Of a DNA stretch of 64,000 nucleotides, positions 1 through 64,000 are shown one piece after another. The first letter of the stretch is position 1; each line of letters opens with the position of its first letter. The stretch is from Rickettsiales bacterium (GTDB lineage: Bacteria > Pseudomonadota > Alphaproteobacteria > Rickettsiales > UBA998), in the NCBI GenBank assembly GCA_965248995.1, contig CBDFKY010000022.1, forward strand, positions 15,996-79,995, given 5' to 3'. The notes below the pieces were generated by a model, which saw only the letters and a list, made by a program, of their open reading frames with translations, was not told the origin of the DNA and made no database searches. The position numbers were made by a program, and so were the translations under genes.

Positions 1-801
1 GAAGACATCACCCGGGCACAGGCGCAGATAAAAGGGGAGATGACCGTCTTCATCCTGGCGCACGGCGGCATCAAAGGCGGACAACATCGCCTCGAACTGA
101 CCGAGGGCCACAGCATCGACACCGCGGATCTGTTCAAAGCGCTGGCCACGGCGCATGACCGCAGGAAATTCGACGTGTTCATGGCGTCCTGTCATGGAGG
201 GGAAGCGCAGGAAGCCGCCGACAATATCCTGCCTAAAGGTTCGAAATTCGTGGATCTGTCCGGGGCAAATCAGGAAACCTTCATGAAGGACGTACGGCGT
301 TTCCTGCAGACCGCGGGGGATAACAAGGGGCTTGCCCATGGGGATATAAGCGCGATGAACCTGATGTATGATTATCTGATGACCGACCTGCAGCACCATA
401 TCGCCCCGTCCATCACCATTTCTCGCGTGGGATCCTACGAGCTGGAGATCATGCTGAACCGTCATCTGGGCGTACCGTTTACATCGGAACAGGCTGAGCG
501 GGCCCATGCTACCCTGGATCAGGATTACGGGAAGGAAAGGGTGGACGACATCCTGAAAAAAATCGCATCCGCCCGCCCTACCGCCGAAATGGCCCCCGCT
601 TATTTCGGACCGGCGCTGGCCGTCATGTTCGCGGTCGAAGACCGCAGCCTGTATAGTATGCATATTCCCAAAGACCTGAAACTGGCTTCCATCAAACTGG
701 AAACCCAGAACGCTGTGCCTTTCGACGAAGGCTTCAACAGCAACGTTATCCGGCAGACGCCGCCTTCCCGGAAACCGGATGTGGACATCCACACCCGATG
801 A
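1..801 (+). CDS. Hypothetical protein, 5' end outside window; possible clan-CD (caspase/CHAT-like) His-Cys dyad
   Basis: Frame 1 is open from base 1 (EDITRAQAQIKGE precedes the Met at 40), and the stop is at 799-801. VFILAHGG and, about 43 aa later, VFMASCHGG each show a hydrophobic strand followed by His-Gly or Ser-Cys, as in clan CD peptidases. No other motif recognised. Confidence 0.5.
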   Translation, partial: EDITRAQAQIKGEMTVFILAHGGIKGGQHRLELTEGHSIDTADLFKALATAHDRRKFDVFMASCHGGEAQEAADNILPKGSKFVDLSGANQETFMKDVRRFLQTAGDNKGLAHGDISAMNLMYDYLMTDLQHHIAPSITISRVGSYELEIMLNRHLGVPFTSEQAERAHATLDQDYGKERVDDILKKIASARPTAEMAPAYFGPALAVMFAVEDRSLYSMHIPKDLKLASIKLETQNAVPFDEGFNSNVIRQTPPSRKPDVDIHTR

Positions 802-875
802 ATTTTCGGTTTTCACGGCGGCAAGGCGAAGGCCGATGCGGCAAATCCGTAAGAGGGCTGTTTTTTCGGTCTCCT

Positions 876-1454
876 TTAAATCCCTTGTCCGCTGTTCGGG
901 TTTTTCCCGCGACGCTCATCGATGAAGTCCGCCCATTCCTGATTGACGTGGCGGCGTGCCGCCTCCGCGCCTGCATCAAAATCCGGCCGCGTGCGCTCGG
1001 TGAGGAATTCCAGCACTTCCGGTTCACGCAGCTGGAGAAAACCGTAATGCTGGCGGCTGGCTTCCGTCCATTGATGCATCTCGGTATGACGGATGCGGGA
1101 TTTGTTTTTCAGTAAGGCGTCGATTTCACCGAATTTATCGTGACAGCCGATCGTGCCCACCTCCGGATGATAGATCGCCCAGACCGCGTTTCCCTTTTTG
1201 TCCACGCCGCGATGTACGCAGACACCGGCCTCATATCCCACTTCCGCGGCCGCGACGAAAACATTCGCTTTCAGGTGGTAAAACGCTTTATCTTTCTTCT
1301 TTGCCGCCAGATTGATCGCCTGAAAGATCAGCAGGTTCTGCGCGGCCAGAGAGACCGAGTCAAACGCCTTGCCATGCACATGCACCCCGTACCGGCTCAG
1401 CATATGGGTAGCCTGCGCGAGAATCGCCACGTTGCCGGCCGGTTTAGAGGACAT
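876..1454 (-). CDS. Hypothetical protein
   Basis: Long ORF convergent with the previous gene. ATG at 1454 (MSSKPAGNV...) is preferred over the TTG at 1493. Composition looks protein-like, with no recognisable family motif. Confidence 0.5.
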   Translation of the reverse strand: MSSKPAGNVAILAQATHMLSRYGVHVHGKAFDSVSLAAQNLLIFQAINLAAKKKDKAFYHLKANVFVAAAEVGYEAGVCVHRGVDKKGNAVWAIYHPEVGTIGCHDKFGEIDALLKNKSRIRHTEMHQWTEASRQHYGFLQLREPEVLEFLTERTRPDFDAGAEAARRHVNQEWADFIDERRGKNPNSGQGI

Positions 1455-1681
1455 AAGCGGGTATCGACATGCTAAGAGTATAATCCTGAACAAAAAAATG
1501 ACCTATGGCGAATGCGTAAGGCAGGTATGGCCCTATCGCATGGCATTCACCGGGTTTTTAAAGAGCGCCTGCGCCGCATCGCCTTATCAGTAATATATTC
1601 TACCGGTGAAATCCTTACATTATATTAATCTTTTTACGCTAACGTGTTAACACTTACGATCAGAAGAAAAGGGAGAAATCT

Positions 1682-2089
1682 ATGAGGCGCCGCGTATCCG
1701 TTGACTCCACCTTACGGGCTCTGTCCGTTACGGGCTGCATGCTCGCCGTTTTCCTGACCGCGGCTCCCGCCAATAGCTACGCGGTGGACAATACCGGTTT
1801 CATCCAGGCGTTCCACCATAGCTACGATAATCCCGGCGATGTGAAAGCGGCGCTGCATTACGCGGAAGAAGCGGTGAAGATCGGCAATTACGAAGCGGCT
1901 ATCCCTCCGCTCGAACGTATTTTGATGTTCAACCCACGTTTAAGCGAAGTACGGCTGGAGGTCGGCGTGCTGTATTACCTGCTTAATTCTAAAGATATGG
2001 CGAAAAAGCACCTCAGCATGGTAGCCACGGATACCGGCGCTACCCCCGCTTCCAAGGCGCGTGCCGAGTCGTATCTCGCCAGACTCTAA
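1682..2089 (+). CDS. Small secreted TPR-like protein
   Basis: GGAG-type RBS (aaagggagaaatct) lies before the ATG. N-terminal signal-like segment (LSVTGCMLAVFLTAAPANSYA). TPR-like helices follow (AALHYAEEAVKIGNYEAAIPPLERILMFNPRLSEVRLEVGVLYY). The gene sits 35 bp upstream of the FecR-domain gene on the same strand. Confidence 0.6.
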   Translation: MRRRVSVDSTLRALSVTGCMLAVFLTAAPANSYAVDNTGFIQAFHHSYDNPGDVKAALHYAEEAVKIGNYEAAIPPLERILMFNPRLSEVRLEVGVLYYLLNSKDMAKKHLSMVATDTGATPASKARAESYLARL

Positions 2090-2124
2090 CATTTTTCCTG
2101 ATTTTCCCCCCAAGGAGTTCATTC

Positions 2125-5100
2125 ATGAACCGCAACGCCCTCACTTTTTTCTCCGCCGCCACGTTTTCGACGTTCGCGCTGCTCTCCACCTCAGCCCTCG
2201 CCGCCGGTAAGATCGGCGTGGTCAGCGCGGCCGATCCTTCGGTGCGTATTCTCGGCGTGGACGGCAAGGAACGGCAGGTGAAGCTCGGCGACGGCATTTT
2301 CGCGGACGATACGGTCAAGACCGATGGCAAAGGCAAGGCGCAGCTGGTGTTCGAAGACCGTTCCACCGTGACGGTCAACGAGAATTCGGAACTGAAGATC
2401 GACCATTTCATCTATAATCCCGCCACCGACACCGGCGAGATGGGGATGAAAACGGTGAAAGGTGCGTTCCGCTTCATCGGCGGCGCGCTCTCCAAGCAGC
2501 ATCCGGTGACGATCCAGACCCCGGTGGCGACCATCGGAATCAGGGGCGGGATCGTTGATACGCACGTGGAAGCGAACGGCCGGACGGACGCCGTGTTCGT
2601 CTACGGCAGGGAAATGACCATGACCAACGCGGCGGGCAACCGTTTTTCTACGACGCAGTATGGCACGGGCCTCAGTCTGGCCGATGCGCGGGCGATCCCG
2701 GCTCCGCTTCCGGTCTCGGCGGTGCAGGCCAGCCTGAGCGAATTCGCGCATACCGCTTCCGCAGGCGGCGGCGCTCCGGTGACGCCGACGCCGCAGTCGG
2801 TAGCGCCACAGATGAAGCTGGGTACGGAGGGAAGATCGCCGGAACCGCTTGCCGTTCCTGCTCCCGCGGCGGCCAACGGTCCCGTCGGCGGTGCCGTCAA
2901 TGCGGCGGCGCTTGCCAATCCCGTCCCGGTAACGGCTGCCACCTCTGCCGTGAACAACGCACCGGCTGTCCAGACCGCCGTCCAGCCTAATGCGGCCCAG
3001 CCTAATGCGGCCCAGCCTTCCGCCCCCATCCTGTTCGTCGAAGGAAATTCGGTTTCCGCGCTGGATATCGCCGCCCTCAGCACCAATCTTGCCACGCAAC
3101 AGAAAGACGGCACGACACAGACGGCGGCGACCGCTCCCGAAAAACTGCGCGCCCTGGTGGACGCCCGCAATCTGCAGACGCAGGTCTTGGCGAATGACGG
3201 GTTGAAAAACTTTTTAAGAGATGCCGTATCCGTTCCGGTTCCCGTTTCCGCTGCAGCAACAGGCACCACGCCGACGTTACCGCGTTCCACCCTCCCGGCG
3301 GCAAACCTGCCCACCGTTATTCCGACAGCTAACATTCCGGTCGCGGCAACAGGCGGGGCCGGAGCGGGAGCCGGCAGCGGGGCGGGACTGGCGGAAAATT
3401 TCACCGCGGTGAGCGGGCGCACGGGAAAATTCCTTGTTCTTTCCGATACCAACAGCGACGGCTTCCTCGACGTGGCCAACCAGGGCGATGTCAACATCAC
3501 GCAGGAATCCCCCGATAAATACCGGATTTCCTTCACCTCCACGCTGGCCACCCCGCTTGCGACGCGTAACATCATTGTTCCTAAGCTCACGAGCGCCGGC
3601 GTAACCGATACGACGGCGAACGTCGTGGAGAACGGCGTGATCGGCAGCCGTCATGTGGAAGGGTACCGCACGCAGGGCGGAGCGATGGAAGCATACCATC
3701 TGGAAGATACCGCCGCATCGCTCAGCGATTCCAGCAAGGAAATCAATTTCGTGGTCGGCAGCAATATTTTCGACAATAGTGGCACGTTCGTCGACGCTGC
3801 GGCGCGATCCGTCACCGCCGCCAACAGCGGCAGCGTGCACGGTGCGGCGACCAACGGCGTCCTGCTTTATGATTTCCTCCCGGAAGTCGGGGAAGGCAAC
3901 GGCAACCAGTTCGGCAATTTCAACTATAACCGGGCGAGCGGCATCAACGATACGGACGCCGCCCCGCAATCGCAACAGACGGAATTCGGCACGGCGATCG
4001 ACTGGAAAACGGGCAAGGCCGGAAACCTGTTCAGCGGCCAGGTGAACTGGCTGCCGGTCGGCGGCAAGTCGAGCGCCACGGGTGCGTTCGGCAAGGCGAA
4101 CGCCGCTCCCAGTGCCATCAACGATTATAACATCGCAGGCAAGCGCCTCGCTTATACCGCTGAGGCGGCGGGCACTTCCACGGGCGGTTCGGGCAGCCTG
4201 AAAGGCGACGCGTTCGCGGTGAACGGCGCGGTCTTCGGAAATGTGAACGGTCCGGTGGAAGGCGCCATGGTGAATTACCTGACGCCTACCAATAAAACGA
4301 GCGTGGCTTCCACGGCACAGACCCAGCTGGGACTGACCGGCGGGGCCGTCGCCAACCGGGGAACGCAGGCGATCGCGCTGAAAGGGAACATCAGCGGCGA
4401 CCTCGCCACACAGGTCGCCAATCCGAGCAGCGTCGGCAACCATACCGGCTTTGCTTCGGGAGTGATGATGGTGCATAACGGTACCAATTACACCCCCACC
4501 ATTTTCAGCAATAACGTCAATACGGACGTGGCCCTGACGCCCGCTGCGGGAGGAGTGGTCGGCGGTTCCATCGCGGTGCAGGATTATAATACCAACGGCA
4601 GCGGCGGCGGAGGATACAACACGACGACCACCAGTTTCTCCAATCCCAACAACAGCGTCTATATCAACAACCGGCTATACGCGGCGCAGTCCGGCAGCAC
4701 CACGCATGCCAACAGCCAGACCTTCGATTCCGGCGGCACGACCGGCGCCAATGCCGCGCAGGCGTTCATCGTCAGCGGCGGCGCGGTGAACAACGCCAAA
4801 TCCGGCCTGTCCGGAGGCTATAAATGCGACGACTGCCAGTTCGTCAACTGGGGCGTCTGGTCCGGTGACGTGGGGGAACGCGTCGCCGGCAGCGGTCATG
4901 ATGACTACGCCGCCATGATTCCCTATGTCGTCGGGCAGGTGACCCAGAACGCCTCCCTGCTGGCGCCTCATAGCGCCAATTATAAGGGAGAGGCCTATGC
5001 GACGGTGGTGAAATCGGGCATCAACCCGCAGAACGTTGCCGGAACGATGGATGCGACGGTGAATTATGTGACCGGCCTCCCTCCGCAGTTGAACAACCTC

Positions 5101-5352
5101 AATCTGAATTTCGGAACGGTCCAGGGATCGGACCTGAACCTCCGTAATAACGGCACGGCTGCGGTCGCTCCTTCTGGCGACGCCACCTACAGCGTGCCGC
5201 TGGTCAGCAGCGGCACTCCGGCGGATATCGCCGGCAAGGCGAACGGTGCGCTGTATGGTGCCGCAGCCACGGAAATCGGTGGTAATTACACGTTCAACCG
5301 GACGACTGACAACCTGAACGGCGGCGGGATCTATTTCGGGAAGCAGCGTTAG
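2125..5352 (+). CDS. Large secreted protein with an N-terminal FecR-like domain, a low-complexity Ala/Pro/Thr/Gly-rich middle and a C-terminal TbpB-like beta-barrel
   Basis: Signal peptide (FALLSTSALAAGK). FecR-like block (RILGVDGKERQVKLGDGIFADDTVKTDGKGKAQLVFEDRSTVTVNENSELKIDHF). The C-terminus (CDDCQFVNWGVWSG...YKGEAYATV...GKANGALYGAAATEIGGNYTF...GGGIYFGKQR) resembles the C-terminal barrel of transferrin-binding-protein-B-like surface proteins. Confidence 0.75.
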   Translation: MNRNALTFFSAATFSTFALLSTSALAAGKIGVVSAADPSVRILGVDGKERQVKLGDGIFADDTVKTDGKGKAQLVFEDRSTVTVNENSELKIDHFIYNPATDTGEMGMKTVKGAFRFIGGALSKQHPVTIQTPVATIGIRGGIVDTHVEANGRTDAVFVYGREMTMTNAAGNRFSTTQYGTGLSLADARAIPAPLPVSAVQASLSEFAHTASAGGGAPVTPTPQSVAPQMKLGTEGRSPEPLAVPAPAAANGPVGGAVNAAALANPVPVTAATSAVNNAPAVQTAVQPNAAQPNAAQPSAPILFVEGNSVSALDIAALSTNLATQQKDGTTQTAATAPEKLRALVDARNLQTQVLANDGLKNFLRDAVSVPVPVSAAATGTTPTLPRSTLPAANLPTVIPTANIPVAATGGAGAGAGSGAGLAENFTAVSGRTGKFLVLSDTNSDGFLDVANQGDVNITQESPDKYRISFTSTLATPLATRNIIVPKLTSAGVTDTTANVVENGVIGSRHVEGYRTQGGAMEAYHLEDTAASLSDSSKEINFVVGSNIFDNSGTFVDAAARSVTAANSGSVHGAATNGVLLYDFLPEVGEGNGNQFGNFNYNRASGINDTDAAPQSQQTEFGTAIDWKTGKAGNLFSGQVNWLPVGGKSSATGAFGKANAAPSAINDYNIAGKRLAYTAEAAGTSTGGSGSLKGDAFAVNGAVFGNVNGPVEGAMVNYLTPTNKTSVASTAQTQLGLTGGAVANRGTQAIALKGNISGDLATQVANPSSVGNHTGFASGVMMVHNGTNYTPTIFSNNVNTDVALTPAAGGVVGGSIAVQDYNTNGSGGGGYNTTTTSFSNPNNSVYINNRLYAAQSGSTTHANSQTFDSGGTTGANAAQAFIVSGGAVNNAKSGLSGGYKCDDCQFVNWGVWSGDVGERVAGSGHDDYAAMIPYVVGQVTQNASLLAPHSANYKGEAYATVVKSGINPQNVAGTMDATVNYVTGLPPQLNNLNLNFGTVQGSDLNLRNNGTAAVAPSGDATYSVPLVSSGTPADIAGKANGALYGAAATEIGGNYTFNRTTDNLNGGGIYFGKQR
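2983..3018 (+). repeat. 15-bp in-frame tandem repeat (CAGCCTAATGCGGCC, two copies plus a 6-bp partial copy) inside the FecR-domain gene
   Basis: Read directly: cagcctaatgcggcc cagcctaatgcggcc cagcct, encoding QPNAAQPNAAQP. Confidence 0.85.
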
Positions 5353-5386
5353 CGGTAAACTGTTGCTCCAATTTTAAAAAAAGACC

Positions 5387-5490
5387 GTCATAAACCCTTC
5401 ATATTCCCCCTGTACTCAATGTGCTGATTTATGCATTCATTGATTCGGGGGGTGTCCATGAAGAAATTGTTCGCAAGCCCGCTCTGCTCT
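5387..5490 (+). repeat. About 100-bp duplicated promoter/5'-end segment; partner copy at 5941-6042
   Basis: The two segments are colinear and about 80% identical by eye. Compare gtcataaacccttcatattcc...gtgctgatttatgcattcattgattcggggggtgtccATGaagaaattg...gctctgctct with gtcataaaaccttcacattcg...gtgctaatttgttcattcattgattttgaggtatccATGaagaaatttt...gctctgctct. Confidence 0.75.
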
Positions 5491-5610
5491 AATGCAGCGC
5501 AGGCAAACTGGGAGCTTGAAAGTTATTGTTTTAGTGGAAAAAAACCATTGAGCTTCTGGACGGCTGATCCTCCGCAGACTCTACCATTATGCGCTATACT
5601 TCCACTATAG
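5458..5610 (+). pseudogene. Remnant ORF: duplicated 5' end of the 6010-6555 secreted-protein gene, terminated inside repeat element copy 1
   Basis: MKKLFASPLCS... matches MKKFFVGLLCS... of the intact gene only over about 12 codons. The TAG stop at 5608-5610 lies within the first bases of the 117-bp element. Confidence 0.4.
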
Positions 5611-5722
5611 TCATTCCGATTAAAAACCGTACGGTTTTTGTTGGATAAAATGACTATAACCATATATTTTATAGTGTTTTTATCCGAAAATTTCCGTACG
5701 GAAATTATTCGGAAACACTATA
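5606..5722. repeat. 117-bp double-hairpin MITE-like element, copy 1
   Basis: About 92% identical to 9488-9604. It is built from two extended imperfect palindromes (tatagtcatt...aatgactata and tatagtgttt...aaacactata, each enclosing a ccg-tacgg-centred hairpin). Termini are TATAGT...ACTATA. Confidence 0.8.
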
Positions 5723-5727
5723 ACGAT

Positions 5728-5928
5728 GTGTATATTCGAAATAAAATCATCACTATCCCCATGATTTATGATATCGCCCTGTTTCAACAAAAATACGGTG
5801 CGAAGTTCGAGGGGGCAAGCGGGCATGACGTGATCGATGCCAGCAAGGCGATTTCCGGGGCGATCGACCTGCGTGACAGGTTCAATGCCGACAACAAGCT
5901 GCATTTCTCCGGAGTCGGGGGAAAAGTA
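5728..5928 (+). pseudogene. Internal fragment of a second serralysin-like metalloprotease paralog
   Basis: The translation VYIRNKIITIPMIYDIALFQQKYGAKFEGASGHDVIDASKAISGAIDLRDRFNADNKLHFSGVGGKV parallels residues of the 6552-9245 protein (MYVQNKILTTPMVYDIALLQQKYGAHFDG...GASGHDVIDASSAISATIDLRDGFNPDNTPHFSRVGGEV). It lacks the HExxH region, the N-terminus and the RTX part. Confidence 0.7.
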
Positions 5929-6009
5929 CGCTCTTGCGATGTCATAAAACCTTCACATTCGCCTTTCTTGAGCGTGCTAATTTGTTCATTCATTGATTTT
6001 GAGGTATCC

Positions 6010-6555
6010 ATGAAGAAATTTTTTGTAGGCCTGCTCTGCTCTGCATTGCTTTGCTCTGGCGCGGCGAAGGCATATCATCCATTGGAAGTAGGTTGTACCG
6101 TGGAAGAAAAATCAGGTGCGTACTGGGTGAACAATTCTTCAAGAGTAGATACGATTTTTATAGGAAAAGTTATTAGTGTGGATGCAACCGTCATGGATTG
6201 GCCGGAGGATGGTTCGTGCTGGGGAAATTTCTCCGTTTTGGAAGTGTTGAAAGGTAATATAGGCAAAAGGATTTCTGTTAAAATTGCTTATGATCCTGCT
6301 GAAAAAGCGAAAAAAAGAATTAATCCGGAGGGACTGAAGACGGTGGATTACTGCCCATTTGCCTATGGAAAAACTTACGTGGTATATGGACTGCATATAA
6401 AAGATTCACCAGATGTCGGTATGAATGACTGGATAGTAAGCAATTCCAATGCAGGAAACTCGCATTTCAACTGTGCGCCCACCAAAGAAATTCGAGATTC
6501 CGAAACATCCAAAACAAGCGGTAAGATTCGAAATCTGTTAAAGAAAGGAAAATGA
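6010..6555 (+). CDS. Small secreted protein with a TIMP/NTR-like OB-fold pattern; candidate cognate protease inhibitor
   Basis: Signal peptide MKKFFVGLLCSALLCSGAAKA. The stop overlaps the protease start (aaATGAccatg, with the ATG at 6552 and the TGA at 6553-6555). The pattern GC-x(17)-VDTIFIGKVISV...FSVLEVLKGNIGKRISVKI...DYCPFAYGKTYVVYGLH...HFNCAP resembles TIMP/netrin-module proteins. Confidence 0.7.
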   Translation: MKKFFVGLLCSALLCSGAAKAYHPLEVGCTVEEKSGAYWVNNSSRVDTIFIGKVISVDATVMDWPEDGSCWGNFSVLEVLKGNIGKRISVKIAYDPAEKAKKRINPEGLKTVDYCPFAYGKTYVVYGLHIKDSPDVGMNDWIVSNSNAGNSHFNCAPTKEIRDSETSKTSGKIRNLLKKGK

Positions 6556-9245
6556 CCATGTTACCTTACCAAACAGATATTGATTCCCAGCAGAAATGGA
6601 CAACCAGAAACGCGGATAATAACGTTGAACCCGTTTATTACACGTTCAGTTCAACCTACAATACTTCAGACTTCAAACAGGATTTATCAGACAATCATAC
6701 GGCCATCTCCGGCAACGGTGATTCCGCCAAATGGATGATGGCGATGAGCGCAGTCATGGATGTATCCAACATAACTTTCGCCGCTGCGTCTTCTCCTACG
6801 ACGGCGCAACTCGGATTACTTAGTGCAACGATTACCGATCCCAAATTTGCCGGTTACGGATGGAGTTATCCTGACCCCGTTCCAACCATTACTTCAGGCC
6901 TTGCGGTTATTGAAGGTACGCAAAACAGCACTCTCTATATTCATGAACTGTTGCATACGCTTGGGATGGATCATCCGGGCCATGGGCTAGGTGATGCTCC
7001 CGCCTTCGCTCAATACACGGCGGATGCGACAATCATGCGGTACACTTCAACTAACGATATGTATGTTCAAAATAAAATACTCACCACCCCCATGGTCTAT
7101 GACATAGCCTTGCTCCAGCAGAAATACGGCGCACATTTCGACGGGGCAGCCGCAAATATCATAAATACCATCCCCATTGGCGGAACGCAGAACATCGCAC
7201 ATACCTTATGGGAAGGTGGAGCCAGCGGGCATGACGTCATCGACGCAAGCAGCGCGATTTCCGCGACGATCGACCTGCGTGATGGATTCAATCCCGACAA
7301 CACGCCGCATTTCTCCAGAGTCGGAGGGGAAGTGTTTGCGCTGGCGCTTGACCCTAAAACCAATTATCAGCATGTCATTACGATTGAGGACGTGATGGGC
7401 GCCGCTTTCGGTGTCAACCATATTTACGGTAATGATGCCGACAACAAACTCACGGGCGGCACGAAAGTCGATACGCTCGAAGGCGGAGCCGGGCATGACA
7501 CCTATATGCTCACGCAGGCCGCTTCCGCCACTTCGCCCGGCGCCAATCAGGCGGATTACGTGATCGACAGCGACGGCGACGGCAGCATCGTCATCAACGG
7601 CGCTCCCCTGGCGGGGCTTGCGCATTATGTCACCAACACATCCGGCGCTACCAGCTGGACGCTCGGCGGCCATACTATCCGGATGGTAGCCGAAAACCAG
7701 ATCGCGATCGACAGCACCAACAAGACGGGTACCATCGCGCTGGTCTCCGACAACAGTTTCGACATGAAATTCCTCGGCATCACGCTCGACGATAAGACCG
7801 ACGGAACGGCAGGCAACGACAGTCTGGGCGGCGGTAAATACGCTGATCTCATTTCCGGTTTCGCCGGGAACGACACGCTGATCGGCAACGGCGGCGACGA
7901 TACGCTGAGCGGCGGGACGGGAGCGGATTCGCTGGTCGGCGGCGCGGGGAACGATGCATATCATTACGCGAAACTCGACGGCGCGGACACGATTTCCGAC
8001 AACGGCTACAACGCCGACGACGATACGCTGACCATCAGCGGTTATGCGTCCGGCGCCGCCAGCTACACGCGGATCGGCAACACCACCGATTTCACCGTTT
8101 CCTTCAGCGGTGGCGGCGGTGATTCCGTGTTGATAAAGCAAGGGTTGCAGGGCGGCAGCAACGCGATTGAACATATCGTCTTCACCAGCGGCGGCGGGGA
8201 GGAGATCGACCAGATCCGCACCGACGTGCTGGCAAAACAGGCGACCGCGGGAAATGACACCATCAACGGGTTTTACGGCGCGGCGAATACCATCGGCGGC
8301 GGTGCGGGCAATGATTCACTAAGCGGCAATTCGCTCACCGATCAACTGCACGGCGACGCAGGCAACGATACCCTGCTCGGCGGCTACGGCAACGACACGC
8401 TGAGCGGCGGCACCGGCGCGGATTTCCTGCAGGGCGGCGGGGGCGACGATCTTTTCCTCTTCGCTAAAGGAGACGGTACGGATACGATCCAGGATTACGG
8501 CAACAGCACCGATCTCGGCGACACGCTTTCCATCACGGGGTATGCGTCCACCGCGGCGCTGTATAGCCGCATCGGCAACAGCGACGATTTTACCGTCTCT
8601 TTTACGGGCGGCACGGATTCCATCACGGTGAAACGCGGACTGGAGGCGGGAGGCAATACGCTGGAGCATATCACCTTCGCAGGCGGCGGCGACAAAACCG
8701 TGGCGCAGCTGCGCACCGAGCTGCTGTTAAAACAAACGACCTCGGGAAACGACGTCATCGTTGGTTTTACGGGCGCGGCCAACGTGATCAGCGGGGCGGC
8801 GGGTAACGATTCCATTACCGGCAGCACGGTCGCGGACGTGCTGCACGGCGACGGCGGCAGGGATACGCTGGTCGGCGGCTATGGTAACGACAGCCTGACC
8901 GGTGGTACCGGAGTGGATATCCTGACCGGCGGCTACAATGCCGACAGCTTCATTTTCATGAAAGGCGATACGGGCGCGGGCGCGAGCGCCGACCATGTCA
9001 CCGACTTCAGCCGCGTACAGAACGACAGGATCGCGCTGCTGGGATACGGGCTCAGCGCCGCGCATTTCGTCGCGGATGCGAGTTTTCACGCGGGCAGTAC
9101 CGCGGAATTCGGCTATACCAAGGTGGCGAGCGGAAACTATACGCTCATCCGCATCGATTCCGATCATAACGGCACGTCCGATCAGGAAATCCGTCTGGAC
9201 GGGATTCAGCTTGACATGCATGTCGGGGATTTCGTCTTCGCTTGA
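6552..9245 (+). CDS. Serralysin-type metzincin metalloprotease with RTX calcium-binding repeats (probable T1SS substrate)
   Basis: HELLHTLGMDHPGH matches HExxHxxGxxH, and there is a Met-turn candidate ADATIMRY. Many GGxGxD nonapeptides are present (GNDTLIGNGGDDTLSGGTGADSLVGGAGND...). The C-terminus is acidic and hydrophobic (...LDMHVGDFVFA), as in T1SS substrates. Confidence 0.85.
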   Translation: MTMLPYQTDIDSQQKWTTRNADNNVEPVYYTFSSTYNTSDFKQDLSDNHTAISGNGDSAKWMMAMSAVMDVSNITFAAASSPTTAQLGLLSATITDPKFAGYGWSYPDPVPTITSGLAVIEGTQNSTLYIHELLHTLGMDHPGHGLGDAPAFAQYTADATIMRYTSTNDMYVQNKILTTPMVYDIALLQQKYGAHFDGAAANIINTIPIGGTQNIAHTLWEGGASGHDVIDASSAISATIDLRDGFNPDNTPHFSRVGGEVFALALDPKTNYQHVITIEDVMGAAFGVNHIYGNDADNKLTGGTKVDTLEGGAGHDTYMLTQAASATSPGANQADYVIDSDGDGSIVINGAPLAGLAHYVTNTSGATSWTLGGHTIRMVAENQIAIDSTNKTGTIALVSDNSFDMKFLGITLDDKTDGTAGNDSLGGGKYADLISGFAGNDTLIGNGGDDTLSGGTGADSLVGGAGNDAYHYAKLDGADTISDNGYNADDDTLTISGYASGAASYTRIGNTTDFTVSFSGGGGDSVLIKQGLQGGSNAIEHIVFTSGGGEEIDQIRTDVLAKQATAGNDTINGFYGAANTIGGGAGNDSLSGNSLTDQLHGDAGNDTLLGGYGNDTLSGGTGADFLQGGGGDDLFLFAKGDGTDTIQDYGNSTDLGDTLSITGYASTAALYSRIGNSDDFTVSFTGGTDSITVKRGLEAGGNTLEHITFAGGGDKTVAQLRTELLLKQTTSGNDVIVGFTGAANVISGAAGNDSITGSTVADVLHGDGGRDTLVGGYGNDSLTGGTGVDILTGGYNADSFIFMKGDTGAGASADHVTDFSRVQNDRIALLGYGLSAAHFVADASFHAGSTAEFGYTKVASGNYTLIRIDSDHNGTSDQEIRLDGIQLDMHVGDFVFA
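8028..8975 (+). repeat. Intragenic tandem duplication of an RTX module (period about 490 bp, two copies) inside the metalloprotease gene
   Basis: The protein blocks DDTLTISGYASGAASYTRIGNTTDFTVSFSGG...LFLFAKGDGTDTI and DTLSITGYASTAALYSRIGNSDDFTVSFTGG...SFIFMKGDTG align colinearly at roughly 60% aa identity by eye. Confidence 0.6.
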
Positions 9246-9254
9246 AACGGATAT

Positions 9255-9470
9255 TTATTCGATCAATAAACCTTTCAAAACTTCAAGTTCATATGATTTT
9301 TTAGCAAAAGAAAGTATTTCTTCATTAATGACTTCATTATGATACTCTTTCATCCATTCAAGTTTCTCAATTATTTTTTTCTGAAGAATTTTTAGAAAAT
9401 CTTTTTTTGATAATATTTTTATGGTTTTGCAAAAAATTGATCCATTCTGAATAACCGTGATCCATTTCAC
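9255..9470 (-). CDS. Small AT-rich ORF; possibly the displaced C-terminal part of the upstream cyclase-like gene
   Basis: 71-aa ORF with helical-looking sequence (KDFLKILQKKIIEKLEWMKEYHNEVINEEILSFAKKSYELEVLKGLL). It is separated from the cyclase-like ORF only by repeat element copy 2. No RBS was checked. Confidence 0.3.
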   Translation of the reverse strand: MKWITVIQNGSIFCKTIKILSKKDFLKILQKKIIEKLEWMKEYHNEVINEEILSFAKKSYELEVLKGLLIE

Positions 9471-9487
9471 CTAAACTAGCTCTAAGA

Positions 9488-9604
9488 TATAGTCATTCCG
9501 ATTAAAAACCGTACGGTTTTAATCGGATAAAATGACTATAACCATATAATTTATAGTGTTTTTAACCGAAAATTTTCGTACGAAAATTATTCGGAAACAC
9601 TATA
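9488..9604. repeat. 117-bp double-hairpin MITE-like element, copy 2
   Basis: Same length and architecture as 5606-5722. It contains the near-perfect palindrome ccgattaaaaaccgtacggttttaatcgg. Its last 18 nt supply the final codons and the TAA stop of ORF 9587-10183. Confidence 0.8.
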
Positions 9605-10183
9605 ATCAATAAACCACACCCCCTTTTTATCTTTTTTTGTAATTTTACTTAAAAGTTCTTTTTCATCTTCCCAAAGATTATTTTCATTCCACAAACGCTT
9701 ATCTTTTCGATATTTTTTGAGTGCTTTCTTACTAATAATGATGCGAGGGTGAATAGCAGAGGTATTTTCAAATATATAAGCTTCAACGAGTGCAGGACCG
9801 AAAATGGGCCCATTCAAATTTCGGCCAACATGCATTTCACCTATTGTTAGAGCGCCTCGAATTAAAATATTTTGCTTTATACATGCTATTTGCAAGTTCA
9901 ATAAAATTAATAGTTCCCATCCAAAAGCTCCTGTAAAACATTCTGTTCCAATGGTTCGAAATCTAACAATAGCGTCTGAGATTATTTCAGATCCCGCAGC
10001 AGTGTAAAGCCTTCGTTCACTAAAACTAGTTTTCGAATCCTTCAGCGTAGGCTTAGAAAAACCTCGAAATCTTTTTAAAATTTCCGCAATTTTTTTAGCT
10101 GATGATGAATCTAATAAATCTTTAAATCCTAAAATATCTATAAACGTGACGATGCATTCTTCATAAGTTGAATCATATTTCAA
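9587..10183 (-). CDS. Class III nucleotidyl cyclase-like (palm-domain) protein, probably truncated by element insertion
   Basis: Motif order matches adenylyl/guanylyl cyclase catalytic domains. IVTFIDILGFKDLL compares with vlFaDivGFT (first metal Asp). SEIISDAIVRF carries the second Asp. IRGALTIGEMHVG compares with lRiGihtGpvvaG. PIFGPALVEAYIFEN compares with dvwGdtVNlAsRlEs. The gene is very AT-rich. It starts at a TTG 12 nt after the purU stop, and its C-terminal codons YSVSE-stop come from the repeat element. Confidence 0.6.
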   Translation of the reverse strand: MKYDSTYEECIVTFIDILGFKDLLDSSSAKKIAEILKRFRGFSKPTLKDSKTSFSERRLYTAAGSEIISDAIVRFRTIGTECFTGAFGWELLILLNLQIACIKQNILIRGALTIGEMHVGRNLNGPIFGPALVEAYIFENTSAIHPRIIISKKALKKYRKDKRLWNENNLWEDEKELLSKITKKDKKGVWFIDYSVSE

Positions 10184-10195
10184 AGTGAGGGCCCG

Positions 10196-11062
10196 TTACT
10201 TGAACACCACCGTCTTATTCCCGTTGAGCAGGACACGATGCTCGGTATGGTAGCGCACGGCGCGGTAGAGCACCATGCTCTCGATCTCCTGTCCGACGCT
10301 GACGAAATCTTCCGGCCTGTAGGTATGGTCGACGCGGGCGACCTCCTGCTCGATGATGGGGCCTTCATCCAGGTCTTCCGTCACGTAATGCGCGGTGGCG
10401 CCGATCAGTTTCACCCCTCGCGTATGCGCCTGATGGTACGGTTTCGCCCCTTTGAAACTCGGCAGGAACGAGTGATGGATATTGATGGCCCTTCCCTCGA
10501 ACGCCGTGCACAGATCCGCGGAGAGTACCTGCATGTAGCGGGCCAGCACGATGACGTCGACCGCGTGGCTCTCTACCAGTTCCAGCAGCCGCTCTTCCTG
10601 CGCCTCCTTTCCCCGTTTGTCGATCGGCAGGTGGTAATACGGAATGTCATACCACGCCACCAGCCGCTGCAGGTCCGGGTGGTTGGAGACGACCAGCGGA
10701 ATCTCCACGTTCAGCGTGCCGCTCTGATACCGGTGCAGCAGCGTGTTCAGGCAGTGGCTGGCTTTGGAGACCATGATCATCACCCGCGGCTTACGCAGGC
10801 CGTCATGCAGGTGGTAGCGCATTTTGAAAGGTGTGCCGACCTCGTCGGCGAACAGTTTCCGCAGAGACGCGTCGTGCGGCGTCTGTTCGGTCGCTGCGAA
10901 ATGAATGCGCTGAAAAAAAGTGGAGGTGGCCGGATCGCCGTACTGGGTGGATTCCAAAATGAATCCCTGCTGGCCAGAAATAAATCCCGAGACGGCGGCG
11001 ACGATTCCCCGCACGTCGGGGCAGGCGATGGTCAGGACATATTCACGGCGGGCTTGGGTCAT
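10196..11062 (-). CDS. purU: Formyltetrahydrofolate deformylase
   Basis: N-terminal ACT-like region followed by a formyltransferase core (INIHHSFLPSFKGAKPYHQAHTRGVKLIGATAHYVTEDLDEGPIIEQ). Length 288 aa is typical. Confidence 0.93.
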   Translation of the reverse strand: MTQARREYVLTIACPDVRGIVAAVSGFISGQQGFILESTQYGDPATSTFFQRIHFAATEQTPHDASLRKLFADEVGTPFKMRYHLHDGLRKPRVMIMVSKASHCLNTLLHRYQSGTLNVEIPLVVSNHPDLQRLVAWYDIPYYHLPIDKRGKEAQEERLLELVESHAVDVIVLARYMQVLSADLCTAFEGRAINIHHSFLPSFKGAKPYHQAHTRGVKLIGATAHYVTEDLDEGPIIEQEVARVDHTYRPEDFVSVGQEIESMVLYRAVRYHTEHRVLLNGNKTVVFK

Positions 11063-11333
11063 GGGATGGTTGTAGAGCGTTGTCGATTATTTGCAAGCGC
11101 GGCGATATTTTCGGGGATATTTATCGCAACATCGTTAACCATAGCCGCGCTTGTAAGCAGGAGTGCCTCTGGTGGAATGGCAGGTAGCCCCGGCGTCAAG
11201 GGATGCCGGAAGCCATCGTCGCCAATCCGGAAGTGCGGCGGGTCTATCCGGGTAACCGGTTCGCGCTCTGATCTGAAACAAATCGTTGCCTGCGCAGCCG
11301 CCTTGGAGTAGGCTCCGCTCCATAACGTCCAGT

Positions 11334-12488
11334 ATGGAATGTATGAACACGCACGCATGGCTAAGCGGCGACCCTACGATCGATTTCGCGGTACGCTCCA
11401 CCAACAATCCTTCTTTCCATTTCGGATCCGCCGCCGGCCGCTTCCTGGTCCTGTGCTTTTACGGATCGATGGCGATTGAAAAAAACGCACGCGCCATCGC
11501 TTTTTTTACGGGCGAGATGCGGGCGCATTTCGACGATAAACATCTTTCGTTCTTCGGCGTCAGCATCGACCGGGGCGACGAGGTGGAAGGGCGGGTGAGA
11601 GAAATGGTTCCCGGTTTTCGCTATTTCTGGGATTTTGAGCAGGAAGTAAGCACGTTGTACGGCGCGATCGACGCGGACAAAACCAAGACGGAAGGGATCA
11701 CCCGCTACAGCCCGTTTACCCTGGTCCTCGACCCGGGCCTGCGGGTCATCGCCGCCATTCCGCTTAAAGATGCCGAGCAGCATAATCAAGCGGTGCGCGC
11801 CTGCATTGAGGGTCTGCCGAAGGTGGACGAGCATGCGGGCGTGCCGATCACCGCGCCGGTGCTGATCATTCCCCGTGTGCTGGAGCCGGAGTTCTGCGCC
11901 ACGCTGATTTCTCTCTATGAGGAGCACGGGGGAAAGGAATCCGGCAGCATGAAGCAGAAGGACGGCTATACGGTCGGCAGGATCGACCATCATTTCAAGC
12001 GCCGCTCGGATTACACCGTCACGGACGAAACCATCCGCCTGGCTCTGTGTGCCCGGATCGAACGCCGCATCGTCCTGGAAATCTTCAAGGCGTTTCAGTT
12101 CAAGGCCACGCATATCGAACGCTATATCGTCGCCTGCTATGACGGGGAGCATAAGGGATTTTTCATGCCTCACCGGGATAATACCACGAAAGCCACCGCC
12201 CACCGCCGCTTCGCCTGCACCATCAACCTGAATGCGGAAGCGTATGAGGGCGGCGACCTGCGCTTTCCCGAATTCGGGCGCGCTACCTACCGCGCGCCGA
12301 CCGGCGGGGCGGCGGTGTTTTCCTGCTCCCTCCTGCATGAGGCGACCCCGGTGACTCGGGGAAAGCGCTATGCCACCCTGCCGTTTCTCTATGATGCGGA
12401 AGGGGCGAAACTGCGGCGGGAAAACGAGCGGTTTTTGAAAAGCGGGATGATCGATATGAATGCGCCAAACGGGAATGCGGCGTCGTAG
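11334..12488 (+). CDS. Fusion protein: thioredoxin-fold (AhpC/TSA-like) N-domain plus 2OG-Fe(II) oxygenase C-domain
   Basis: The C-terminal half has HxD...H oxygenase hallmarks (FFMPHRDNTT...GGDLRFPE...SCSLLHEATPVTRGKRYATLPFLY). The N-terminal half resembles redoxins (GRFLVLCFYGS...FFGVSID) but has no clear CxxC. ATG at 11334 is preferred to the TTG at 11286. Confidence 0.7.
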   Translation: MECMNTHAWLSGDPTIDFAVRSTNNPSFHFGSAAGRFLVLCFYGSMAIEKNARAIAFFTGEMRAHFDDKHLSFFGVSIDRGDEVEGRVREMVPGFRYFWDFEQEVSTLYGAIDADKTKTEGITRYSPFTLVLDPGLRVIAAIPLKDAEQHNQAVRACIEGLPKVDEHAGVPITAPVLIIPRVLEPEFCATLISLYEEHGGKESGSMKQKDGYTVGRIDHHFKRRSDYTVTDETIRLALCARIERRIVLEIFKAFQFKATHIERYIVACYDGEHKGFFMPHRDNTTKATAHRRFACTINLNAEAYEGGDLRFPEFGRATYRAPTGGAAVFSCSLLHEATPVTRGKRYATLPFLYDAEGAKLRRENERFLKSGMIDMNAPNGNAAS

Positions 12489-12572
12489 AAAGTGAAGGGA
12501 CATCTATCGTCAGCGGGAATAGGATACTTCCATGATCCCCGGTGGATGCGCGGGCCGGCAGAATGGCCCGTT

Positions 12573-13703
12573 CTAAGACAGCCGCCGTTCAAAATCCTCA
12601 TACCCGAACGATCGCAGCACGCGGTACGTGCCGTCTTTTTCCAATACTCCGATGTCCGGCAGTGGAACCCCATTGAAGGTGGTGTTCTTGACGAAACTGT
12701 ACTGCATCATATCGGTGAAAACCACGGTATCACCCGAACGCAGCGGCTCCGCGAAACGGTACGTACCGATGATGTCTCCCGTCAGGCAGGTGTTTCCCGC
12801 CAGCAGGTATTCATGGCCGTGCGTGGCATCGTCACCGATCACGTGCGGGCGGTAGGGGACTTCCAGCACGTCCGGCATGTGGCAGGTGGCGGACGCGTCG
12901 AGGATGGCGATTCGCGTCCCGTCCCGCTCCATCACATCGACGACTCTCGCCGCCAGATATCCCGCGTCATACACATGCGCGGCGCCCGATTCCAGGATGA
13001 CGCGCACGCCGAAACGGGACTGCAGGCGATTGACGGCGGCGATCAGCGCGTCCACGTCATAGTCGGGATGCGTGAAATAATGCCCGCCGCCCAGATTGAC
13101 GCGGTCGACCGCTTCCAGGACATGCGGGCATAATTGCATGACATGGTCGACCAGCGCCACCGAGTCCTCCGCCTGGCTCTCGCAGAGATTATGAATATGC
13201 AGCAGGTTCATGTCCCCCAGCACGTCCTGCGTCAGGGCATCCAGTTCCACGCCGAAGCGGGAGCAGGGGGAGGAAGGATCGTAAATGGCGTTGTTTTTCA
13301 CCAGTGACAAACGCGGATTCAAACGCAGGCCCTTCACCGCGAAACGCTCGCCATAGCTTCGCAGCTGCGCGACCGAGTTAAAGGAAATATGGCTGCAGAT
13401 GGGGCTCAGGCCCTCGATGTCCGCGGCGGTGAACGCCGGTGAATAGGCGTGTACTTCCCCGCCGAAATGCCGGGCACCGAGCATCGCTTCATACAGCCCG
13501 CTCGCCGTGGTGCCGTCCAGGACGTTGCGAAAACTGTCGAACAGTCCGAACGCCGCGAACGCCTTGGTGGCCAGCAGCATCGTGCATCCCGTTTCACGTT
13601 TGATGCGCTCAGCGATGGACAGGTTCGCTTCAATGCGGGCGCGGTCCGCGACATAGGCGGGGGTGCGGATGGTTTTGGGGATGGTCAGCATGATCGTTAC
13701 CAT
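12573..13703 (-). CDS. nspC: Carboxynorspermidine/carboxyspermidine decarboxylase
   Basis: TPAYVADRARIEANL, LLATKAF, NLGGGHYFT, LESGAAHV, AGNTCLTGDIIGTYRF and MQYSFVKNTTFNGVPLP match the NspC family pattern. The start is ambiguous (13703 or 13691). Confidence 0.85.
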   Translation of the reverse strand: MVTIMLTIPKTIRTPAYVADRARIEANLSIAERIKRETGCTMLLATKAFAAFGLFDSFRNVLDGTTASGLYEAMLGARHFGGEVHAYSPAFTAADIEGLSPICSHISFNSVAQLRSYGERFAVKGLRLNPRLSLVKNNAIYDPSSPCSRFGVELDALTQDVLGDMNLLHIHNLCESQAEDSVALVDHVMQLCPHVLEAVDRVNLGGGHYFTHPDYDVDALIAAVNRLQSRFGVRVILESGAAHVYDAGYLAARVVDVMERDGTRIAILDASATCHMPDVLEVPYRPHVIGDDATHGHEYLLAGNTCLTGDIIGTYRFAEPLRSGDTVVFTDMMQYSFVKNTTFNGVPLPDIGVLEKDGTYRVLRSFGYEDFERRLS

Positions 13704-13821
13704 GCCAGAATCAAGCCGTAGTGACAACCCCGTACATGGCCAAAAAAAAGCTATCACTACCCGAAGGTGGTGATAGCTCTTAAGAAGAGATCAGATAAGC
13801 GATTGATGGACAGCCTTAGTG

Positions 13822-14298
13822 CTAAGGTTCGTCAATGATGACGAGGACTCCATCTACAACATCCGCGTTCAGGGCTTCAGACAGTAAGCTCAGGAACCAC
13901 TCACGCGGTTCCAAAAGCTCTACCAGATCCGCGTCCGTTGCAGGGCGACGGGTCAGAATTTCTCCAACCGATTGACCCTCTTCATCGCGGACCTTGATGG
14001 AGCCTAGAACGTGGCGACGTTCCGTAGAAAGATGCTCGACGGGGGTTTCCAACACTAACACTCCCACATCGCTACTAATAGCATAAGAGGGTGCCGCTTG
14101 AAGATCGTCGAGTGGCTGAGCTATGGTCAATCTGGCAACCTCAAGACCAATTAGCTCCAACATAATGGGATAAATGGTGATAAGGTTACCATTTTGAAGA
14201 AGCAATTTCGCATCCCCGATTTCCACGTCATCATCTTCTATCGTAATCGTAACAGGATTAGGCAACAGTTGTTGCTCTTGAGCATCTGGTGTAGACAT
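13822..14298 (-). CDS. Strongly acidic hypothetical protein (158 aa)
   Basis: ORF in a lower-GC segment abutting the IS element. It has about 30 Asp/Glu against about 9 Lys/Arg. No recognisable motif. Confidence 0.5.
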   Translation of the reverse strand: MSTPDAQEQQLLPNPVTITIEDDDVEIGDAKLLLQNGNLITIYPIMLELIGLEVARLTIAQPLDDLQAAPSYAISSDVGVLVLETPVEHLSTERRHVLGSIKVRDEEGQSVGEILTRRPATDADLVELLEPREWFLSLLSEALNADVVDGVLVIIDEP

Positions 14299-14410
14299 AA
14301 GCGAAGTACACAGTAATGGAACATTCTAAAAACGAAGTTTTAGACTTCCAAAATCTCTCAACTAAAATTTATAGTTAATTCAAAATTTACACGGATGATT
14401 GTATTATGTT

Positions 14411-14731
14411 ATGATGAGTCATAGCATGGATTTACGGCGTCGCGTTGTTGCGTATGTCAGGGGCGGTGGAAGTAAGGCGGAAGCTGCCCGTCGGTTTGGG
14501 GTACACCATGGGTGTGTGTTTGATTGGATCACGCGTGATCGGTTGGAAGCGAAGAAACCGGGTCCGCGCAAGGCGCATAAACTGGACATAGAAGCACTGC
14601 AACAGGCGGTGGAATGTCAACCTGAGGTAATGGGTAAGGAACTGGCGGTACACTTTGGGGTAAGGCCGAGTACGATCTGCTATGCGCTGAAGCGGTTGAA
14701 CATCAGTCGTAAAAAAAACCTGGACGTATAA
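14411..14731 (+). CDS. IS630-family transposase, N-terminal HTH part (orfA)
   Basis: SMDLRRRVVAYVRGGGSKAEAARRFGVHHGCVFDWI is typical of IS630/Tc1 N-terminal HTH regions. The ORF ends just after an A8 run at 14711-14718. Confidence 0.75.
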   Translation: MMSHSMDLRRRVVAYVRGGGSKAEAARRFGVHHGCVFDWITRDRLEAKKPGPRKAHKLDIEALQQAVECQPEVMGKELAVHFGVRPSTICYALKRLNISRKKNLDV

Positions 14732-14786
14732 AGAAAGCGACAACGAGAAACGCAAAGCGTACCTCAAGCGCTGGTGGCGTTACCGG

Positions 14787-15242
14787 ATGCAGGGCAAGCA
14801 GTTTGTGTATGTCGATGAAAGCGCCTTCGCACCCACCGCCGAACGCACGCATGGCTTCGCCCGAAAAGGCAAGCGTGTGCATGGGCAACGCAGCGGGCAG
14901 CGCAGACCCCGCACCAGTTTCCTGGCAGCCTTGTGCGGCAAGCAAATGCTTGCCCCCTTCCTCTTTCAGGGTACCTGCAACACTGCCGTTTTTAATGCTT
15001 GGCTAGAGCAGGAACTCTGCCCGCATCTTACCCCTAACAGCGTTGTCATTATGGACAACGCCACCTTCCATAAATCTACTTTAACACAACAGCTTATTCA
15101 GCAACGACAGGCAACGCTATTGTTCCTGCCTCCCTATTCTCCCGATCTCAATCCTATCGAAAAACGTTTCGGCACCATCAAACGATACCGATCCTACACA
15201 CCAGAAATATCCCTCAATCTTCTCATTCAAACATACGGATAA
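14787..15242 (+). CDS. IS630-family transposase, DDE catalytic part (orfB; the frame is open from about 14709)
   Basis: FVYVDESAF, VVIMDNATFHKS and LPPYSPDLNPIEKRF form the DDE triad. The frame is +1 relative to orfA, and reading KKTWTYKESDNEKRKAYLKRWW across the A8 run joins the two parts. Confidence 0.75.
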   Translation: MQGKQFVYVDESAFAPTAERTHGFARKGKRVHGQRSGQRRPRTSFLAALCGKQMLAPFLFQGTCNTAVFNAWLEQELCPHLTPNSVVIMDNATFHKSTLTQQLIQQRQATLLFLPPYSPDLNPIEKRFGTIKRYRSYTPEISLNLLIQTYG

Positions 15243-15326
15243 TTATTGAATTGGGTATAATTTCAAGTTAAAATATGTTAAGATTACATGTCGACAATAG
15301 TAAGGTATATATCCGATACGCATGAG

Positions 15327-15482
15327 CTATTGCGGATTCCCGTAAAAATCTTCCTCTTCATCTCCCTGTGCGTCTTTAGGCCGGTTCCCCTGAATGTCGG
15401 TATCCGTCGGGTTGCCGTGGATATCTGTCTGTACGCCGGGGGACTGAATGGATGCGGTGTCGGTTTCCTGCGGGTCGGCCAT
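15327..15482 (-). CDS. Possible 51-aa acidic small protein
   Basis: The ATG at 15482 is preceded by a good RBS (cacAGGAGaacctcATG). The sequence is MADPQETDTASIQSPGVQTDIHGNPTDTDIQGNRPKDAQGDEEEDFYGNPQ. There is no homology evidence. Confidence 0.3.
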   Translation of the reverse strand: MADPQETDTASIQSPGVQTDIHGNPTDTDIQGNRPKDAQGDEEEDFYGNPQ

Positions 15483-15571
15483 GAGGTTCTCCTGTGAGGG
15501 GGTTGAATGATAAAGCGTGTATTGAATGAATGACATGGTATGCTGAGGACGTCAAAAACAAGTCCGCACGC

Positions 15572-16924
15572 ATGAATCCATACCGTTTCCTTACCCAACA
15601 GATCAAAATCGCCATGCCCAAGAGCCTGTTCGCCCGGGCGCTGCTGATCCTGACGGTGCCGACGATCCTGGCGCAATGCCTGGCGCTTACCGTCTTTTAC
15701 GACCGTCACTGGGACAGCATCGAGCGGCATCTGTCCTCGTCGCTGGCCGGGGAGGTGGCGATCATGACGGACCGCGCCATGCGCCTGCCGCTGGCGGAGC
15801 GGGGAAATTCCCTGCGTATGTACGGAGCGATGATGAATATGCGGATTCACCTGCTTCCCCGGCAGGCCCTCCATGCAAGCGCCGACCAGGCGCGGTTCAC
15901 GCGCTACGCTGCGGAACTGGGAAAGCGTCTGGAAGTGCCTTTCAGTATCTATTATCCGAGGCCGGACAGTGAGACCATCCGCACCGAACTGAGCCTGCCC
16001 GACCAGATATTGCAGATCGATGTCGGCAATAAACGGCTGGAGAGCTCCACCACCACCATTTTCGTCTTGTGGGTAGTCGGTTCCGCCGCCGTCTTCACCC
16101 TGATCGCTATTCTGTTCCTGCGTAACCAGGTGCGCCCGATCACCCGGCTGGCGGAAGCGGCGGACCGGTTCGGGCGCGGGCAGGATGTCGGCAGTTTCAG
16201 GCCGCACGGGGCGGAAGAAGTGCGCACCGCCGGGCGGGCCTTCATGGTGATGCGCGCCCGCATCACCCGGCAGGTCTCGACGCGGGTGGCGATGCTCACC
16301 GGCGTGTCCCACGACCTGCGCACGCCGCTTACCCGCCTGAAACTGCAGCTGGCGATGCAGCGGGAAACGGACGATATCCGCGCCATGCGTCAGGATGTCG
16401 ACGAAATGGAGCACATGCTCAACGAATATCTGGAATTCGCGCGCGGGAACGACGAATCCATCCCGACCGAGGAAGTAGACATGGCCGACTGGCTGCGCAG
16501 CATCATCCAGTCCTACCTGGCGGCGGGCGCGGCGATAACCTACACCATTCCCGACACGGTGGAACTGCCGATCCGCCCGATGCAGCTGCGAAGAGCCGCC
16601 CAGAACGTCATCACCAACGCCCTGAAATACGGCGAACGCTGCCACGTGGCGCTGGATATCACCGGCGGCTGGCTCTCGCTCGGCGTGGAGGACGAGGGGC
16701 CGGGCATCCCGGAAGCGGCGATGGAAGAGGTGTTCCGCCCCTTTACGCGTCTGGAACAATCCCGCAACCGCGAGACCGGGGGCGTCGGGCTCGGGCTCGC
16801 CATCACCCGCGACATCGTCCAGGCGCATGGCGGCAAGATCACTATGCGCAACCGGTATGATGCTGAAGGGAAGATCAAAGGGCTGAACGTGGTGATCCTG
16901 CTGCCGGTTCCGTCGCGTTCTTAG
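15572..16924 (+). CDS. EnvZ-like two-component sensor histidine kinase
   Basis: Two TM segments, a HAMP-like region, a HisKA H-box (GVSHDLRTPLTRLKLQL), an N-box (NVITNALKYG), G1 (VEDEGPGIP) and G2 (GGVGLGLAI). The start is ambiguous (15572 or 15614). No response regulator gene is adjacent. Confidence 0.85.
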   Translation: MNPYRFLTQQIKIAMPKSLFARALLILTVPTILAQCLALTVFYDRHWDSIERHLSSSLAGEVAIMTDRAMRLPLAERGNSLRMYGAMMNMRIHLLPRQALHASADQARFTRYAAELGKRLEVPFSIYYPRPDSETIRTELSLPDQILQIDVGNKRLESSTTTIFVLWVVGSAAVFTLIAILFLRNQVRPITRLAEAADRFGRGQDVGSFRPHGAEEVRTAGRAFMVMRARITRQVSTRVAMLTGVSHDLRTPLTRLKLQLAMQRETDDIRAMRQDVDEMEHMLNEYLEFARGNDESIPTEEVDMADWLRSIIQSYLAAGAAITYTIPDTVELPIRPMQLRRAAQNVITNALKYGERCHVALDITGGWLSLGVEDEGPGIPEAAMEEVFRPFTRLEQSRNRETGGVGLGLAITRDIVQAHGGKITMRNRYDAEGKIKGLNVVILLPVPSRS

Positions 16925-17100
16925 TTTCCCCGTGCCGTTTAAAAAATAAAGATTGTTTATACCTCAAGAAAATCCTGCCGCTTGACAGGGAAATTCGAAA
17001 AAATGATTTTGCTTCAATTCGGTTCGTATGTTACCGATGTGAATATGTAAAACGCTATGATATTCCTTTGTAATTTTGACATCCTAAGTGAAGGTTTAAT

Positions 17101-17796
17101 ATGCCAAGATACTCAAAAAACCGCCCCAACCAACTCTATGATGCTATTCCTGAAGAGGGATCCATAGGCAACATAAAGCTTAGGAACTCCCTGGAATGGC
17201 CGCCGGAACTCTATGAACGCGTTAAAACCGAACTTTTAGAGGAAAGACGCATCATTGAATCCCGCGAAACGAGAGGCGGACAGCTGAGCCGTGTTTTGAC
17301 GTTTAATAATACTGCTGAAATTCTTCCTTTCAAGGAAACTTCGATTGAAGAAAAACGTGCCAACATATTTATCGTTCATGGCCATAGCGACGCAAAATAT
17401 GATGTTAAAGAATTTTTGAAGGAGATGGGGCTGAACCCTGTTATCCTTCATGAACAGGCAAATGAAGGGCATACTCTCATCAGTAAGTTTGAGGAACATT
17501 CTGAAAGCTGTAAGTTCGCCATTGTGATTATGACGCCCGACGATGAAGGAAAAGCCAAGGACGACTCGACATTAAAATTCAGGGCCCGTCAAAACGTTAT
17601 TTTTGAGTTAGGGTTTTTTATCGGAAAACTGGGGATGCAGAAGGTTGTCGCCTTAGTAAAAAATAATGTTGAAAGACCATCGGATTATGATGGTGTTCTC
17701 TATATCGATTATGACAATGGCGTAGGATGGAAAATACAATTAGGCAGAGAATTAAAAAAGGCCGGATATAAAATTGATCTGAACCGGATTTGTTAA
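17101..17796 (+). CDS. wHTH plus TIR-like nucleotide-binding domain protein (Cap12/Pycsar-effector-type TIR-like, COG4271-like)
   Basis: The C-terminal 145 aa follow the TIR-like family pattern as I recall it: IFIVHGHSD...EFLKEMGLNPVILHEQANEGHTLISKFEEH...FAIVIMTPDD...FRARQNVIFELGFFIGKLGMQKVVALVKNNVERPSDYDGVLYIDYD...W...LGRELKKAGYKIDL. The N-terminal 85 aa look like a winged helix. The gene is AT-rich between GC-rich neighbours. Confidence 0.8.
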   Translation: MPRYSKNRPNQLYDAIPEEGSIGNIKLRNSLEWPPELYERVKTELLEERRIIESRETRGGQLSRVLTFNNTAEILPFKETSIEEKRANIFIVHGHSDAKYDVKEFLKEMGLNPVILHEQANEGHTLISKFEEHSESCKFAIVIMTPDDEGKAKDDSTLKFRARQNVIFELGFFIGKLGMQKVVALVKNNVERPSDYDGVLYIDYDNGVGWKIQLGRELKKAGYKIDLNRIC

Positions 17797-17808
17797 TCCG
17801 TTTATCGT

Positions 17809-19086
17809 ATGATCGACTGGTATGAATCCGGCCTGCCGCATATCTGGCAGCCTTACGCACAGGCGCAGACCGCGCCGCTGCCCCTGCCCGTATCGCACAC
17901 GCAGGGATGCCATATCGTACTCGGCGACGGGCGGCGGCTGATTGACGGGATCAGTTCGTGGTGGAGCGCCTGCCACGGCCATAACCATCCGCATCTGGTC
18001 GCGGCGGCCAGAAAACAGCTCGACATCATGCCGCACGTGATGTTTGCCGGGTTGGCGCACGAACCCGCTTTCACGCTGGCCCGGCGGCTCTCGACGCTTG
18101 CTTCGCAGGAAGGGCAGGCGCCGCTCGCGCGGGTGTTTTTTTCGGACTCCGGTTCCACTTCCGTGGAAGTGGCGCTGAAAATTGCCCTGCAATATTGGGT
18201 TAATAAAGGCGTGGCGGGAAAAACCCGGTTCGCCTGCTTAGAGCACGCCTATCACGGCGATACGTTCGGAGCGATGGGGGTCAGTGACCCGGCGCGGGGG
18301 ATGCACGCCGCCTACCTGCCCAATCTGGTGGAAGCGGCTGCTTATCCCGTACCCCGCACGGAAGCGGAAAAAGCCGCGTTCGCCGTACGGTTCGCTTTCG
18401 AAGCCCCGCATCTGGCCGCCCTGATCGTCGAGCCCCTGGTGCAGGGGGCAGGAGGAATGCGGTTCTATGATGCGGCCGACGTACGTTTCATGGCGGATCT
18501 GTGCGTGACCCACGACGTCCTGCTGATCGCCGACGAGATCATGACCGGTTTCGGGCGCACGGGAGGGATGTTCGCCTGTCATGAGGCGGGTATCACACCG
18601 GATATCCTGTGTATCGGCAAAGGGTTGACGGGCGGCATGATGACGCTGGCGGCCACGCTTGTCCGGGAATCCGTCTATGAGGCGTTCCTGAGCGACTCCC
18701 GCGCCCACGCCCTGATGCACGGCCCGACCTTCATGGCCAACCCACTCGCCTGCGCGGTGGCGAACGCTTCGCTGGATCTGTTCGAGAGCGAGCCCCGGCT
18801 GGCGCAGGTGCGGGCCATCGAGATTCAATTGCGTGAGGCGCTGATGCCGTTGGCGGGCCATCCCGCCGTAGTGGACGTCCGTGTCAAAGGGGCGATCGGC
18901 GTGGTGCAATGCGACCCGCTTCGCTTCGATCCGTTCGCACTGCGACCACTCCTTTTGGAAAAGGGATGCTGGCTGAGGCCTTACGGGGACATCCTCTACC
19001 TTATGCCGCCGTTTATCATTTCACCGGAGGAATTACGTGTGTTAACGGACGCGGTGAGGGAAACGGTAGAAAAACTGGGAACGTGA
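17809..19086 (+). CDS. bioA: Adenosylmethionine-8-amino-7-oxononanoate aminotransferase
   Basis: HIWQPYAQ, SSWWSACHGHNHP, LIADEIMTGFGRTG and the class III aminotransferase layout. Length 425 aa. Confidence 0.92.
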   Translation: MIDWYESGLPHIWQPYAQAQTAPLPLPVSHTQGCHIVLGDGRRLIDGISSWWSACHGHNHPHLVAAARKQLDIMPHVMFAGLAHEPAFTLARRLSTLASQEGQAPLARVFFSDSGSTSVEVALKIALQYWVNKGVAGKTRFACLEHAYHGDTFGAMGVSDPARGMHAAYLPNLVEAAAYPVPRTEAEKAAFAVRFAFEAPHLAALIVEPLVQGAGGMRFYDAADVRFMADLCVTHDVLLIADEIMTGFGRTGGMFACHEAGITPDILCIGKGLTGGMMTLAATLVRESVYEAFLSDSRAHALMHGPTFMANPLACAVANASLDLFESEPRLAQVRAIEIQLREALMPLAGHPAVVDVRVKGAIGVVQCDPLRFDPFALRPLLLEKGCWLRPYGDILYLMPPFIISPEELRVLTDAVRETVEKLGT

Positions 19087-19154
19087 AATATCCTCTTGCT
19101 GCAATGCAGCATTTCGTTTAGTTTTTATGTGTTCTTCAATTAAGGTTAGTTCTC

Positions 19155-19622
19155 ATGAATATAACCACACTTTTGGAGGCAATCCATGTACTGCATGCAT
19201 TGCCGGATTCGGAGAAGGAAAAGCTTGCCCTACTGAAAGCGTTTGAAGCTTTTAACATACTGTTTATGGCTATGTTAAGGCATCAGGACGCTTTGAGGGG
19301 CAATGTGGTCGCCGCGGAAAACATACGGTTTTTACGAACCCTGTCTTTCAGCGGAAAAGCCAGCATCCACCATTGGACATTGCAAGTGGCACCTGATACC
19401 CAGGCGCTGCTCTTGTACGGATTGAAGCAATTCGAAACATGGCGGGCTTCCGGCATGGACGAAAATCACGATTTTTTCCGCCTCCATAAGGAGATGCTGA
19501 ACACGCTTCCATGCATCAAATTCTTCGACAAAGCGGTGGAAATGGAATATTTCACACAGCGTTTTCCGGATCATTTTGTCAATCCAGCCAGAATGAGCTT
19601 GACTCCCATCACGGATTACTGA
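19155..19622 (+). CDS. Hypothetical protein (155 aa)
   Basis: ORF in a lower-GC segment, followed directly by a hairpin plus T-run terminator. No recognisable motif. Confidence 0.5.
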   Translation: MNITTLLEAIHVLHALPDSEKEKLALLKAFEAFNILFMAMLRHQDALRGNVVAAENIRFLRTLSFSGKASIHHWTLQVAPDTQALLLYGLKQFETWRASGMDENHDFFRLHKEMLNTLPCIKFFDKAVEMEYFTQRFPDHFVNPARMSLTPITDY

Positions 19623-19645
19623 CCCTGCCCCGCAGGGTTTTTTTA
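19623..19645 (+). terminator. Rho-independent terminator candidate
   Basis: CCCTGC-ccc-GCAGGG stem-loop followed by TTTTTTT, immediately after the TGA at 19620-19622. Confidence 0.6.
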
Positions 19646-19678
19646 TTTCATCGTGAACATGTGCCGGTGCATGGCGCT

Positions 19679-22429
<2,751 letters not shown>

Positions 22430-22568
22430 GGCACGCAGATAACCAGAATTGCCCGGTCAGTGCAATGTTCTCTCAACAGATTATGCAAAGGCGCCTTTGA
22501 GCGAACCCATTATCTCTTTTCACGGTGTCAATGTTCACCGCGGTCCGTCACCTGCCGCGTTGATGAAA

Positions 22569-23015
22569 TCAAAGCGCCAGACTGGATGCTTTTCCTGCGC
22601 TTTTAGCGGGAGCGGGTACATGTTTATCTTCGGGAGAATGAACAATCCGGCTTGTGACCTCGGGAAGATTCGCACCTTTAAGCAAGTCCGTATGTTTCCC
22701 GGCAGCCCCTTTTGTCTTGGGTTCGGACAGCTCATCACTTTCAAGATGAGTTGGTGAAACGACAACGGTCTGCTCTAAGAACTTTTCTTTTACCGCTTCA
22801 ACGCGCTTCTCGATAATTTTCTGCTCTGCCTCCGTAGGAGCCTCAAAAATGGTCTCAACCCCGCGTTTACTAAACATGGTGCCCTTGGTGGGAATGCCAA
22901 GTTCAATTTCGGTATCTATGACGGTTTTTCTGACAATTTGATCAAGCTCGGGAGAGTTCAGTCTTTCGTGGCGTACAGCTTCCTCTGCATTGACGCTATC
23001 TATCGCCTTCTTCAT
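22569..23015 (-). CDS. Hypothetical protein (148 aa)
   Basis: ORF in an AT-rich segment between polA and nadD. A further 36-codon ORF (MADPKDSSQNPIEKGDW...) lies just upstream on the same strand, so a disrupted larger gene is possible. Confidence 0.4.
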   Translation of the reverse strand: MKKAIDSVNAEEAVRHERLNSPELDQIVRKTVIDTEIELGIPTKGTMFSKRGVETIFEAPTEAEQKIIEKRVEAVKEKFLEQTVVVSPTHLESDELSEPKTKGAAGKHTDLLKGANLPEVTSRIVHSPEDKHVPAPAKSAGKASSLAL

Positions 23016-23301
23016 GCGTTCAGCCGCCTGCGTTTTTTCATTGTCTGAAGTAGTGGGGCTTTAAAGAGCCGGCAGATTGGGCGGATACTTCCAGTGTTTG
23101 CCAATCCCCTTTTTCAATAGGATTCTGGGAACTATCTTTTGGATCTGCCATGTCTCATTTCCTTCATAAATAAAATATTAAATCTCATAAATGACTATAC
23201 AGATGATTTATGATATATTTATGAATGAGAAAAAAATGATTACTTTTTATTTCATTGCATAGAAAATTGTACTTTATTAGTTTATGGTATAGTTTAAAAA
23301 A

Positions 23302-23934
23302 ATGATCTGTACTTTCTGTCTGCGGCGCTTTACCGCCGCTTCACCGCTGCGGATAGGGCTGCTCGGCGGCTCGTTCAATCCTGCCCATGCAGGACATGTC
23401 CATATCTCTCAGGAAGCATGTAAGCGTCTGGGGCTGGATGCGATATGGTGGATCGTGAGTCCCGCCAATCCGTTGAAAGATCCCGCCACGCTGGCGCCGT
23501 TCGATGTGCGCTGCCGGTATGCGTTGCGGCAGGCGGCTTCCCATGCTCATATCCATGTTTCGGATATGGAGGAACGCTGCGGCATCCGCTATACGGTCGA
23601 CACTCTCAAGCTGATACGCCGCCGCTTCCCGCGGCACCATTTCGTCTGGCTGATGGGGTCGGACAATCTGGCGGGGTTTCATCGCTGGAAGCGCTGGGAA
23701 GAGATCGCCGCCCTGGTCCCCGTCGCGGTGATGGACCGCGGGAGCGCCACCCACCGCGCTTCAAGGATGCGCTTCGCCACGCGCTATGCCGCCCGCCGCC
23801 GCCCGGCGTCAACGCTTGCCGGCGCGGCGCCGCCGGCGTGGAACGTGGTGTTTATCCGCAGACATCCGGAGAGTGCCACGCATTTGCGGAAAATACTTGG
23901 CAACCACGCCTTTTTGGAATATAATAAACAATAG
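23302..23934 (+). CDS. nadD: Nicotinate-nucleotide adenylyltransferase
   Basis: IGLLGGSFNPAHAGHVHIS (the (T/H)xGH motif) and WIVSPANPLK. Followed by rsfS and rlmH, the usual conserved order. Confidence 0.88.
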   Translation: MICTFCLRRFTAASPLRIGLLGGSFNPAHAGHVHISQEACKRLGLDAIWWIVSPANPLKDPATLAPFDVRCRYALRQAASHAHIHVSDMEERCGIRYTVDTLKLIRRRFPRHHFVWLMGSDNLAGFHRWKRWEEIAALVPVAVMDRGSATHRASRMRFATRYAARRRPASTLAGAAPPAWNVVFIRRHPESATHLRKILGNHAFLEYNKQ

Positions 23935-24027
23935 AAAAAACTACAGTAAGGAGAGTGTCTTATCGACACCCACAGCCATTTCAACGATGGGCATTCCGGC
24001 AACGGGCAGTCCTGCCATGAGGCTTCA

Positions 24028-24363
24028 TTGCAGAACGCCATCATCGCATCACTGGAAGACGACAAGGCCGAGCAGATTGCGATTGTCGATCTGAAAGGAA
24101 AAACCAGTTTCGCCGACGCCATGATCATCGCGGACGGCCGTTCCAACCGGCACGTCTCCTCCATGGCCGACAGCCTTTCCAAGGCGCTGAAGGAAAGGGG
24201 CCTGCCGTTTCTTTCCATCGAAGGGCTGGAGAGCTGCGACTGGGTACTGATCGACGCCGGCGACATCGTCGTCCATCTGTTTAAGCCGGGGATAAGGGAA
24301 TTGTATAACCTGGAGAAAATGTGGGCGGTGGCCATCCCTGACCAGCAATACGCGGCGGTCTAG
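24028..24363 (+). CDS. rsfS: Ribosomal silencing factor RsfS (iojap-like)
   Basis: LEDDKAEQIAIVDLKGKTSFADAMIIADGRSNRHVSSMAD...WVLIDAGDIVVHLF...RELYNLEKMW is the typical RsfS pattern. TTG start, with an in-frame stop just upstream. Confidence 0.88.
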   Translation: MQNAIIASLEDDKAEQIAIVDLKGKTSFADAMIIADGRSNRHVSSMADSLSKALKERGLPFLSIEGLESCDWVLIDAGDIVVHLFKPGIRELYNLEKMWAVAIPDQQYAAV

Positions 24364-24375
24364 CCCACGCTTCCT

Positions 24376-24840
24376 ATGCACCAGCTGATTCTCACCGTCG
24401 GCAAGTGGAAAGCAGGTCTGGAGAAATCACTTTATCAGGAATATGTCCGCCGCTCCCGCTGGCCGGTGGAATTGCGTGAACTGAACGGATTCCCTGCGCT
24501 TGAAGTGGCGCACCGCCAAACTCGCGAAACGGAACTACTTCTTGCGCACGCGAAGGATGCGGGCGCCGAGCATTATATTATCCTGGATGAAATCGGCAAG
24601 ACTCTCTCCAGCCGCACACTGGCAGCTCGCCTGCGACAATGGCAGTACAGCGGGACGCGGCGTGTCGCCTGGCTGATCGGCGGAGATGTCGGCCTCGACA
24701 AAACCCTGTTCAAGCCTTCTGACATGCTGCTTTCGTTCGGGGAAATGACCTGGCCGCATCTGCTGGTGCGGACGATGCTGGCCGAACAGATCTACCGCGC
24801 CCAGACGATCTTGAGCGGCCACCCGTATCACCGGGACTAA
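24376..24840 (+). CDS. rlmH: 23S rRNA (pseudouridine1915-N3)-methyltransferase
   Basis: SPOUT family C-terminus (WLIGGDVGLDKTL...LSFGEMTWPHLLVRTMLAEQIYRAQTILSGHPYH). Length 154 aa. Confidence 0.9.
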   Translation: MHQLILTVGKWKAGLEKSLYQEYVRRSRWPVELRELNGFPALEVAHRQTRETELLLAHAKDAGAEHYIILDEIGKTLSSRTLAARLRQWQYSGTRRVAWLIGGDVGLDKTLFKPSDMLLSFGEMTWPHLLVRTMLAEQIYRAQTILSGHPYHRD

Positions 24841-24947
24841 AACACGGGTAAAATAATCAAAAAAAGCGCTCAAAGGTCACATAACTGTCATAAGTGACGG
24901 ATACGATAGATCCGTTCAGTCATTTCAACGTTATAAGGTAAATCAGT

Positions 24948-26300
24948 ATGTCCACTCCCGTCGACGTAGGTGCTCTTGAAGCTGCAGCAGGGCAGGCTGC
25001 GGTCATTTCCGCTTTTACGTACCCGCTGTTTAACGGTGCATGGTCGCAAACCGGCGACAAGGATGCCCCGGATGGGGCAGGGGTACAATCCGGCGCGCAG
25101 ACGACGGACCTCCCCGCCTCGTTATCGGCTGAAATCCCCCAGCCCCCGCTTTCTTCCCGGCCTGCCTCCGTGGATAGCGGCATCACCATCGACGCCGGGC
25201 TGGTCCTGCGCCAGCTGATGTTCGCCGCCAATGAGGTGATGAGCGAGATCGACGCCGCCGATCCGGGCGGACGTGATGAACTGCAGGCCGATCTTTCCCA
25301 GCTGCTGACGTCTGCGGCGACGTTGTCGGAGCTGATAGCGAAACCCGCTTCCATGGAAATGCTCAACGCGGCGCTGGTCGGAGCGGCGCGCGCCCTGGCG
25401 GATGAACAGGATGATGACCTGTCGCTTGCCGACGGTCCCGCAGTTTCCGGTAAAGCGAAGCGGGCCCTCTCCCCGCAGCGGGCGGAAATGGCGCGGGTGC
25501 TCCGCGAAGCGATTCTGCGCTCACCGATGTCCCAGCCGGAACTGGCCAATGCGGAATCACCCACGCTGGCCGCACCTGAACCAGCCGCACCGGATGCGTC
25601 GCCGCTGCCGCCGGAAGTACATTCCTATATTTCCGAAGGCGTACAAAAGGCGGAAATGGCCGCGATGACGGGGGCGGTACTGGCGGCGGCAACGGCTTAC
25701 GCCGCGAATGAAGCGGACATGCAGCGTCCTTCGCAGGATGCCGTGCAGACCGTAGGGCAGGATAACCTGTCCCAGGCGGCGATTCATCAGGCCATGGTAT
25801 CGGTCGCGTTCAACGCGTTATCGCCGGAACATCAACTGTTGCTGGGTGCGCTCGTTCCGGAGGCGGCAGCGGGTGCGCCGGATGGGCAAAATGTACCGCT
25901 TACGCCGAACGCCGCGCAGCAGTTACAGGAAATTCTTGCATTTGCGCAGAATAATATGCTGTCGCCGGAAGCGGTCACGAGGGCGTTCGATATGCGTGCC
26001 GCACTGGCTTCCGGCAGCGCACCGGCAGGCATGACGCCGGAAATGATTCAGGAACAGCAGATTTCCGCCAGCTCCGTACTGGCGCTTGCCGCCTTCAATC
26101 AGAATGTTTCCACCGTGGCGCGCACCATTATACAGCGTGCGGCGGCGCAGGAAGCGACTGCCGTACCGGCGGCGGTTCCATCCGCACAGCAGGAAGCATC
26201 CCCGGCGGTACAACAGCCGCAAGTAGTGGTGATGCAGGCGCATGAAAACGGGACGATCAGCCCTGCATCGAAAGTTGAATATGTCCAGCAGCAGGCATAA
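24948..26300 (+). CDS. Ala/Pro/Gln-rich low-complexity protein of unknown function, upstream of the flagellar rod genes
   Basis: 450-aa ORF with codon usage like its neighbours. No conserved motif recognised. Its position suggests a possible flagellar accessory role (for example FliK-like), but this is unproven. Confidence 0.5.
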   Translation: MSTPVDVGALEAAAGQAAVISAFTYPLFNGAWSQTGDKDAPDGAGVQSGAQTTDLPASLSAEIPQPPLSSRPASVDSGITIDAGLVLRQLMFAANEVMSEIDAADPGGRDELQADLSQLLTSAATLSELIAKPASMEMLNAALVGAARALADEQDDDLSLADGPAVSGKAKRALSPQRAEMARVLREAILRSPMSQPELANAESPTLAAPEPAAPDASPLPPEVHSYISEGVQKAEMAAMTGAVLAAATAYAANEADMQRPSQDAVQTVGQDNLSQAAIHQAMVSVAFNALSPEHQLLLGALVPEAAAGAPDGQNVPLTPNAAQQLQEILAFAQNNMLSPEAVTRAFDMRAALASGSAPAGMTPEMIQEQQISASSVLALAAFNQNVSTVARTIIQRAAAQEATAVPAAVPSAQQEASPAVQQPQVVVMQAHENGTISPASKVEYVQQQA

Positions 26301-26308
26301 CGATAAAC

Positions 26309-26324
26309 TGGCACGAATTTCGCA
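26309..26324 (+). promoter_or_regulatory. Candidate sigma-54 (-24/-12) promoter for flgB-flgC-fliE
   Basis: TGGCACGaattTCGCa has GG and GC separated by exactly 10 nt, against the consensus TGGCACG-N4-TTGC. It lies 45 nt upstream of the flgB ATG. Confidence 0.5.
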
Positions 26325-26368
26325 TATATCCTGAAAAACAGAACTGTCTTTCCTAAGGTTAAGCGGAC

Positions 26369-26779
26369 ATGGATTATTCCGGTATCAAGCTGCTGCAGAT
26401 GATGCAGACCAAGATGGCCTATCTCTCCGAGAAGCAGGACGTGCTGGCGCAGAACATCGCCAACGCCGATACGCCGGGATACAAGGCCAAGAAAATGAAG
26501 GATCTGGATTTCGACCGGCTGGCGCTGGCGGAATCACGCCGCCTGCAGATGCGCGCCACCAGTACGGGCTCCAGTTTGGAAGGTAGTCGCCCCACACAGC
26601 AGTTCCGGCAGGAAAAACAGCGCAAGACGTTTGAGACGACTCCGGTGCAGAACAACATCGCGCTGGAGGAACAGATGGCGATGGTGGCGCAGAACAACCT
26701 GGATTACACCACCGTCACCAACCTCTATACTAAGACGACCGGCATGTTCAAAATCGCGCTGGGACAGGGCGGTAATTAA
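26369..26779 (+). CDS. flgB: Flagellar basal-body rod protein FlgB
   Basis: LSEKQDVLAQNIANADTPGYKAK is the rod protein N-terminal signature. Gene order is flgB-flgC-fliE. Confidence 0.9.
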   Translation: MDYSGIKLLQMMQTKMAYLSEKQDVLAQNIANADTPGYKAKKMKDLDFDRLALAESRRLQMRATSTGSSLEGSRPTQQFRQEKQRKTFETTPVQNNIALEEQMAMVAQNNLDYTTVTNLYTKTTGMFKIALGQGGN

Positions 26780-26808
26780 GGCTGGCTAATCATTAACAGG
26801 AGCAACCT

Positions 26809-27222
26809 ATGGTAGATCTCGTCAATTCCATGTATATCGCAGCCTCAGGCATGCACGCGCAGAGCGACCGGCTGCGCATTGTCGCGCAGAACATCGCCAA
26901 CGTCGATTCCACGGGCCGTTCCCCGAATGAGGACCCTTACCGCCGCAAAGTCGTGACATTTAAGAACCAGCTGGACCGTGAAATGCATGCCGATCTGGTC
27001 AAGGTCGGGGAATACGGCGTGGACAGGACGGATTTCCCCAAACGCTACGATCCCTCCCATCCGGCGGCGGATAAGGACGGGTACGTGCGGATGCCCAACG
27101 TCAACCCGCTCCTCGAAATGGTGGATATGCGGGAGGCCCGCCGTGCCTATGAAGCCAATATCGACATGGTGGAGACCACCAAGGGAATGCTGCTGCAAAC
27201 CGTGAATATGTTGCGTTCATAA
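26809..27222 (+). CDS. flgC: Flagellar basal-body rod protein FlgC
   Basis: AASGMHAQSDRLRIVAQNIANVDST, and a C-terminus VNPLLEMVDMREARRAYEANIDMVETTKGML. An AGGAG RBS is present. Confidence 0.92.
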   Translation: MVDLVNSMYIAASGMHAQSDRLRIVAQNIANVDSTGRSPNEDPYRRKVVTFKNQLDREMHADLVKVGEYGVDRTDFPKRYDPSHPAADKDGYVRMPNVNPLLEMVDMREARRAYEANIDMVETTKGMLLQTVNMLRS

Positions 27223-27245
27223 GCGAAATCAGGCAGAATCATTCC

Positions 27246-27608
27246 ATGGCATCAGAGATCAACTCTTCCCAGTCCAGTTTTTCGCAGGCGACCGCCGCGT
27301 ATAAGAATACGGCGAAAATGCAGCGCGGGGGGCAGGATTCCGCCATTCCCGATGCGCTCGGCCTGCCGGGCGAACAATCCTCGCGTTTCAAGCCCAGTTT
27401 CGAGGAACTGGTCACCACCGGACTGGAGAAAGCCAAGGGCGCGGAATATAAAGGCGAGGCGATCAGCGCCAAGGCACTGGCCGGTAAAGCGGAATATCAC
27501 CAGCTGGTGACTGCCGTCGCCAATGCCGAGCTAACGCTCCGCACCGTTGTTTCCGTGCGCGACCGTATGATTTCCGCGTATCAGGAAATCATCAAGATGC
27601 CGATTTAA
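27246..27608 (+). CDS. fliE: Flagellar hook-basal body complex protein FliE
   Basis: The C-terminus HQLVTAVANAELTLRTVVSVRDRMISAYQEIIKMPI is typical of FliE. Confidence 0.88.
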   Translation: MASEINSSQSSFSQATAAYKNTAKMQRGGQDSAIPDALGLPGEQSSRFKPSFEELVTTGLEKAKGAEYKGEAISAKALAGKAEYHQLVTAVANAELTLRTVVSVRDRMISAYQEIIKMPI

Positions 27609-28687
27609 GGTAGCAGCCGTACGGTTTTCAGCTGGTCATTTTCCAGGGGGAGCGTTTCAGTCAGTATCCCGGATGATGCAATTACCGAAAGTGACTGACC
27701 ATTACCCAGTGCCGGCAACCCTTTCTCCCCTATGACATGCGGCGCCTTGAACCAGTAAAGCCTGTTGACGATGCTCGACGCGAGCGCCGCCGTGGTCAGT
27801 GCCTGCCCCCCTTCGATCAGGGCGCGGTGAACGCCTTTGGTAGCCAGAAGGCGCATCGCTTCGTGAAATCCGAAAGCTTCCGGCAGGCAATATAGCGTTA
27901 CCCCGCCGCGTATTAAAGGAGGGGCGGAAGGATGTTGCTGGGTTTTTGAGGTAAGGATCCAGGTGGGATATTCATGGGCGCTCCGCACCAGCGCCGCCTG
28001 CGGAGGCGTGCGCAAATGGCGATCGAGAATCACCCGCAGGGGAGAGGCGGGTTCCAGACCCGGCAGGCGGCAGGTAAGCTCGGGATCGTCCGCCAGCACG
28101 GTCCCTACCCCCGTCACGATCGCCTGATGCTCCGCCCGTAGACGATGGCCACGCAGCCGGGACGCTTCCGAAGTGATCCAGCGCCGGTCGGGATCGGTGA
28201 TCTTCTCATCCGCCGAAGTGGCGATTTTCACGCTGATAAAGGGCAGGGATTCGCGGATGCGCCGGAAAAAACCGCTGTTGAGCGCTTCCGCCTGTTTCCG
28301 CAATACACCGACTTCCACCATGATCCCCGCTTCTTCCAGACGGGCGATCCCTTTTCCCGCCACGCGGAAGTCCGTATCACCGCAGGCGATCACCACCCGT
28401 CGGATGCGGGAGGCTATCAATGCGTTGACGCAAGGAGGGGTATGACCATAATGCGAACAGGGCTCCAGAGTGACATACGTGCTCGCCCCATGCGCATGAA
28501 TGCCCGCGGAAGAGAGCGCCTGCGTTTCCGCGTGCGGCCTGCCGCCCGGCGCCGTCCATCCCTGGCCTACGCACCGTCCATCCCTGACGATGACACATCC
28601 GACAGCCGGATTTTCCGCCGTCCTGCCCGCAGTGCGTTCCGCCAGGCTCAGGGCATAGCGCATCCAGCGTTCATCGTCCGTTTCCAT
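27605..28687 (-). CDS. ribD: Bifunctional riboflavin biosynthesis deaminase/reductase
   Basis: Cytidine-deaminase-like zinc motif (HAETQAL...TLEPCSHYGHTPPC) followed by the reductase domain. Length 360 aa. Confidence 0.92.
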   Translation of the reverse strand: METDDERWMRYALSLAERTAGRTAENPAVGCVIVRDGRCVGQGWTAPGGRPHAETQALSSAGIHAHGASTYVTLEPCSHYGHTPPCVNALIASRIRRVVIACGDTDFRVAGKGIARLEEAGIMVEVGVLRKQAEALNSGFFRRIRESLPFISVKIATSADEKITDPDRRWITSEASRLRGHRLRAEHQAIVTGVGTVLADDPELTCRLPGLEPASPLRVILDRHLRTPPQAALVRSAHEYPTWILTSKTQQHPSAPPLIRGGVTLYCLPEAFGFHEAMRLLATKGVHRALIEGGQALTTAALASSIVNRLYWFKAPHVIGEKGLPALGNGQSLSVIASSGILTETLPLENDQLKTVRLLP

Positions 28688-28716
28688 GCGGTCAATGATA
28701 GAAAATCGAGAAGGAT

Positions 28717-29379
28717 TTAACTACCGAATAATGCGTCGATATCGTTCTGCGTCACGCCCGCGCCGGGCAACTGCGGTCCGCCCATCAGCGCCGCGTCGGA
28801 ACGGGTGTCCTCCAGAATGCGTTCGCTGTCCTTGCCCGCCAGTTCCATGATGTCCGAGCTGTCGCTGCCGAACAGCTTGGCGAGGCGGGCGATTTTCGCT
28901 TCCACGTATTCCAGCGTCTTGATGACCTTGGTGATGCGCTGGCCGGTGATGTCCTGAAAATTGCAGGCGTCGAAAATCTTAGTGACCGAATCCATGATCG
29001 CGGCCTTATGCGCATCGTTCGGCAGCGCTCCGGCCGACGCCGTGATGGCGTCCGCGGCGTCCAGGATGGAGTTCGTCGCCTCTTCGGTGGCTTTGACCAC
29101 GGCGTTGAGTTCTTCCCCCGCCGAGCCGAAAAATTCGGTACCGCTGTCTTCCGGCACCATATCGAAGATTTCCTTGCGGGCCTGCGAGATGTACTGCGCC
29201 AGTTTAGTGACTTCCGAGCGCACGAACCGGTCGATCCGGGGGTCGCCTACGCCGGAAGTAAGCGCCACGTCCTCGAAAATACCGGCGATATCGTCGATGC
29301 TGATCGTACCCTTGCTTTCCAAGATACGAATCAGGCTTTTGAGCAACGCCTTGCCGATCTGATCCTGCGCTAATGTCAT
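28717..29379 (-). CDS. cheZ: CheZ-like CheY-P phosphatase
   Basis: ACNFQDITGQRITKVIKTLEYVE contains the CheZ catalytic D..Q motif. The C-terminal peptide NDIDALFGS resembles a CheY-binding tail. The gene is directly downstream of cheY. Confidence 0.8.
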   Translation of the reverse strand: MTLAQDQIGKALLKSLIRILESKGTISIDDIAGIFEDVALTSGVGDPRIDRFVRSEVTKLAQYISQARKEIFDMVPEDSGTEFFGSAGEELNAVVKATEEATNSILDAADAITASAGALPNDAHKAAIMDSVTKIFDACNFQDITGQRITKVIKTLEYVEAKIARLAKLFGSDSSDIMELAGKDSERILEDTRSDAALMGGPQLPGAGVTQNDIDALFGS

Positions 29380-29419
29380 GCTGTCACCCCTGATATGGTT
29401 GCGCGTAACCGTGCCGCGC

Positions 29420-29803
29420 TCACGCGGCGAAGACGCTTTCGATCTTCTGCTTCAACGTCTCGGCGTTGAAGGGTTTCACGATGTAGTTACTCACCCCCGC
29501 CTGCTTGGCAGCCACGACGTTCTCCGTCTTGCTCTCCGCCGTCACCATGATGAACGGGATGGCTTTCAGCGCGTCTTCCCCGCGCACTTTCTGTAGCAGT
29601 TCATAGCCGGACATCGGCTCCATGTTCCAGTCGGAGATCACCAGCCCGTATTTCTTTTCCTTCAGCTTGGTGAAAGCCATACCGCCGTCCGTCGCCTCGT
29701 CCACGTTGGCGAAGCCGATCTGGCCGAGCAGGTTCTTGATGATGCGCAGCATCGTTTTATAATCGTCGACGATCAGGACATTCATATTTTTATCTAGGGT
29801 CAT
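29420..29803 (-). CDS. cheY: Chemotaxis response regulator CheY (single receiver domain)
   Basis: MNVLIVDDYKTMLRI...LVISDWNMEPMSG...IPFIMVTAESK...AGVSNYIVKPF is the canonical receiver pattern. The ATG at 29803 is chosen over the upstream extension, which does not look like protein. Confidence 0.9.
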   Translation of the reverse strand: MTLDKNMNVLIVDDYKTMLRIIKNLLGQIGFANVDEATDGGMAFTKLKEKKYGLVISDWNMEPMSGYELLQKVRGEDALKAIPFIMVTAESKTENVVAAKQAGVSNYIVKPFNAETLKQKIESVFAA

Positions 29804-29912
29804 GGTGTATCGAAGCTCCCGCCAAGAGGTATTGGACAAAGTGAATGTAATGAAGCTAAAATACGGGGAATCCTTTAACAGTACGTTAAACGCAAAGCGG
29901 AAAAAACAAATC

Positions 29913-30110
29913 ATGATGAAATGGAACGATACGCTGGAAATCGCCATCGCGCTGGAAGAGGCGCATCCGGGCGCGGATAACGTGAATCTGCGTTATACCG
30001 ACCTGCGCGACTGGATCCTCGGTCTAGAAGGATTTGAAGGAAAAGCCGACGGCTGCAGCGAAAAAATTCTCGAAGCCATCCAGACGGCGTGGATGGAAGA
30101 GCGGGAATAA
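29913..30110 (+). CDS. iscX: IscX (YfhJ)-like Fe-S assembly accessory protein
   Basis: MMKWNDTLEIAIALEEAHPGADNVNLRYTDLRDWILGLEGFEGKADGCSEKILEAIQTAWMEERE aligns over its whole length with E. coli IscX as I recall it ([64 protein letters not shown]). Confidence 0.75.
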   Translation: MMKWNDTLEIAIALEEAHPGADNVNLRYTDLRDWILGLEGFEGKADGCSEKILEAIQTAWMEERE

Positions 30111-30114
30111 TTTT

Positions 30115-30507
30115 TCAGCGGGCCGGGAGGTTTGACGAGGAGGAGGGGCGACGGAACTGTTCCAGCCGCTGCTGCTTTTCCAGGTGAACCCTGATTTCCG
30201 GATCTTCGGCGTTTGCGGCAACCACCATGTCCCCGACATCCATGCAGAACGTTCTCAACGCCTTGCGCAGCGACGGCACGGAATCCTTTTCGAACCAGGC
30301 GATACGGGGCTCGGGTATCCCACTTGCCCGCAGCTCGGCGACAATGTGGGAGACGATCGTCTTTTCCATGGAAGGTTCACCGAAATGTTTATCGTCGATA
30401 GTGCAGAGCGGCGCCAGCTTTTCGGCGGTCCATTGACATCCGAACTCGTAAGCGTTCGGTTTCGGCTTTTCTGCGATGCTGCACATAGCGTTATTCCATC
30501 TCGGCAA
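30115..30507 (-). CDS. Hypothetical protein (about 125 aa)
   Basis: ORF with codon usage like its neighbours. No motif recognised. The start is ambiguous (30507 or 30486). Confidence 0.45.
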   Translation of the reverse strand: MPRWNNAMCSIAEKPKPNAYEFGCQWTAEKLAPLCTIDDKHFGEPSMEKTIVSHIVAELRASGIPEPRIAWFEKDSVPSLRKALRTFCMDVGDMVVAANAEDPEIRVHLEKQQRLEQFRRPSSSSNLPAR

Positions 30508-30581
30508 AAATACGTGGTAATCGGTGACTACGTTCGGTAAAGCGTGTATAGCAAAAAACTGTCAGTAGATATTAATTAATT

Positions 30582-31055
30582 ATGACAAATATTAGTCTGC
30601 CGAATCGTTCTGCGGATAAAATCGGATCATTGGCGGCATCGCTCGCCACTGCGGCGCAGCCGGGCGACTGCCTCGCTCTGACCGGTGATCTGGGCGCAGG
30701 AAAAACGTTTTTCGCCCGGCATTTCATCCGGGCGCTGTGCGGTGAGGTGGACGTCGCCAGTCCCACCTTCATGCTGGTGCAGCATTATGAGACGACCACC
30801 CGCCTTCCGGTCGCCCATTACGATCTCTACCGCCTGAAACACGCGGAGGAGATAGAGGAAACCGGACTGACGGATACCCTGCGGACCCATATCAACCTGA
30901 TCGAATGGCCGGAAATCGCAACCTCTTACCTGCCCGCCGAAACCCTGCATATTGTGTTTGCTTTTAACCCCTCCCTTCACTATCGTGACCTGGTGATCAC
31001 AGGGAATGCCGCATGGATGAAACGCTTACCACCTCTTCTCTTATCAAACCGGTAA
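30582..31055 (+). CDS. tsaE: tRNA t6A37 biosynthesis ATPase TsaE
   Basis: LTGDLGAGKTFFARHFIRAL, SPTFMLVQHYE and VAHYDLYRL are the YjeE/TsaE signatures. Confidence 0.9.
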   Translation: MTNISLPNRSADKIGSLAASLATAAQPGDCLALTGDLGAGKTFFARHFIRALCGEVDVASPTFMLVQHYETTTRLPVAHYDLYRLKHAEEIEETGLTDTLRTHINLIEWPEIATSYLPAETLHIVFAFNPSLHYRDLVITGNAAWMKRLPPLLLSNR

Positions 31056-32125
31056 TGCCGATGCCCACTCCCGCCGAACGCCAGCGCCAGAAGGAAATCG
31101 CCGAGTTTCTGGCCGACTGCGGTAAAGACGGCGGGCGGAAGGTGAGAATCAGCGGGGATGCGTCGCACCGTCGCTACCAGCGGATCTTCCATGAGAACCA
31201 GACCTGCATGCTGATGGATTCGCCCGTGGATAAGGAGCCGGTGGAACCGTTCGTTGCGGTGGACGCGCTGCTCAGGGATCGCGGGTTTTCCGCGCCGGAA
31301 ATCCTCCATGCCGACCCCCAAAAAGGGCTGCTGCTGCTGGAGGATTTCGGCAATACGCTGTTTTCGAAATTTTTCCATGACGCGGCCATTGAGAATATCG
31401 AGCTGGTGCAGAAAAAACTCTATAACGAAGCGACCAACATCCTGATCGCCTTTGGCCGTCAGGGTCTGGAAGAGGGATTCGCCACCCCCGATCTTCCGCT
31501 GTATTCGGAAGAAATGCTGGAGAGGGAAGTGCTGGCGTTCGCGGAATGGTTCCTGCCCGAAGTGCTGTCCGGTTCCCTGCTGAAGGAAGCGCAGCAGAGC
31601 TGGAAACTGCTCTGGCGTTTCCTGATCAGCAGCAGCGATCTGCGCCCGCAGGTGCTGGTGCATCGTGATTTCCACGTCGATAATCTCTGCTGGCTGGAAG
31701 AGCGCGAAGGGCTGCGCCGGGTCGGCCTGCTGGATTTCCAGGATGCGGTGCAGGGCAGGCTCGCCTACGACCTCGTTTCCCTGCTGGAAGACGCCCGGCG
31801 CGATGTGCCGCGTACCCTGCAGGCCCAGCTGAAGGGTGAATTCATCCGCACGCTGGAGCTGGATGAGAAAGCGTTCCTCGCGGAATACGCATTGTACGGC
31901 GCGCAGCGCAACGCCAAGATCCTCGGCTATTTCGTGCGGCTGTTCCGGCGCGACGGCAAACCGCGCTACCTGGCGATGATCGACCGGGTCTGGGCGTATT
32001 TCATGCAGGATATCCAGCATGACGCGCTGGAAGACGTGCAGAGCTGGGTCGCCAAATACTTCGATTCGGACGCCCGCAAGCGCGTGGCGGACATCGCGAC
32101 CGCCCCCCTGCATCAGCAACGCTGA
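31055..32125 (+). CDS. amgK: Aminoglycoside-phosphotransferase-fold kinase, AmgK-like (anomeric MurNAc/GlcNAc kinase)
   Basis: HRDFHVDNLCWL and GLLDFQDA are the APH/choline-kinase catalytic motifs. TAATG start-stop overlap with tsaE, and the gene is followed by murU. An alternative upstream ATG is at 31013. Confidence 0.7.
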   Translation: MPMPTPAERQRQKEIAEFLADCGKDGGRKVRISGDASHRRYQRIFHENQTCMLMDSPVDKEPVEPFVAVDALLRDRGFSAPEILHADPQKGLLLLEDFGNTLFSKFFHDAAIENIELVQKKLYNEATNILIAFGRQGLEEGFATPDLPLYSEEMLEREVLAFAEWFLPEVLSGSLLKEAQQSWKLLWRFLISSSDLRPQVLVHRDFHVDNLCWLEEREGLRRVGLLDFQDAVQGRLAYDLVSLLEDARRDVPRTLQAQLKGEFIRTLELDEKAFLAEYALYGAQRNAKILGYFVRLFRRDGKPRYLAMIDRVWAYFMQDIQHDALEDVQSWVAKYFDSDARKRVADIATAPLHQQR

Positions 32126-32904
32126 TGACCGTCGTGGAGATGGGAAGCCACGAGGGGCAGCCTGTCACGCAGGCGATCATCCTGGCGGCGGGACGCGGCG
32201 CCCGTTTTCGCCCGGTGACCGATACGCTGCCCAAACCGCTGGTGCAGATAGGCGGCAAGGCGCTGATCGAATGGCAGATCGAAGCGTTGCTGGCCCAGGG
32301 CGTTAAGCGAATCCTCATCAACTGCTGCTATCTGGCGGACCAGCTCATCGCGCATGTGGTTGCGCAGGGTTATGACGGCGACATCATTTTCTCCCATGAG
32401 GAGACAGCGCTGGAAACCGGCGGCGGCATCAAACGCGCCTTGCCGCATTTTGAAGGCAGGTTGTTTTATGCCGTCAATTCCGATGTGGTGCTGTGGCCGA
32501 CAAGCGGCAATTACCTCGCGCAACTGCGCCGTGCTTTCACTCTGCGTCCTGAGTTGAAACTCGCCCTGCTGTTGCATCCGACGCTCGGAGCCATCGGCCT
32601 GAACGGGGCCGGGGATTTTTTCTGTCATACCGATGGGATGCTGTGGCGGCGGGGAATGCAGAAAACCGCGCCTTATTTTTTCACCGGTCTGCAACTGATG
32701 CATCCTTCCGTGTTCGACCGGATGGAACAGACGATTTTTTCCATGAATCACGTCTATAACCAGCTCCTCGCCGAGATGCCGGAAGCGATGGCGGGAATCG
32801 TCAATCCCGCCGGGTATATGCTGCATGTGGGGGACGCCCAAGGGCATGCCGCCTGCGAAGCGTTCCTGCAGAAACATTCCGTTGCCAGCGTAACGGCGCT
32901 GTAG
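32125..32904 (+). CDS. murU: Sugar-phosphate nucleotidyltransferase, MurU-like
   Basis: AIILAAGRGARFRPVTDTLPKPLVQIGGKALIEW is the nucleotidyltransferase N-terminal signature. TGATG overlap with the preceding kinase gene. Confidence 0.7.
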   Translation: MTVVEMGSHEGQPVTQAIILAAGRGARFRPVTDTLPKPLVQIGGKALIEWQIEALLAQGVKRILINCCYLADQLIAHVVAQGYDGDIIFSHEETALETGGGIKRALPHFEGRLFYAVNSDVVLWPTSGNYLAQLRRAFTLRPELKLALLLHPTLGAIGLNGAGDFFCHTDGMLWRRGMQKTAPYFFTGLQLMHPSVFDRMEQTIFSMNHVYNQLLAEMPEAMAGIVNPAGYMLHVGDAQGHAACEAFLQKHSVASVTAL

Positions 32905-33030
32905 CCGTCACAAAAGCTTTATAAAATCATTCCACAGGAATTAACGTGACTGTCATACATTATTGTTATGGTAATAGTATATAAGTACTGATTCTGCTAA
33001 TGTAAATATTTAGTAACCAGAGTAAACAAC

Positions 33031-34176
33031 ATGCCCGATACCCAGACTCCCGCCCCTGTCTCCAGCCCTTCCTCTATCGCGGAGGCGCTGCCGCCGTACG
33101 TGCAGAAATCCGTATCCGATATAGTGAACAACGTGACGTTCAAATTTCCGGACATCATAGAGGGATCGGCTCCTTCCGCCAGCGTCGCGCCGCCAGCGGC
33201 CGCACCCGCGCCTTCGACGACGGCACCTCAGCCTCACGGGCGCTGGGCTTACGTGAAACCGGGAATGCATACCTATGATCTTCGCAAGGAAGACCAGGCA
33301 TATCTCCAGCAGGTGTTGGCGGATACGGATCAGGCGTATGTAAGGGATCAGGTGAAAAAATACGGTATCGATTCCCTCATCGGACCCGGCACCAACCGTT
33401 ACCTTGCCGACAGGGGGGTGGTAAAGGACCGCAGCGGTACGCTGGATATCGCAAAGCTCGAAAAGTTCGATAATGATTACAAACTGGCCAATCCGGGGAA
33501 ATATGCAGAGGCGCAAAAGCATTATCCAACCGGGTTCGTTGCGCAGCCTTCCTCCACGCCACAGCACTCAAATACGAGCGCTGCGTCAACGAAAGCTCCG
33601 CAAGCGGGCCATTTGCTTGCGGAATACCCGCATGGATTTATCCGTTATATTCAGCAACTGTTGGTGGATGGGCATTACCTGCCTAACACGACCGAGATGA
33701 ACGGCATCGCCGATGCTAAAACGATTGCGGCGGCGAAAACAGCCGGCTTCGCCGATCAGAAAGGCGTACTGACGGATAAGGGATTCAAGCTGATTCCCGA
33801 GGATCTGCATACGGCTCCGCATGCCTATCTGAACGCCATGTCCAAGGAGCAGATTCTAGAGTTGCAGAATGCCCTCGCGGAAAAAAATCTGCTTTCCAAA
33901 GGCAAGATTACCGGAAAAGCGGATCCGGAGACGATCGAAGCGGCAAAAAAAGCGGGGGTATTGGATTCGCAGAACAAGTTCAACAGTCTCGGTCTGAAAA
34001 ATCTTGAATCGCGTGCAGGGCAGGATCCGAATTTACATATAGTCTGTCGAACAGACGTGGACGACAAAAATGCCACCTGTCCGGATGTCGCGCCTTCTCA
34101 TCCTACTATCGGCAGCGTAAGCCCTTCGCCGGTGCCTGCCGTACCAAATGGAGCAGCCAAAGGCCCGAGTAAATAG
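33031..34176 (+). CDS. Hypothetical protein with two to three peptidoglycan-binding-like (PG_binding_1-type) repeats
   Basis: Repeats are FIRYIQQLLVDGHYLPNTTEMNGIADAKTIAAAKTAGFADQKGVLTDKGFKLI and ILELQNALAEKNLLSKGKITGKADPETIEAAKKAGVLDSQNKFNSLGLKNL. The N-terminus is Pro/Ser/Ala-rich, and an AT-rich region lies upstream. Confidence 0.55.
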   Translation: MPDTQTPAPVSSPSSIAEALPPYVQKSVSDIVNNVTFKFPDIIEGSAPSASVAPPAAAPAPSTTAPQPHGRWAYVKPGMHTYDLRKEDQAYLQQVLADTDQAYVRDQVKKYGIDSLIGPGTNRYLADRGVVKDRSGTLDIAKLEKFDNDYKLANPGKYAEAQKHYPTGFVAQPSSTPQHSNTSAASTKAPQAGHLLAEYPHGFIRYIQQLLVDGHYLPNTTEMNGIADAKTIAAAKTAGFADQKGVLTDKGFKLIPEDLHTAPHAYLNAMSKEQILELQNALAEKNLLSKGKITGKADPETIEAAKKAGVLDSQNKFNSLGLKNLESRAGQDPNLHIVCRTDVDDKNATCPDVAPSHPTIGSVSPSPVPAVPNGAAKGPSK

Positions 34177-34236
34177 GTCCCGTTTTCTCTCTTATTTCTA
34201 TTCACTCCTGCATCGGTATGCGGTAAGAATAAACGC

Positions 34237-35103
34237 ATGAGAGTCGCATACGTAAACGGGAAATATGTTCCCTATCATCTGGCCACCGTGCCGATGGAAG
34301 ACCGGGGGTATCAGTTCGCCGACGGAATCTATGAAGTGGCGATGTTCTATCACCGCCGGTTTCTGGACTGGGAACCGCATATGCGGCGCTTCGACGCCTC
34401 CCTCAAGGCGCTACGCATTGAGGCGCCAATGACGAAGAAAGCGCTGGAACTGGTGGTGCAGCGCCTGCTGCAGGCCAATGATTATCGTGACGGCTCGCTC
34501 TATATCCAGGTGACGCGCGGCGTGGCGAAACGCAACCACCTGTTTCCGAAACAGACGCCTCCCAGCATCACCATGAGCGTCATGCCACTCAAGCCCGCCG
34601 CCCCCGATGCCTACACGAAGGGGGTGAAGGTCATCACGCTGGCGGATGAACGCTGGGGCCGCTGCGACATCAAATCCATCGCTTTGCTTCCGAACGTATT
34701 GGCGAGGCAGGCCGCGTACGAAGGGGGGGCGGTGGAAGCGTTCCTGTTCAATGCACAGGACTGTCTGACCGAGGGCTCCCTCTCAACAGCGTATATCGTC
34801 AAGGACGGCACCGTGCATACCCATCCGGCCGGCCCTGCAGTTCTGCCAGGAGTGCGCAAGCAGGTGGTCGCCGCGCTATGTGAAAAGGCGGATATTCCCT
34901 ACCGGGAACGCATGATTTCGCGTGCAGAGGTCATGGAGGCGGACGAAGCGTTCCTGACCAGCGCCAATACCCATGTGCTGCCCGTCACCCGGATCGACGA
35001 GACTTCTCTCTCCGCGGGCAAGGCGGGTGACATCACCCTGAAATTACTGACACTCTACCGCGACCATGTCACGCATCAGACGGGTAAGCGCTGGCAGGCG
35101 TAA
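34237..35103 (+). CDS. dat: Class IV aminotransferase, D-amino-acid aminotransferase-like
   Basis: EDRGYQFADGIYEV, a KSIALLPNVLA-type lysine region and EAFLTSANTHVLPVTRID. Length 288 aa. Confidence 0.75.
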   Translation: MRVAYVNGKYVPYHLATVPMEDRGYQFADGIYEVAMFYHRRFLDWEPHMRRFDASLKALRIEAPMTKKALELVVQRLLQANDYRDGSLYIQVTRGVAKRNHLFPKQTPPSITMSVMPLKPAAPDAYTKGVKVITLADERWGRCDIKSIALLPNVLARQAAYEGGAVEAFLFNAQDCLTEGSLSTAYIVKDGTVHTHPAGPAVLPGVRKQVVAALCEKADIPYRERMISRAEVMEADEAFLTSANTHVLPVTRIDETSLSAGKAGDITLKLLTLYRDHVTHQTGKRWQA

Positions 35104-44055: not shown

Positions 44056-44872
44056 CAAAACCCATGCCAAGTTGAACCTGTCGCTGAACGTGGTGGGAAA
44101 ACGTGCGGATGGGTATCATCTCCTGCACAGCGTCGTTGCGTTTTGCGACGTGGGGGATGAAGTGGCGGTCGCTCGCGCCGATACGTTATCCCTTGCCGTC
44201 GGCGGAAGATTCGGCGGCAGTCTGGCGGACGGGCAGAATAATCTGGTGATGCGGGCGGCCTCGTCGCTGCAACGCCTGTCAGGCGTACGGGCGGGGGCGC
44301 GTATCACCCTCACCAAGCACCTGCCGGTCGCTTCCGGAATCGGCGGCGGTTCGGGTGACGCGGCGGCGGCGCTTGTCCTGCTGCGGGCTTTATGGAATCT
44401 CGATCTGTCGGATGCGCAACTGGCGGCGACAGGGGCGGCGCTCGGCGCGGACATACCCGTCTGCCTGTATGGACGCGCCTGCGTCATGGAGGGAATCGGC
44501 CATCATCTTACGCCGCTCGGCGAGGCATTCCCGGAGCTCTACGCGGTACTGGTCAACCCATTGCAGGAATTATCGACCGCCGCCGTATTCGGCGGGCTTC
44601 AACCCGGAGAATGGACTTCCGCACCCGTCACGCTGACCGACTGGAAAGAGTTCCGCAACGACCTGACGCCGAGTGCGATGCGTCTTTGCCCCCGGATCGG
44701 TGAAATGGTAAACGTGATTGCCCGGACGCCACACTGCATCGCCGCCCGCCTGAGCGGAAGCGGGGCGACCTGTTTCGGTCTGTATGCGGATCCGGTGAGC
44801 GCGAAAGATGCGGCCGCCCTCCTGCAGGCCGCATTTCCCGGTTACTGGGTGGGGGCGGGACGCTTACGGTAA
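43985..44872 (+). CDS. ispE: 4-diphosphocytidyl-2-C-methyl-D-erythritol kinase
   Basis: HAKLNLSLNVVGKRADGYHLLHSVV and the GHMP motif LPVASGIGGGSGDAAAALVLL. The first ~20 codons derive from the palindromic element, so the true start may be the TTG at 44021. Confidence 0.88.
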   Translation: MSDPPPNRTALRLPSWTPPQGGSYKTHAKLNLSLNVVGKRADGYHLLHSVVAFCDVGDEVAVARADTLSLAVGGRFGGSLADGQNNLVMRAASSLQRLSGVRAGARITLTKHLPVASGIGGGSGDAAAALVLLRALWNLDLSDAQLAATGAALGADIPVCLYGRACVMEGIGHHLTPLGEAFPELYAVLVNPLQELSTAAVFGGLQPGEWTSAPVTLTDWKEFRNDLTPSAMRLCPRIGEMVNVIARTPHCIAARLSGSGATCFGLYADPVSAKDAAALLQAAFPGYWVGAGRLR

Positions 44873-44873
44873 A

Positions 44874-45290
44874 CTATTTTTTCTCCAGCGGAATGCCGTA
44901 CAGTTTCAACCGGTGGCCGCACAGCTCATATCCGAGCTCCGCAGCGATGATTTCCTGCAGCCGCTCGATTTCGGGATTGGAAAACTCGATGACCTGACCG
45001 CTGCGCACGTCGATCAAATGGTCATGGTGTTCTTCGGACAGCTCCTCGTAACGCGCCTTGCCGTCCCCGAAATCATGCCGCTCGATCACGCCCGCCTCTT
45101 CCAGCAGTTTCACCGTACGATACACCGTCGCCAGGCTGATCTTCGAGTCGATGACGTTCGCCCGCTGGTAGAGCGTCTCCACGTCCGGATGATCGTCCGA
45201 ATCGGACAGGACCTGAGCTACCACACGCCGCTGTCCGGTCATCTTCAACTTCATCTCCTGGCATTTTTCTTCCAGCGCCTGTAGCAACAT
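44874..45290 (-). CDS. fur: Fur-family metal-responsive transcriptional regulator
   Basis: MTGQRRVVAQVL...ISLATVYRTVKLLEEAGVIERHDF...HHDHLIDVRSGQVIEF is the Fur family pattern. The ATG at 45290 is chosen. Metal specificity (Fur, Mur or Irr) is not resolvable. Confidence 0.85.
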   Translation of the reverse strand: MLLQALEEKCQEMKLKMTGQRRVVAQVLSDSDDHPDVETLYQRANVIDSKISLATVYRTVKLLEEAGVIERHDFGDGKARYEELSEEHHDHLIDVRSGQVIEFSNPEIERLQEIIAAELGYELCGHRLKLYGIPLEKK

Positions 45291-45441
45291 ATGCCCCCCA
45301 AAAATGGAAAAAGCCACTATGGCACGGCTCGCTTACGGATGCAAGCAAGGGGGCGTACTTCTGCATTTATTAAAACTTAACAAACAATAAAATTTTAGTG
45401 TGATAGAACAATTCCGAATCGATTAAAAGTAAGGAGGAAAA

Positions 45442-46257
45442 ATGGGAGATGAACGCTGGTTTGAAGGTGAGCCCGAAAAGCCCGACCTTTCCAGAAAAAG
45501 ACAGCAGGAGGATCTCCCGGTCGTTCCCAGTGATCCGGCGTTCGAAAAAGAACTTTCGGACTTTATTCAGGGGGGCGTTCTTACCAGGAAATATGCCAAA
45601 GAAATCCTCGGGGAGGAAAAAGGCGAGCAGTTATGGCAGGGAATTGAAAAGGTCAAAAAGAATTTTAATGAAAAATTCCCCAATGAAACCTTTCCGCCCG
45701 TATTCGTAGCGGAAGCCTGGAATTTACAGGAAGTGGCCGGTTACGGCAATGATCCTCTGGGGAAGAAAGATGCGAACGGCAAAATGGATACGACGGATAG
45801 AAAAGAAGCTTTGATTCTCGGAAGACAGTTCATGGAGGAAAACTCCATCGATAGCCTGATATCGGTTATATATCATGAACTGGGCCACGATATCGAAAAT
45901 CACCCTAACCGCATTGCGGATGCGCTGAACCGTGGTGCCGCGTTATCCCTCAGTGAACAACGACAGCAGGAATGTGAAGCGGATATGGTGGGAGTGATGC
46001 TTCAAGGCCAGACCCGCTCGGCGATTGAAACATTGACCAGACTTACCGGAGGATCCGATGAATGGAACCGGATCGACCCGCAGACCTACACGCATCCTTC
46101 CGGTGAGGACCGGGTAAGGGCCTTGAAGGCGTTCGGTGACGAGCTTCCTTCGAATATCGGTCGGATCCATCTCAATGAGCATTGTGAACAGATCGGCTCG
46201 CCCGCGTCCACGCCGCTGCCGGTCCGCTCAAAACGCGTAAGCCAGGGCATTCATTGA
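45442..46257 (+). CDS. Soluble M48-like zinc metallopeptidase domain protein
   Basis: IYHELGHDIENH (HExxH), ECEADMVG (downstream Glu) and THPSGEDRVRAL (the HPxxxxR motif of the M48 family). No TM segments are visible. An AGGAGG RBS is present. The 5' half has lower GC. Confidence 0.6.
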   Translation: MGDERWFEGEPEKPDLSRKRQQEDLPVVPSDPAFEKELSDFIQGGVLTRKYAKEILGEEKGEQLWQGIEKVKKNFNEKFPNETFPPVFVAEAWNLQEVAGYGNDPLGKKDANGKMDTTDRKEALILGRQFMEENSIDSLISVIYHELGHDIENHPNRIADALNRGAALSLSEQRQQECEADMVGVMLQGQTRSAIETLTRLTGGSDEWNRIDPQTYTHPSGEDRVRALKAFGDELPSNIGRIHLNEHCEQIGSPASTPLPVRSKRVSQGIH

Positions 46258-46910
46258 GAATGGTGCATTCCCGACATCGCCTCCGCACTCTGTTCGCAGA
46301 TAATCCGGTGGCGCCGTAACCAGCGCCGCATCACCGCGATTTCACCGCCCTGCGAACGGATGATGCCGCCCGCCAGCTTCAGCATGTCGGGATCGCGCCC
46401 CTCGCTCACCTCGATCCTCGCCATGTCGACGGCGCCCTGATGGTGGGGAATCATGCCGCAGACGAAATCCCGGTCCGCATCGCCGGAATAGGTGATGTTC
46501 ATCGCCCGGTGCATGGCGTGCATTCCTTCCCTGAACGCGGTGACGGCACCCGGTTTTTCCGCCCTTCCGTAAGGCGGTTCGGCGGCACGGCGGTCTATCC
46601 AGTTGGCCATCTCGCCGATCTCCCCTTCCTGTGCGACGCGAATCCACGCAGCCATGGAGCGCATCTCCGCATCGTGCCCGTAGCGCAGTTCCACGTCCGC
46701 CATATCCACGGCCCCTTCGTGATGGGGCTTCATGCCTCGGGCGAAATCGCTGTCGACCTGTCCGCTATAGGTGATGTCCATCGCGCTATGCATCCGCAGC
46801 ATCCCCGCCTGATAGGCCTGCGTGGCTTCGGAACAGACCGCTACCGCCTGACCGGCGATAAGAAAGGTAAGGCAGCATGCCAGTAACGGTTTCAAGTGAA
46901 AAATTTTCAT
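46251..46910 (-). CDS. DUF305-family (four-helix, His-rich) periplasmic protein, two tandem DUF305 repeats
   Basis: Signal peptide MKIFHLKPLLACCLTFLIAGQAVA. There are two copies of the HH(E/Q)GAVDMA...motif (MKPHHEGAVDMADVELRYG and MIPHHQGAVDMARIEVSEG). Confidence 0.75.
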   Translation of the reverse strand: MKIFHLKPLLACCLTFLIAGQAVAVCSEATQAYQAGMLRMHSAMDITYSGQVDSDFARGMKPHHEGAVDMADVELRYGHDAEMRSMAAWIRVAQEGEIGEMANWIDRRAAEPPYGRAEKPGAVTAFREGMHAMHRAMNITYSGDADRDFVCGMIPHHQGAVDMARIEVSEGRDPDMLKLAGGIIRSQGGEIAVMRRWLRRHRIICEQSAEAMSGMHHSQ

Positions 46911-47212
46911 GTCGTTGTTCCTCAAAGGGTAAAAGGCAGTTGTTGCGGGAAGGGGGCGCTTTTGAATATCCTACTTCCCTGAGTACGCTCCAAGGTCAAG
47001 CGATTTTTGTAACCATGCCGGTATCTTCGTTTCTGCTGGAATGGTTGACGCGAAACCGGTAGCACAAGGCACCATGTTTTCACAAACCACGGCAAATGGG
47101 AATGATCGCGGATAAACGCACGCTTACGGAAACGGCAAAACTGTACAATACGTCAAAAATGAGGTATTCTTAACGTTGAAATCACCTGTTACGCTGCGCC
47201 GGTACAAAAAAG

Positions 47213-47491
47213 ATGAACCTCAAAGACGCACCCGAAGCGGTCAAACAGGCCATGACGCAAATGGGAGATTACGGACCGGGATGCAGCACCCGGGCCAGAG
47301 ATCCCCATAGCCTGGATCAGGCGATAGCGTTTTTAAAGAACCCGCCTTCCACCGGTGAAATGTTCGAAATATACGGCCATGGAGGCATGAACCGCTATTA
47401 TGTCAGGCCGGACGGCAACGTATTGTTTAGCACATATCACGGAACCGTTAAAACGGAACAGGCCAGAATCCTGGGGTTCGATATCCGCTGA
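47213..47491 (+). CDS. Hypothetical small protein (92 aa)
   Basis: ORF between the DUF305 gene and uvrB. No motif recognised. Confidence 0.4.
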   Translation: MNLKDAPEAVKQAMTQMGDYGPGCSTRARDPHSLDQAIAFLKNPPSTGEMFEIYGHGGMNRYYVRPDGNVLFSTYHGTVKTEQARILGFDIR

Positions 47492-47496
47492 AATCC

Positions 47497-49518
47497 CTAC
47501 GGTTTGGCCCTCAGCAGCCGGTCCAGCTCGTCACGGTATTTCGCGGCCAGCTCGAATTCCAGGTTGGAAGCGGCTTCCAGCATGGCGGCACGGATCTGTA
47601 CCATGCGGGTTTCCTTGTCGGCGTGTTTGTCGGGGACGGTCGACCTGGACCCCGCTCCGCCTTTGCCTTTCTTGCCGGAGGAAGGCAGCGTCACCTGCTG
47701 TTCTTCCGCTTCTTTCCCCGTATCGATCGCGTCCGCGATACTGCGCTTGGTCGAACGCGGCGTGATGCCGTTCGCTTCGTTATGGGCCATTTGTATGGCG
47801 CGGCGGCGGGCCGTTTCATCCAGTGCGATGCGCATCGAGTTGGTGATCTTGTCGGCGTAGAGAATCACCCGCCCGTCGACGTTGCGCGCCGCCCGCCCGA
47901 TGGTCTGGATCAGCGAGGTGGCGGAACGCAGGAATCCTTCCTTGTCGGCATCCAGAATGGCCATCAGCCCGCATTCGGGAATGTCCAGCCCTTCGCGCAG
48001 CAAATTGACGCCGACCAGCACGTCGAACGCGCCGAGGCGGAGGTCGCGGATAATGTCGATCCGCTCCAGCGTGTCGACGTCCGAATGCAGATAGCGCACG
48101 CGAATATCATGCTCGTCGAGATATTCGGTCAGCTGTTCCGCCATTTTCTTGGTCAGCGTGGTGACCAGCACGCGGTAGCCTTTGGCGATCGTCTCGCGGA
48201 TTTCCCCGAACAGGTCCTCCACCTGCGTCGCCACCGGCTTGATGATCGGCTCCGGATCGATCAGCCCGGTCGGGCGGATGATCTGTTCCACGAACACGCC
48301 GCCGGTCATCTGCATTTCCAGTTCCGAAGGTGTGGCGGAGACATGCACGGTTTCCGGGCGGCGCTCGTCCCATTCCTCGTATTTCATCGGGCGGTTATCC
48401 ATCGCCGAGGGCAGGCGGAACCCGTATTCCACCAGGATGGTTTTCCGTGCCCGATCCCCGTTGTACATGCCGCGGATCTGCGGCAGGGTGGCATGGCTTT
48501 CATCCACGAACAGCAGCGCGTTTTTCGGCAGGTATTGAAAGAGGGTCGGCGGCGGCTCGCCCGGCGCGTTGCCGGACAGATAGCGGGAGTAATTCTCGAT
48601 GCCCTTACAGGTGCCGGTCTCGGTCAGCATCTCCAGGTCGAACGTGGTGCGCTGGTCCAGCCGCTGCGCTTCCAGTAGCTTTCCTTCCTCGTGCAGGCGC
48701 TCCAGCCGGTCTTTCAATTCCACTTTGATCTGCCTGATGGCTTTGTCGATGGTCGGACGCGGCGTAACGTAGTGGCTGTTGGCATAGATCGTAGCCCGTT
48801 CCATTTTACCCTGCATTTCCCCGGTCAGCGGGTCAAACGCGTGGATGCCGTCGATCTCGTCTCCGAAGAACGAAACCCGCCACGCCTGATCCTCCAGGTG
48901 TGAAGGAAACACGTCGAGACTGTCGCCGCGCACCCGGAACGTGCCGCGCTTGAAGCCGATATCGTTGCGGCTATACTGAATCTCTATCAGCCGACGCAGG
49001 AAATCGTCCTGCCTTACCTTATCGCCCACCGCCAGCTGCAAGATCATTTCGCTGTAGGTCGCGACCGATCCGATACCGTAAATGCAGGAGACGGAGGAAA
49101 TCACCACCACGTCCGGGCGTTCCAGCAGCGAGCGGGTGGCGGAGTGGCGCATCCGGTCGATCTGTTCGTTGATGGATGCGTCCTTCTCGATATAGGTATC
49201 CGAGCGGGGCACGTACGCTTCCGGCTGGTAGTAATCGTAATAGGAGACGAAATATTCCACCGCGTTATGGGGAAAAAACGACTTCATCTCATGATACAGC
49301 TGCCCGGCCAGCGTCTTGTTATGCGCCATGATCATGGCGGGGCGACCGGTGCGGGCGATGATGTTGGCCATCGTGAAGGTTTTGCCCGAACCCGTGACGC
49401 CCAGCAGCACTTGATCTTTCGCATGTTCGTTCAGCCCGGCGATCAGCGCGTCGATCGCCTGCGGCTGGTCCCCCGATGGGGTGTAGTCTGAGGTGAGCTG
49501 GAAGCGGTTTGAGGCCAT
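47497..49518 (-). CDS. uvrB: Excinuclease ABC subunit B
   Basis: [12 protein letters not shown] (Walker A), helicase motifs and a C-terminal UVR domain ([12 protein letters not shown]). Length 673 aa. Confidence 0.97.
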
Positions 49519-49640
49519 GGTTGAGTTAGATATAGGAAGCGACGCAGATAATACAATAGCGGAGGATGGTCATCCTGAGCGTGAGCGTTGGATCTCGTCA
49601 AGCTCTATAAGATTCTTCGCAGCGCTCGGAATAACAGGTG

Positions 49641-50648
49641 CTACAACGCCCGCACTTTCGCCCGCACGACGGCACGTTCCTTTTCCGGCAGAGCGATCAG
49701 CCCTTTGTCCGCCAGATATCCTTCATCCGAAAACGCTTCTTCAGAGGTCAGCTCCTCCAGAAATCCCTTCAGCCCCTTGACCGTGGCGAGATGCGCTTTC
49801 TTGACATACACGTACAGTCCGCGCGCCACGGGGTATTTACCGCTGGCGATGTTTTCATAAGTAGGTGCCACGCCCTCGATCGTATGGCCGAGGATCTTGT
49901 CGGGGTTCTGGTCCAGATAGCTGTAGCCGAAAATGCCGAGCGCCCGTTCATTGAGGGAAAGTTTCTGCACGATCAGGTTATCGTTCTCCCCCGCCTCGAT
50001 ATATTTGCCGTCTTCACGGAGCGCGTGGCAGGCGAGCTTGCGGGTTTTTTCATCCTTATAGGCGGTGCGAAACTCCGGCGTCAGCATGCAGGCAGGTTCC
50101 ATGACCAGTTCGACGAACGCGTCGCGGGTGCCTGAGGTGGTGGAAGGACCATAGACCTCGATCGGCTGACTGGGCAGGGCAGGGTCGATTTCCTTCCATT
50201 TCCTGAACGGATTCGCAACCAGTTTTCCTTTGAGAGGCACTTCCTTGGCAAGCGCCAGGAAGACCTGCCTGCGGGTCAGGGGAAACGCGTCGCTGTTGGC
50301 GTTGCCGGCAAGCACGATGCCATCCTTGCCGATTTCGATTTCAACGCTGTCATCCACCTTGTTTTTGGCGCACAGCGCTTTTTCGGAATCGGTAATAAGG
50401 CGCGAGGCATCGGAAATATCCGGGGTATCTTCCCCCGTTCCCTTGCAGAATTCCGCGAATCCCGCTCCGGTGCCGATGGATTCCACGATCGGCGCGCTTT
50501 TGCCGCTTTTATCGCCGTAATGCTCCGCCGCCGCGGCGACGAACGGGAACACGGTGGAGGAACCGACCGCCCGGATTTGCTCTCTCGCCTCCGCGCCGGC
50601 CATCAAGGCGGTCATCAACAGAGCGGTGCAACAGAGTAGTCTGGTCAT
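49641..50648 (-). CDS. pstS: PstS-family phosphate-binding periplasmic protein
   Basis: Signal peptide, then IRAVGSSTVFPF and the type 2 periplasmic binding fold pattern. No pstCAB genes are adjacent. Confidence 0.7.
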   Translation of the reverse strand: MTRLLCCTALLMTALMAGAEAREQIRAVGSSTVFPFVAAAAEHYGDKSGKSAPIVESIGTGAGFAEFCKGTGEDTPDISDASRLITDSEKALCAKNKVDDSVEIEIGKDGIVLAGNANSDAFPLTRRQVFLALAKEVPLKGKLVANPFRKWKEIDPALPSQPIEVYGPSTTSGTRDAFVELVMEPACMLTPEFRTAYKDEKTRKLACHALREDGKYIEAGENDNLIVQKLSLNERALGIFGYSYLDQNPDKILGHTIEGVAPTYENIASGKYPVARGLYVYVKKAHLATVKGLKGFLEELTSEEAFSDEGYLADKGLIALPEKERAVVRAKVRAL

Positions 50649-50759
50649 TTGGAAATCCCATCAGGTATGAGGCGGCTCATAACATATCTTCACGGAATGG
50701 GCAAGGGGTGGAGATGCGTAAAGCGCAACGCTGCCATGCGGTTTTCGCATGGATGGCGG

Positions 50760-51110
50760 CTATTCTTCCCACATGGGTTTTTGCATCAGGGCCGGTTTTT
50801 TCTCCGCCTCGATTTTCGGCGCCTGCATCATGCCGTACGTCACGGCCATTTCGGCCCGCAGTTCCGGAGGAGGATACCCGTTCCCCGCCGCCAGCACTTC
50901 GCCGTAATCGCTCGGCATGAACTGTTCCTTGCGGAGGATCGCTTCTTTCATATTACGGAGGTTGTTGATGCTCAGGCGGAGATAGCAGTAAATACGCTCG
51001 TTGAACGCGTTTTTCCCCTGCATCAGCATAATGATGTCTTCGCGCGCGAGGAGCTCTTCATCCTCACTCGTGCCGTTGGCGCTGATCTCTTTCTGGTTCC
51101 ACTCGTTCAA
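50760..51110 (-). CDS. Small acidic hypothetical protein; paralog of 38653-39018
   Basis: Shares the (F/I)(W/Y)CY...YGE(I/V)...G..PP...(V/M)A..YG core with the 38653-39018 product. Confidence 0.6.
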   Translation of the reverse strand: MNEWNQKEISANGTSEDEELLAREDIIMLMQGKNAFNERIYCYLRLSINNLRNMKEAILRKEQFMPSDYGEVLAAGNGYPPPELRAEMAVTYGMMQAPKIEAEKKPALMQKPMWEE

Positions 51111-51266
51111 AGCGGTTTTCTCTGTTTCTGGTTGATCTTCTGGCTACTATACCGATTCATGCCACGGAAAACAAAAGAAAAGATTAATTTCGCAGGTTTT
51201 TGAATGTGATGACGGGGCGGGCGTGTGAAGATTGACCTTGTTGATCAGTCACGGACGAACGGTTTT

Positions 51267-51671
51267 TTATGACAGTGAAAACCCGTTGCCTGTGGATTTT
51301 GAAAAGCTGGGCAGGCGGGAAGCGGCCACGGCGGCGGTGTGCGAACCGATCGCAGGAGAAAGTGGCTCGAACCCGGCTCCCTGCACGCTATCATGCAGTA
51401 ACTGCGCCTGACGGCTATCGACAGGAGGAACAAAAGCGACTTCGACGCTGTGGTTCGAATTGAACTGCCGTTCCAGATTTTTCGCTGTTCTGACGATATC
51501 CTGATCCGCACTGTTTGCGGCCAGCGTCTGATTTTGGGGCACTACGGTAGAAATACCATTAACGGTCATTCCCGGAACATCTACGAACATATCCGCAACA
51601 AGGTTGTGAAAACGCGTTGGGACGCTGATGTCGATAGGTTTGCTTGCGTCAATGATAAGGTTCAGTGTCAT
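51267..51671 (-). CDS. Hypothetical protein (about 134 aa)
   Basis: ORF with an ATG at 51671 (MTLNLIIDASKPIDISVP...). No motif recognised. Confidence 0.4.
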   Translation of the reverse strand: MTLNLIIDASKPIDISVPTRFHNLVADMFVDVPGMTVNGISTVVPQNQTLAANSADQDIVRTAKNLERQFNSNHSVEVAFVPPVDSRQAQLLHDSVQGAGFEPLSPAIGSHTAAVAASRLPSFSKSTGNGFSLS

Positions 51672-51950
51672 GTGGTGCTCCGTTACTACATTTTTACTAT
51701 AGCAAGGTCCGATCATAACTCTCAACTAACAAACGACAGGTGCAACGGAATATTCACCGATCTGTCACAGAACCGTCATAAAGCAGATGGGTTGAGCATT
51801 AATAGCGTACTAATAGAGACAAATACAGATCACATTTATACTGTATTTTATTTTGTACCGGCCTCTTTTTGTGATATCCAAGACACATAAAAAAGCGATG
51901 GGGAATGAAAACAGTGGAAAACGCCCGGTAATCCGCTTATAGCGTTGCGC

Positions 51951-53342
51951 ATGACAGTCACCGTCCGTTTTGCGCCTTCCCCCACCGGTTTCCTGCATAT
52001 CGGCGGCGCGCGCACGGCCCTTTTCAATTATCTGTTCGCCCGTCGCCACGGCGGCCGTTTCCTGCTGCGCGTGGAAGACACGGACAAAGCCCGTTCCACC
52101 GAGGCCGCTACCCGGGCTATCTATGACGGGCTGGAATGGCTCGGCCTGAGGCCGGATGCGCCGCCGGTCCTGCAATCTTCCCGGGAAGGGCGTCACCGCG
52201 AGGTGGTGAATGAACTGCTTGTCTCCGGGAATGCATACCATTGTTATATGACGGCCAGCGAACTGGCCGAGGCGCGGGAAGCGGCAGAAAAAAAAGGCGA
52301 ACTATACCGCTACGACGGCCGCTGGCGGGACGCCTCGCCTGCCGATGCCCCGGCGGGCGTCACTCCCTCCGTACGGCTGAAGGCACCGAAGGAAGGAAAC
52401 ATGGTTCTCAATGACGCCGTGCAGGGTGAAGTAACCGTGGCCTGCGCTGACCTCGACGACATGGTGCTGCTTCGCTCGGACGGTACGCCGACGTATCTGC
52501 TCGCCGTGGTGGTGGACGACCATGACATGGACATCACCCATATTATTCGCGGTGACGACCATTTCACCAACAGCTTCCGTCAGGCCTTGATTTACCGGGC
52601 GCTCGGCTGGCAGATGCCGGAAACAGCGCATATTCCATTGATTCACGGGGCGGACGGGGCGAAACTCTCCAAGCGGCATGGGGCGCTCGGCGTCGATGCC
52701 TACCGCGAGATGGGCTACCTGCCCGAAGCGATACGTAATTACCTGCTGAAACTCGGCTGGTCGCACGGCGATGACGAGATCATTTCCGACGCGCAGGCCG
52801 CCGCCTGGTTCGATCTGGAAGGGCTCGGCAGATCGCCGAGCCGGTTCGACATGGACAAACTGGGGCATGTCAACGCGCATTATCTCCGGGCGGCGGAGAG
52901 TCACCGCATGGAATCACTCAGCCTGCCGTTCGTGGAAGCGATGCTGGAGCGGCTTTTAAGTGAGGATGAGCGGGCGACGTATCATGCGGCCCTACCCGAA
53001 TTGCAGGCGAGAGCGGTGACGCTGGCGGAATTGGCGCAGTCCGCACGGTTCTTTTTTGATCGTCCGACGACGTACACCGATCAGGCAGCAAAAATGCTTA
53101 TCGAAGCCAAAGACTGGTTACCTGAACTGGCAGCCGCGCTGGAAGGAGTCACGCCGTTTGACGCGGAGCATATCGAAGCGGCATGCAAGGCATTTGGTGA
53201 GGGCAGGGGGCTGAAGCTCGGTAAAGTGATGAACCCGCTAAGGGCTGCGGTGACGGGATCGCACGCCTCACCCAGCATGTTCCATGTGTTGCCGTTGTTA
53301 GGGAAAGCGGAAGTGCTGAAGCGGTTGGGTGAAGTGGTTTGA
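51951..53342 (+). CDS. gltX: Glutamate--tRNA ligase
   Basis: RFAPSPTGFLHIGGARTALFNY (the HIGH motif) and KLSKRHG (the KMSKS motif). About 463 aa. Confidence 0.96.
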   Translation: MTVTVRFAPSPTGFLHIGGARTALFNYLFARRHGGRFLLRVEDTDKARSTEAATRAIYDGLEWLGLRPDAPPVLQSSREGRHREVVNELLVSGNAYHCYMTASELAEAREAAEKKGELYRYDGRWRDASPADAPAGVTPSVRLKAPKEGNMVLNDAVQGEVTVACADLDDMVLLRSDGTPTYLLAVVVDDHDMDITHIIRGDDHFTNSFRQALIYRALGWQMPETAHIPLIHGADGAKLSKRHGALGVDAYREMGYLPEAIRNYLLKLGWSHGDDEIISDAQAAAWFDLEGLGRSPSRFDMDKLGHVNAHYLRAAESHRMESLSLPFVEAMLERLLSEDERATYHAALPELQARAVTLAELAQSARFFFDRPTTYTDQAAKMLIEAKDWLPELAAALEGVTPFDAEHIEAACKAFGEGRGLKLGKVMNPLRAAVTGSHASPSMFHVLPLLGKAEVLKRLGEVV

Positions 53343-53343
53343 T

Positions 53344-53802
53344 CTACGAACGACCATCTCTACCGCTCCGCTCTTGCGATGGTTCTGGAAGAGTTAACAC
53401 ACCTTGTTGTGCTGATTCAACTGCATATCCTATACTTTTATTGAAATTTTTAACAAATTCAGGATCAATTAATTCTGCAGTAGCAGCTTTGGTAATGGCA
53501 TCTTGGAACCGTGTTTTTGTCAATCTTTCATTTGTTGCGTGCCCATGAACTACGATCGTTCGATCATTAGAAGAAATATGGACGGGATCATTTGCTGGAT
53601 AATCTACAGGATATGTGCTTATTCCATCCTTAATTGCTTTTGCAATCTCTTCAGCCACGGCTTTATGACCTGTTTGAATTTCCATGATTACATGTGAATC
53701 TGGAAAACTAATATCGGGTTTAATGGTAACTTTAAGATTATCTATGCCCTTTCTTCCATTATCTAAAATTGCTTCAGCTCCATCAAATTGAGTGCTAGCC
53801 AT
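53344..53802 (-). CDS. Hypothetical protein in an AT-rich islet (152 aa)
   Basis: ORF filling the AT-rich gap between gltX and rlmB. No motif recognised. Confidence 0.45.
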   Translation of the reverse strand: MASTQFDGAEAILDNGRKGIDNLKVTIKPDISFPDSHVIMEIQTGHKAVAEEIAKAIKDGISTYPVDYPANDPVHISSNDRTIVVHGHATNERLTKTRFQDAITKAATAELIDPEFVKNFNKSIGYAVESAQQGVLTLPEPSQERSGRDGRS

Positions 53803-53901
53803 CTTTCTTCTCCTTCACATCAGAATAAAACTACACTTAATCTACACTAAGTATATGACAAAATGATTAAATCATCCCCTTATCATGTTGGCGATAATTT
53901 T

Positions 53902-54621
53902 ATGAAGAACTCCTCTCATACCTACTGGATGTATGGTCGCCACGCTACCTTAGCTGCGCTTGCCAATCCACACCGCACCGTTAGGCAGGTATTGATTACT
54001 CGCAACATGCATGAAGAACTGCGCGCAGTGCTTGGCGACATCCGATGCGAAATCACGGATATCAAACGCATCGAAAAGCATCTCTCCCCTGACGCAGTGC
54101 ATCAGGGAATCGTCATAGAGGTGTCACCGTTTCCTGCGCGCGAACTGGATGAAGTGATGGCATCAGGCAAAACCTTGCTATTGCTCGATCAGGTGACCGA
54201 TCCGCACAATGTCGGGGCGATTCTGCGTTCCGCCGCTGCCTTTGATGCGGGTGCTGTGATCGTGCATGACCGCAACGCGCCAAAAGAATCAGGCGCTATG
54301 GCCAAAGCCGCCTGCGGGGCGCTGGAACTAGTGCCGCTGATCACCGTCGGCAATATCGCGAGTGCCCTGAAGGAACTGCAGGAAAGCGGTTACTGGTGCG
54401 TCGGGCTGGACGGGGAGGCGAGAGCCCATCTCCACCAGGCGAAACTCACCCCGTCTACCACGGCGCTGGTGCTCGGCGCGGAGGGAGCGGGCATGCGGCG
54501 TCTGACGGCGGAGCGCTGCGATATGCTGGTCAAACTGCCGATCCACCCGCAGATGGAAAGCCTCAACGTATCGAATGCCGCGGCGATCGCGCTGTACGAA
54601 TTGTTCAAGACAATCCTGTAA
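53902..54621 (+). CDS. rlmB: TrmH/SpoU-family rRNA 2'-O-methyltransferase, RlmB-like
   Basis: SPOUT motifs LLLDQVTDPHNVGAILRSAAAFDAGAVIV, ALVLGAEGAGMRRL and ESLNVSNAAAIALYE. Confidence 0.85.
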   Translation: MKNSSHTYWMYGRHATLAALANPHRTVRQVLITRNMHEELRAVLGDIRCEITDIKRIEKHLSPDAVHQGIVIEVSPFPARELDEVMASGKTLLLLDQVTDPHNVGAILRSAAAFDAGAVIVHDRNAPKESGAMAKAACGALELVPLITVGNIASALKELQESGYWCVGLDGEARAHLHQAKLTPSTTALVLGAEGAGMRRLTAERCDMLVKLPIHPQMESLNVSNAAAIALYELFKTIL

Positions 54622-54731
54622 AAAAGCCCGTGAAGTTTACCCGTAGTTTTTAATGGAAAAATTATGTGGCCTCTTTTAAGAGCAAAATGATATCACGCGT
54701 TCATCAGTCAGAATCATAAAGGAACCCTATC

Positions 54732-55556
54732 ATGTCTGTTCATACGTTCACCAGCGGCGACGATACCTACAGCATCACTCCGGGCGGTGCGATCGAGAAA
54801 CTGGCGGTCTTCGACGGGCGCGGCGGAGATGATGACCTCGGCATTTTTCGCGTGAGCGGAAATTATGAGATAAACGGCGGTGCCGGCAATGACACGATCA
54901 CCACCGGCTACACCGGTTCGGAGGCGCACTTTACAGTCCATGGCGGTTCCGGGGATGACGTGATCCAGGGCGTCGGAGGCGTCAACGAAGTGTATGGCGG
55001 TACGGGCAACGATACGATCGAAGGATCGTTCGGCGCGTTCACGATTCAGGGCGGAGCGGGAAACGATTCGATCACGCTGGGCAGTTATGCTTCCGGCGAG
55101 CTGTTCGGAGGTTCCGGCAACGATACGATCACAGCGTTGGCGCAGCGTGACCAGTACACCATGCACGGCGGCAGCGGAGATGATCAGCTTACCGGCATCG
55201 GCAATTTCAGCTCCATCAATGAAACCTATTACGGGGACACGGGCAACGATACCATCAGCTCACTCGGCGGAAACGATACGCTGGACGGCGGCAAAGGCAA
55301 CGACGTGCTGTTCGGCGGCGGCGGGGACGATACGTTCGTTTTCCATGGTAAAGACGGCGTGGACACCATTCAGGATTTCACGGTCGGACAGGATAAGGTG
55401 GAGTTTCATATCGCCGGGCTGCATTACGGCGACCTGCATTTCGTCAACAGCGGCAACGATGTGATCATCGAATACGGGCACAACGCCGAGAGCAAAATCA
55501 TTCTGGAAAATCACCATGCGGCTGATCTGCACGCGTCGGATTTTCATTTCGTATGA
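54732..55556 (+). CDS. Small RTX (hemolysin-type calcium-binding repeat) protein
   Basis: About 10 GGxGxD-type nonapeptides (GGAGNDTITTG, GGSGDDVIQG, GGTGNDTIEG, GGKGNDVLFGGGGDDTFVF). The C-terminus is like secreted RTX proteins. Confidence 0.8.
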   Translation: MSVHTFTSGDDTYSITPGGAIEKLAVFDGRGGDDDLGIFRVSGNYEINGGAGNDTITTGYTGSEAHFTVHGGSGDDVIQGVGGVNEVYGGTGNDTIEGSFGAFTIQGGAGNDSITLGSYASGELFGGSGNDTITALAQRDQYTMHGGSGDDQLTGIGNFSSINETYYGDTGNDTISSLGGNDTLDGGKGNDVLFGGGGDDTFVFHGKDGVDTIQDFTVGQDKVEFHIAGLHYGDLHFVNSGNDVIIEYGHNAESKIILENHHAADLHASDFHFV

Positions 55557-55572
55557 ACATGCTCTTTTAATA

Positions 55573-56499
55573 TTATCCGAGTGCCGCACTGACAGACATG
55601 TTTGCGGGCTCACCGGAGACACGTTCTGCCCACTTCTGTTTTGCAGATTGTTGCGTGATTCCAAGAGAAGCGCTTTTTGCTTTATGGGAATATACGAACC
55701 ACGCCGCCGTAACTCCTACGGTGGCTAAGACGGTGGCGGCAACCGCCATCTTTCCCTTACCTGTCAATGCGCCTTCGTGATAAAGCGCTTGCAGCAATCC
55801 GTTGCCCGCCTTTTGTGTCGCCTGTTCCGCCGTCGATTCGGCAGCGGCAGGCGGCGTATGCGCGACTGCTTCAGCTATGGGCGCGACCGCTTTTTGAAAT
55901 AACCTGTCCGATGTTCTGTTCTGCCATTGCTGAGTAGCCGGATCAAACGTGATGAATGTAGGGGTTCCGGACCGTTGCGCTTCCTGTAGATGTGCTAGCG
56001 CTTCGGGAGGAATAAGCTCACTGACCGCTTTCATACCTTCAGGAGTTCCGAATGCGGTGGTGATAGGTTGGGCACCGTACTTGTCCCATATCGGGATGAC
56101 ATGTTCTTCATGAAGCTTTCTAAGCCCTTCTTTGTCAAGAAACGGGATGGATTCAAGTGTGCCAGGCTCGGTACTAACGAATCCGTGCATCCGAGAAGGG
56201 GTACGACTATTCGTCTGATCCCGTGCATAATGGATGACATCTTCACGAGTAGTCAAATGTAGAAAATCTTCAGGGGATTGAGCATAAGATCCAGTGTACC
56301 AACGCTTACCATCAAATCCTAAAGCATGAGTAATTCCTTCCGGGTTTTTCTCAAGACTATTTTCCCTATACAAGCTGCCGAACATGCCCCCAAATGTTTC
56401 GCGAATGGACTGGGTCGCCTCTCCGGCATCGGGCACTATCCATTCCCAGTAATCCCGTGCTTTGATTCTCCCGTGACTGATATGCGCCCAATCCACCAA
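55573..56499 (-). CDS. Hypothetical tail-anchored membrane protein (308 aa)
   Basis: A single predicted TM near the C-terminus (MAVAATVLATVGVTAAWFVY) follows a ~250-aa soluble domain. No motif recognised. GC is lower than the flanks. Confidence 0.5.
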   Translation of the reverse strand: MVDWAHISHGRIKARDYWEWIVPDAGEATQSIRETFGGMFGSLYRENSLEKNPEGITHALGFDGKRWYTGSYAQSPEDFLHLTTREDVIHYARDQTNSRTPSRMHGFVSTEPGTLESIPFLDKEGLRKLHEEHVIPIWDKYGAQPITTAFGTPEGMKAVSELIPPEALAHLQEAQRSGTPTFITFDPATQQWQNRTSDRLFQKAVAPIAEAVAHTPPAAAESTAEQATQKAGNGLLQALYHEGALTGKGKMAVAATVLATVGVTAAWFVYSHKAKSASLGITQQSAKQKWAERVSGEPANMSVSAALG

Positions 56500-56565
56500 A
56501 TCTTTCCTTTGATTTTAGACCACATTAAAGGCGTAGCATGTCACTTTGATGACGAAGGGGCGGAT

Positions 56566-57678
<1,113 letters not shown>

Positions 57679-57686
57679 TCATGGAA

Positions 57687-58388
57687 TTATACCGCATACG
57701 GCGCGGCATAACTGCCGATGTGGAGCACGGCTTCCGTGCCGCCCGTCAACGGGCGCATCGCGCTGTGAAAACCGGCGCGGGTGAAGACGGTTTTACTGCC
57801 GTAATCATAAAACAGAGAAATATCGTCCCCCGTTTCTTCCGGCGTTACCTGTCCCAGCGCCAGATGGGTCGGGGCGTTGCCCACGAACGGCAGGCAGGCG
57901 AACACCCGCATGGGATCCGGCATGTGCCGCCACCACGATGCGTTCAGGTCGTACGGCACCACGGCGATGGTATGGGGATTCCCGGCGACGCCCGCAAAAA
58001 ACGCCTCTTCACTCAGGCTGAGATTTTCCACCTGCGGGCCGAAATACTGCGCCGCGGCGTGCACCCCTTCCGCATCGTCCGCGAACGTCAGGGTACGCAG
58101 CGGCGATTCCAGTGCCGTGGAACTACCGATGATGATCCGCCAGATCGCGGCGATGGCGGGCTTCGGGAACTGCGTATCCCCCGCCGCGTCCAGCAGGTCG
58201 CGCAGCATCCTCGCTTCCCGCCCGGCCCGGATATAGCTGCCGCTGACCCCTTCCGCCGATTTCAACGCTCCCACCTCTGCGACGATCAGTGAGCGTTTTT
58301 TGAAAAGATCGAGTAACCGCCGGTCGATCGCGTCGATTTCGCGGCGATACTGCTGGAGGGATTCCTCGAATGTCTGGTCGTTACCCAT
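57687..58388 (-). CDS. Chorismate mutase (type II) domain protein with an additional C-terminal domain
   Basis: The N-terminal LQQYRREIDAIDRRLLDLFKKRSLIVAEVGALK...REARMLRDLLD is CM_2-like. The C-terminal ~140 aa are of uncertain function. Confidence 0.65.
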   Translation of the reverse strand: MGNDQTFEESLQQYRREIDAIDRRLLDLFKKRSLIVAEVGALKSAEGVSGSYIRAGREARMLRDLLDAAGDTQFPKPAIAAIWRIIIGSSTALESPLRTLTFADDAEGVHAAAQYFGPQVENLSLSEEAFFAGVAGNPHTIAVVPYDLNASWWRHMPDPMRVFACLPFVGNAPTHLALGQVTPEETGDDISLFYDYGSKTVFTRAGFHSAMRPLTGGTEAVLHIGSYAAPYAV

Positions 58389-58400
58389 GGCTTGCCCTTC

Positions 58401-59675
58401 TCAAAGAGGATCGCGGCTCCGGTCGCGGTAGCTCCACATCGAAAGCATCGCCGCCGCGCACATGATCATCAGGTAAGCGCCGATCGCCAGCGGGGTATGG
58501 AAGCGGTTCAGCAGCCACAGCGCCACTATCGGCGCGGTGCCGCCGAACAGGGTGGTGCTCAGATTATAGGAAATCGCCATGCCGGTGAAGCGCACCCGGG
58601 TGGGAAACAGTTCGGCGAGCAGCGCCGGTTTGATTCCGATGGCGAGGCCGATGATCGTGGCGAGACCGGCCTCCGCGGCGGCGATCGTCCCGAATCCGCT
58701 GCTTTTCTCAAGCAGGGAGAACAGCGGGATCAAAAGAGCGAACAGAAGAAACGCGATGGCCACCAGCGCCCGTTTGCGTCCCGTCTTGTCGCTGAGATAC
58801 GCGGAGAACGGCACCGCCGCCAGCATGGCCAGCATGGAAAACGTGTTGATCCGCATCGATTCCGCGAAACTCAAGCCCAAGACGTCACGGTTGAAGGCGA
58901 TGAAATAGATGCCGACGATATAGAAAGGGCCGGTGGTGAGCGCATAGGCGCCGATCGCCCGCAGCATCGGCACCTTGTAGGATCTGAACACCTCGCCGAC
59001 CGGTGTCTTGGACAGGTGGCCCCCGGCATGCGCTTCGGCGTAGACGGGGCTTTCCGAGCAATGGGTCCGCAGGAAATACCCGACCGCGCCGATGATCAGG
59101 CCGCTCAGGAACGGAATCCGCCAGCCCCAGGCATGGAAGGCTTCTTCTCCGAGCAGGCCGCTGAGCGCGCTGACGGTGAGCGAGCCGCTCAGGAAGCCGA
59201 TGACCAGCGACATCATGCTCGTCCCGCCGATCAGGCCGCGGCGCCCGGTCGGGGCGTGCTCCACCAGGTAAATGATGGTGCCGCTGAACTCCCCGCCGAC
59301 GGAGAGCCCCTGCGCGATGCGGATGCACACCAGCAGCAGCGGCGCGGCGACCCCGATATCCTTGTACGTAGGCAGGCAGCCGATGGCCGCCGTGCACCCC
59401 GCCATCAGCAGCACGGAGAGCGTCAGCGCCTTGCGCCTGCCGAACGTATCCCCTACCCAGCCGAACACCACCCCGCCGAACGGACGCGCCACGAAACCGG
59501 CCGCGAACACGCCGAAACTGCTTAAGGTTTGCGTGAACGTATCCTGCGAAGGGAAGAACAGCGCGCCGAGCAATACCGCCATCTGGCCGTAAAGCGCATA
59601 GTCGAACCATTCCAGCGCGTTGCCGATCATGCTGGCCGCGATGACGCGTTTCATGGGGGTGGAAGGATTATCCAT
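58401..59675 (-). CDS. MFS metabolite:H+ symporter (ProP/KgtP-like)
   Basis: GNALEWFDYALYG, GWVGDTFGRRKAL (MFS motif A) and about 12 hydrophobic segments. The ATG at 59675 is chosen. Confidence 0.85.
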   Translation of the reverse strand: MDNPSTPMKRVIAASMIGNALEWFDYALYGQMAVLLGALFFPSQDTFTQTLSSFGVFAAGFVARPFGGVVFGWVGDTFGRRKALTLSVLLMAGCTAAIGCLPTYKDIGVAAPLLLVCIRIAQGLSVGGEFSGTIIYLVEHAPTGRRGLIGGTSMMSLVIGFLSGSLTVSALSGLLGEEAFHAWGWRIPFLSGLIIGAVGYFLRTHCSESPVYAEAHAGGHLSKTPVGEVFRSYKVPMLRAIGAYALTTGPFYIVGIYFIAFNRDVLGLSFAESMRINTFSMLAMLAAVPFSAYLSDKTGRKRALVAIAFLLFALLIPLFSLLEKSSGFGTIAAAEAGLATIIGLAIGIKPALLAELFPTRVRFTGMAISYNLSTTLFGGTAPIVALWLLNRFHTPLAIGAYLMIMCAAAMLSMWSYRDRSRDPL

Positions 59676-59909
59676 AGAACGTGAGCACATAGCACATTGC
59701 CGCCCGGTGAGGCAACCGCCTTGTGGGCAATATCCGTTGCAGGCCGTTTTTGAAGATAACCCGCGGTTGTCATTCTGAGACGAAGGCCGAAGGATTTTCT
59801 CCTTTCGCACTGGATCTTTCGGCTCTGCTTCAGGATGACGGCAGCTTCAAACCGAATACCAAGGAAATATCAGTTGCAATTATACGCAACTGTCTTATGG
59901 AATGGTATC

Positions 59910-60815
59910 ATGAGATATATCGCGTTACTGTTTATGGGGATGATACTGCTGGCGGGCTGCCTGCAGGAGCGGGCCGCGCCGATCGACGAGCAGGGCGGCA
60001 AGGTATTCGGCCGCACCGCCGATTATGACCTGAAGGGCGACGAGCTCCCTAAATACAGCAGCGCCCATCCTGCGCACATGTCCGCGGATCAGGATGCGAA
60101 ATATGTCGACGACTCCCACCAGAGCTACGGCCTGAGCGCCTCCGTCGATCCCGTCGCCTCCAGCGACCTGCCGCCGATCGATCCTGCGAAAGCTCCGAAT
60201 ACTCCGGCGGCGGTGCCCGGTACGAATCAGGAACTGAAAACCCAGCAGGCCGCCGATAAGGCGCAGGCGATGCGTTCCTCGCCCGCCGTGGCGGCAACGG
60301 ATTCCCTGCTGCCTTCCGGCTGGTCGAAGGACATGCCTGCGGGCGGCGACCATCAACAGAAAATTGCCGAGGCGGAAGCGGCGAACAAAGCGGGCCGTGA
60401 GCTTTCCGGCATCCGTTCCGCCCCCGTCGTCTCCTCCGCTCCCGCCGCACCGCCGGATTTCGTCTGGCCGCTCAAAGGAGAGGTGCTGAAAAATTTTCAG
60501 GCTTCCGGCAATGAAAGCCTCGCGATCGCGGGCCGTTCGGGCGAACCCATCCGGGCAGCTGCGGACGGCACGGTGGTGTATGTCGGGGATAAACTGCAGG
60601 GATACGGCACGATGGTCATCCTTCAGCATGCTAAAGGATACGTTACCACGTACGGGCATCTGAGCGACGCAGTGGTCGCGAAAGGGGACACCGTCATTTC
60701 CGGGCAGCTGATCGGTTTCGTCGGCAAGACGGGCAACGTGACGTCGCCGCAACTGCAGTTCTCGCTGCATCAGGGCGGCAAGGCGCTGGACCCCGCCTCG
60801 CTGCTGCATAAATAG
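59910..60815 (+). CDS. M23-family peptidase lipoprotein (NlpD-like)
   Basis: Lipobox LLAGC, a low-complexity linker and a C-terminal M23 domain (FVWPLKGEV...GYGTMVILQHAKGYVTTYGHLS...GQLIGFVGKTGNVTSPQLQFSLH). Confidence 0.85.
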   Translation: MRYIALLFMGMILLAGCLQERAAPIDEQGGKVFGRTADYDLKGDELPKYSSAHPAHMSADQDAKYVDDSHQSYGLSASVDPVASSDLPPIDPAKAPNTPAAVPGTNQELKTQQAADKAQAMRSSPAVAATDSLLPSGWSKDMPAGGDHQQKIAEAEAANKAGRELSGIRSAPVVSSAPAAPPDFVWPLKGEVLKNFQASGNESLAIAGRSGEPIRAAADGTVVYVGDKLQGYGTMVILQHAKGYVTTYGHLSDAVVAKGDTVISGQLIGFVGKTGNVTSPQLQFSLHQGGKALDPASLLHK

Positions 60816-60832
60816 ATTCAAGCGGCGTTTTT

Positions 60833-61576
60833 ATGACCGGGCCGCTATTCCTGCCTTCGGAACAGAAGGTGGAGCATTCCAAAGCGGCCCTGCAGCTGGA
60901 AGTGCATCACCGCCTGTGCGCCGCTTACGGCTGCCCGGTCGCGTATTTTCATCATCTCGATCCGCTCAGTGAAATGGTGTCCTCCCTGCTTTCGCACCGT
61001 ACCCGCAATCACGATTCCGGCACGGCGTTCAAGGCGTTGCGTGCCCGGTTTGCCGATTGGGAAGCGGTGCGTGACGCTGATGTCGCACAGGTGCGCGAAA
61101 CCATCCGCGCCGTGACGTGGCCCGAACAGAAAGCGCCGCGCATCCAGGCGATCCTGCGGGAGATCACCACCCGGTGCGATGCGTTGTCGCTAGATTTTTT
61201 AAGTGGCCTTACGGTGGAGGAAGCGCGCAATTGGCTTGAGACCCTGCCCGGTATCGGCCCGAAAACCAGCGCCGCCATCTTACTGTTCAGCACGCTTCGC
61301 CGTCCCGCCCTTCCGGTCGACAGCCACCATCACCGCGTCGCCATCCGCCTGGGCCTGATTCCGGAACGCACGTCCGAAAACAAGGCGCATGTCCTGCTGG
61401 CGGCATTGCTGCCCGCCGACTGGGATGCGCAGGCGATTTACGATAATCACGAAATCATGATGTTCCACGGCCAGCGCTGCTGCCACTGGCGGAACCCCGC
61501 CTGTGAGCGCTGCGTCCTGCTCGATCTCTGCCCGACCGGGCAAATGTTGCGACATGAGGGGACTATTCAGGCATGA
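60833..61576 (+). CDS. HhH-GPD superfamily endonuclease III-like DNA glycosylase
   Basis: HhH motif LETLPGIGPKTSAAILLFS and a C-terminal 4-Cys cluster (CCHWRNPACERCVLLDLC). Confidence 0.8.
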   Translation: MTGPLFLPSEQKVEHSKAALQLEVHHRLCAAYGCPVAYFHHLDPLSEMVSSLLSHRTRNHDSGTAFKALRARFADWEAVRDADVAQVRETIRAVTWPEQKAPRIQAILREITTRCDALSLDFLSGLTVEEARNWLETLPGIGPKTSAAILLFSTLRRPALPVDSHHHRVAIRLGLIPERTSENKAHVLLAALLPADWDAQAIYDNHEIMMFHGQRCCHWRNPACERCVLLDLCPTGQMLRHEGTIQA

Positions 61577-62091
61577 AAATGCTGTTCACACCGTTATCCG
61601 TATCCGGCATAATCCTGTTAACGGCAATGGCTGGGCGCGCAGGGACCATTCCGGCCAGCATATTCGACAGGCAGCTATCCCTGCCGCTCGGTATCCGCAC
61701 CGCGCTGGAAAAGGAAGCGACACATGCGTCGCTTTCATGGGAGGAGGGAATGCTGATTAAAGCCTATCACCGGGATGAAACCGCTTATCGCAGACTGGTA
61801 CGCCTCGTGCGTCCGCTTTGCGTCGAGAAAAAAGACAGCCGCGCGGAAGATCCCATAGCGCCGCTATGCACGGATGTGCCGGAAGCGGATGATTACGCGA
61901 AATATCGCGATAAAGACGGCGTGTATTACAGGACCACTGCTGCGAAAAGGAAAAAATACGAAAAAGAAGCGTCCGATCTGGAGTTCAAATGGATGAACGA
62001 CGGTAAAGAATGCACGATTCCGCAAAAGGAAGCGGATGGCAAAGATTACACCGATCATTGCGGCAATATTCATCATGTACCGGTTCCTTGA
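61573..62091 (+). CDS. Hypothetical secreted protein (172 aa)
   Basis: Signal-like N-terminus (MKMLFTPLSVSGIILLTAMAG). ATGA overlap with the preceding gene. No motif recognised. Confidence 0.5.
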   Translation: MKMLFTPLSVSGIILLTAMAGRAGTIPASIFDRQLSLPLGIRTALEKEATHASLSWEEGMLIKAYHRDETAYRRLVRLVRPLCVEKKDSRAEDPIAPLCTDVPEADDYAKYRDKDGVYYRTTAAKRKKYEKEASDLEFKWMNDGKECTIPQKEADGKDYTDHCGNIHHVPVP

Positions 62092-62200
62092 AAAGGGCCG
62101 TCTTTTGCATTTGCATTTGCAAACGGAATAGCTAATGTAACGTATCTGTCACAGTTCGTGCGGATATGTCACTCAGATGGTTTCAAGGAGAAGCGGTCCC

Positions 62201-63595
62201 ATGTTCAACGATATTCTGGTAGTAGACGACGAAGCGGACATTCGGGAGCTGATGTCGGAAATCCTCGAGGATGAAGGGTTTGCCGTACGCACCGCCCATA
62301 ACAGTGATTCCGCGCTGAAAGCCTTGGCCGAGCGGGTGCCGAGTCTGATGATTCTGGATATCTGGCTGCAGGGCAGCGAACTGGACGGGCTGGGCATTCT
62401 GGAATTGAGCCAGGAGCGTTATCCGACCTTGCCGGTCATCATGATCAGCGGCCATGGCAATATCGAGACCGCCGTCAATTCCATCAAGATGGGCGCGTTC
62501 GACTTCATCGAAAAACCGTTCGAACCGGCGCATCTGCTGCACGTGCTCTATAAGGCGCGGGAGATGTCGCGCCTTAGGTCGGAAAACGAGGAACTGAAAT
62601 GGCGCGGCAAGATGGAAAACACGCTGATCGGCAGCTCCCCCGCCATCCAGCAGATCCGCGCCCTGATCGACAAGGTCGCCCCGACCAACAGCCGCGTGCT
62701 GATCACCGGTGAGGAAGGGACAGGCAAGGAAGTGGCGGCCCGCCTGCTGCATGAACAGTCGCTGCGCGCCAAATGTCCATTCGTGACGCTCAGCGCCATC
62801 AGCATGCACCCCGCGCAGGTGGACGCGGAGCTGTTCGGTATCGAGAGTAACAACCCCGGCGGCGGCGCGGAAAAGCTCGGCCTGTTCGAGCGGGCGCACG
62901 GCGGGACGCTGTTCATCGACGAAATCGCTGACATGAATAAGGAAACGCAGGGCAAGGTGCTCAAAGCCCTGCATGACCAGTCGTTCGAGCGGGTGCGCGG
63001 CACCAAGCGCGTCTCGGTCGACGTGCGCGTCATCGCGGCGTCGAGCTGCGACCTGCTGGAGGAAATGCGGCAAGGGAATTTTCGTGAGGATCTATACTAC
63101 CGCCTGAACGTCGTGCCGATCCATATGCCGGCGTTACGCGAACGGAGGGAAGACATCGCCGAACTCAGCCAGTTTTTCCTGAAGGAATCGGCCCGCGCCG
63201 CCGGAATCCCCGTGCGTGCGCTGTCCGGCGAAGCGCTCGCCGTGCTGCAGGCTTACAGCTGGCCCGGCAACATCCGGCATCTGCGCAACGTCATCGAATG
63301 GTCGGTCATCATGTCGTCCGGCCGCGCCGGTGAAGTGATCGAGGACACCATGCTGCCGCCGGATCTCCGCCATCCCCACGCGGATCTCCCCCATCAGGAC
63401 GACGGCAACATCGTCATGTCCATGCCCTTGAGGGAAGCGCGGGAAATATTTGAAAAACAGTACCTGATGACCCAGATTTCCCGGTTCGGCGGCAATATCT
63501 CCAAGACCGCTTCGTTTATCGGGATGGAGCGCTCCGCCCTGCACCGCAAGCTCAAACTGCTCGGCATCCATAACGATGAAAAAATAACCGCTTAA
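62201..63595 (+). CDS. ntrX: Sigma-54-interaction-domain response regulator, NtrX-like
   Basis: Receiver (ILVVDDEADIRE...LMILDIWL), AAA+ domain (VLITGEEGTGKEVAARLLH, GGTLFIDEI) and a Fis-type HTH C-terminus. AAGGAG RBS 10 nt upstream of the ATG at 62201. No ntrY gene lies upstream. Confidence 0.85.
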   Translation: MFNDILVVDDEADIRELMSEILEDEGFAVRTAHNSDSALKALAERVPSLMILDIWLQGSELDGLGILELSQERYPTLPVIMISGHGNIETAVNSIKMGAFDFIEKPFEPAHLLHVLYKAREMSRLRSENEELKWRGKMENTLIGSSPAIQQIRALIDKVAPTNSRVLITGEEGTGKEVAARLLHEQSLRAKCPFVTLSAISMHPAQVDAELFGIESNNPGGGAEKLGLFERAHGGTLFIDEIADMNKETQGKVLKALHDQSFERVRGTKRVSVDVRVIAASSCDLLEEMRQGNFREDLYYRLNVVPIHMPALRERREDIAELSQFFLKESARAAGIPVRALSGEALAVLQAYSWPGNIRHLRNVIEWSVIMSSGRAGEVIEDTMLPPDLRHPHADLPHQDDGNIVMSMPLREAREIFEKQYLMTQISRFGGNISKTASFIGMERSALHRKLKLLGIHNDEKITA

Positions 63596-63606
63596 AGGCG
63601 CGGCCC

Positions 63607-64000
63607 GTGTTGCGCTGCTTATGCGGTATCGTATTCATCGCGCTGATGGGAGGCGGCTGGCCTTTTGCCGCTCACGCCGAGCCGGCGCACGTGTTCATGT
63701 CGCTTCGTTCCGGCAAGGTCAACATGCGGGTCGGCCCCGGCAATATTTATCCCATCATCTGGGTCTATATCGTGCGCGGGATGCCGGTGGAAATCATCGG
63801 CAAGAACAACGAATGGCTGCAAATTCAGGATAAGGACGGCGAGACCGGCTGGATCTATCACCGCATGGTCACCAAGACGCGCACCGCCATGACCGTCAGC
63901 AACGACATCCTGCTGCATTCCCATCCCGACAACAACGCCGGCATCTCGGCCCGGTTGATGAAACATGTCGTGGTGACGCCGCTCGCCTGCCGCAGCAGCT
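63607..64000 (+). CDS. SH3-like (DUF1058-type) secreted protein, 3' end outside window
   Basis: Open frame from the GTG at 63607 to the window end. Signal peptide (LCGIVFIALMGGGWPFAAHA) then MSLRSGKVNMRVGPGNIYPIIWVYIVRGMPVEIIGKNNEWLQIQDKDGETGWIYHRM, a bacterial SH3 pattern. Confidence 0.6.
   Translation, partial: MLRCLCGIVFIALMGGGWPFAAHAEPAHVFMSLRSGKVNMRVGPGNIYPIIWVYIVRGMPVEIIGKNNEWLQIQDKDGETGWIYHRMVTKTRTAMTVSNDILLHSHPDNNAGISARLMKHVVVTPLACRSS

Follow-up and report, generated by a model that had tools for sequence, protein, structure and literature searches.

A small exported protein with a predicted NTR/TIMP-type OB fold is encoded immediately upstream of a putative serralysin-family RTX protease

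Results

Organisation of the locus

The locus was analysed within a 64-kb stretch of DNA (the window), and the coordinates of its features are collected in Table 1. The small gene, an ORF read from the sequence, encodes a 181-aa product with a typical Sec signal (MKK, then a hydrophobic core, then AKA with cleavage before Y), so that the secretion stated in the earlier note agrees with sequence-based prediction. Seven residues of the mature chain precede its first cysteine (residue 8). The family alignment identified C29, C70, C115 and C155 (codons at 6094, 6217, 6352 and 6472) as the four cysteines conserved across the family. A reading of the ORF as spurious was rejected, since the family is conserved with these four invariant cysteines. 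The public gene call for the ORF (P0001, 301 aa) is chimeric and fuses an upstream remnant with the small gene. A consensus sigma-70 promoter was not found at the leader in a promoter/terminator scan.

No Pfam or NCBIfam model was matched by the small protein. Searches by tblastn gave no match to it in phage and plasmid collections, and PADLOC gave none for it or its neighbours. The IS630 region had no plasmid match, and the protease core yielded only insignificant matches when compared with phages.

The stop codon of the small gene (TGA, 6553-6555) overlaps ATG 6552 of the protease ORF, as the earlier note described. The Shine-Dalgarno element AAGGA lies 8 nt before a second candidate start, ATG 6558, and merely 2 nt before ATG 6552. 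Because of this spacing, and because protease homologues start MLPYxTD.., ATG 6558 is more likely to be the real start, and the genes would therefore be separated by a 2-nt gap rather than joined by a 4-nt overlap. Judged from the junction, they are tightly coupled whichever start is used; AAGGA/GGAG elements are equivalently placed in L007, L011, L001 and L003.

Upstream of the intact genes, the small gene and protease cassette is present a second time in decayed form (5387-5928). ORF 5428-5607 was matched by the HMM of the small family (E 3e-4), and the longer protease remnant is 78-84% identical in nucleotides to 7052-7333. This cassette and the chimeric nature of P0001 had both been missed in the first reading of the DNA.

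Table 1. Features of the intact and decayed cassettes (window coordinates).
Feature	Coordinates	Strand	Remarks
5' leader of decayed cassette	5387..5457	+	blastn: 5387-5490 vs 5941-6042, 78% over 104 nt
Remnant of paralogous small gene (MKKLFASPLCSNAAQANWELESYCFSGKKPLSFW)	5458..5559	+	38% identical to intact small protein (its residues 1-39)
Remnant of paralogous protease, Met-turn region (SADSTIMRYTST)	5571..5630	+	blastx vs protease residues 156-175, 55% identity
Remnant of paralogous protease, residues 168-261	5722..5928	+	internal 25-aa deletion; 54% amino-acid identity, E 7e-27
5' leader of intact operon	5941..6009	+	resembles leader of decayed copy; RBS GAGG at 6001-6004
Small gene	6010..6555	+	signal peptide 6010-6072; mature protein from 6073 (YHPLEVGC); predicted NTR/TIMP-like OB barrel and C-terminal helix
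Shine-Dalgarno AAGGA for protease gene	6545..6549	+	inside last codons of small gene; read from sequence
Putative serralysin-family RTX metalloprotease gene	6552..9245	+	897 aa from ATG 6552; probable start ATG 6558

The adjoining protease

The protease carries a zinc site, HELLHTLGMDHPGH, that fits HExxHxxGxxHP (nt 6942-6983, residues 131-144) and a Met-turn, IMRY, with the tyrosine included (nt 7032-7043, residues 161-164). Pfam HemolysinCabind was matched in seven stretches of the protein (9.9e-27), HCBP_related was also matched, and GGxGxD-type repeats occur at about 7482-8918. The NCBIfam model Zn_serralysin gave E 9e-32 with a score of 110.8, below its cutoff of 500; Pfam Peptidase_M10 and Peptidase_M10_C had no match in the 897-aa protein. 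A phmmer search of the PDB with the single sequence returned nothing. Over the catalytic domain, a profile of the protease subfamily matched PrtC (1k7g, 1e-32), serralysin (1sat, 5e-27) and alkaline protease (1kap, 7e-26), in accord with the earlier assignment of the partner as a serralysin-type RTX metzincin. These matches make the 897-aa protein a probable, divergent member of the serralysin family (M10B-like) of zinc endopeptidases. The RTX repeats and an acidic-hydrophobic C-terminus (a T1SS-type tail, ...GDFVFA, ending at 9242) indicate probable export by a type I secretion system; no T1SS genes were found within the window.

Distribution and linkage

The family of the small protein is rare. 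A word-indexed search found the small protein only, a profile gave three members, and an exhaustive HMMER search of 1.84 billion proteins gave 19 cluster representatives. Metagenome scans with subset profiles of the small protein and of the protease gave no match. Members carry a Sec signal or a lipobox. The mature N-terminus SHPLExxC, following an alanine at the cleavage site, is conserved, and the partner protease is of the HELLH type in all four such cases (4/4). Other subclades (L013, L095, L001, L096) have lipidated or long N-termini, so a mechanism that uses the N-terminus cannot hold family-wide.

At informative loci, where the small-protein homologues are 22-36% identical, a gene for an HExxHxxGxxH protease begins between -17 and +12 nt relative to the stop of the small gene in 10 of 12 cases, and at the linked loci the RBS of the protease lies inside the 3' end of the small gene. 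The juxtaposition is not due to chance, since it is repeated this often, and the link to a metzincin gene described at the present locus extends to homologues. Tandem arrays of small and protease genes are present in L007 and L013, and the small gene occurs without an adjacent protease gene at two loci (L005 and L093/L094). Identity between any two small proteins correlates with that between their proteases (r = 0.70, reached in none of 5000 Mantel permutations), a correlation also expected under simple co-inheritance. The small partner diverges faster than the enzyme, with 41% vs 72% identity between L013a and L013b and 30% vs 52% between the window and L007a. On this genomic evidence the two genes are one operon that behaves as a unit. 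An Inh-like ORF was detected with an iterated Inh HMM at 31 of 80 serralysin-type loci in reference genomes and the small family at none of them; no Inh was found at the loci that hold the small family.

Translational coupling and strict co-inheritance would also suit an obligatory helper, that is, a factor for folding, secretion or anchoring (a periplasmic or outer-membrane tether, or a propeptide acting in trans) that would be required for the protease to be made or kept at the surface. Lipoprotein versions could serve as surface anchors, and NTR modules, to which the fold described below is matched (agrin NtA and C345C among them), are commonly binding domains. T1SS substrates, however, fold outside the cell upon binding Ca2+, and periplasmic chaperones are not known for them. 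The orphan small genes (L005, L093) suit an inhibitor or immunity protein better than a helper, and the distribution complementary to Inh points to the replacement of an inhibitor. A helper role is accordingly considered quite unlikely.

Predicted fold

An AlphaFold2 model computed on the family alignment is a five-stranded OB barrel (pLDDT 81.9, pTM 0.77), with strands at 48-60, 69-81, 87-93, 122-133 and 138-145 and helices at 36-41 and 163-180. A single-sequence model (pLDDT 34) was discarded, and the alignment-based model alone was used. The best Foldseek matches in the PDB were almost all NTR modules, with generic OB folds ranking lower. They included C345C of C3 (6xzu_B, E 8.7e-6), agrin NtA (1pxu, 1jc7 and 3i70; about 1e-4, target-normalised TM 0.62-0.66), the NTR modules of PCOLCE (1uap) and meteorin (7tlh), and TIMP-2 (1br9, 1.3e-3). 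The small protein is predicted from the model to belong to the NTR/TIMP-type OB-fold structural class, as the earlier note had proposed. The TIMP-like segments that the note had aligned by eye follow the order of the model strands, although their likeness as motifs was not statistically detectable.

At the level of sequence profiles the proposed relationship to TIMP/NTR found no support. Pfam TIMP had no match in 20 family members at E <= 10, hhalign against an alignment of N-TIMP gave a probability of 0.9% over 9 aligned columns, and the family profile matched nothing among PDB sequences. Pfam NTR (PF01759) and NtA (PF03146) were not matched by the window protein or the 20 members; a divergent paralogue (L007, 7830-8204) reached E 0.038 against NtA, below threshold. 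In TIMPs, the alpha-amine and carbonyl of Cys1 chelate the catalytic zinc, and the six cysteines of the N-domain form three disulfides. The small protein has four conserved cysteines and lacks Cys1-x-Cys3, the mature N-terminus being YHPLEVGC (SHPLExxC in relatives) with no CxC; the caution voiced earlier about this terminus was justified. True membership of the TIMP family (MEROPS I35/PF00965) was rejected on the lack of Cys1-x-Cys3, of the three-disulfide pattern and of profile similarity. What is shared with TIMPs and NTR modules is the predicted five-stranded OB barrel, with one helix ahead of strand 1 and another at the C-terminus, together with the association with metzincins. The small protein differs in having no TIMP C-terminal domain, in being bacterial and predicted to be periplasmic, and in showing no significant sequence or profile similarity. 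Many NTR modules are binding domains without an inhibitory role.

A fold otherwise typical of eukaryotes could also mark a host-directed mimic, an effector against eukaryotic metzincins (MMPs/ADAMs) or extracellular-matrix partners that was acquired horizontally from a eukaryote and travels with the protease gene. The small gene looks imported because its GC3 is 0.385 vs about 0.75 in the host; related loci have a GC content of 0.35-0.56, mostly low to moderate, and the sole taxonomically labelled relative comes from a Rickettsiales MAG. However, the searches detected no eukaryotic NTR or TIMP with a similar sequence, a Sec-only signal leads to the periplasm and not to the host, and the conserved coupling and co-divergence with a bacterial protease argue for an intrinsic partner. 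Such a mimic is very improbable.

Comparison with Inh, potempins and Mtz-Tim

PF02974 had no match in the window protein or the family members and gave 1.1e-16 for the positive control, Pseudomonas AprI (L046, 4932-5303). With this control working and a five-stranded OB fold in the model, classical Inh (MEROPS I38) was rejected, in keeping with the distinction from Inh drawn in the earlier note. Inh, AprI and SmaPI have in common with the small protein that each is a small Sec-exported protein encoded beside an RTX serralysin gene, with presumed periplasmic neutralisation of the cognate protease. The free N-terminus is likewise shared: in Inh it starts with Ser right after the signal peptidase site (A followed by SSLVLP in AprI of L046), and in the window protein it reads YHPLE, with Ser in first place in relatives (SHPLE). 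Inh forms an up-and-down barrel of eight strands, whereas the small protein is predicted to be a five-stranded OB barrel with helices and has four conserved cysteines. aprI lies downstream of aprA (L046), in contrast to the small gene, which is immediately upstream of the protease gene and translationally coupled to it.

The idea has more precedent than the earlier note implied, two related systems having been published. Potempins are OB-fold lipoprotein inhibitors encoded immediately upstream of the KLIKK peptidases of Tannerella (PMC9890683). PotA, PotC and PotD of Tannerella forsythia are transcribed together with secreted peptidases, the metzincins karilysin and mirolysin among them, and are specific for the linked enzyme (PMC9890683). 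Inhibition was proven experimentally and uses loops located between strands 4 and 5 rather than the N-terminus (PMC9890683). Both families have a gene for a small protein with an OB fold (predicted in the present family) upstream of a secreted peptidase gene, multiplied loci and lipoproteins among their members. Potempins, by contrast, belong to Bacteroidota and are paired with T9SS cargo rather than with RTX/T1SS serralysins, and their inhibition is proven where that of the small family is inferred. No potempin chains were among the top 50 Foldseek PDB matches.

The second system, Mtz-Tim of Listeria monocytogenes, is the only studied bacterial pair of a metzincin and a TIMP-like protein, and Tim is a substrate, without inhibition having been shown (PMC8235301). 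There too a metzincin gene adjoins one for an exported protein with a predicted TIMP-like fold and no TIMP sequence similarity, and the two genes are conserved together and linked to mobile or imported DNA. The Listeria pair differs in coming from a Gram-positive organism and in being phage-associated, with tim downstream of mtz and a metzincin that is not an RTX serralysin. Tim, which was compared with the small family by description only, is a lipoprotein that Mtz cleaves, with cell-wall phenotypes.

By analogy, the small protein could be a substrate or pro-effector that the protease cleaves, especially in lipid-anchored members, freeing an active soluble fragment for the envelope or the host. 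The metzincin encoded beside Tim cuts it about 50 residues in from the N-terminus, and the phenotypes need this cleavage (PMC8235301); the lipoprotein members L013 and L095 have a linker of 25-40 residues ahead of the first conserved cysteine. Against this, neither the window protein nor its nearest relatives are lipoproteins, their conserved N-terminus comes directly after the signal-peptidase site, and the order of the genes is opposite to that in Listeria. A protease presumed to be exported by a T1SS would, moreover, not normally meet a periplasmic protein. Cleavage of this kind is regarded as unlikely.

Discussion

The small protein is proposed, with moderate confidence, to be a periplasmic cognate inhibitor of the adjoining protease that stands in for Inh. 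The protease would be exported in one step by a type I secretion system, bypassing the periplasm, and the small protein would be directed to the periplasm by its Sec signal and lipid-anchored in some relatives. There it would fold as a disulfide-stabilised five-stranded NTR/TIMP-type OB barrel and bind the cognate protease 1:1 at its catalytic domain, blocking the active-site cleft. Envelope proteins would be shielded should the protease fold too early, leak or come back in, which would be the role of Inh/AprI for classical serralysins, performed on a TIMP-like scaffold. The analysis shows gene structure, conservation, predicted fold, linkage, co-divergence and Inh exclusivity; binding, inhibition, the part played by the N-terminus and T1SS export are inferred.

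Inhibition is favoured because the tight linkage is conserved and the pair behaves as a unit, and because of the NTR fold, the compartments of the two proteins, the distribution complementary to Inh, the faster divergence of the partner, its conserved N-terminus and the potempin precedent. It is weakened by the absence of the inhibitory N-terminus of TIMPs, by the many NTR modules that do not inhibit and by the precedent of Tim as a substrate. The two orphan loci, the lack of T1SS genes in the window and a Mantel correlation that fits co-inheritance weigh in the same direction. A bolder version, tentative and on balance doubtful, is that the family is an undescribed bacterial NTR/TIMP-fold lineage of true cognate inhibitors of T1SS-exported serralysins displacing Inh. 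In this hybrid mechanism a free N-terminal trunk (SHPLE) of Inh type, carried on a TIMP-type scaffold, would face the zinc site. The lineage may also have an evolutionary link to eukaryotic NTR/TIMP modules, through transfer in either direction involving the hosts of Rickettsiales-like bacteria.

Cassettes that occur in tandem and decay, and a codon composition that looks foreign, suggest that the module of protease and partner is mobile and fast-evolving. Should the small protein act as an inhibitor, a family without Pfam or NCBIfam annotation would gain a function, and its naturally co-diversified inhibitor/protease pairs would be available for specificity studies. Serralysins are virulence factors, and the pairs could therefore be leads for selective serralysin inhibitors. 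Inhibition would also mean that metzincin control and a TIMP-type OB scaffold have come together in bacteria, independently or by exchange with eukaryotes, and would constitute a third solution to serralysin/metzincin self-protection beside Inh and the potempins.

Protease identity and gene junction

The earlier note had described an exported ORF coupled to an RTX metzincin of the serralysin type, and the signal, the overlap of TGA with ATG 6552, the zinc motif and the RTX repeats all bore this out. On sequence inspection, the small protein carried a standard Sec-type signal with an A-x-A cleavage site before YHPLEVGC. The RTX repeats of the protease matched Pfam HemolysinCabind (9.9e-27) and HCBP_related (9e-9), and its C-terminal tail ended in ...GDFVFA. 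NCBIfam Zn_serralysin matched at E 9e-32, with a score of 110.8, well under the cutoff of 500. Pfam Peptidase_M10 did not match the protease, and the single sequence had no match in the PDB. A profile of the protease subfamily (A4) matched three known structures over the catalytic domain, namely PrtC of Dickeya (1k7g, 1e-32), serralysin of Serratia (1sat, 5e-27) and the alkaline protease of Pseudomonas (1kap, 7e-26). Because of these matches, together with a Pro following the third His and a Tyr at the Met-turn, the 897-aa protein is, as judged by sequence, a divergent RTX metzincin of the serralysin family.

Genes for a T1SS were absent from the window, the remainder of which is ordinary chromosome (polA, acnA, uvrB, gltX, purU). 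A second RTX protein (274 aa, 54732-55556) gave a weak Peptidase_M10_C match, ended in ...SDFHFV and is probably a further protein that the host exports by a T1SS.

Features are listed in the table. Coupling through ATGA, as proposed earlier, was upheld as to tightness, which holds for either start; the overlap itself may be incidental. Related proteases open with MLPY/MLAY/MLLY-x-TD..S..KW. Since homologues begin in this way and the AAGGA spacing suits ATG 6558, the real start is probably that codon, 2 nt past the small-gene stop.

Coordinates of the gene pair and of the decayed cassette upstream of it
Feature	Position	Strand	Basis or remark
Decayed cassette, leader and small-gene start	within 5387-5928	+	78% nucleotide identity to 5941-6042
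Decayed cassette, 34-codon remnant of divergent small gene	within 5387-5928		
Decayed cassette, two protease fragments	within 5387-5928		residues 156-175 and 168-261
Small-gene ribosome-binding site GAGG	6001-6004	+	sequence
Small gene, 181 aa	6010-6555	+	ORF read from sequence; starts MKKFFVGLLCSALLCSGAAKA, then mature YHPLEVGC
Shine-Dalgarno AAGGA	6545-6549		8 nt to ATG 6558 (optimal), 2 nt to ATG 6552
Protease ORF, 897 aa	6552-9245	+	ATG 6552 overlaps small-gene stop TGA 6553-6555
Zinc motif HELLHTLGMDHPGH	6942-6983	+	protease ORF sequence
Met-turn IMRY	7032-7043	+	protease ORF sequence

Small-protein family and predicted fold

The small protein matched no Pfam, NCBIfam or PADLOC model, and a word-indexed search across 5.8 billion proteins returned the protein alone, as a 301-aa product. 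Exhaustive HMMER searching of 1.84 billion cluster representatives yielded 19 relatives (E 2e-16 to 9e-4, 22-36% identity); the family is thus real but rare. In the family alignment (A2), W39, I49, C70, C115, Y123, C155 and P157 were invariant, and C29, G52, W71, K81 and G127 nearly so. In most members the signal ended in an A-x-A cleavage site, with S-H-P-L-[E/Q]-x-x-C as the very next residues. Since the protein is exported, its four conserved Cys point to two putative disulfides.

AlphaFold2 gave a pLDDT of 34 from the single sequence, and a pLDDT of 81.9 with a pTM of 0.77 when the A2 alignment was supplied. The model contained five strands (48-60, 69-81, 87-93, 122-133 and 138-145), a short helix (36-41) and a long C-terminal helix (163-180), and the chain joining strands 3 and 4 formed helical turns. 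A Foldseek search of the PDB gave 31 matches with E <= 1e-3, and NTR modules made up all of these except two. These included complement C3/C4/C5 C345C domains (best 6xzu_B, 8.7e-6), agrin NtA (1pxu, 1jc7 and 3i70; about 1e-4, target-normalised TM 0.62-0.66), deposited as 'structurally related to N-TIMP-1', and PCOLCE1 NTR (1uap, 5.6e-4). TIMP-2 (1br9, 1.3e-3) and meteorin NTR (7tlh, 1.9e-3) had E-values slightly above that limit. Generic OB folds (SSB, Teb1, LysRS) ranked below the NTR modules, and neither Inh nor the potempins appeared among the top 50 PDB matches. An NTR/TIMP-type fold is supported by the predicted model, whose strands coincide with the segments that had been likened to TIMP by eye.

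The TIMP resemblance claimed at the sequence level was not significant. Pfam TIMP, NTR and NtA matched none of 20 family members at E <= 10, and hmmsearch of PDB sequences with the family profile found nothing relevant. A divergent paralogue in locus L007 reached E 0.038 against the NtA model. Alignment of A2 to an N-TIMP alignment (TIMP-1 to -4, with the TIMP-2 sequence verified against 1br9) with hhalign gave a probability of 0.9%, with only aYHPLEvgC paired, to TIMP P5-VHPQQAF-C13. Homology to TIMP is therefore not demonstrated by these sequence comparisons. Membership of the TIMP family itself was rejected on Cys1-x-Cys3 and on Cys count.

Linkage of small and protease genes

Contigs were retrieved for 11 relatives, and one more locus came from a protease-profile scan of reference genomes. 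All loci were scanned with the small-protein family HMM and a zinc-motif pattern. Twelve distinct loci, window included, had enough downstream sequence to be judged; L009 was too short. The linkage of homologues to metzincin genes on which the earlier note depended was found in 10 of the 12 (window, L001, L003, L095, L096, L007, L010, L012, L011 and L013): a protease gene with HExxHxxGxxH, or clearly homologous, began -17 to +12 nt from the small-gene stop. Comparison of junction sequences placed the protease ribosome-binding site inside the last small-gene codons. Two pairs were present in both L007 and L013, and the adjoining protease was frameshifted in L010 and L012. The exceptions were L005, with unrelated convergent genes after the small gene, and L093/L094, with tandem small genes.

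Pairwise identities of small proteins and cognate proteases were correlated (r = 0.70; 0 of 5000 permutations as high). The small partner diverged faster, with 41% identity against 72% for the protease between the two L013 pairs, and 30% against 52% between the window and the first L007 pair.

L007 also carried a third small ORF (176 aa, exported, 9038-9568) outside the family-HMM matches, TIMP-like by eye (...AEVILQVKLL...YEIKKIWKG...). It precedes a 2421-aa RTX protein (9571-12588) with the zinc motif HEIGHILGLRD, third His lost. In L011, an unrelated 159-aa exported ORF (149-628) lay immediately upstream of another HELLHTLGLDHPGH metzincin fragment, with a 2-nt gap, and could be a partner protein of another type.

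Decayed cassettes and local composition

Directly upstream of the intact pair lay a decayed second small-gene and protease cassette. Its final piece continues into the intact small gene without a change of frame, and public annotation accordingly merged the two into a 301-aa chimera (P0001). The homologues P0007 (L007 6001-6588) and P0010 (L011 1940-2554) have the protease N-terminus MLPYxTDxxSxxKW fused before the small-protein signal peptide. Each is preceded by a decayed small gene, and the fusions have the appearance of scars left by deletions between cassettes in tandem.

The small gene had a GC3 of 0.385; in the protease, GC3 was about 0.5-0.6 over the catalytic part and 0.76 over the RTX part, the latter matching host genes (0.70-0.80). 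The change fell around 7300-7450. Such a gradient along 6010-9245 is suggestive of a recently acquired 5' half of the operon, or of a chimeric protease gene.

The gene directly upstream of the cassette (2125-5352) encodes a 1075-aa exported protein that combines a FecR domain at its N-terminus with a long body rich in Ala, Pro, Gly and Thr; a small TPR protein (1682-2089) comes before it. The segment after the operon (9246-10195) is very low in GC (0.31). It contains an orphan 198-aa ORF (9587-10183, minus strand, GC3 0.23) with no PADLOC or NCBIfam match, its start weakly like class III nucleotide cyclase (Guanylate_cyc, E 0.086). An IS630-type transposase (14399-15242) was split into two ORFs (HTH_Tnp_IS630 1.5e-25, DDE_3 1.9e-37), and no close copy of this region was found in the plasmid collection.

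Relation to Inh

The protease-profile genome scan yielded 80 serralysin-type loci, including Pseudomonas, Pectobacterium, Dickeya, Serratia, Morganella and Hyphomicrobiaceae. As a positive control, the ORF beside Pseudomonas aprA was a bona fide Inh (PF02974, 1.1e-16). With an iterated Inh HMM, 31 of the 80 loci proved to carry an Inh-like ORF, and the new family occurred in one, L013, a Rickettsiales MAG. Because the two sets share no locus, Inh and the new family are alternative neighbours of serralysin genes.

Proposed function

The best-supported reading, on circumstantial but convergent evidence, is that the small protein would be the cognate periplasmic inhibitor of the adjoining protease, filling the job of Inh on an NTR/TIMP-type scaffold. 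It is favoured because coupling is conserved, the partners co-diverge and the pair multiplies and decays as a unit; because the two proteins are predicted to take opposite export routes and the scaffold is that used by canonical metzincin inhibitors; and because the distribution is complementary to that of Inh and orphan small-gene copies occur. Roles as a helper or anchor for the protease, or as a host-directed mimic, are less likely.

In Inh and TIMP, the N-terminus is the active-site-directed element. In the window subclade, an SPI-type signal followed by [S/Y]HPL[E/Q] was paired with a HELLH-type protease in all four cases, whereas a lipobox or long N-terminus accompanied HE[L/V/I]GH-type proteases in five of five. 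Given this pairing, the conserved free N-terminus is a plausible active-site-directed element in the window subclade. Such a mechanism cannot be universal for the family. The lipoprotein members (L013 153-740 and 1517-2116, L095 362-976) have a lipobox LAAC or LASC and a 25-40-residue linker ahead of the first conserved Cys, in which they are unlike the window protein and the other soluble members of SHPLE type.

Co-encoded bacterial protease inhibitors are already known, namely Inh, staphostatins and potempins. Among the potempins, PotA, PotC and PotD are lipoproteins with an OB fold, and the gene for each sits directly ahead of that of its peptidase (PMC9890683). One bacterial metzincin/TIMP-like pair has been described, in Listeria, where the metzincin cleaves its partner Tim, a TIMP-like lipoprotein that acts on the cell wall (PMC8235301). 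On this precedent, the main rival to the inhibitor reading is that the small protein would instead be cut by its protease. The literature search found no TIMP/NTR-like partner for RTX serralysins. The small-protein family is unannotated, and its context as the partner of an RTX serralysin is new.

Follow-up and report, generated by a model that had tools for sequence, protein, structure and literature searches.

This locus raises the question of how a short, very AT-rich islet with an apparent small cyclase gene came to lie at the 3' end of purU, and of what that gene is or was. The window (the whole stretch of DNA analysed, 64,000 nucleotides) carries the islet at positions 9246-10195, between two convergent host genes; GC is 0.26-0.36 between 9246 and ~10188, against ~0.60 in the flanks. 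One edge falls directly past the stop codon (9243-9245) of a serralysin/RTX-like gene, and the other lies ~8-12 nt off the purU stop codon (10196-10198), in keeping with the abrupt change of composition that an earlier note, made from the sequence, had described there. The host gene purU itself (formyltetrahydrofolate deformylase; 10196-11062, minus strand; TIGR00655 at 343 bits vs. a cut-off of 286) is directly upstream of the single islet gene, a pseudogene on the same strand; that pseudogene and an element inserted in it make up the whole content of the islet, with flanks of only ~9 nt and ~12 nt. The islet gene has a GC of 0.31 and a GC3 of 0.218, while the GC3 of purU is 0.782. Composition thus marks the islet as foreign DNA, the difference in GC3 (0.22 vs. 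0.78) being counted in support.

The window contains no tRNA gene, the islet contains neither an integrase gene nor flanking direct repeats, a DNA-level search of plasmids with the islet gave no match, and an Rfam search of 5000-11200 found nothing. An integron cassette was ruled out, there being no attC-like 3' structure besides the inserted element. An empty-site comparison through purU relatives yielded no syntenic genome; in 185,579 species representatives no purU came closer than 67% identity, and the host is therefore to be regarded as a poorly sampled alphaproteobacterium.

The pseudogene occupies 9255-10183 (minus strand) and, by gapless alignment with homologs, corresponds to a two-domain protein of ~270 aa, in which a class III cyclase-homology domain at the N-terminus is followed by a helical C-terminal domain peculiar to the family. 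Its 5' fragment is the 198-aa ORF (9587-10183, minus strand) on which the earlier note was centred; this begins at a TTG and holds the entire cyclase-like domain together with the beginning of the C-terminal domain. The 3' fragment is a 71-aa ORF (9255-9470, minus strand) with the K-x-x-W-x-x-Y-H-N family motif in the C-terminal part and the native stop codon. As had been noted, the TTG lacks a visible ribosome-binding site (nothing resembling a Shine-Dalgarno sequence occurs in CGGGCCCTCACT, the 12 nt upstream of it), and the final codons of the 198-aa ORF are contributed by the element at 9488-9604, which supplies the last four codons and the stop (SVSE-stop). Excision of 115 bp with one TA retained restores the frame (...WFIDYLRASLGEMDHGYSEWINFLQNHKNII...), and one further 1-nt correction gives the junction with the 71-aa ORF. 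The product is 270 aa long; that is, the proposal that removing the element and making one shift would join the two ORFs holds, while the ~290 aa suggested for the original protein does not. The position of the frameshift is ambiguous, as a one-base deletion in either of two T7 runs (plus strand, 9374-9380 or 9402-9408; the lesion region is thus 9374-9408, the gene lying on the minus strand) yields a protein of 270 aa in both cases and rejoins ...KLEWMKEYHNEV.

The 270-aa reconstruction aligns without gaps to its best homolog, P0001 (residues 4-249, 51% identity, E 3e-88), aligns end to end with a second homolog, P0003, and retains every family-invariant residue. With the 198-aa ORF as query, 232 homologs were found, the closest of them covering 95-98% of the query and having lengths of 255-316 aa. 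Intact homologs continue through the insertion point (IDYLRASL...) and none of those examined ends there, so that the earlier suggestion of a longer gene split by insertion is upheld, with a frameshift to be added to it; the description of the 198-aa ORF as a small standalone cyclase is not, this being the 5' fragment of a pseudogene. A chance ORF was likewise rejected as a reading. The reconstruction shows the gene to be inactivated twice, by insertion at a TA within its I-D-Y-L codons and by a 1-nt homopolymer frameshift further downstream.

The inserted element is, judging by its structure, a two-hairpin, TA-targeting MITE, with 115 bp plus the duplicated TA target (117 bp in all) and two ~53-bp hairpin units, each of the form TATAG...CTATA. 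A second copy, 94% identical and again with a TA duplication, lies at 5606-5722 within a decayed partial duplicate of the serralysin-like gene, where excision gives MRYTSTNDVYIRNKI..., matching MRYTSTNDMYVQNKI of the intact serralysin-like gene; the number of copies expected by chance is 0. The arms are 54 nt long and 70% complementary, and the DNA fold is at -30 kcal/mol (z -8.3). The element is thus short and non-coding, has terminal inverted repeats, is present in two copies with TA duplication, and restores two reading frames when excised. Like the Correia elements of Neisseria (CREE/NEMIS), it falls in the range of ~70-150 bp, does not code for protein, carries TA at either end and has TATAGT...ACTATA as its termini; the left end of the MITE, TATAGTCATTCCGATTAAAAACCGTACGG, is like the Correia tatagtggattaacaaaaaccggtacgg (PMC5039591), and none of 2000 shuffles scored as well against the Correia repeat as this end did (score 12). 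However, the right end matches poorly (6 to 603 of 2000 shuffles as good), the element differs from the 26-28-bp repeat by indels, and in place of a Correia core it has a body of two back-to-back hairpins. It was seen in just two copies, in an alphaproteobacterial host and not in Neisseria. Species-representative genomes, IMG/VR viral contigs and JGI metagenomes gave no match to its exact 21-25-mers.

In the AlphaFold (AF2) model (pLDDT 94.2, pTM 0.91) the N-terminal ~175 aa adopt the class III adenylyl/guanylyl cyclase fold, and each of the 50 best Foldseek matches in the PDB was a class III AC/GC catalytic domain (best E 7.7e-6, TM (target) 0.55-0.61). A family profile run against PDB cyclases matched, over positions 6-165, the adenylyl cyclase Rv1625c (E 5.8e-4). 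The cyclase/palm fold claimed in the earlier note is thus sustained, and the four hallmark motifs quoted there map to beta1, the beta2-beta3 hairpin, beta4 and the next helix of the model. D21 and D75 align with the two metal-binding Asp of Rv1625c, are conserved in 100% of 247 family members, and are both present in the window ORF; Arg114, also retained in 100%, lines up with the Arg in the LRVG motif of cyclases. Conservation in the same 247 members is ~100% at D21, S74-D75, R114, G134, E144, P151 and K240, and 98% at R152 and W243.

Set beside the class III cyclase catalytic domain (PF00211; Rv1625c, PDB 1yk9/4p2m), the family has the same beta-alpha-alpha-beta-beta-alpha-beta palm fold, the F-x-D-I-x-G-F strand with the first metal-binding Asp, the hairpin with the second, the beta4 Arg-Gly and the conserved Glu that ends the next helix, but it departs from that domain at several functional positions. 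The canonical transition-state Asn (in the helix after beta4/5) is not conserved among the 247 members, its position being V in 52%, I in 30% and N in 12%, nor is the canonical transition-state Arg of that helix, whose position is variable (E in 47%). No conserved base-specifying residue (Lys/Asp or Glu/Cys pair) was found in the family: at position 71, the first such site, the window protein has Glu, as does 19% of the family, and the second lies in a shortened loop. The beta4-beta5 arm, which bears the specificity residue in Rv1625c, has a deletion of 4-7 residues. With no conserved base-specifying residue found, cyclase chemistry is not assured. The family also falls short of the Pfam threshold, the Guanylate_cyc model giving 12.9-13.8 bits (cut-off 21.9) and, among 79 members, sub-threshold matches in 15 only, and Pfam, NCBIfam and PADLOC scans of both window ORFs gave sub-threshold N-terminal matches only.

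A further difference from class III cyclases is the extra C-terminal domain, in which the last ~100 residues form helices carrying the invariant Lys (K240) and a conserved W/Y-H-N motif. Taken alone, this domain had no match in Pfam or among PDB sequences, and a fold search of the PDB likewise gave none (best E 0.54). Canonical class III cyclases take Lys/Asn-type residues from their dimer partner, and the C-terminal domain may supply such residues in cis, as a putative replacement for that partner.

The family thus defined is by its homologs very large and unnamed, extending over Proteobacteria and Firmicutes, with 15,092 clusters (at 50% identity) at E<=1e-3 and 10,140 at E<=1e-10. Its members are stand-alone proteins of ~250-310 aa, with nearly all at 250-300 aa; WP_015341778.1 of Rhizobium tropici and WP_084353837.1 of Ruegeria are intact examples. 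Pfam, NCBIfam and PADLOC have no model for it, PADLOC returned nothing consistent for 79 members, and a literature search retrieved no paper describing it (a further search, on a DUF1403-ScpB module, brought nothing relevant). The family occurs in 94 plasmid records, and members match over their full length the phage/prophage protein family PHROG 23933, which has no annotation (E 8e-24 for P0001, 5.7e-14 for the window ORF); the gene was not found in GenBank phages by tblastn. Its GC was below that of the surroundings at 15 of 16 homolog loci. Gene neighbourhoods at 20 homolog loci, judged by eye, included SIR2-HerA, AbiJ, AbiEi/Eii, HEPN_AbiV and type I R-M genes, DUF1156/DUF499 clusters (twice), integrases, Tn7 genes and repABC plasmid backbones. 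The homologs are typically monocistronic, located as single genes on plasmids, in Tn7/ICE cargo and in defence islands; neighbours vary from locus to locus, and a partner was conserved in none of the 20.

These neighbourhoods bear on the earlier note's proposal of a Pycsar-type or mCpol/Panoptes-type system, in which the gene would generate, or have generated, a cyclic-nucleotide signal to switch on or hold back a dedicated effector. The class III cyclase fold, its pair of metal-binding Asp and the defence-island-like settings of the homologs would fit such a role; Pycsar and Pucsar cyclases (PycC, PucC) are also small bacterial class III-type cyclases of defence islands and mobile elements, mCpol/OptS of Panoptes are small stand-alone palm-domain nucleotide synthases in conflict loci, and residues 6-39 of the window ORF weakly match PADLOC PycC (34 residues, E 0.028). 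Nonetheless PycC matched none of 79 members, and no effector of the kinds concerned (cNMP-binding TM/TIR, S-2TMbeta, CARF-TM) adjoins the gene in the window or at the 20 homolog loci, where a search for downstream effector genes had been suggested. By definition both systems are two-gene operons: cyclases of the Pycsar type can be recognised as cNMP cyclases and come with a cNMP-binding TIR or TM effector (bioRxiv 10.64898/2026.08.12.744502), and in Panoptes the mCpol protein is a Cas10/GGDEF-type palm with an S-2TMbeta or CARF-TM effector (PMC12657218). The profile comparisons that the note had put forward found Guanylate_cyc as a sub-threshold match only and no GGDEF or mCpol Pfam family at E<=1 in the 79 members; we also rejected a GGDEF, mCpol or Cas10-like assignment on structure, as no Cas10 or GGDEF protein is among the best 50 PDB matches. 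Given in addition the missing canonical Asn/Arg pair, and an architecture with a C-terminal domain absent from those cyclases, we consider filing the gene under Pycsar or mCpol to be very unlikely to be right.

It could also be supposed that the truncated 198-aa ORF still works as a minimal cyclase, since it keeps the whole palm domain, with D21, S74-D75, R114, G134, E144 and P151-R152 in place and no other lesion in the 5' part, and its translation might be coupled to that of purU, whose TAA stop lies 12 nt ahead of the TTG and in its reading frame. Yet K240 and the W243/Y-H-N helix, ~100% conserved in the 247 members, are missing from it, and the family keeps both parts: the longest members checked have the same two-domain core with no added or fused Pfam domain, and almost every one of the best 150 matches spans both domains. 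Together with a TTG start lacking a ribosome-binding site, a promoter scan of the islet that showed no enrichment (5 promoter-like sites vs. 3.9 expected) and the failure of public annotation to call this exact protein, this makes a working fragment highly improbable. For the intact members, the fold might instead serve as a non-catalytic nucleotide-binding or scaffold module, or support other chemistry such as nucleotidylation of protein or nucleic acid, with no cyclic nucleotide made; the departures at the Asn/Arg pair, the base-specifying residues and the beta4-beta5 arm, and the family-specific invariant residues R152 and K240, point that way. Against this stands the 100% retention of the two metal-binding Asp and of Arg114. 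Full retention of the Asp pair and the Arg is typical of active palm enzymes and not of pseudo-enzymes, and we regard the reading without cyclase activity as unlikely.

The account that we favour, with good though not full confidence, is that the islet is a horizontally acquired single gene of a cyclase-fold family, now dead, whose intact relatives are likely one-gene conflict modules. A single foreign gene would have inserted where the 3' ends of purU and the serralysin/RTX-like gene face each other, and later died, the 115-bp MITE having entered its TA and the homopolymer frameshift being a second inactivating lesion; we infer that the module is non-functional in this genome. Intact members are probably Mg2+-dependent enzymes acting on nucleoside triphosphates, perhaps as cyclases or with a related activity (a related nucleotidyl transfer or an NTP-consuming reaction). 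Gene neighbourhood indicates that they are most likely one-gene modules for anti-phage defence or inter-element competition, and not the sensor half of two-gene signalling. A wider proposal is tentative, and we hold it to be somewhat doubtful: that this family of >10,000 clusters, spread over plasmids, defence islands and prophages, consists of conflict modules of one gene each, with a self-contained class III cyclase-like enzyme at their core, in which the C-terminal domain replaces both the dimer partner and a separate effector. If true, immunity would here draw on the cyclase fold in a new way, for instance through depletion of NTPs or through a nucleotide product that is toxic or diffusible.

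As the window copy is dead, the locus does no more for the organism than record a foreign insertion and the activity of a MITE. That a Correia-like MITE occurs in an alphaproteobacterium is the lesser of two leads, and it bears on the origin of Correia elements and on the enzyme that mobilises them. The larger lead is the pseudogene itself, as a pointer to a huge unmodelled family whose cyclase-type catalytic domain is predicted with confidence and whose members sit as single genes among phage-defence and plasmid-maintenance genes. To our knowledge, the cyclic-nucleotide immunity systems described so far are all synthase-plus-effector pairs; if members of this family are active, with a role in defence or plasmid competition, they would form a one-protein branch of cyclic-nucleotide immunity.

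The AT-rich islet (9246-10195; GC 0.26-0.36 with abrupt edges, against a window average of 57%) has two host genes converging on it, namely a + strand gene ending at 9245, whose 897-aa product is a serralysin-like metalloprotease bearing RTX calcium-binding repeats, and the - strand purU, whose 3' end is at 10196 (TIGR00655, 343 bits against a cut-off of 286). The islet DNA is foreign, since GC3 is 0.22 for the reconstructed gene described below and 0.78 for purU. It starts within ~10 nt of the purU stop, and its other edge lies 9 nt beyond the stop of the broken gene; thus the insertion amounts to almost exactly one promoter-less gene. No integrase gene or flanking direct repeats were found in the islet, nor any tRNA gene in the whole window. 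Of the purU genes in 185,579 species-representative genomes, the best match (probe 10196-11062) was only 67% identical, from an Alphaproteobacteria MAG, so the window represents an alphaproteobacterial lineage that has been poorly sampled; the next-best matches (a Rickettsiales MAG, Roseomonas and Azospirillum) were at ~60% identity. The window has more short AT-rich patches (GC 0.25-0.40; 14151-14300, 23051-23250, 35701-35900, 39601-39750 and 53351-53800); a 152-aa ORF in the last (53344-53802, - strand) had no Pfam match, and ORFs adjoining two others encode a GNAT acetyltransferase (39105-39689) and a cytidylyltransferase-like protein (23302-23934).

The islet gene is a pseudogene, represented by a 198-aa ORF with a TTG start (9587-10183) and a 71-aa ORF (9255-9470), both on the - strand. 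The former is a fragment, whose homologs continue past its end, and neither a small standalone nor a minimal cyclase. Searching a 5.8-billion-protein collection yielded 232 homologs, all unnamed and without Pfam domains, mostly of 250-316 aa among the matches listed; the first ~200 residues of the closest align with 95-98% of the query. These read on past the break as ...IDYLRASLGEL.DGF..W..FL..HK.LI.......RRKY.W...YHNEV, whereas the window gene reads ...WFIDY and then SVSE-stop, encoded by a 117-bp element (9488-9604). In-silico removal of 115 bp, leaving one TA, gives back WFIDYLRASLGEMDHGYSEWINFLQNHKNII, and a single-base fix of the second lesion, in either of two T7 runs (+ strand 9374-9380 or 9402-9408), connects the 71-aa ORF. 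Repair of both lesions produces a 270-aa protein that aligns with the intact homolog P0001 without gaps over residues 4-249 (51% identity, E 3e-88) and with another, P0003, end to end, keeping every family-invariant residue. This bears out the proposal in the earlier note that the element and a further shift had split a longer gene, and the intact homologs examined, which continue IDYLRASLGEL... at the insertion point, do not end there. Inactivation was probably recent, because the gene looks intact except for the two lesions. The sole possible start is the TTG, without a Shine-Dalgarno sequence, 12 nt past the purU stop and in the purU frame (at 10181-10198 the purU TAA is four codons upstream of the TTG); any past expression would presumably have needed read-through and translational coupling.

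The inserted element, a MITE that duplicates its TA target, has two copies in the window (9488-9604 and 5606-5722), which are 94% identical where chance would yield no match; TA borders both, and excision leaving one TA mends the reading frame at each site. Part of the serralysin-like gene has a decayed duplicate, and the second copy lies within it, between MRYTST and NDVYIRNKI...; excision of this copy gives MRYTSTNDVYIRNKIITIPMIYDIALFQQKYGA, for which the intact 897-aa gene has parallel residues. Also duplicated (5389-5470 and 5945-6020) are the start of a small, Cys-rich ORF resembling a signal peptide (MKK(L/F)F...LLCS...) and the region upstream of it, which suggests tandem duplication of a module of small ORF plus serralysin-like gene, the first copy having decayed. 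The arms of the element (54 nt, 70% complementary) each form a hairpin with ends TATAG...CTATA, and single-stranded DNA folding gave two hairpins at -30 kcal/mol (z = -8.3). At its left end, TATAGTCATTCCGATTAAAAACCGTACGG, the element is similar to the Neisseria Correia repeat, tatagtggattaacaaaaaccggtacgg (PMC5039591), in a match that outscores 2000 of 2000 shuffles and is equalled by just 12 of the 63,966 window 34-mers; the right end matches poorly, and exact 21-25-mers of the element were absent from genome, viral and metagenome collections. We treat kinship with Correia elements as a lead rather than a result.

A profile built from 79 members of the family found 15,092 clusters (50% identity representatives) at E<=1e-3, a figure that falls to 10,140 at E<=1e-10 and to 2,623 at E<=1e-30. 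The two-domain, single-protein architecture is constant: clusters were nearly all of 250-300 aa with both domains matched, and ten of the longest members had no extra recognisable domain. There was no significant Pfam, NCBIfam or PADLOC match, and no membership of Pfam Guanylate_cyc, GGDEF or mCpol could be recognised; the sole library match was PHROG 23933, of unknown function (E 8e-24). The cyclase-type fold claimed for the ORF held up. The AlphaFold2 model of P0001 was confident (pLDDT 94.2, pTM 0.91), the top 50 Foldseek PDB matches to its first ~175 residues were all class III adenylyl/guanylyl cyclase catalytic domains (best E 7.7e-6), and an independent profile match was to the M. tuberculosis cyclase Rv1625c (E 5.8e-4, positions 6-165). 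The C-terminal ~100 residues, modelled separately (pLDDT 92.9), had no Pfam, PDB sequence or PDB fold match (best E 0.54). The family is thus a branch of the class III cyclase fold that has diverged and carries an additional domain of its own.

The palm-type fold has kept its metal-binding residues: family D21 and S74-D75 align with the two metal-binding aspartates of Rv1625c, R114-G115 with LRVG, and E144 with the Glu of ASRME. Conservation among 247 members is ~100% for D21, S74, D75, R114, G134, E144, P151 and K240, and 98% for R152 and W243. The catalytic Asn/Arg pair that defines class III cyclases is itself missing, the transition-state Asn position being V/I (N in 12%) and the Arg position variable; Glu occupies the first base-specifying position in only 19% of members, and the loop holding the second is 4-7 residues shorter than in Rv1625c.

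Kinship with Pycsar or mCpol signal generators, which the earlier note suggested, is unsupported, because Pycsar and Panoptes (mCpol) each consist of two genes, one of them for a dedicated nucleotide-binding effector (PMC12657218; bioRxiv 10.64898/2026.08.12.744502) and no such effector was found beside the window gene or near homologs at the 20 loci inspected. Moreover, mCpol is kin to Cas10/GGDEF, whereas this family is closest to class III cyclases in both sequence and structure.

The habitat of the family is mobile elements and defence islands. In our qualitative reading of the same 20 loci the gene was typically monocistronic with varying neighbours, and in 15 of 16 loci its GC was below the surroundings. 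It lies within Tn7-like cargo in Salipiger, and in an Oleispira MAG has integrase-DUF1403-ScpB upstream and IS110 and AbiJ downstream; chromosomal copies adjoin SIR2-HerA, HEPN_AbiV with SIR2, a WYL regulator with a transposase (Sphingomonas) or a downstream MazG_C-domain gene (Jannaschia), or lie near a type I restriction enzyme and an integrase, or among unannotated genes (a short contig). It also adjoins or sits inside a cluster of DUF1156 (methylase-like), DUF499 (ATPase) and helicase genes (loci L010, 10352-16792, and L099, 3585-14834), in two unrelated genomes, the sole neighbourhood met twice off plasmids. By tblastn, 94 plasmids carry the gene (Bacillus 31, Acinetobacter 14, rhizobia about 25) and GenBank phages have no copy. 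Plasmid neighbours include RelA/SpoT and PLD-helicase genes (Rhizobium), AbiEi/AbiEii immediately upstream (Ruegeria), and repABC with integrase-DUF1403-ScpB (Rhizobium, Agrobacterium); in Bacillus cereus and Acinetobacter plasmids the gene is isolated. The integrase-DUF1403-ScpB-like module recurs near members (L001, 1567-3131; L013, 4981-6594; L014, 8666-10314; L015, 6930-8413), hosted by repABC plasmids of Rhizobium, Agrobacterium and Ruegeria and by the Oleispira MAG; our literature search found no paper naming DUF1403 with ScpB. Damaged plasmid copies (H25, NZ_CP031600.1; H18, NZ_CP031599.1; L097, 5001-5750) are IS5-interrupted, truncated to the first 147 residues or annotated in part, the Acinetobacter pittii copy just over its 3' part. 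The gene could be costly to carry, because copies are repeatedly found inactivated.

Overall, the islet gene, inactive in the window, is likely a pseudogene that belongs to a mobile, single-gene family with a cyclase fold. Somewhat less firmly, we predict that the family is an active NTP-using enzyme, on balance the slightly favoured reading. Intact proteins would bind Mg2+ and a nucleoside triphosphate, for cyclisation, a related nucleotidyl transfer or NTP consumption, and the C-terminal Lys and Y-H-N helix may replace residues that canonical cyclases take from a second subunit. The protein would work alone as a conflict module; a genuine one-gene defence role we rate as less likely than not.

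What the first reader, a model, noticed from the sequence alone, without database searches (positions are those of the whole stretch)
16925..17808. Single-gene AT-rich islet encoding a wHTH plus TIR-like (Cap12/Pycsar-effector-type) protein 12 bp upstream of bioA
The 231-aa product has a C-terminal domain that follows the TIR-like nucleotide-binding family found in CBASS Cap12 and Pycsar TIR effectors (IFIVHGHSD, PVILHEQ, TPDD, RARQNVIFELGFFIGKLG, PSDYDGVLYI). The N-terminal ~85 aa look like a winged helix. The gene and its upstream region are conspicuously AT-rich, and they are inserted between a GC-rich histidine kinase gene and bioA. No cyclase, CD-NTase or other partner is adjacent. TIR-like proteins of this type are NAD+-degrading or related effectors in known defence systems, so a solo wHTH-TIR-like gene may be a one-gene sensor-effector. 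Because it sits so close to bioA on the same strand, it may also read through into biotin synthesis.
Basis: partly seen in the sequence, partly recalled or inferred. Interest (0 to 1): 0.6.

Follow-up and report, generated by a model that had tools for sequence, protein, structure and literature searches.

The report
Solo winged-helix–TIR candidate phage-defence gene
A small, recently imported gene wedged in front of a biotin-synthesis gene encodes a DNA-binding-type "winged helix" fused to a TIR enzyme of the kind bacteria use to destroy NAD+ during phage attack. It is most likely a rare variant of a one-protein immune sensor-killer, but none of this has been tested experimentally.

Summary
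ORF 17101..17796 (+, 231 aa) fills an 884-bp low-GC islet (GC 0.40, GC3 0.42) between a histidine kinase gene and bioA (GC3 0.75-0.81).

- **TIR domain.** Residues 88-206 match Pfam PF10137 (CAP12/Pycsar TIR) at E=1.8e-40. Residues 76-230 match PADLOC's untested single-gene candidate PDC-S35 at E=4e-68. R163, N165 and E169 align with SfSTING R78, N80 and catalytic E84. The model's best fold matches are TIR-STING structures.
- **Winged helix.** Residues 4-67 have canonical winged-helix topology (pLDDT 84). They belong to a roughly 63-aa module that gave no Pfam hit in this protein. The module occurs in about 800 protein clusters, in 1-6 tandem copies. It is fused to TIR, SIR2, GmrSD and restriction-type domains, and most often to a domain with a PD-ExK-like motif.
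- **No partner.** No cyclase or other partner gene is present.
- **Not conserved at this locus.** In the closest relative (kinase 87% identical), homology stops at the kinase stop codon and a different AT-rich gene follows.

Best reading: a horizontally acquired one-gene sensor-effector, a new N-terminal variant of a known candidate family, working like SpbK or TIR-STING through trigger-induced TIR clustering. Enzyme activity, phage protection and read-through into bioA all remain untested. Interest is moderate.

The parts
16925..17100 (.). AT-rich upstream spacer (GC 0.34) between the kinase stop codon and the gene. It carries the Shine-Dalgarno sequence GAAGG at 17090-17094.
   Evidence: The consensus scan found no promoter on the + strand here. 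No credible small partner ORF is present.
17101..17796 (+). wHTH-TIR gene, 231 aa, intact.
   Evidence: GC3 is 0.42. The protein is a singleton cluster, and its next-best homologue is 46% identical.
17110..17301 (+). Winged-helix module, residues 4-67 (H1-b1-H2-H3-b2-wing-b3). The wing keeps the family's R-G-G motif.
   Evidence: A profile search found 800 clusters carrying the module. AF2 gave pLDDT 84. Foldseek hits were all winged helices, with TM 0.53-0.71.
17302..17361 (+). Low-confidence linker, residues 68-87.
   Evidence: pLDDT is below 50 at residues 61-72 and 76-82 in the full-length model. This region is not alignable among homologues.
17362..17793 (+). TIR domain of the CAP12/Pycsar clade. 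The Pfam match covers residues 88-206, and a conserved C-terminal helix region extends to residue 231.
   Evidence: PF10137 E=1.8e-40. PDC-S35 E=4e-68 over residues 76-230. pLDDT is mostly above 90. The top Foldseek hits are TIR-STING 9lmq and 7un8.
17581..17613 (+). Active-site motif RARQNVIFELG (residues 161-171). The E169 codon is GAG at 17605-17607. R163 and N165 are the putative NAD+ contacts.
   Evidence: The motif is invariant in the family alignments. It aligns with SfSTING R78, N80 and E84 (residue roles from PMC9402430).
17785..17808 (+). Gene end and 12-nt spacer to bioA. A weak hairpin (17785-17800) overlaps the stop codon.
   Evidence: One search lists it as terminator-like. Its folding energy is not better than shuffled sequence (z = -0.9).
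15530..16924 (+). Context: native EnvZ-like histidine kinase gene, forming the left border of the islet.
   Evidence: An orthologue 87% identical occurs in L088, and nucleotide homology ends at window position 16911.
17809..19086 (+). Context: bioA (class-III aminotransferase), forming the right border of the islet. It has no Shine-Dalgarno sequence of its own.
   Evidence: Homologues cover residues 1-425.

Best explanation
This is a horizontally acquired, stand-alone immune gene. One polypeptide joins an N-terminal winged-helix module to a C-terminal TIR domain of the CAP12/Pycsar clade. The winged helix is the proposed sensor and the TIR domain the proposed NAD+-cleaving effector.

Proposed mechanism (inferred, not shown):
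1. In uninfected cells the protein is monomeric or dimeric and inactive.
2. During infection the winged helix binds an invader cue. Foreign nucleic acid is the most likely cue, given the module's other fusion partners. A multimeric phage protein is also possible.
3. Several copies are brought side by side on that scaffold.
4. TIR-TIR packing completes composite active sites around E169, R163 and N165.
5. NAD+ is degraded, and the infected cell stops supporting phage growth (abortive infection).

Shown here: domain identities, conserved catalytic residues, the solo state of the gene, foreign composition, absence from the same spot in the nearest relative, and the module's recurrent fusion to defence effectors.

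Inferred: NADase activity, the nature of the trigger, clustering, and any protective effect.
For: - **TIR identity.** PF10137 matched at E=1.8e-40. PADLOC PDC-S35 matched at E=4e-68, with PycTIR and CBASS TIR effector models weaker. The TIR fold has pLDDT above 90 and its best matches are TIR-STING filament structures.
- **Active site.** R163, N165 and E169 align with SfSTING R78, N80 and E84 (PMC9402430) and are invariant in 67 homologues.
- **Winged helix.** The topology is canonical.
- **Module distribution.** The module occurs in 800 clusters, in 1-6 tandem N-terminal copies. It is fused to ThsB-like TIR, SAVED-TIR-like, PF10137 TIR, SIR2 (Dsr1/ThsA-like), GmrSD_N, LmuA, NsnA, type I methyltransferase/restriction and helicase domains. 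Most often (59 of 101) it is fused to a domain with invariant E...PD...ExK residues.
- **Variable N-termini.** The 106 closest TIR homologues carry N-termini that fall into 15 unrelated classes on a conserved TIR. This is the pattern expected of swappable sensors.
- **Mobile and defence contexts of family members.**
  - Solo low-GC islet: P0003, which has the same architecture.
  - Defence island.
  - Next to ParDE.
  - Next to an integrase.
  - 1172 plasmids.
  - 203 viral contigs.
- **Foreign origin.** GC3 is 0.42 against about 0.78 in the neighbours. The gene is not present after the kinase in the nearest relative.
- **Precedent.** SpbK is a one-gene protein (N-terminal domain, linker, TIR) activated by trigger-induced TIR clustering (PMC12847820).
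Against: - No experiment exists for this protein, and none was found for PDC-S35.
- This protein has only one winged helix, whereas many relatives have arrays of them. The module could bind protein rather than nucleic acid, or act as an autorepressor.
- Foldseek E-values for the small winged helix are weak (0.03-0.2). The module gave no Pfam hit in this protein and no significant PDB sequence hit.
- The gene is not in a defence island here. None of the other 12 low-GC ORFs scanned in the window matches PADLOC.
- No promoter was identified.
- The right-hand end of the insertion could not be checked, because the relative's contig ends before bioA.
Confidence: 0.6

Rival explanations
1. The effector is the same, but the winged helix has a different role. 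It acts as a transcriptional autorepressor or chromosome anchor that keeps the toxic TIR at a low level or inactive. The trigger then acts elsewhere, for example on the TIR domain or linker, or through loss of repression, as in toxin-antitoxin-like control.
For: - Winged helices of the MarR/ArsR type are classical repressors, and these are the best fold matches.
- The gene has its own 176-bp AT-rich upstream region.
- Some relatives on plasmids have a small overlapping upstream ORF instead of a fused N-terminal domain, which suggests separate regulators exist in the family.
Against: - Arrays of up to six copies of the module, fused to nucleases, TIR and SIR2 domains, fit target recognition better than autoregulation.
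- No palindromic operator stands out in the upstream spacer.
- The module sits on the same polypeptide as the effector in nearly all cases.
Confidence: 0.2
2. The TIR domain is a signal producer rather than an NAD+ depleter, as in Thoeris. It would make a cADPR-type or related molecule for an effector encoded elsewhere in the genome.
For: - Bacterial TIRs can make signalling nucleotides (PMC12847820 introduction).
- SpbK itself makes N1-cADPR in addition to ADPR.
Against: - The domain belongs to the CAP12/Pycsar clade, whose studied members are NAD+-depleting effectors.
- A systematic Thoeris survey explicitly set aside stand-alone TIRs.
- No ThsA-like, SLOG or macro-domain partner was found among the ORFs scanned.
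Confidence: 0.07
3. This is not a defence gene. It could be a selfish toxin or addiction gene, an inert passenger of horizontal transfer, or a regulator that has been co-opted to drive or control bioA.
For: - The gene sits 12 nt upstream of bioA on the same strand, with no convincing terminator and no Shine-Dalgarno sequence for bioA.
- This genome carries many low-GC ORFans of unknown role.
- The gene is not in a defence island.
Against: - The ORF is intact and keeps every invariant family residue.
- None of the 80 bioA loci examined from other genomes has a TIR gene nearby.
- In relatives, bioA follows unrelated genes: purQ in one case and a different ORFan in another.
- The family is spread across plasmids, prophages and defence islands.
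Confidence: 0.1

Closest known systems
PADLOC phage-defence candidate PDC-S35 (single-gene PF10137 'nucleotide-binding protein' family)
   Same: The TIR domain plus the conserved C-terminal helix region (residues 76-230) match all five PDC-S35 models at E=1e-43 to 4e-68. The gene is single, small (231-300 aa) and found in mobile contexts.
   Different: The N-terminal 70-120 positions of the PDC-S35 models are not matched. Here that region is replaced by a winged-helix module seen in only three protein clusters combined with this TIR as a single copy. PDC-S35 is itself only a computational candidate, and no experimental report was found.
CBASS Cap12 / TIR-STING (SfSTING, PDB 7UN8; 9LMQ)
   Same: The TIR clade is the same (PF10137). 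These are the best sequence and fold matches among solved structures. The catalytic E84 and the NAD+-contact residues R78 and N80 are conserved. Activation by oligomerisation is the likely shared principle.
   Different: There is no STING or SAVED cyclic-nucleotide sensor and no CD-NTase operon. The NCBIfam Cap12 equivalog scores 55 bits against a 450-bit cut-off. The input must therefore be something other than a cyclic nucleotide made by a partner enzyme.
SpbK of Bacillus subtilis ICEBs1 (one-gene TIR abortive-infection protein)
   Same: The layout and size are the same: a small N-terminal recognition domain, a flexible linker and a C-terminal TIR (266 aa against 231 aa). SpbK is a single sufficient gene on a mobile element, with TIR assemblies that resemble TIR-STING. 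It is activated when a multimeric phage trigger clusters the N-terminal domains (PMC12847820).
   Different: Sequence relatedness was not tested because no SpbK sequence was at hand, and no SpbK chain appeared among the PDB matches. SpbK's N-terminal domain docks on a portal protein. Here the N-terminus is a winged helix whose relatives are fused mainly to nuclease-like domains, which points to nucleic acid as the ligand.
Pycsar PycTIR and SPARTA TIR-APAZ
   Same: These are TIR NADase effectors triggered by oligomerisation. PycTIR matches at E=3.5e-13 on the TIR region. SPARTA TIR is the next-best fold match after TIR-STING, and SPARTA is activated by nucleic-acid recognition.
   Different: There is no cyclase partner, no Argonaute and no APAZ domain. 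Recognition would be by a protein winged helix rather than by a guide RNA.

Membership tests
Pfam PF10137 CAP12/Pycsar-effector TIR domain | Profile match above the curated gathering score | tested here: met
   138.1 bits against a cut-off of 24.7, E=1.8e-40, residues 88-206 covering profile positions 1-119 of 119.
Pfam PF10137 CAP12/Pycsar-effector TIR domain | TIR (flavodoxin-like) fold with the catalytic Glu on helix alpha-C and the Arg/Asn NAD+ contacts | tested here: met
   The AF2 TIR region mostly has pLDDT above 90. The top Foldseek hits are 9lmq and 7un8 TIR-STING. R163, N165 and E169 align with SfSTING R78, N80 and E84 and are invariant in 67 sequences.
Pfam PF10137 CAP12/Pycsar-effector TIR domain | NAD+ glycohydrolase activity dependent on self-association | not testable with these tools
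   This needs an enzyme assay of wild type and E169A, with and without oligomerising conditions.
CBASS Cap12 (TIR-STING / TIR-SAVED effector) | Equivalog-level match and a C-terminal cyclic-nucleotide sensor domain | tested here: not met
   NF050171 scored 55 bits and NF050172 39 bits, against cut-offs of 450. The only non-TIR domain is an N-terminal winged helix.
CBASS Cap12 (TIR-STING / TIR-SAVED effector) | Operon with a CD-NTase | tested here: not met
   The neighbours are a histidine kinase, bioA, an ORFan and polA. No CD-NTase or SMODS model was hit by any of the 64 window ORFs scanned.
Pycsar PycTIR | Adjacent pyrimidine cyclase (PycC) | tested here: not met
   No cyclase family was hit among the window ORFs scanned. 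The PycTIR model matches only the TIR region, at E=3.5e-13.
PADLOC PDC-S35 (candidate single-gene system) | Match to the PDC-S35 protein models | tested here: inconclusive
   The match is strong (E=4e-68) but covers only about 56-69% of each model, at the C-terminal end. The model N-termini are unmatched. PADLOC's own coverage rule was not applied.
PADLOC PDC-S35 (candidate single-gene system) | Demonstrated anti-phage activity | not testable with these tools
   No paper in the library mentions PDC-S35. Other PDC-S candidates have been tested, but not this one.
Thoeris ThsB | ThsB-type TIR with an adjacent ThsA-type effector | tested here: not met
   No PF08937 or ThsB hit was found for this protein. 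No ThsA, SLOG or macro-domain partner was found among the ORFs scanned.
Winged helix-turn-helix fold | H1-b1-H2-H3-b2-wing-b3 topology | tested here: met
   The AF2 model built on 72 domain instances has pLDDT 84, with elements H8-15, E21-23, H24-31, H35-47, E51-54 and E61-64. All top Foldseek hits are winged helices (MarR, ZitR, ArsR, Z-alpha, ESCRT-II) with TM 0.53-0.71.
Winged helix-turn-helix fold | Membership of a curated wHTH family | tested here: not met
   This protein gave no Pfam, NCBIfam or PADLOC hit on residues 1-75. Multi-copy relatives give only sub-threshold hits per repeat to HTH_67, HTH_24, AlkZ-rel and GntR. The PDB profile search gave E of 0.1 or worse.
SpbK-like one-gene TIR abortive-infection proteins | N-terminal recognition domain, flexible linker, C-terminal TIR, single sufficient gene | tested here: met
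   Domain layout comes, and the solo state of the gene. This shows the architecture only. Sufficiency for defence is untested.
SpbK-like one-gene TIR abortive-infection proteins | Sequence homology to SpbK and activation by a phage structural protein | not tested

The most novel reading that the evidence does not exclude
The roughly 63-aa winged-helix module would be a previously undescribed, portable nucleic-acid pattern sensor of prokaryotic immunity. Single or tandem copies would line up on invader DNA or RNA and so template the side-by-side packing that switches on TIR and SIR2 NADases, or position the nuclease partners. That would be DNA-templated activation of a TIR enzyme by a protein-only reader, with no guide RNA, second messenger or NTPase. 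A further possibility is that the TIR domain, tethered to nucleic acid by the winged helix, acts on the nucleic acid itself rather than on free NAD+.
Probability: 0.25. Interest if true: 0.7.

Novelty: new variant of a known kind. Interest (0 to 1): 0.42.

Why it matters
**Effector and sensor.** TIR NADases of this clade are known as the killing arm of CBASS, Pycsar and TIR-STING, where a partner enzyme supplies the signal. Stand-alone versions are abundant: more than 7,800 homologues, 1,172 plasmids and 203 viral contigs. They are usually set aside in surveys and remain untested. This gene shows that the same effector can be wired directly to a winged-helix reader.

**If the module is an invader sensor.** It would define a simple one-protein route from nucleic-acid recognition to NAD+ depletion. 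It would also give a handle for annotating several hundred unannotated defence proteins.

**Local effect.** The insertion sits directly in front of bioA, so an imported immune gene may have taken over the transcription signals of a vitamin-synthesis gene.

Tried and rejected
- **Cap12 or PycTIR membership.** Rejected. The equivalog scores are far below cut-off, and there is no sensor domain or cyclase.
- **SLOG or TIR_2 assignment.** No SLOG hit appeared, and TIR_2 was below threshold.
- **Z-alpha (Z-DNA-binding) reading of the winged helix.** Z-alpha appears among the weak sequence and fold hits. By hand alignment, the human ADAR1 Z-alpha contact residues, recalled from memory as N173 and Y177, fall on E39 and T43 here. 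Rejected, on the basis of my own inspection only.
- **Mobile-element scars.** No direct or inverted repeats flank the islet, and no repeats are shared with other islets.
- **Small upstream partner ORF.** Enterobacterial plasmids have one. None is credible in the 176-bp spacer here, and the plasmid ORF is not a winged helix.
- **BioR-type operator in front of bioA.** None was seen by eye in 17760-17810. The consensus was recalled from memory.
- **Intrinsic terminator between the gene and bioA.** The hairpin at 17785-17800 is no more stable than shuffled sequence.
- **Promoter.** The scan found no + strand site upstream of the gene. The one + strand site inside its 3' end (17711-17740) is within chance expectation.
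- **Synteny test in GTDB representative genomes.** The best bioA identity is only 59%, the kinase-bioA linkage is absent, and no TIR gene lies near bioA in any of the 80 loci.
- **The window's own contig.** It could not be retrieved.
- **IMG/VR contig L110.** It seemed to match the full length of the protein but has an unrelated N-terminus.
- **The module's main partner domain.** A PDB profile search for the E..PD..ExK domain found nothing.
- **The afdb50 fold library.** It was unavailable.
Full report
**Observation**

The ORF is real. GAAGG lies 6 nt upstream of the ATG. The preceding gene (15530..16924) is a HAMP/HisKA/HATPase_c histidine kinase. The following gene (17809..19086) is a class-III aminotransferase of the bioA type, starting 12 nt after the TAA stop.

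The 884 bp between them have GC 0.399, and the 176-bp upstream spacer has 0.341, against 0.568 for the whole window. Only about 1% of windows of that size are as AT-rich. The gene's GC3 is 0.42, against 0.81 for the kinase, 0.75 for bioA and 0.79 for polA.

This genome has roughly ten such low-GC islets in 64 kb. The islet is therefore striking against its neighbours but is not a unique feature of this genome.

**C-terminal domain**

- Residues 88-206 match Pfam PF10137 (CAP12/Pycsar-effector TIR) over the full profile at E=1.8e-40. TIR_2 is sub-threshold and no SLOG family appears.
- PADLOC's five models for the single-gene candidate PDC-S35 match residues 76-230 at E=1e-43 to 4e-68. This is far better than the CBASS TIR-effector and PycTIR models, which score 1e-13 to 1e-17.
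- The NCBIfam Cap12 equivalogs score 55 and 39 bits against cut-offs of 450, so the protein is not Cap12.
- Among solved structures, the best sequence matches are the TIR-STING proteins 9LMQ and 7UN8. Our RARQNVIFELG aligns with their PRDNVVFEFG.
- In SfSTING, R78 and N80 contact NAD+ and E84 is the catalytic residue (PMC9402430). With the eight-residue offset of the deposited chain, these correspond to R163, N165 and E169 here. All three are invariant in alignments of 15 and 67 homologues.
- An AlphaFold2 model has pLDDT mostly above 90 across the TIR domain. Its best Foldseek matches in the PDB are TIR-STING filaments (E down to 2e-7), followed by SPARTA TIR-APAZ.

**N-terminal domain**

Across the more than 7,800 homologues, the TIR domain is 44-60% identical while the N-termini are unrelated. 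Among the 106 closest homologues with at least 50 N-terminal residues, these regions form 15 unrelated classes. The window's type is shared with only two other proteins, P0002 and P0003.

A profile of those three N-termini was searched against 1.84 billion representative proteins. It found 800 proteins at E of 1e-3 or better and 86 at 1e-10 or better. The unit is about 63 aa (residues 4-67 here). Its consensus is LL..VP.DGS.IGN..LR..LGWD...Y..VR..L...G.I..G.GRGGSV.R. It occurs in one to six tandem copies, almost always at the N-terminus.

This protein gave no Pfam, NCBIfam or PADLOC hit on that region. Multi-copy relatives collect only sub-threshold per-repeat hits to wHTH families such as HTH_67, HTH_24, AlkZ-rel, EAP30 and GntR.

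An AlphaFold2 model built on 72 domain instances has pLDDT 84 and the canonical H1-b1-H2-H3-b2-wing-b3 order. Every top Foldseek hit is a winged helix (MarR, ZitR, MexR, SarZ, ArsR, TubR, Z-alpha, ESCRT-II), with TM 0.53-0.71 and rmsd mostly 1.2-3 Å. E-values are weak for so small a domain. The winged-helix call is therefore correct. Residues 68-87 are a low-confidence linker.

**What the module is attached to elsewhere**

Among 146 representatives, recognisable partners are almost all defence or restriction domains:
- ThsB-like TIR (10 proteins)
- SAVED-TIR-like (7)
- PF10137 / PDC-S35 / PycTIR-like TIR (3)
- SIR2 of the Dsr1 or ThsA type
- GmrSD_N, LmuA, NsnA and PD-T4-2_A
- type I methyltransferase and HsdM_N, type II restriction enzyme, helicases and HNH

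Clustering of the regions downstream of the last module shows one dominant partner, in 59 of 101 proteins. It is a roughly 200-aa domain with invariant E, PD and ExK residues. By established knowledge this is the signature of PD-(D/E)xK nucleases. I could not confirm it by profile or structure, because the PDB profile search found nothing.

One "stand-alone" two-module protein turned out to sit directly upstream of a further module-TIR gene.

The picture is of a portable N-terminal reader placed on nuclease, TIR and SIR2 effectors. That argues for a recognition role, most simply nucleic-acid binding. Multi-wHTH DNA readers on restriction enzymes are a known theme (PMC10853773).

**Genomic context and origin**

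No partner gene is adjacent. I scanned 51 larger ORFs and 13 low-GC ORFs of the window against PADLOC. This found no CD-NTase, SMODS or cyclase, and no other low-GC ORF matched anything. The spacer holds no credible small ORF. No flanking repeats or target duplications were found.

The genome has no close relative in the databases:
- The TIR protein, bioA, kinase and orf155 are all singleton clusters at 90% identity.
- The best bioA in 185,579 species genomes is 59% identical.
- None of the 80 loci retrieved has a TIR gene or the kinase next to bioA.

The protein database gave somewhat closer relatives.
- **L088 (kinase 87% identical, ENA contig).** It keeps the upstream order decarboxylase-ORF-kinase. 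Nucleotide homology stops at window position 16911, which lies in the last codons of the kinase. A different AT-rich gene follows, encoding an RHH protein with a PutA_1st-like domain, and then the contig ends.
- **L090 (bioA 78% identical).** bioA is preceded by a different low-GC 217-aa ORFan.
- **L091 (bioA 69% identical).** bioA follows purQ by 12 nt.

The TIR gene is therefore not a conserved resident of this locus. Both of its borders are places where relatives carry other accessory genes. The full "empty site" could not be seen.

P0003 is one of the only two proteins with the same architecture. It is likewise a solo low-GC islet (GC 0.37-0.43 against about 0.55), lying between ribonucleotide reductase and hisD.

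Other family members sit in varied mobile or defence settings:
- in a defence island after a methyltransferase
- next to ParDE
- next to an integrase, with a SMODS gene nearby
- on 1,172 plasmids
- on 203 IMG/VR contigs and a few cultured phages

**Mechanism**

The best-supported reading is a one-gene sensor-effector. Two points are established for relatives:
- TIR NADases of this clade are inactive until packed side by side. The active site is completed across a TIR-TIR interface (PMC9402430).
- A single protein with an N-terminal recognition domain, a linker and a TIR can be a sufficient anti-phage system. In SpbK the phage portal clusters the N-terminal domains and thereby the TIRs (PMC12847820).

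By analogy, the winged helix here would bind a multivalent invader cue, several molecules would be concentrated, and NAD+ would be degraded through E169. Nucleic acid is my preferred cue because of the nuclease partners.

The following steps are inferred and not shown: NADase activity, the ligand, clustering and protection. I put this at 0.6.

The main rival (0.2) keeps the effector but makes the winged helix an autorepressor or anchor. A Thoeris-like signalling role (0.07) and a non-defence role (0.1) are less likely, for the reasons listed under the rival explanations.

**bioA read-through**

The 12-nt gap, the lack of a Shine-Dalgarno sequence for bioA and the absence of a hairpin more stable than chance (z = -0.9) make co-transcription plausible. 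A promoter-like site inside the gene's 3' end (17711-17740) is within chance expectation. Nothing here tests the idea, so it stays open.

**Comparison and novelty**

The protein is a member of the PF10137 TIR family. By its TIR domain it belongs to PADLOC's PDC-S35 candidate group. It is not Cap12, PycTIR or ThsB. It works most like SpbK or TIR-STING.

Two things are new:
- The N-terminal variant. A single winged helix combined with this TIR is seen in only three protein clusters.
- The recognition that this winged helix belongs to a widespread, uncurated, often tandem module shared by many defence effectors.

I found no paper describing either. This is a new variant of a known kind. It is of moderate interest to specialists and would be testable with simple assays.

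Noticed in passing
window 5638-6555, 9587-10183, 13822-14298, 19155-19622, 22569-23015, 53344-53802, 55573-56499: About ten low-GC, low-GC3 ORFs (GC3 0.20-0.57 against about 0.75 for core genes) are scattered singly between housekeeping genes. Most have no Pfam hit and none has a PADLOC hit. orf155, directly downstream of bioA, is one of them, so bioA is flanked by foreign-looking genes on both sides.
   Followed up: partly
window 5606-5723 and 9488-9605: A 118-nt direct repeat (94% identical) brackets a roughly 3.9-kb segment. The segment holds a low-GC 305-aa ORFan and an 897-aa RTX/haemolysin-type calcium-binding protein. Further internal repeats link the ORFan region to the RTX gene (5812-5927/7218-7333 and 5451-5490/6003-6042).
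   Followed up: no
window 14399-15242: An IS630-family transposase is split into two ORFs (HTH_Tnp_IS630 at 14399-14731 and DDE_3 at 14787-15242), about 2 kb upstream of the islet. The closest relative (L088) lacks it and has a Trypsin_2 peptidase gene before the kinase instead. A 140-nt stretch (15328-15467) is conserved between the two genomes.
   Followed up: partly
L088 9354-9567: In the nearest relative (kinase 87% identical), the kinase is followed by an AT-rich gene for a ribbon-helix-helix protein (PutA_1st RHH, E=1.3e-8). This looks antitoxin- or regulator-like. The contig ends after 53 codons.
   Followed up: partly
L090 1091-1744: In a relative whose bioA is 78% identical, a different low-GC (0.36-0.38) 217-aa ORFan with no Pfam hit sits between a ClpB-like gene and bioA. 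The position upstream of bioA therefore looks like a recurrent landing site in this lineage.
   Followed up: partly
proteins P0135, P0138, P0143 and 56 others (alignment A7): The commonest architecture of the winged-helix module is two copies followed by a roughly 200-aa domain with invariant E...PD...ExK residues. This is presumably a PD-(D/E)xK nuclease. At least the members P0135 and P0197 that were scanned individually gave no Pfam hit, and the domain profile has no PDB sequence match.
   Followed up: partly
L094 3262-4441; L095 3283-4462: IncF-type plasmids of Klebsiella (617 records) and E. coli (368 records) carry a conserved two-gene cassette. It consists of a 96-aa ORF overlapping a 299-aa PF10137 'nucleotide-binding protein' by 11 nt. 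The cassette lies near VapBC and a P-loop NTPase gene. The small ORF is not a winged helix.
   Followed up: partly
L082 1507-2265: A protein with two winged-helix modules and a PF10137 TIR (P0137) is followed by a metallo-beta-lactamase-fold gene. That gene has a weak hit to the anti-Pycsar Apyc1 family. The contig is only 3.5 kb.
   Followed up: no
L081, L089, L090: Three contigs come from one JGI metagenome (sample 3300083026) and have similar backbone GC. They carry P0003 (the closest protein with the same architecture), a kinase 73% identical and a bioA 78% identical. A relative of this organism may therefore carry a diverged wHTH-TIR gene at a different locus.
   Followed up: no
L091 6988-7001: In a relative whose bioA is 69% identical (GCA_028279475.1), bioA starts 12 nt after purQ. 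This is the same tight spacing as in the window, where bioA starts 12 nt after the TIR gene. bioA in this lineage may habitually rely on transcription from whatever gene lies upstream.
   Followed up: no
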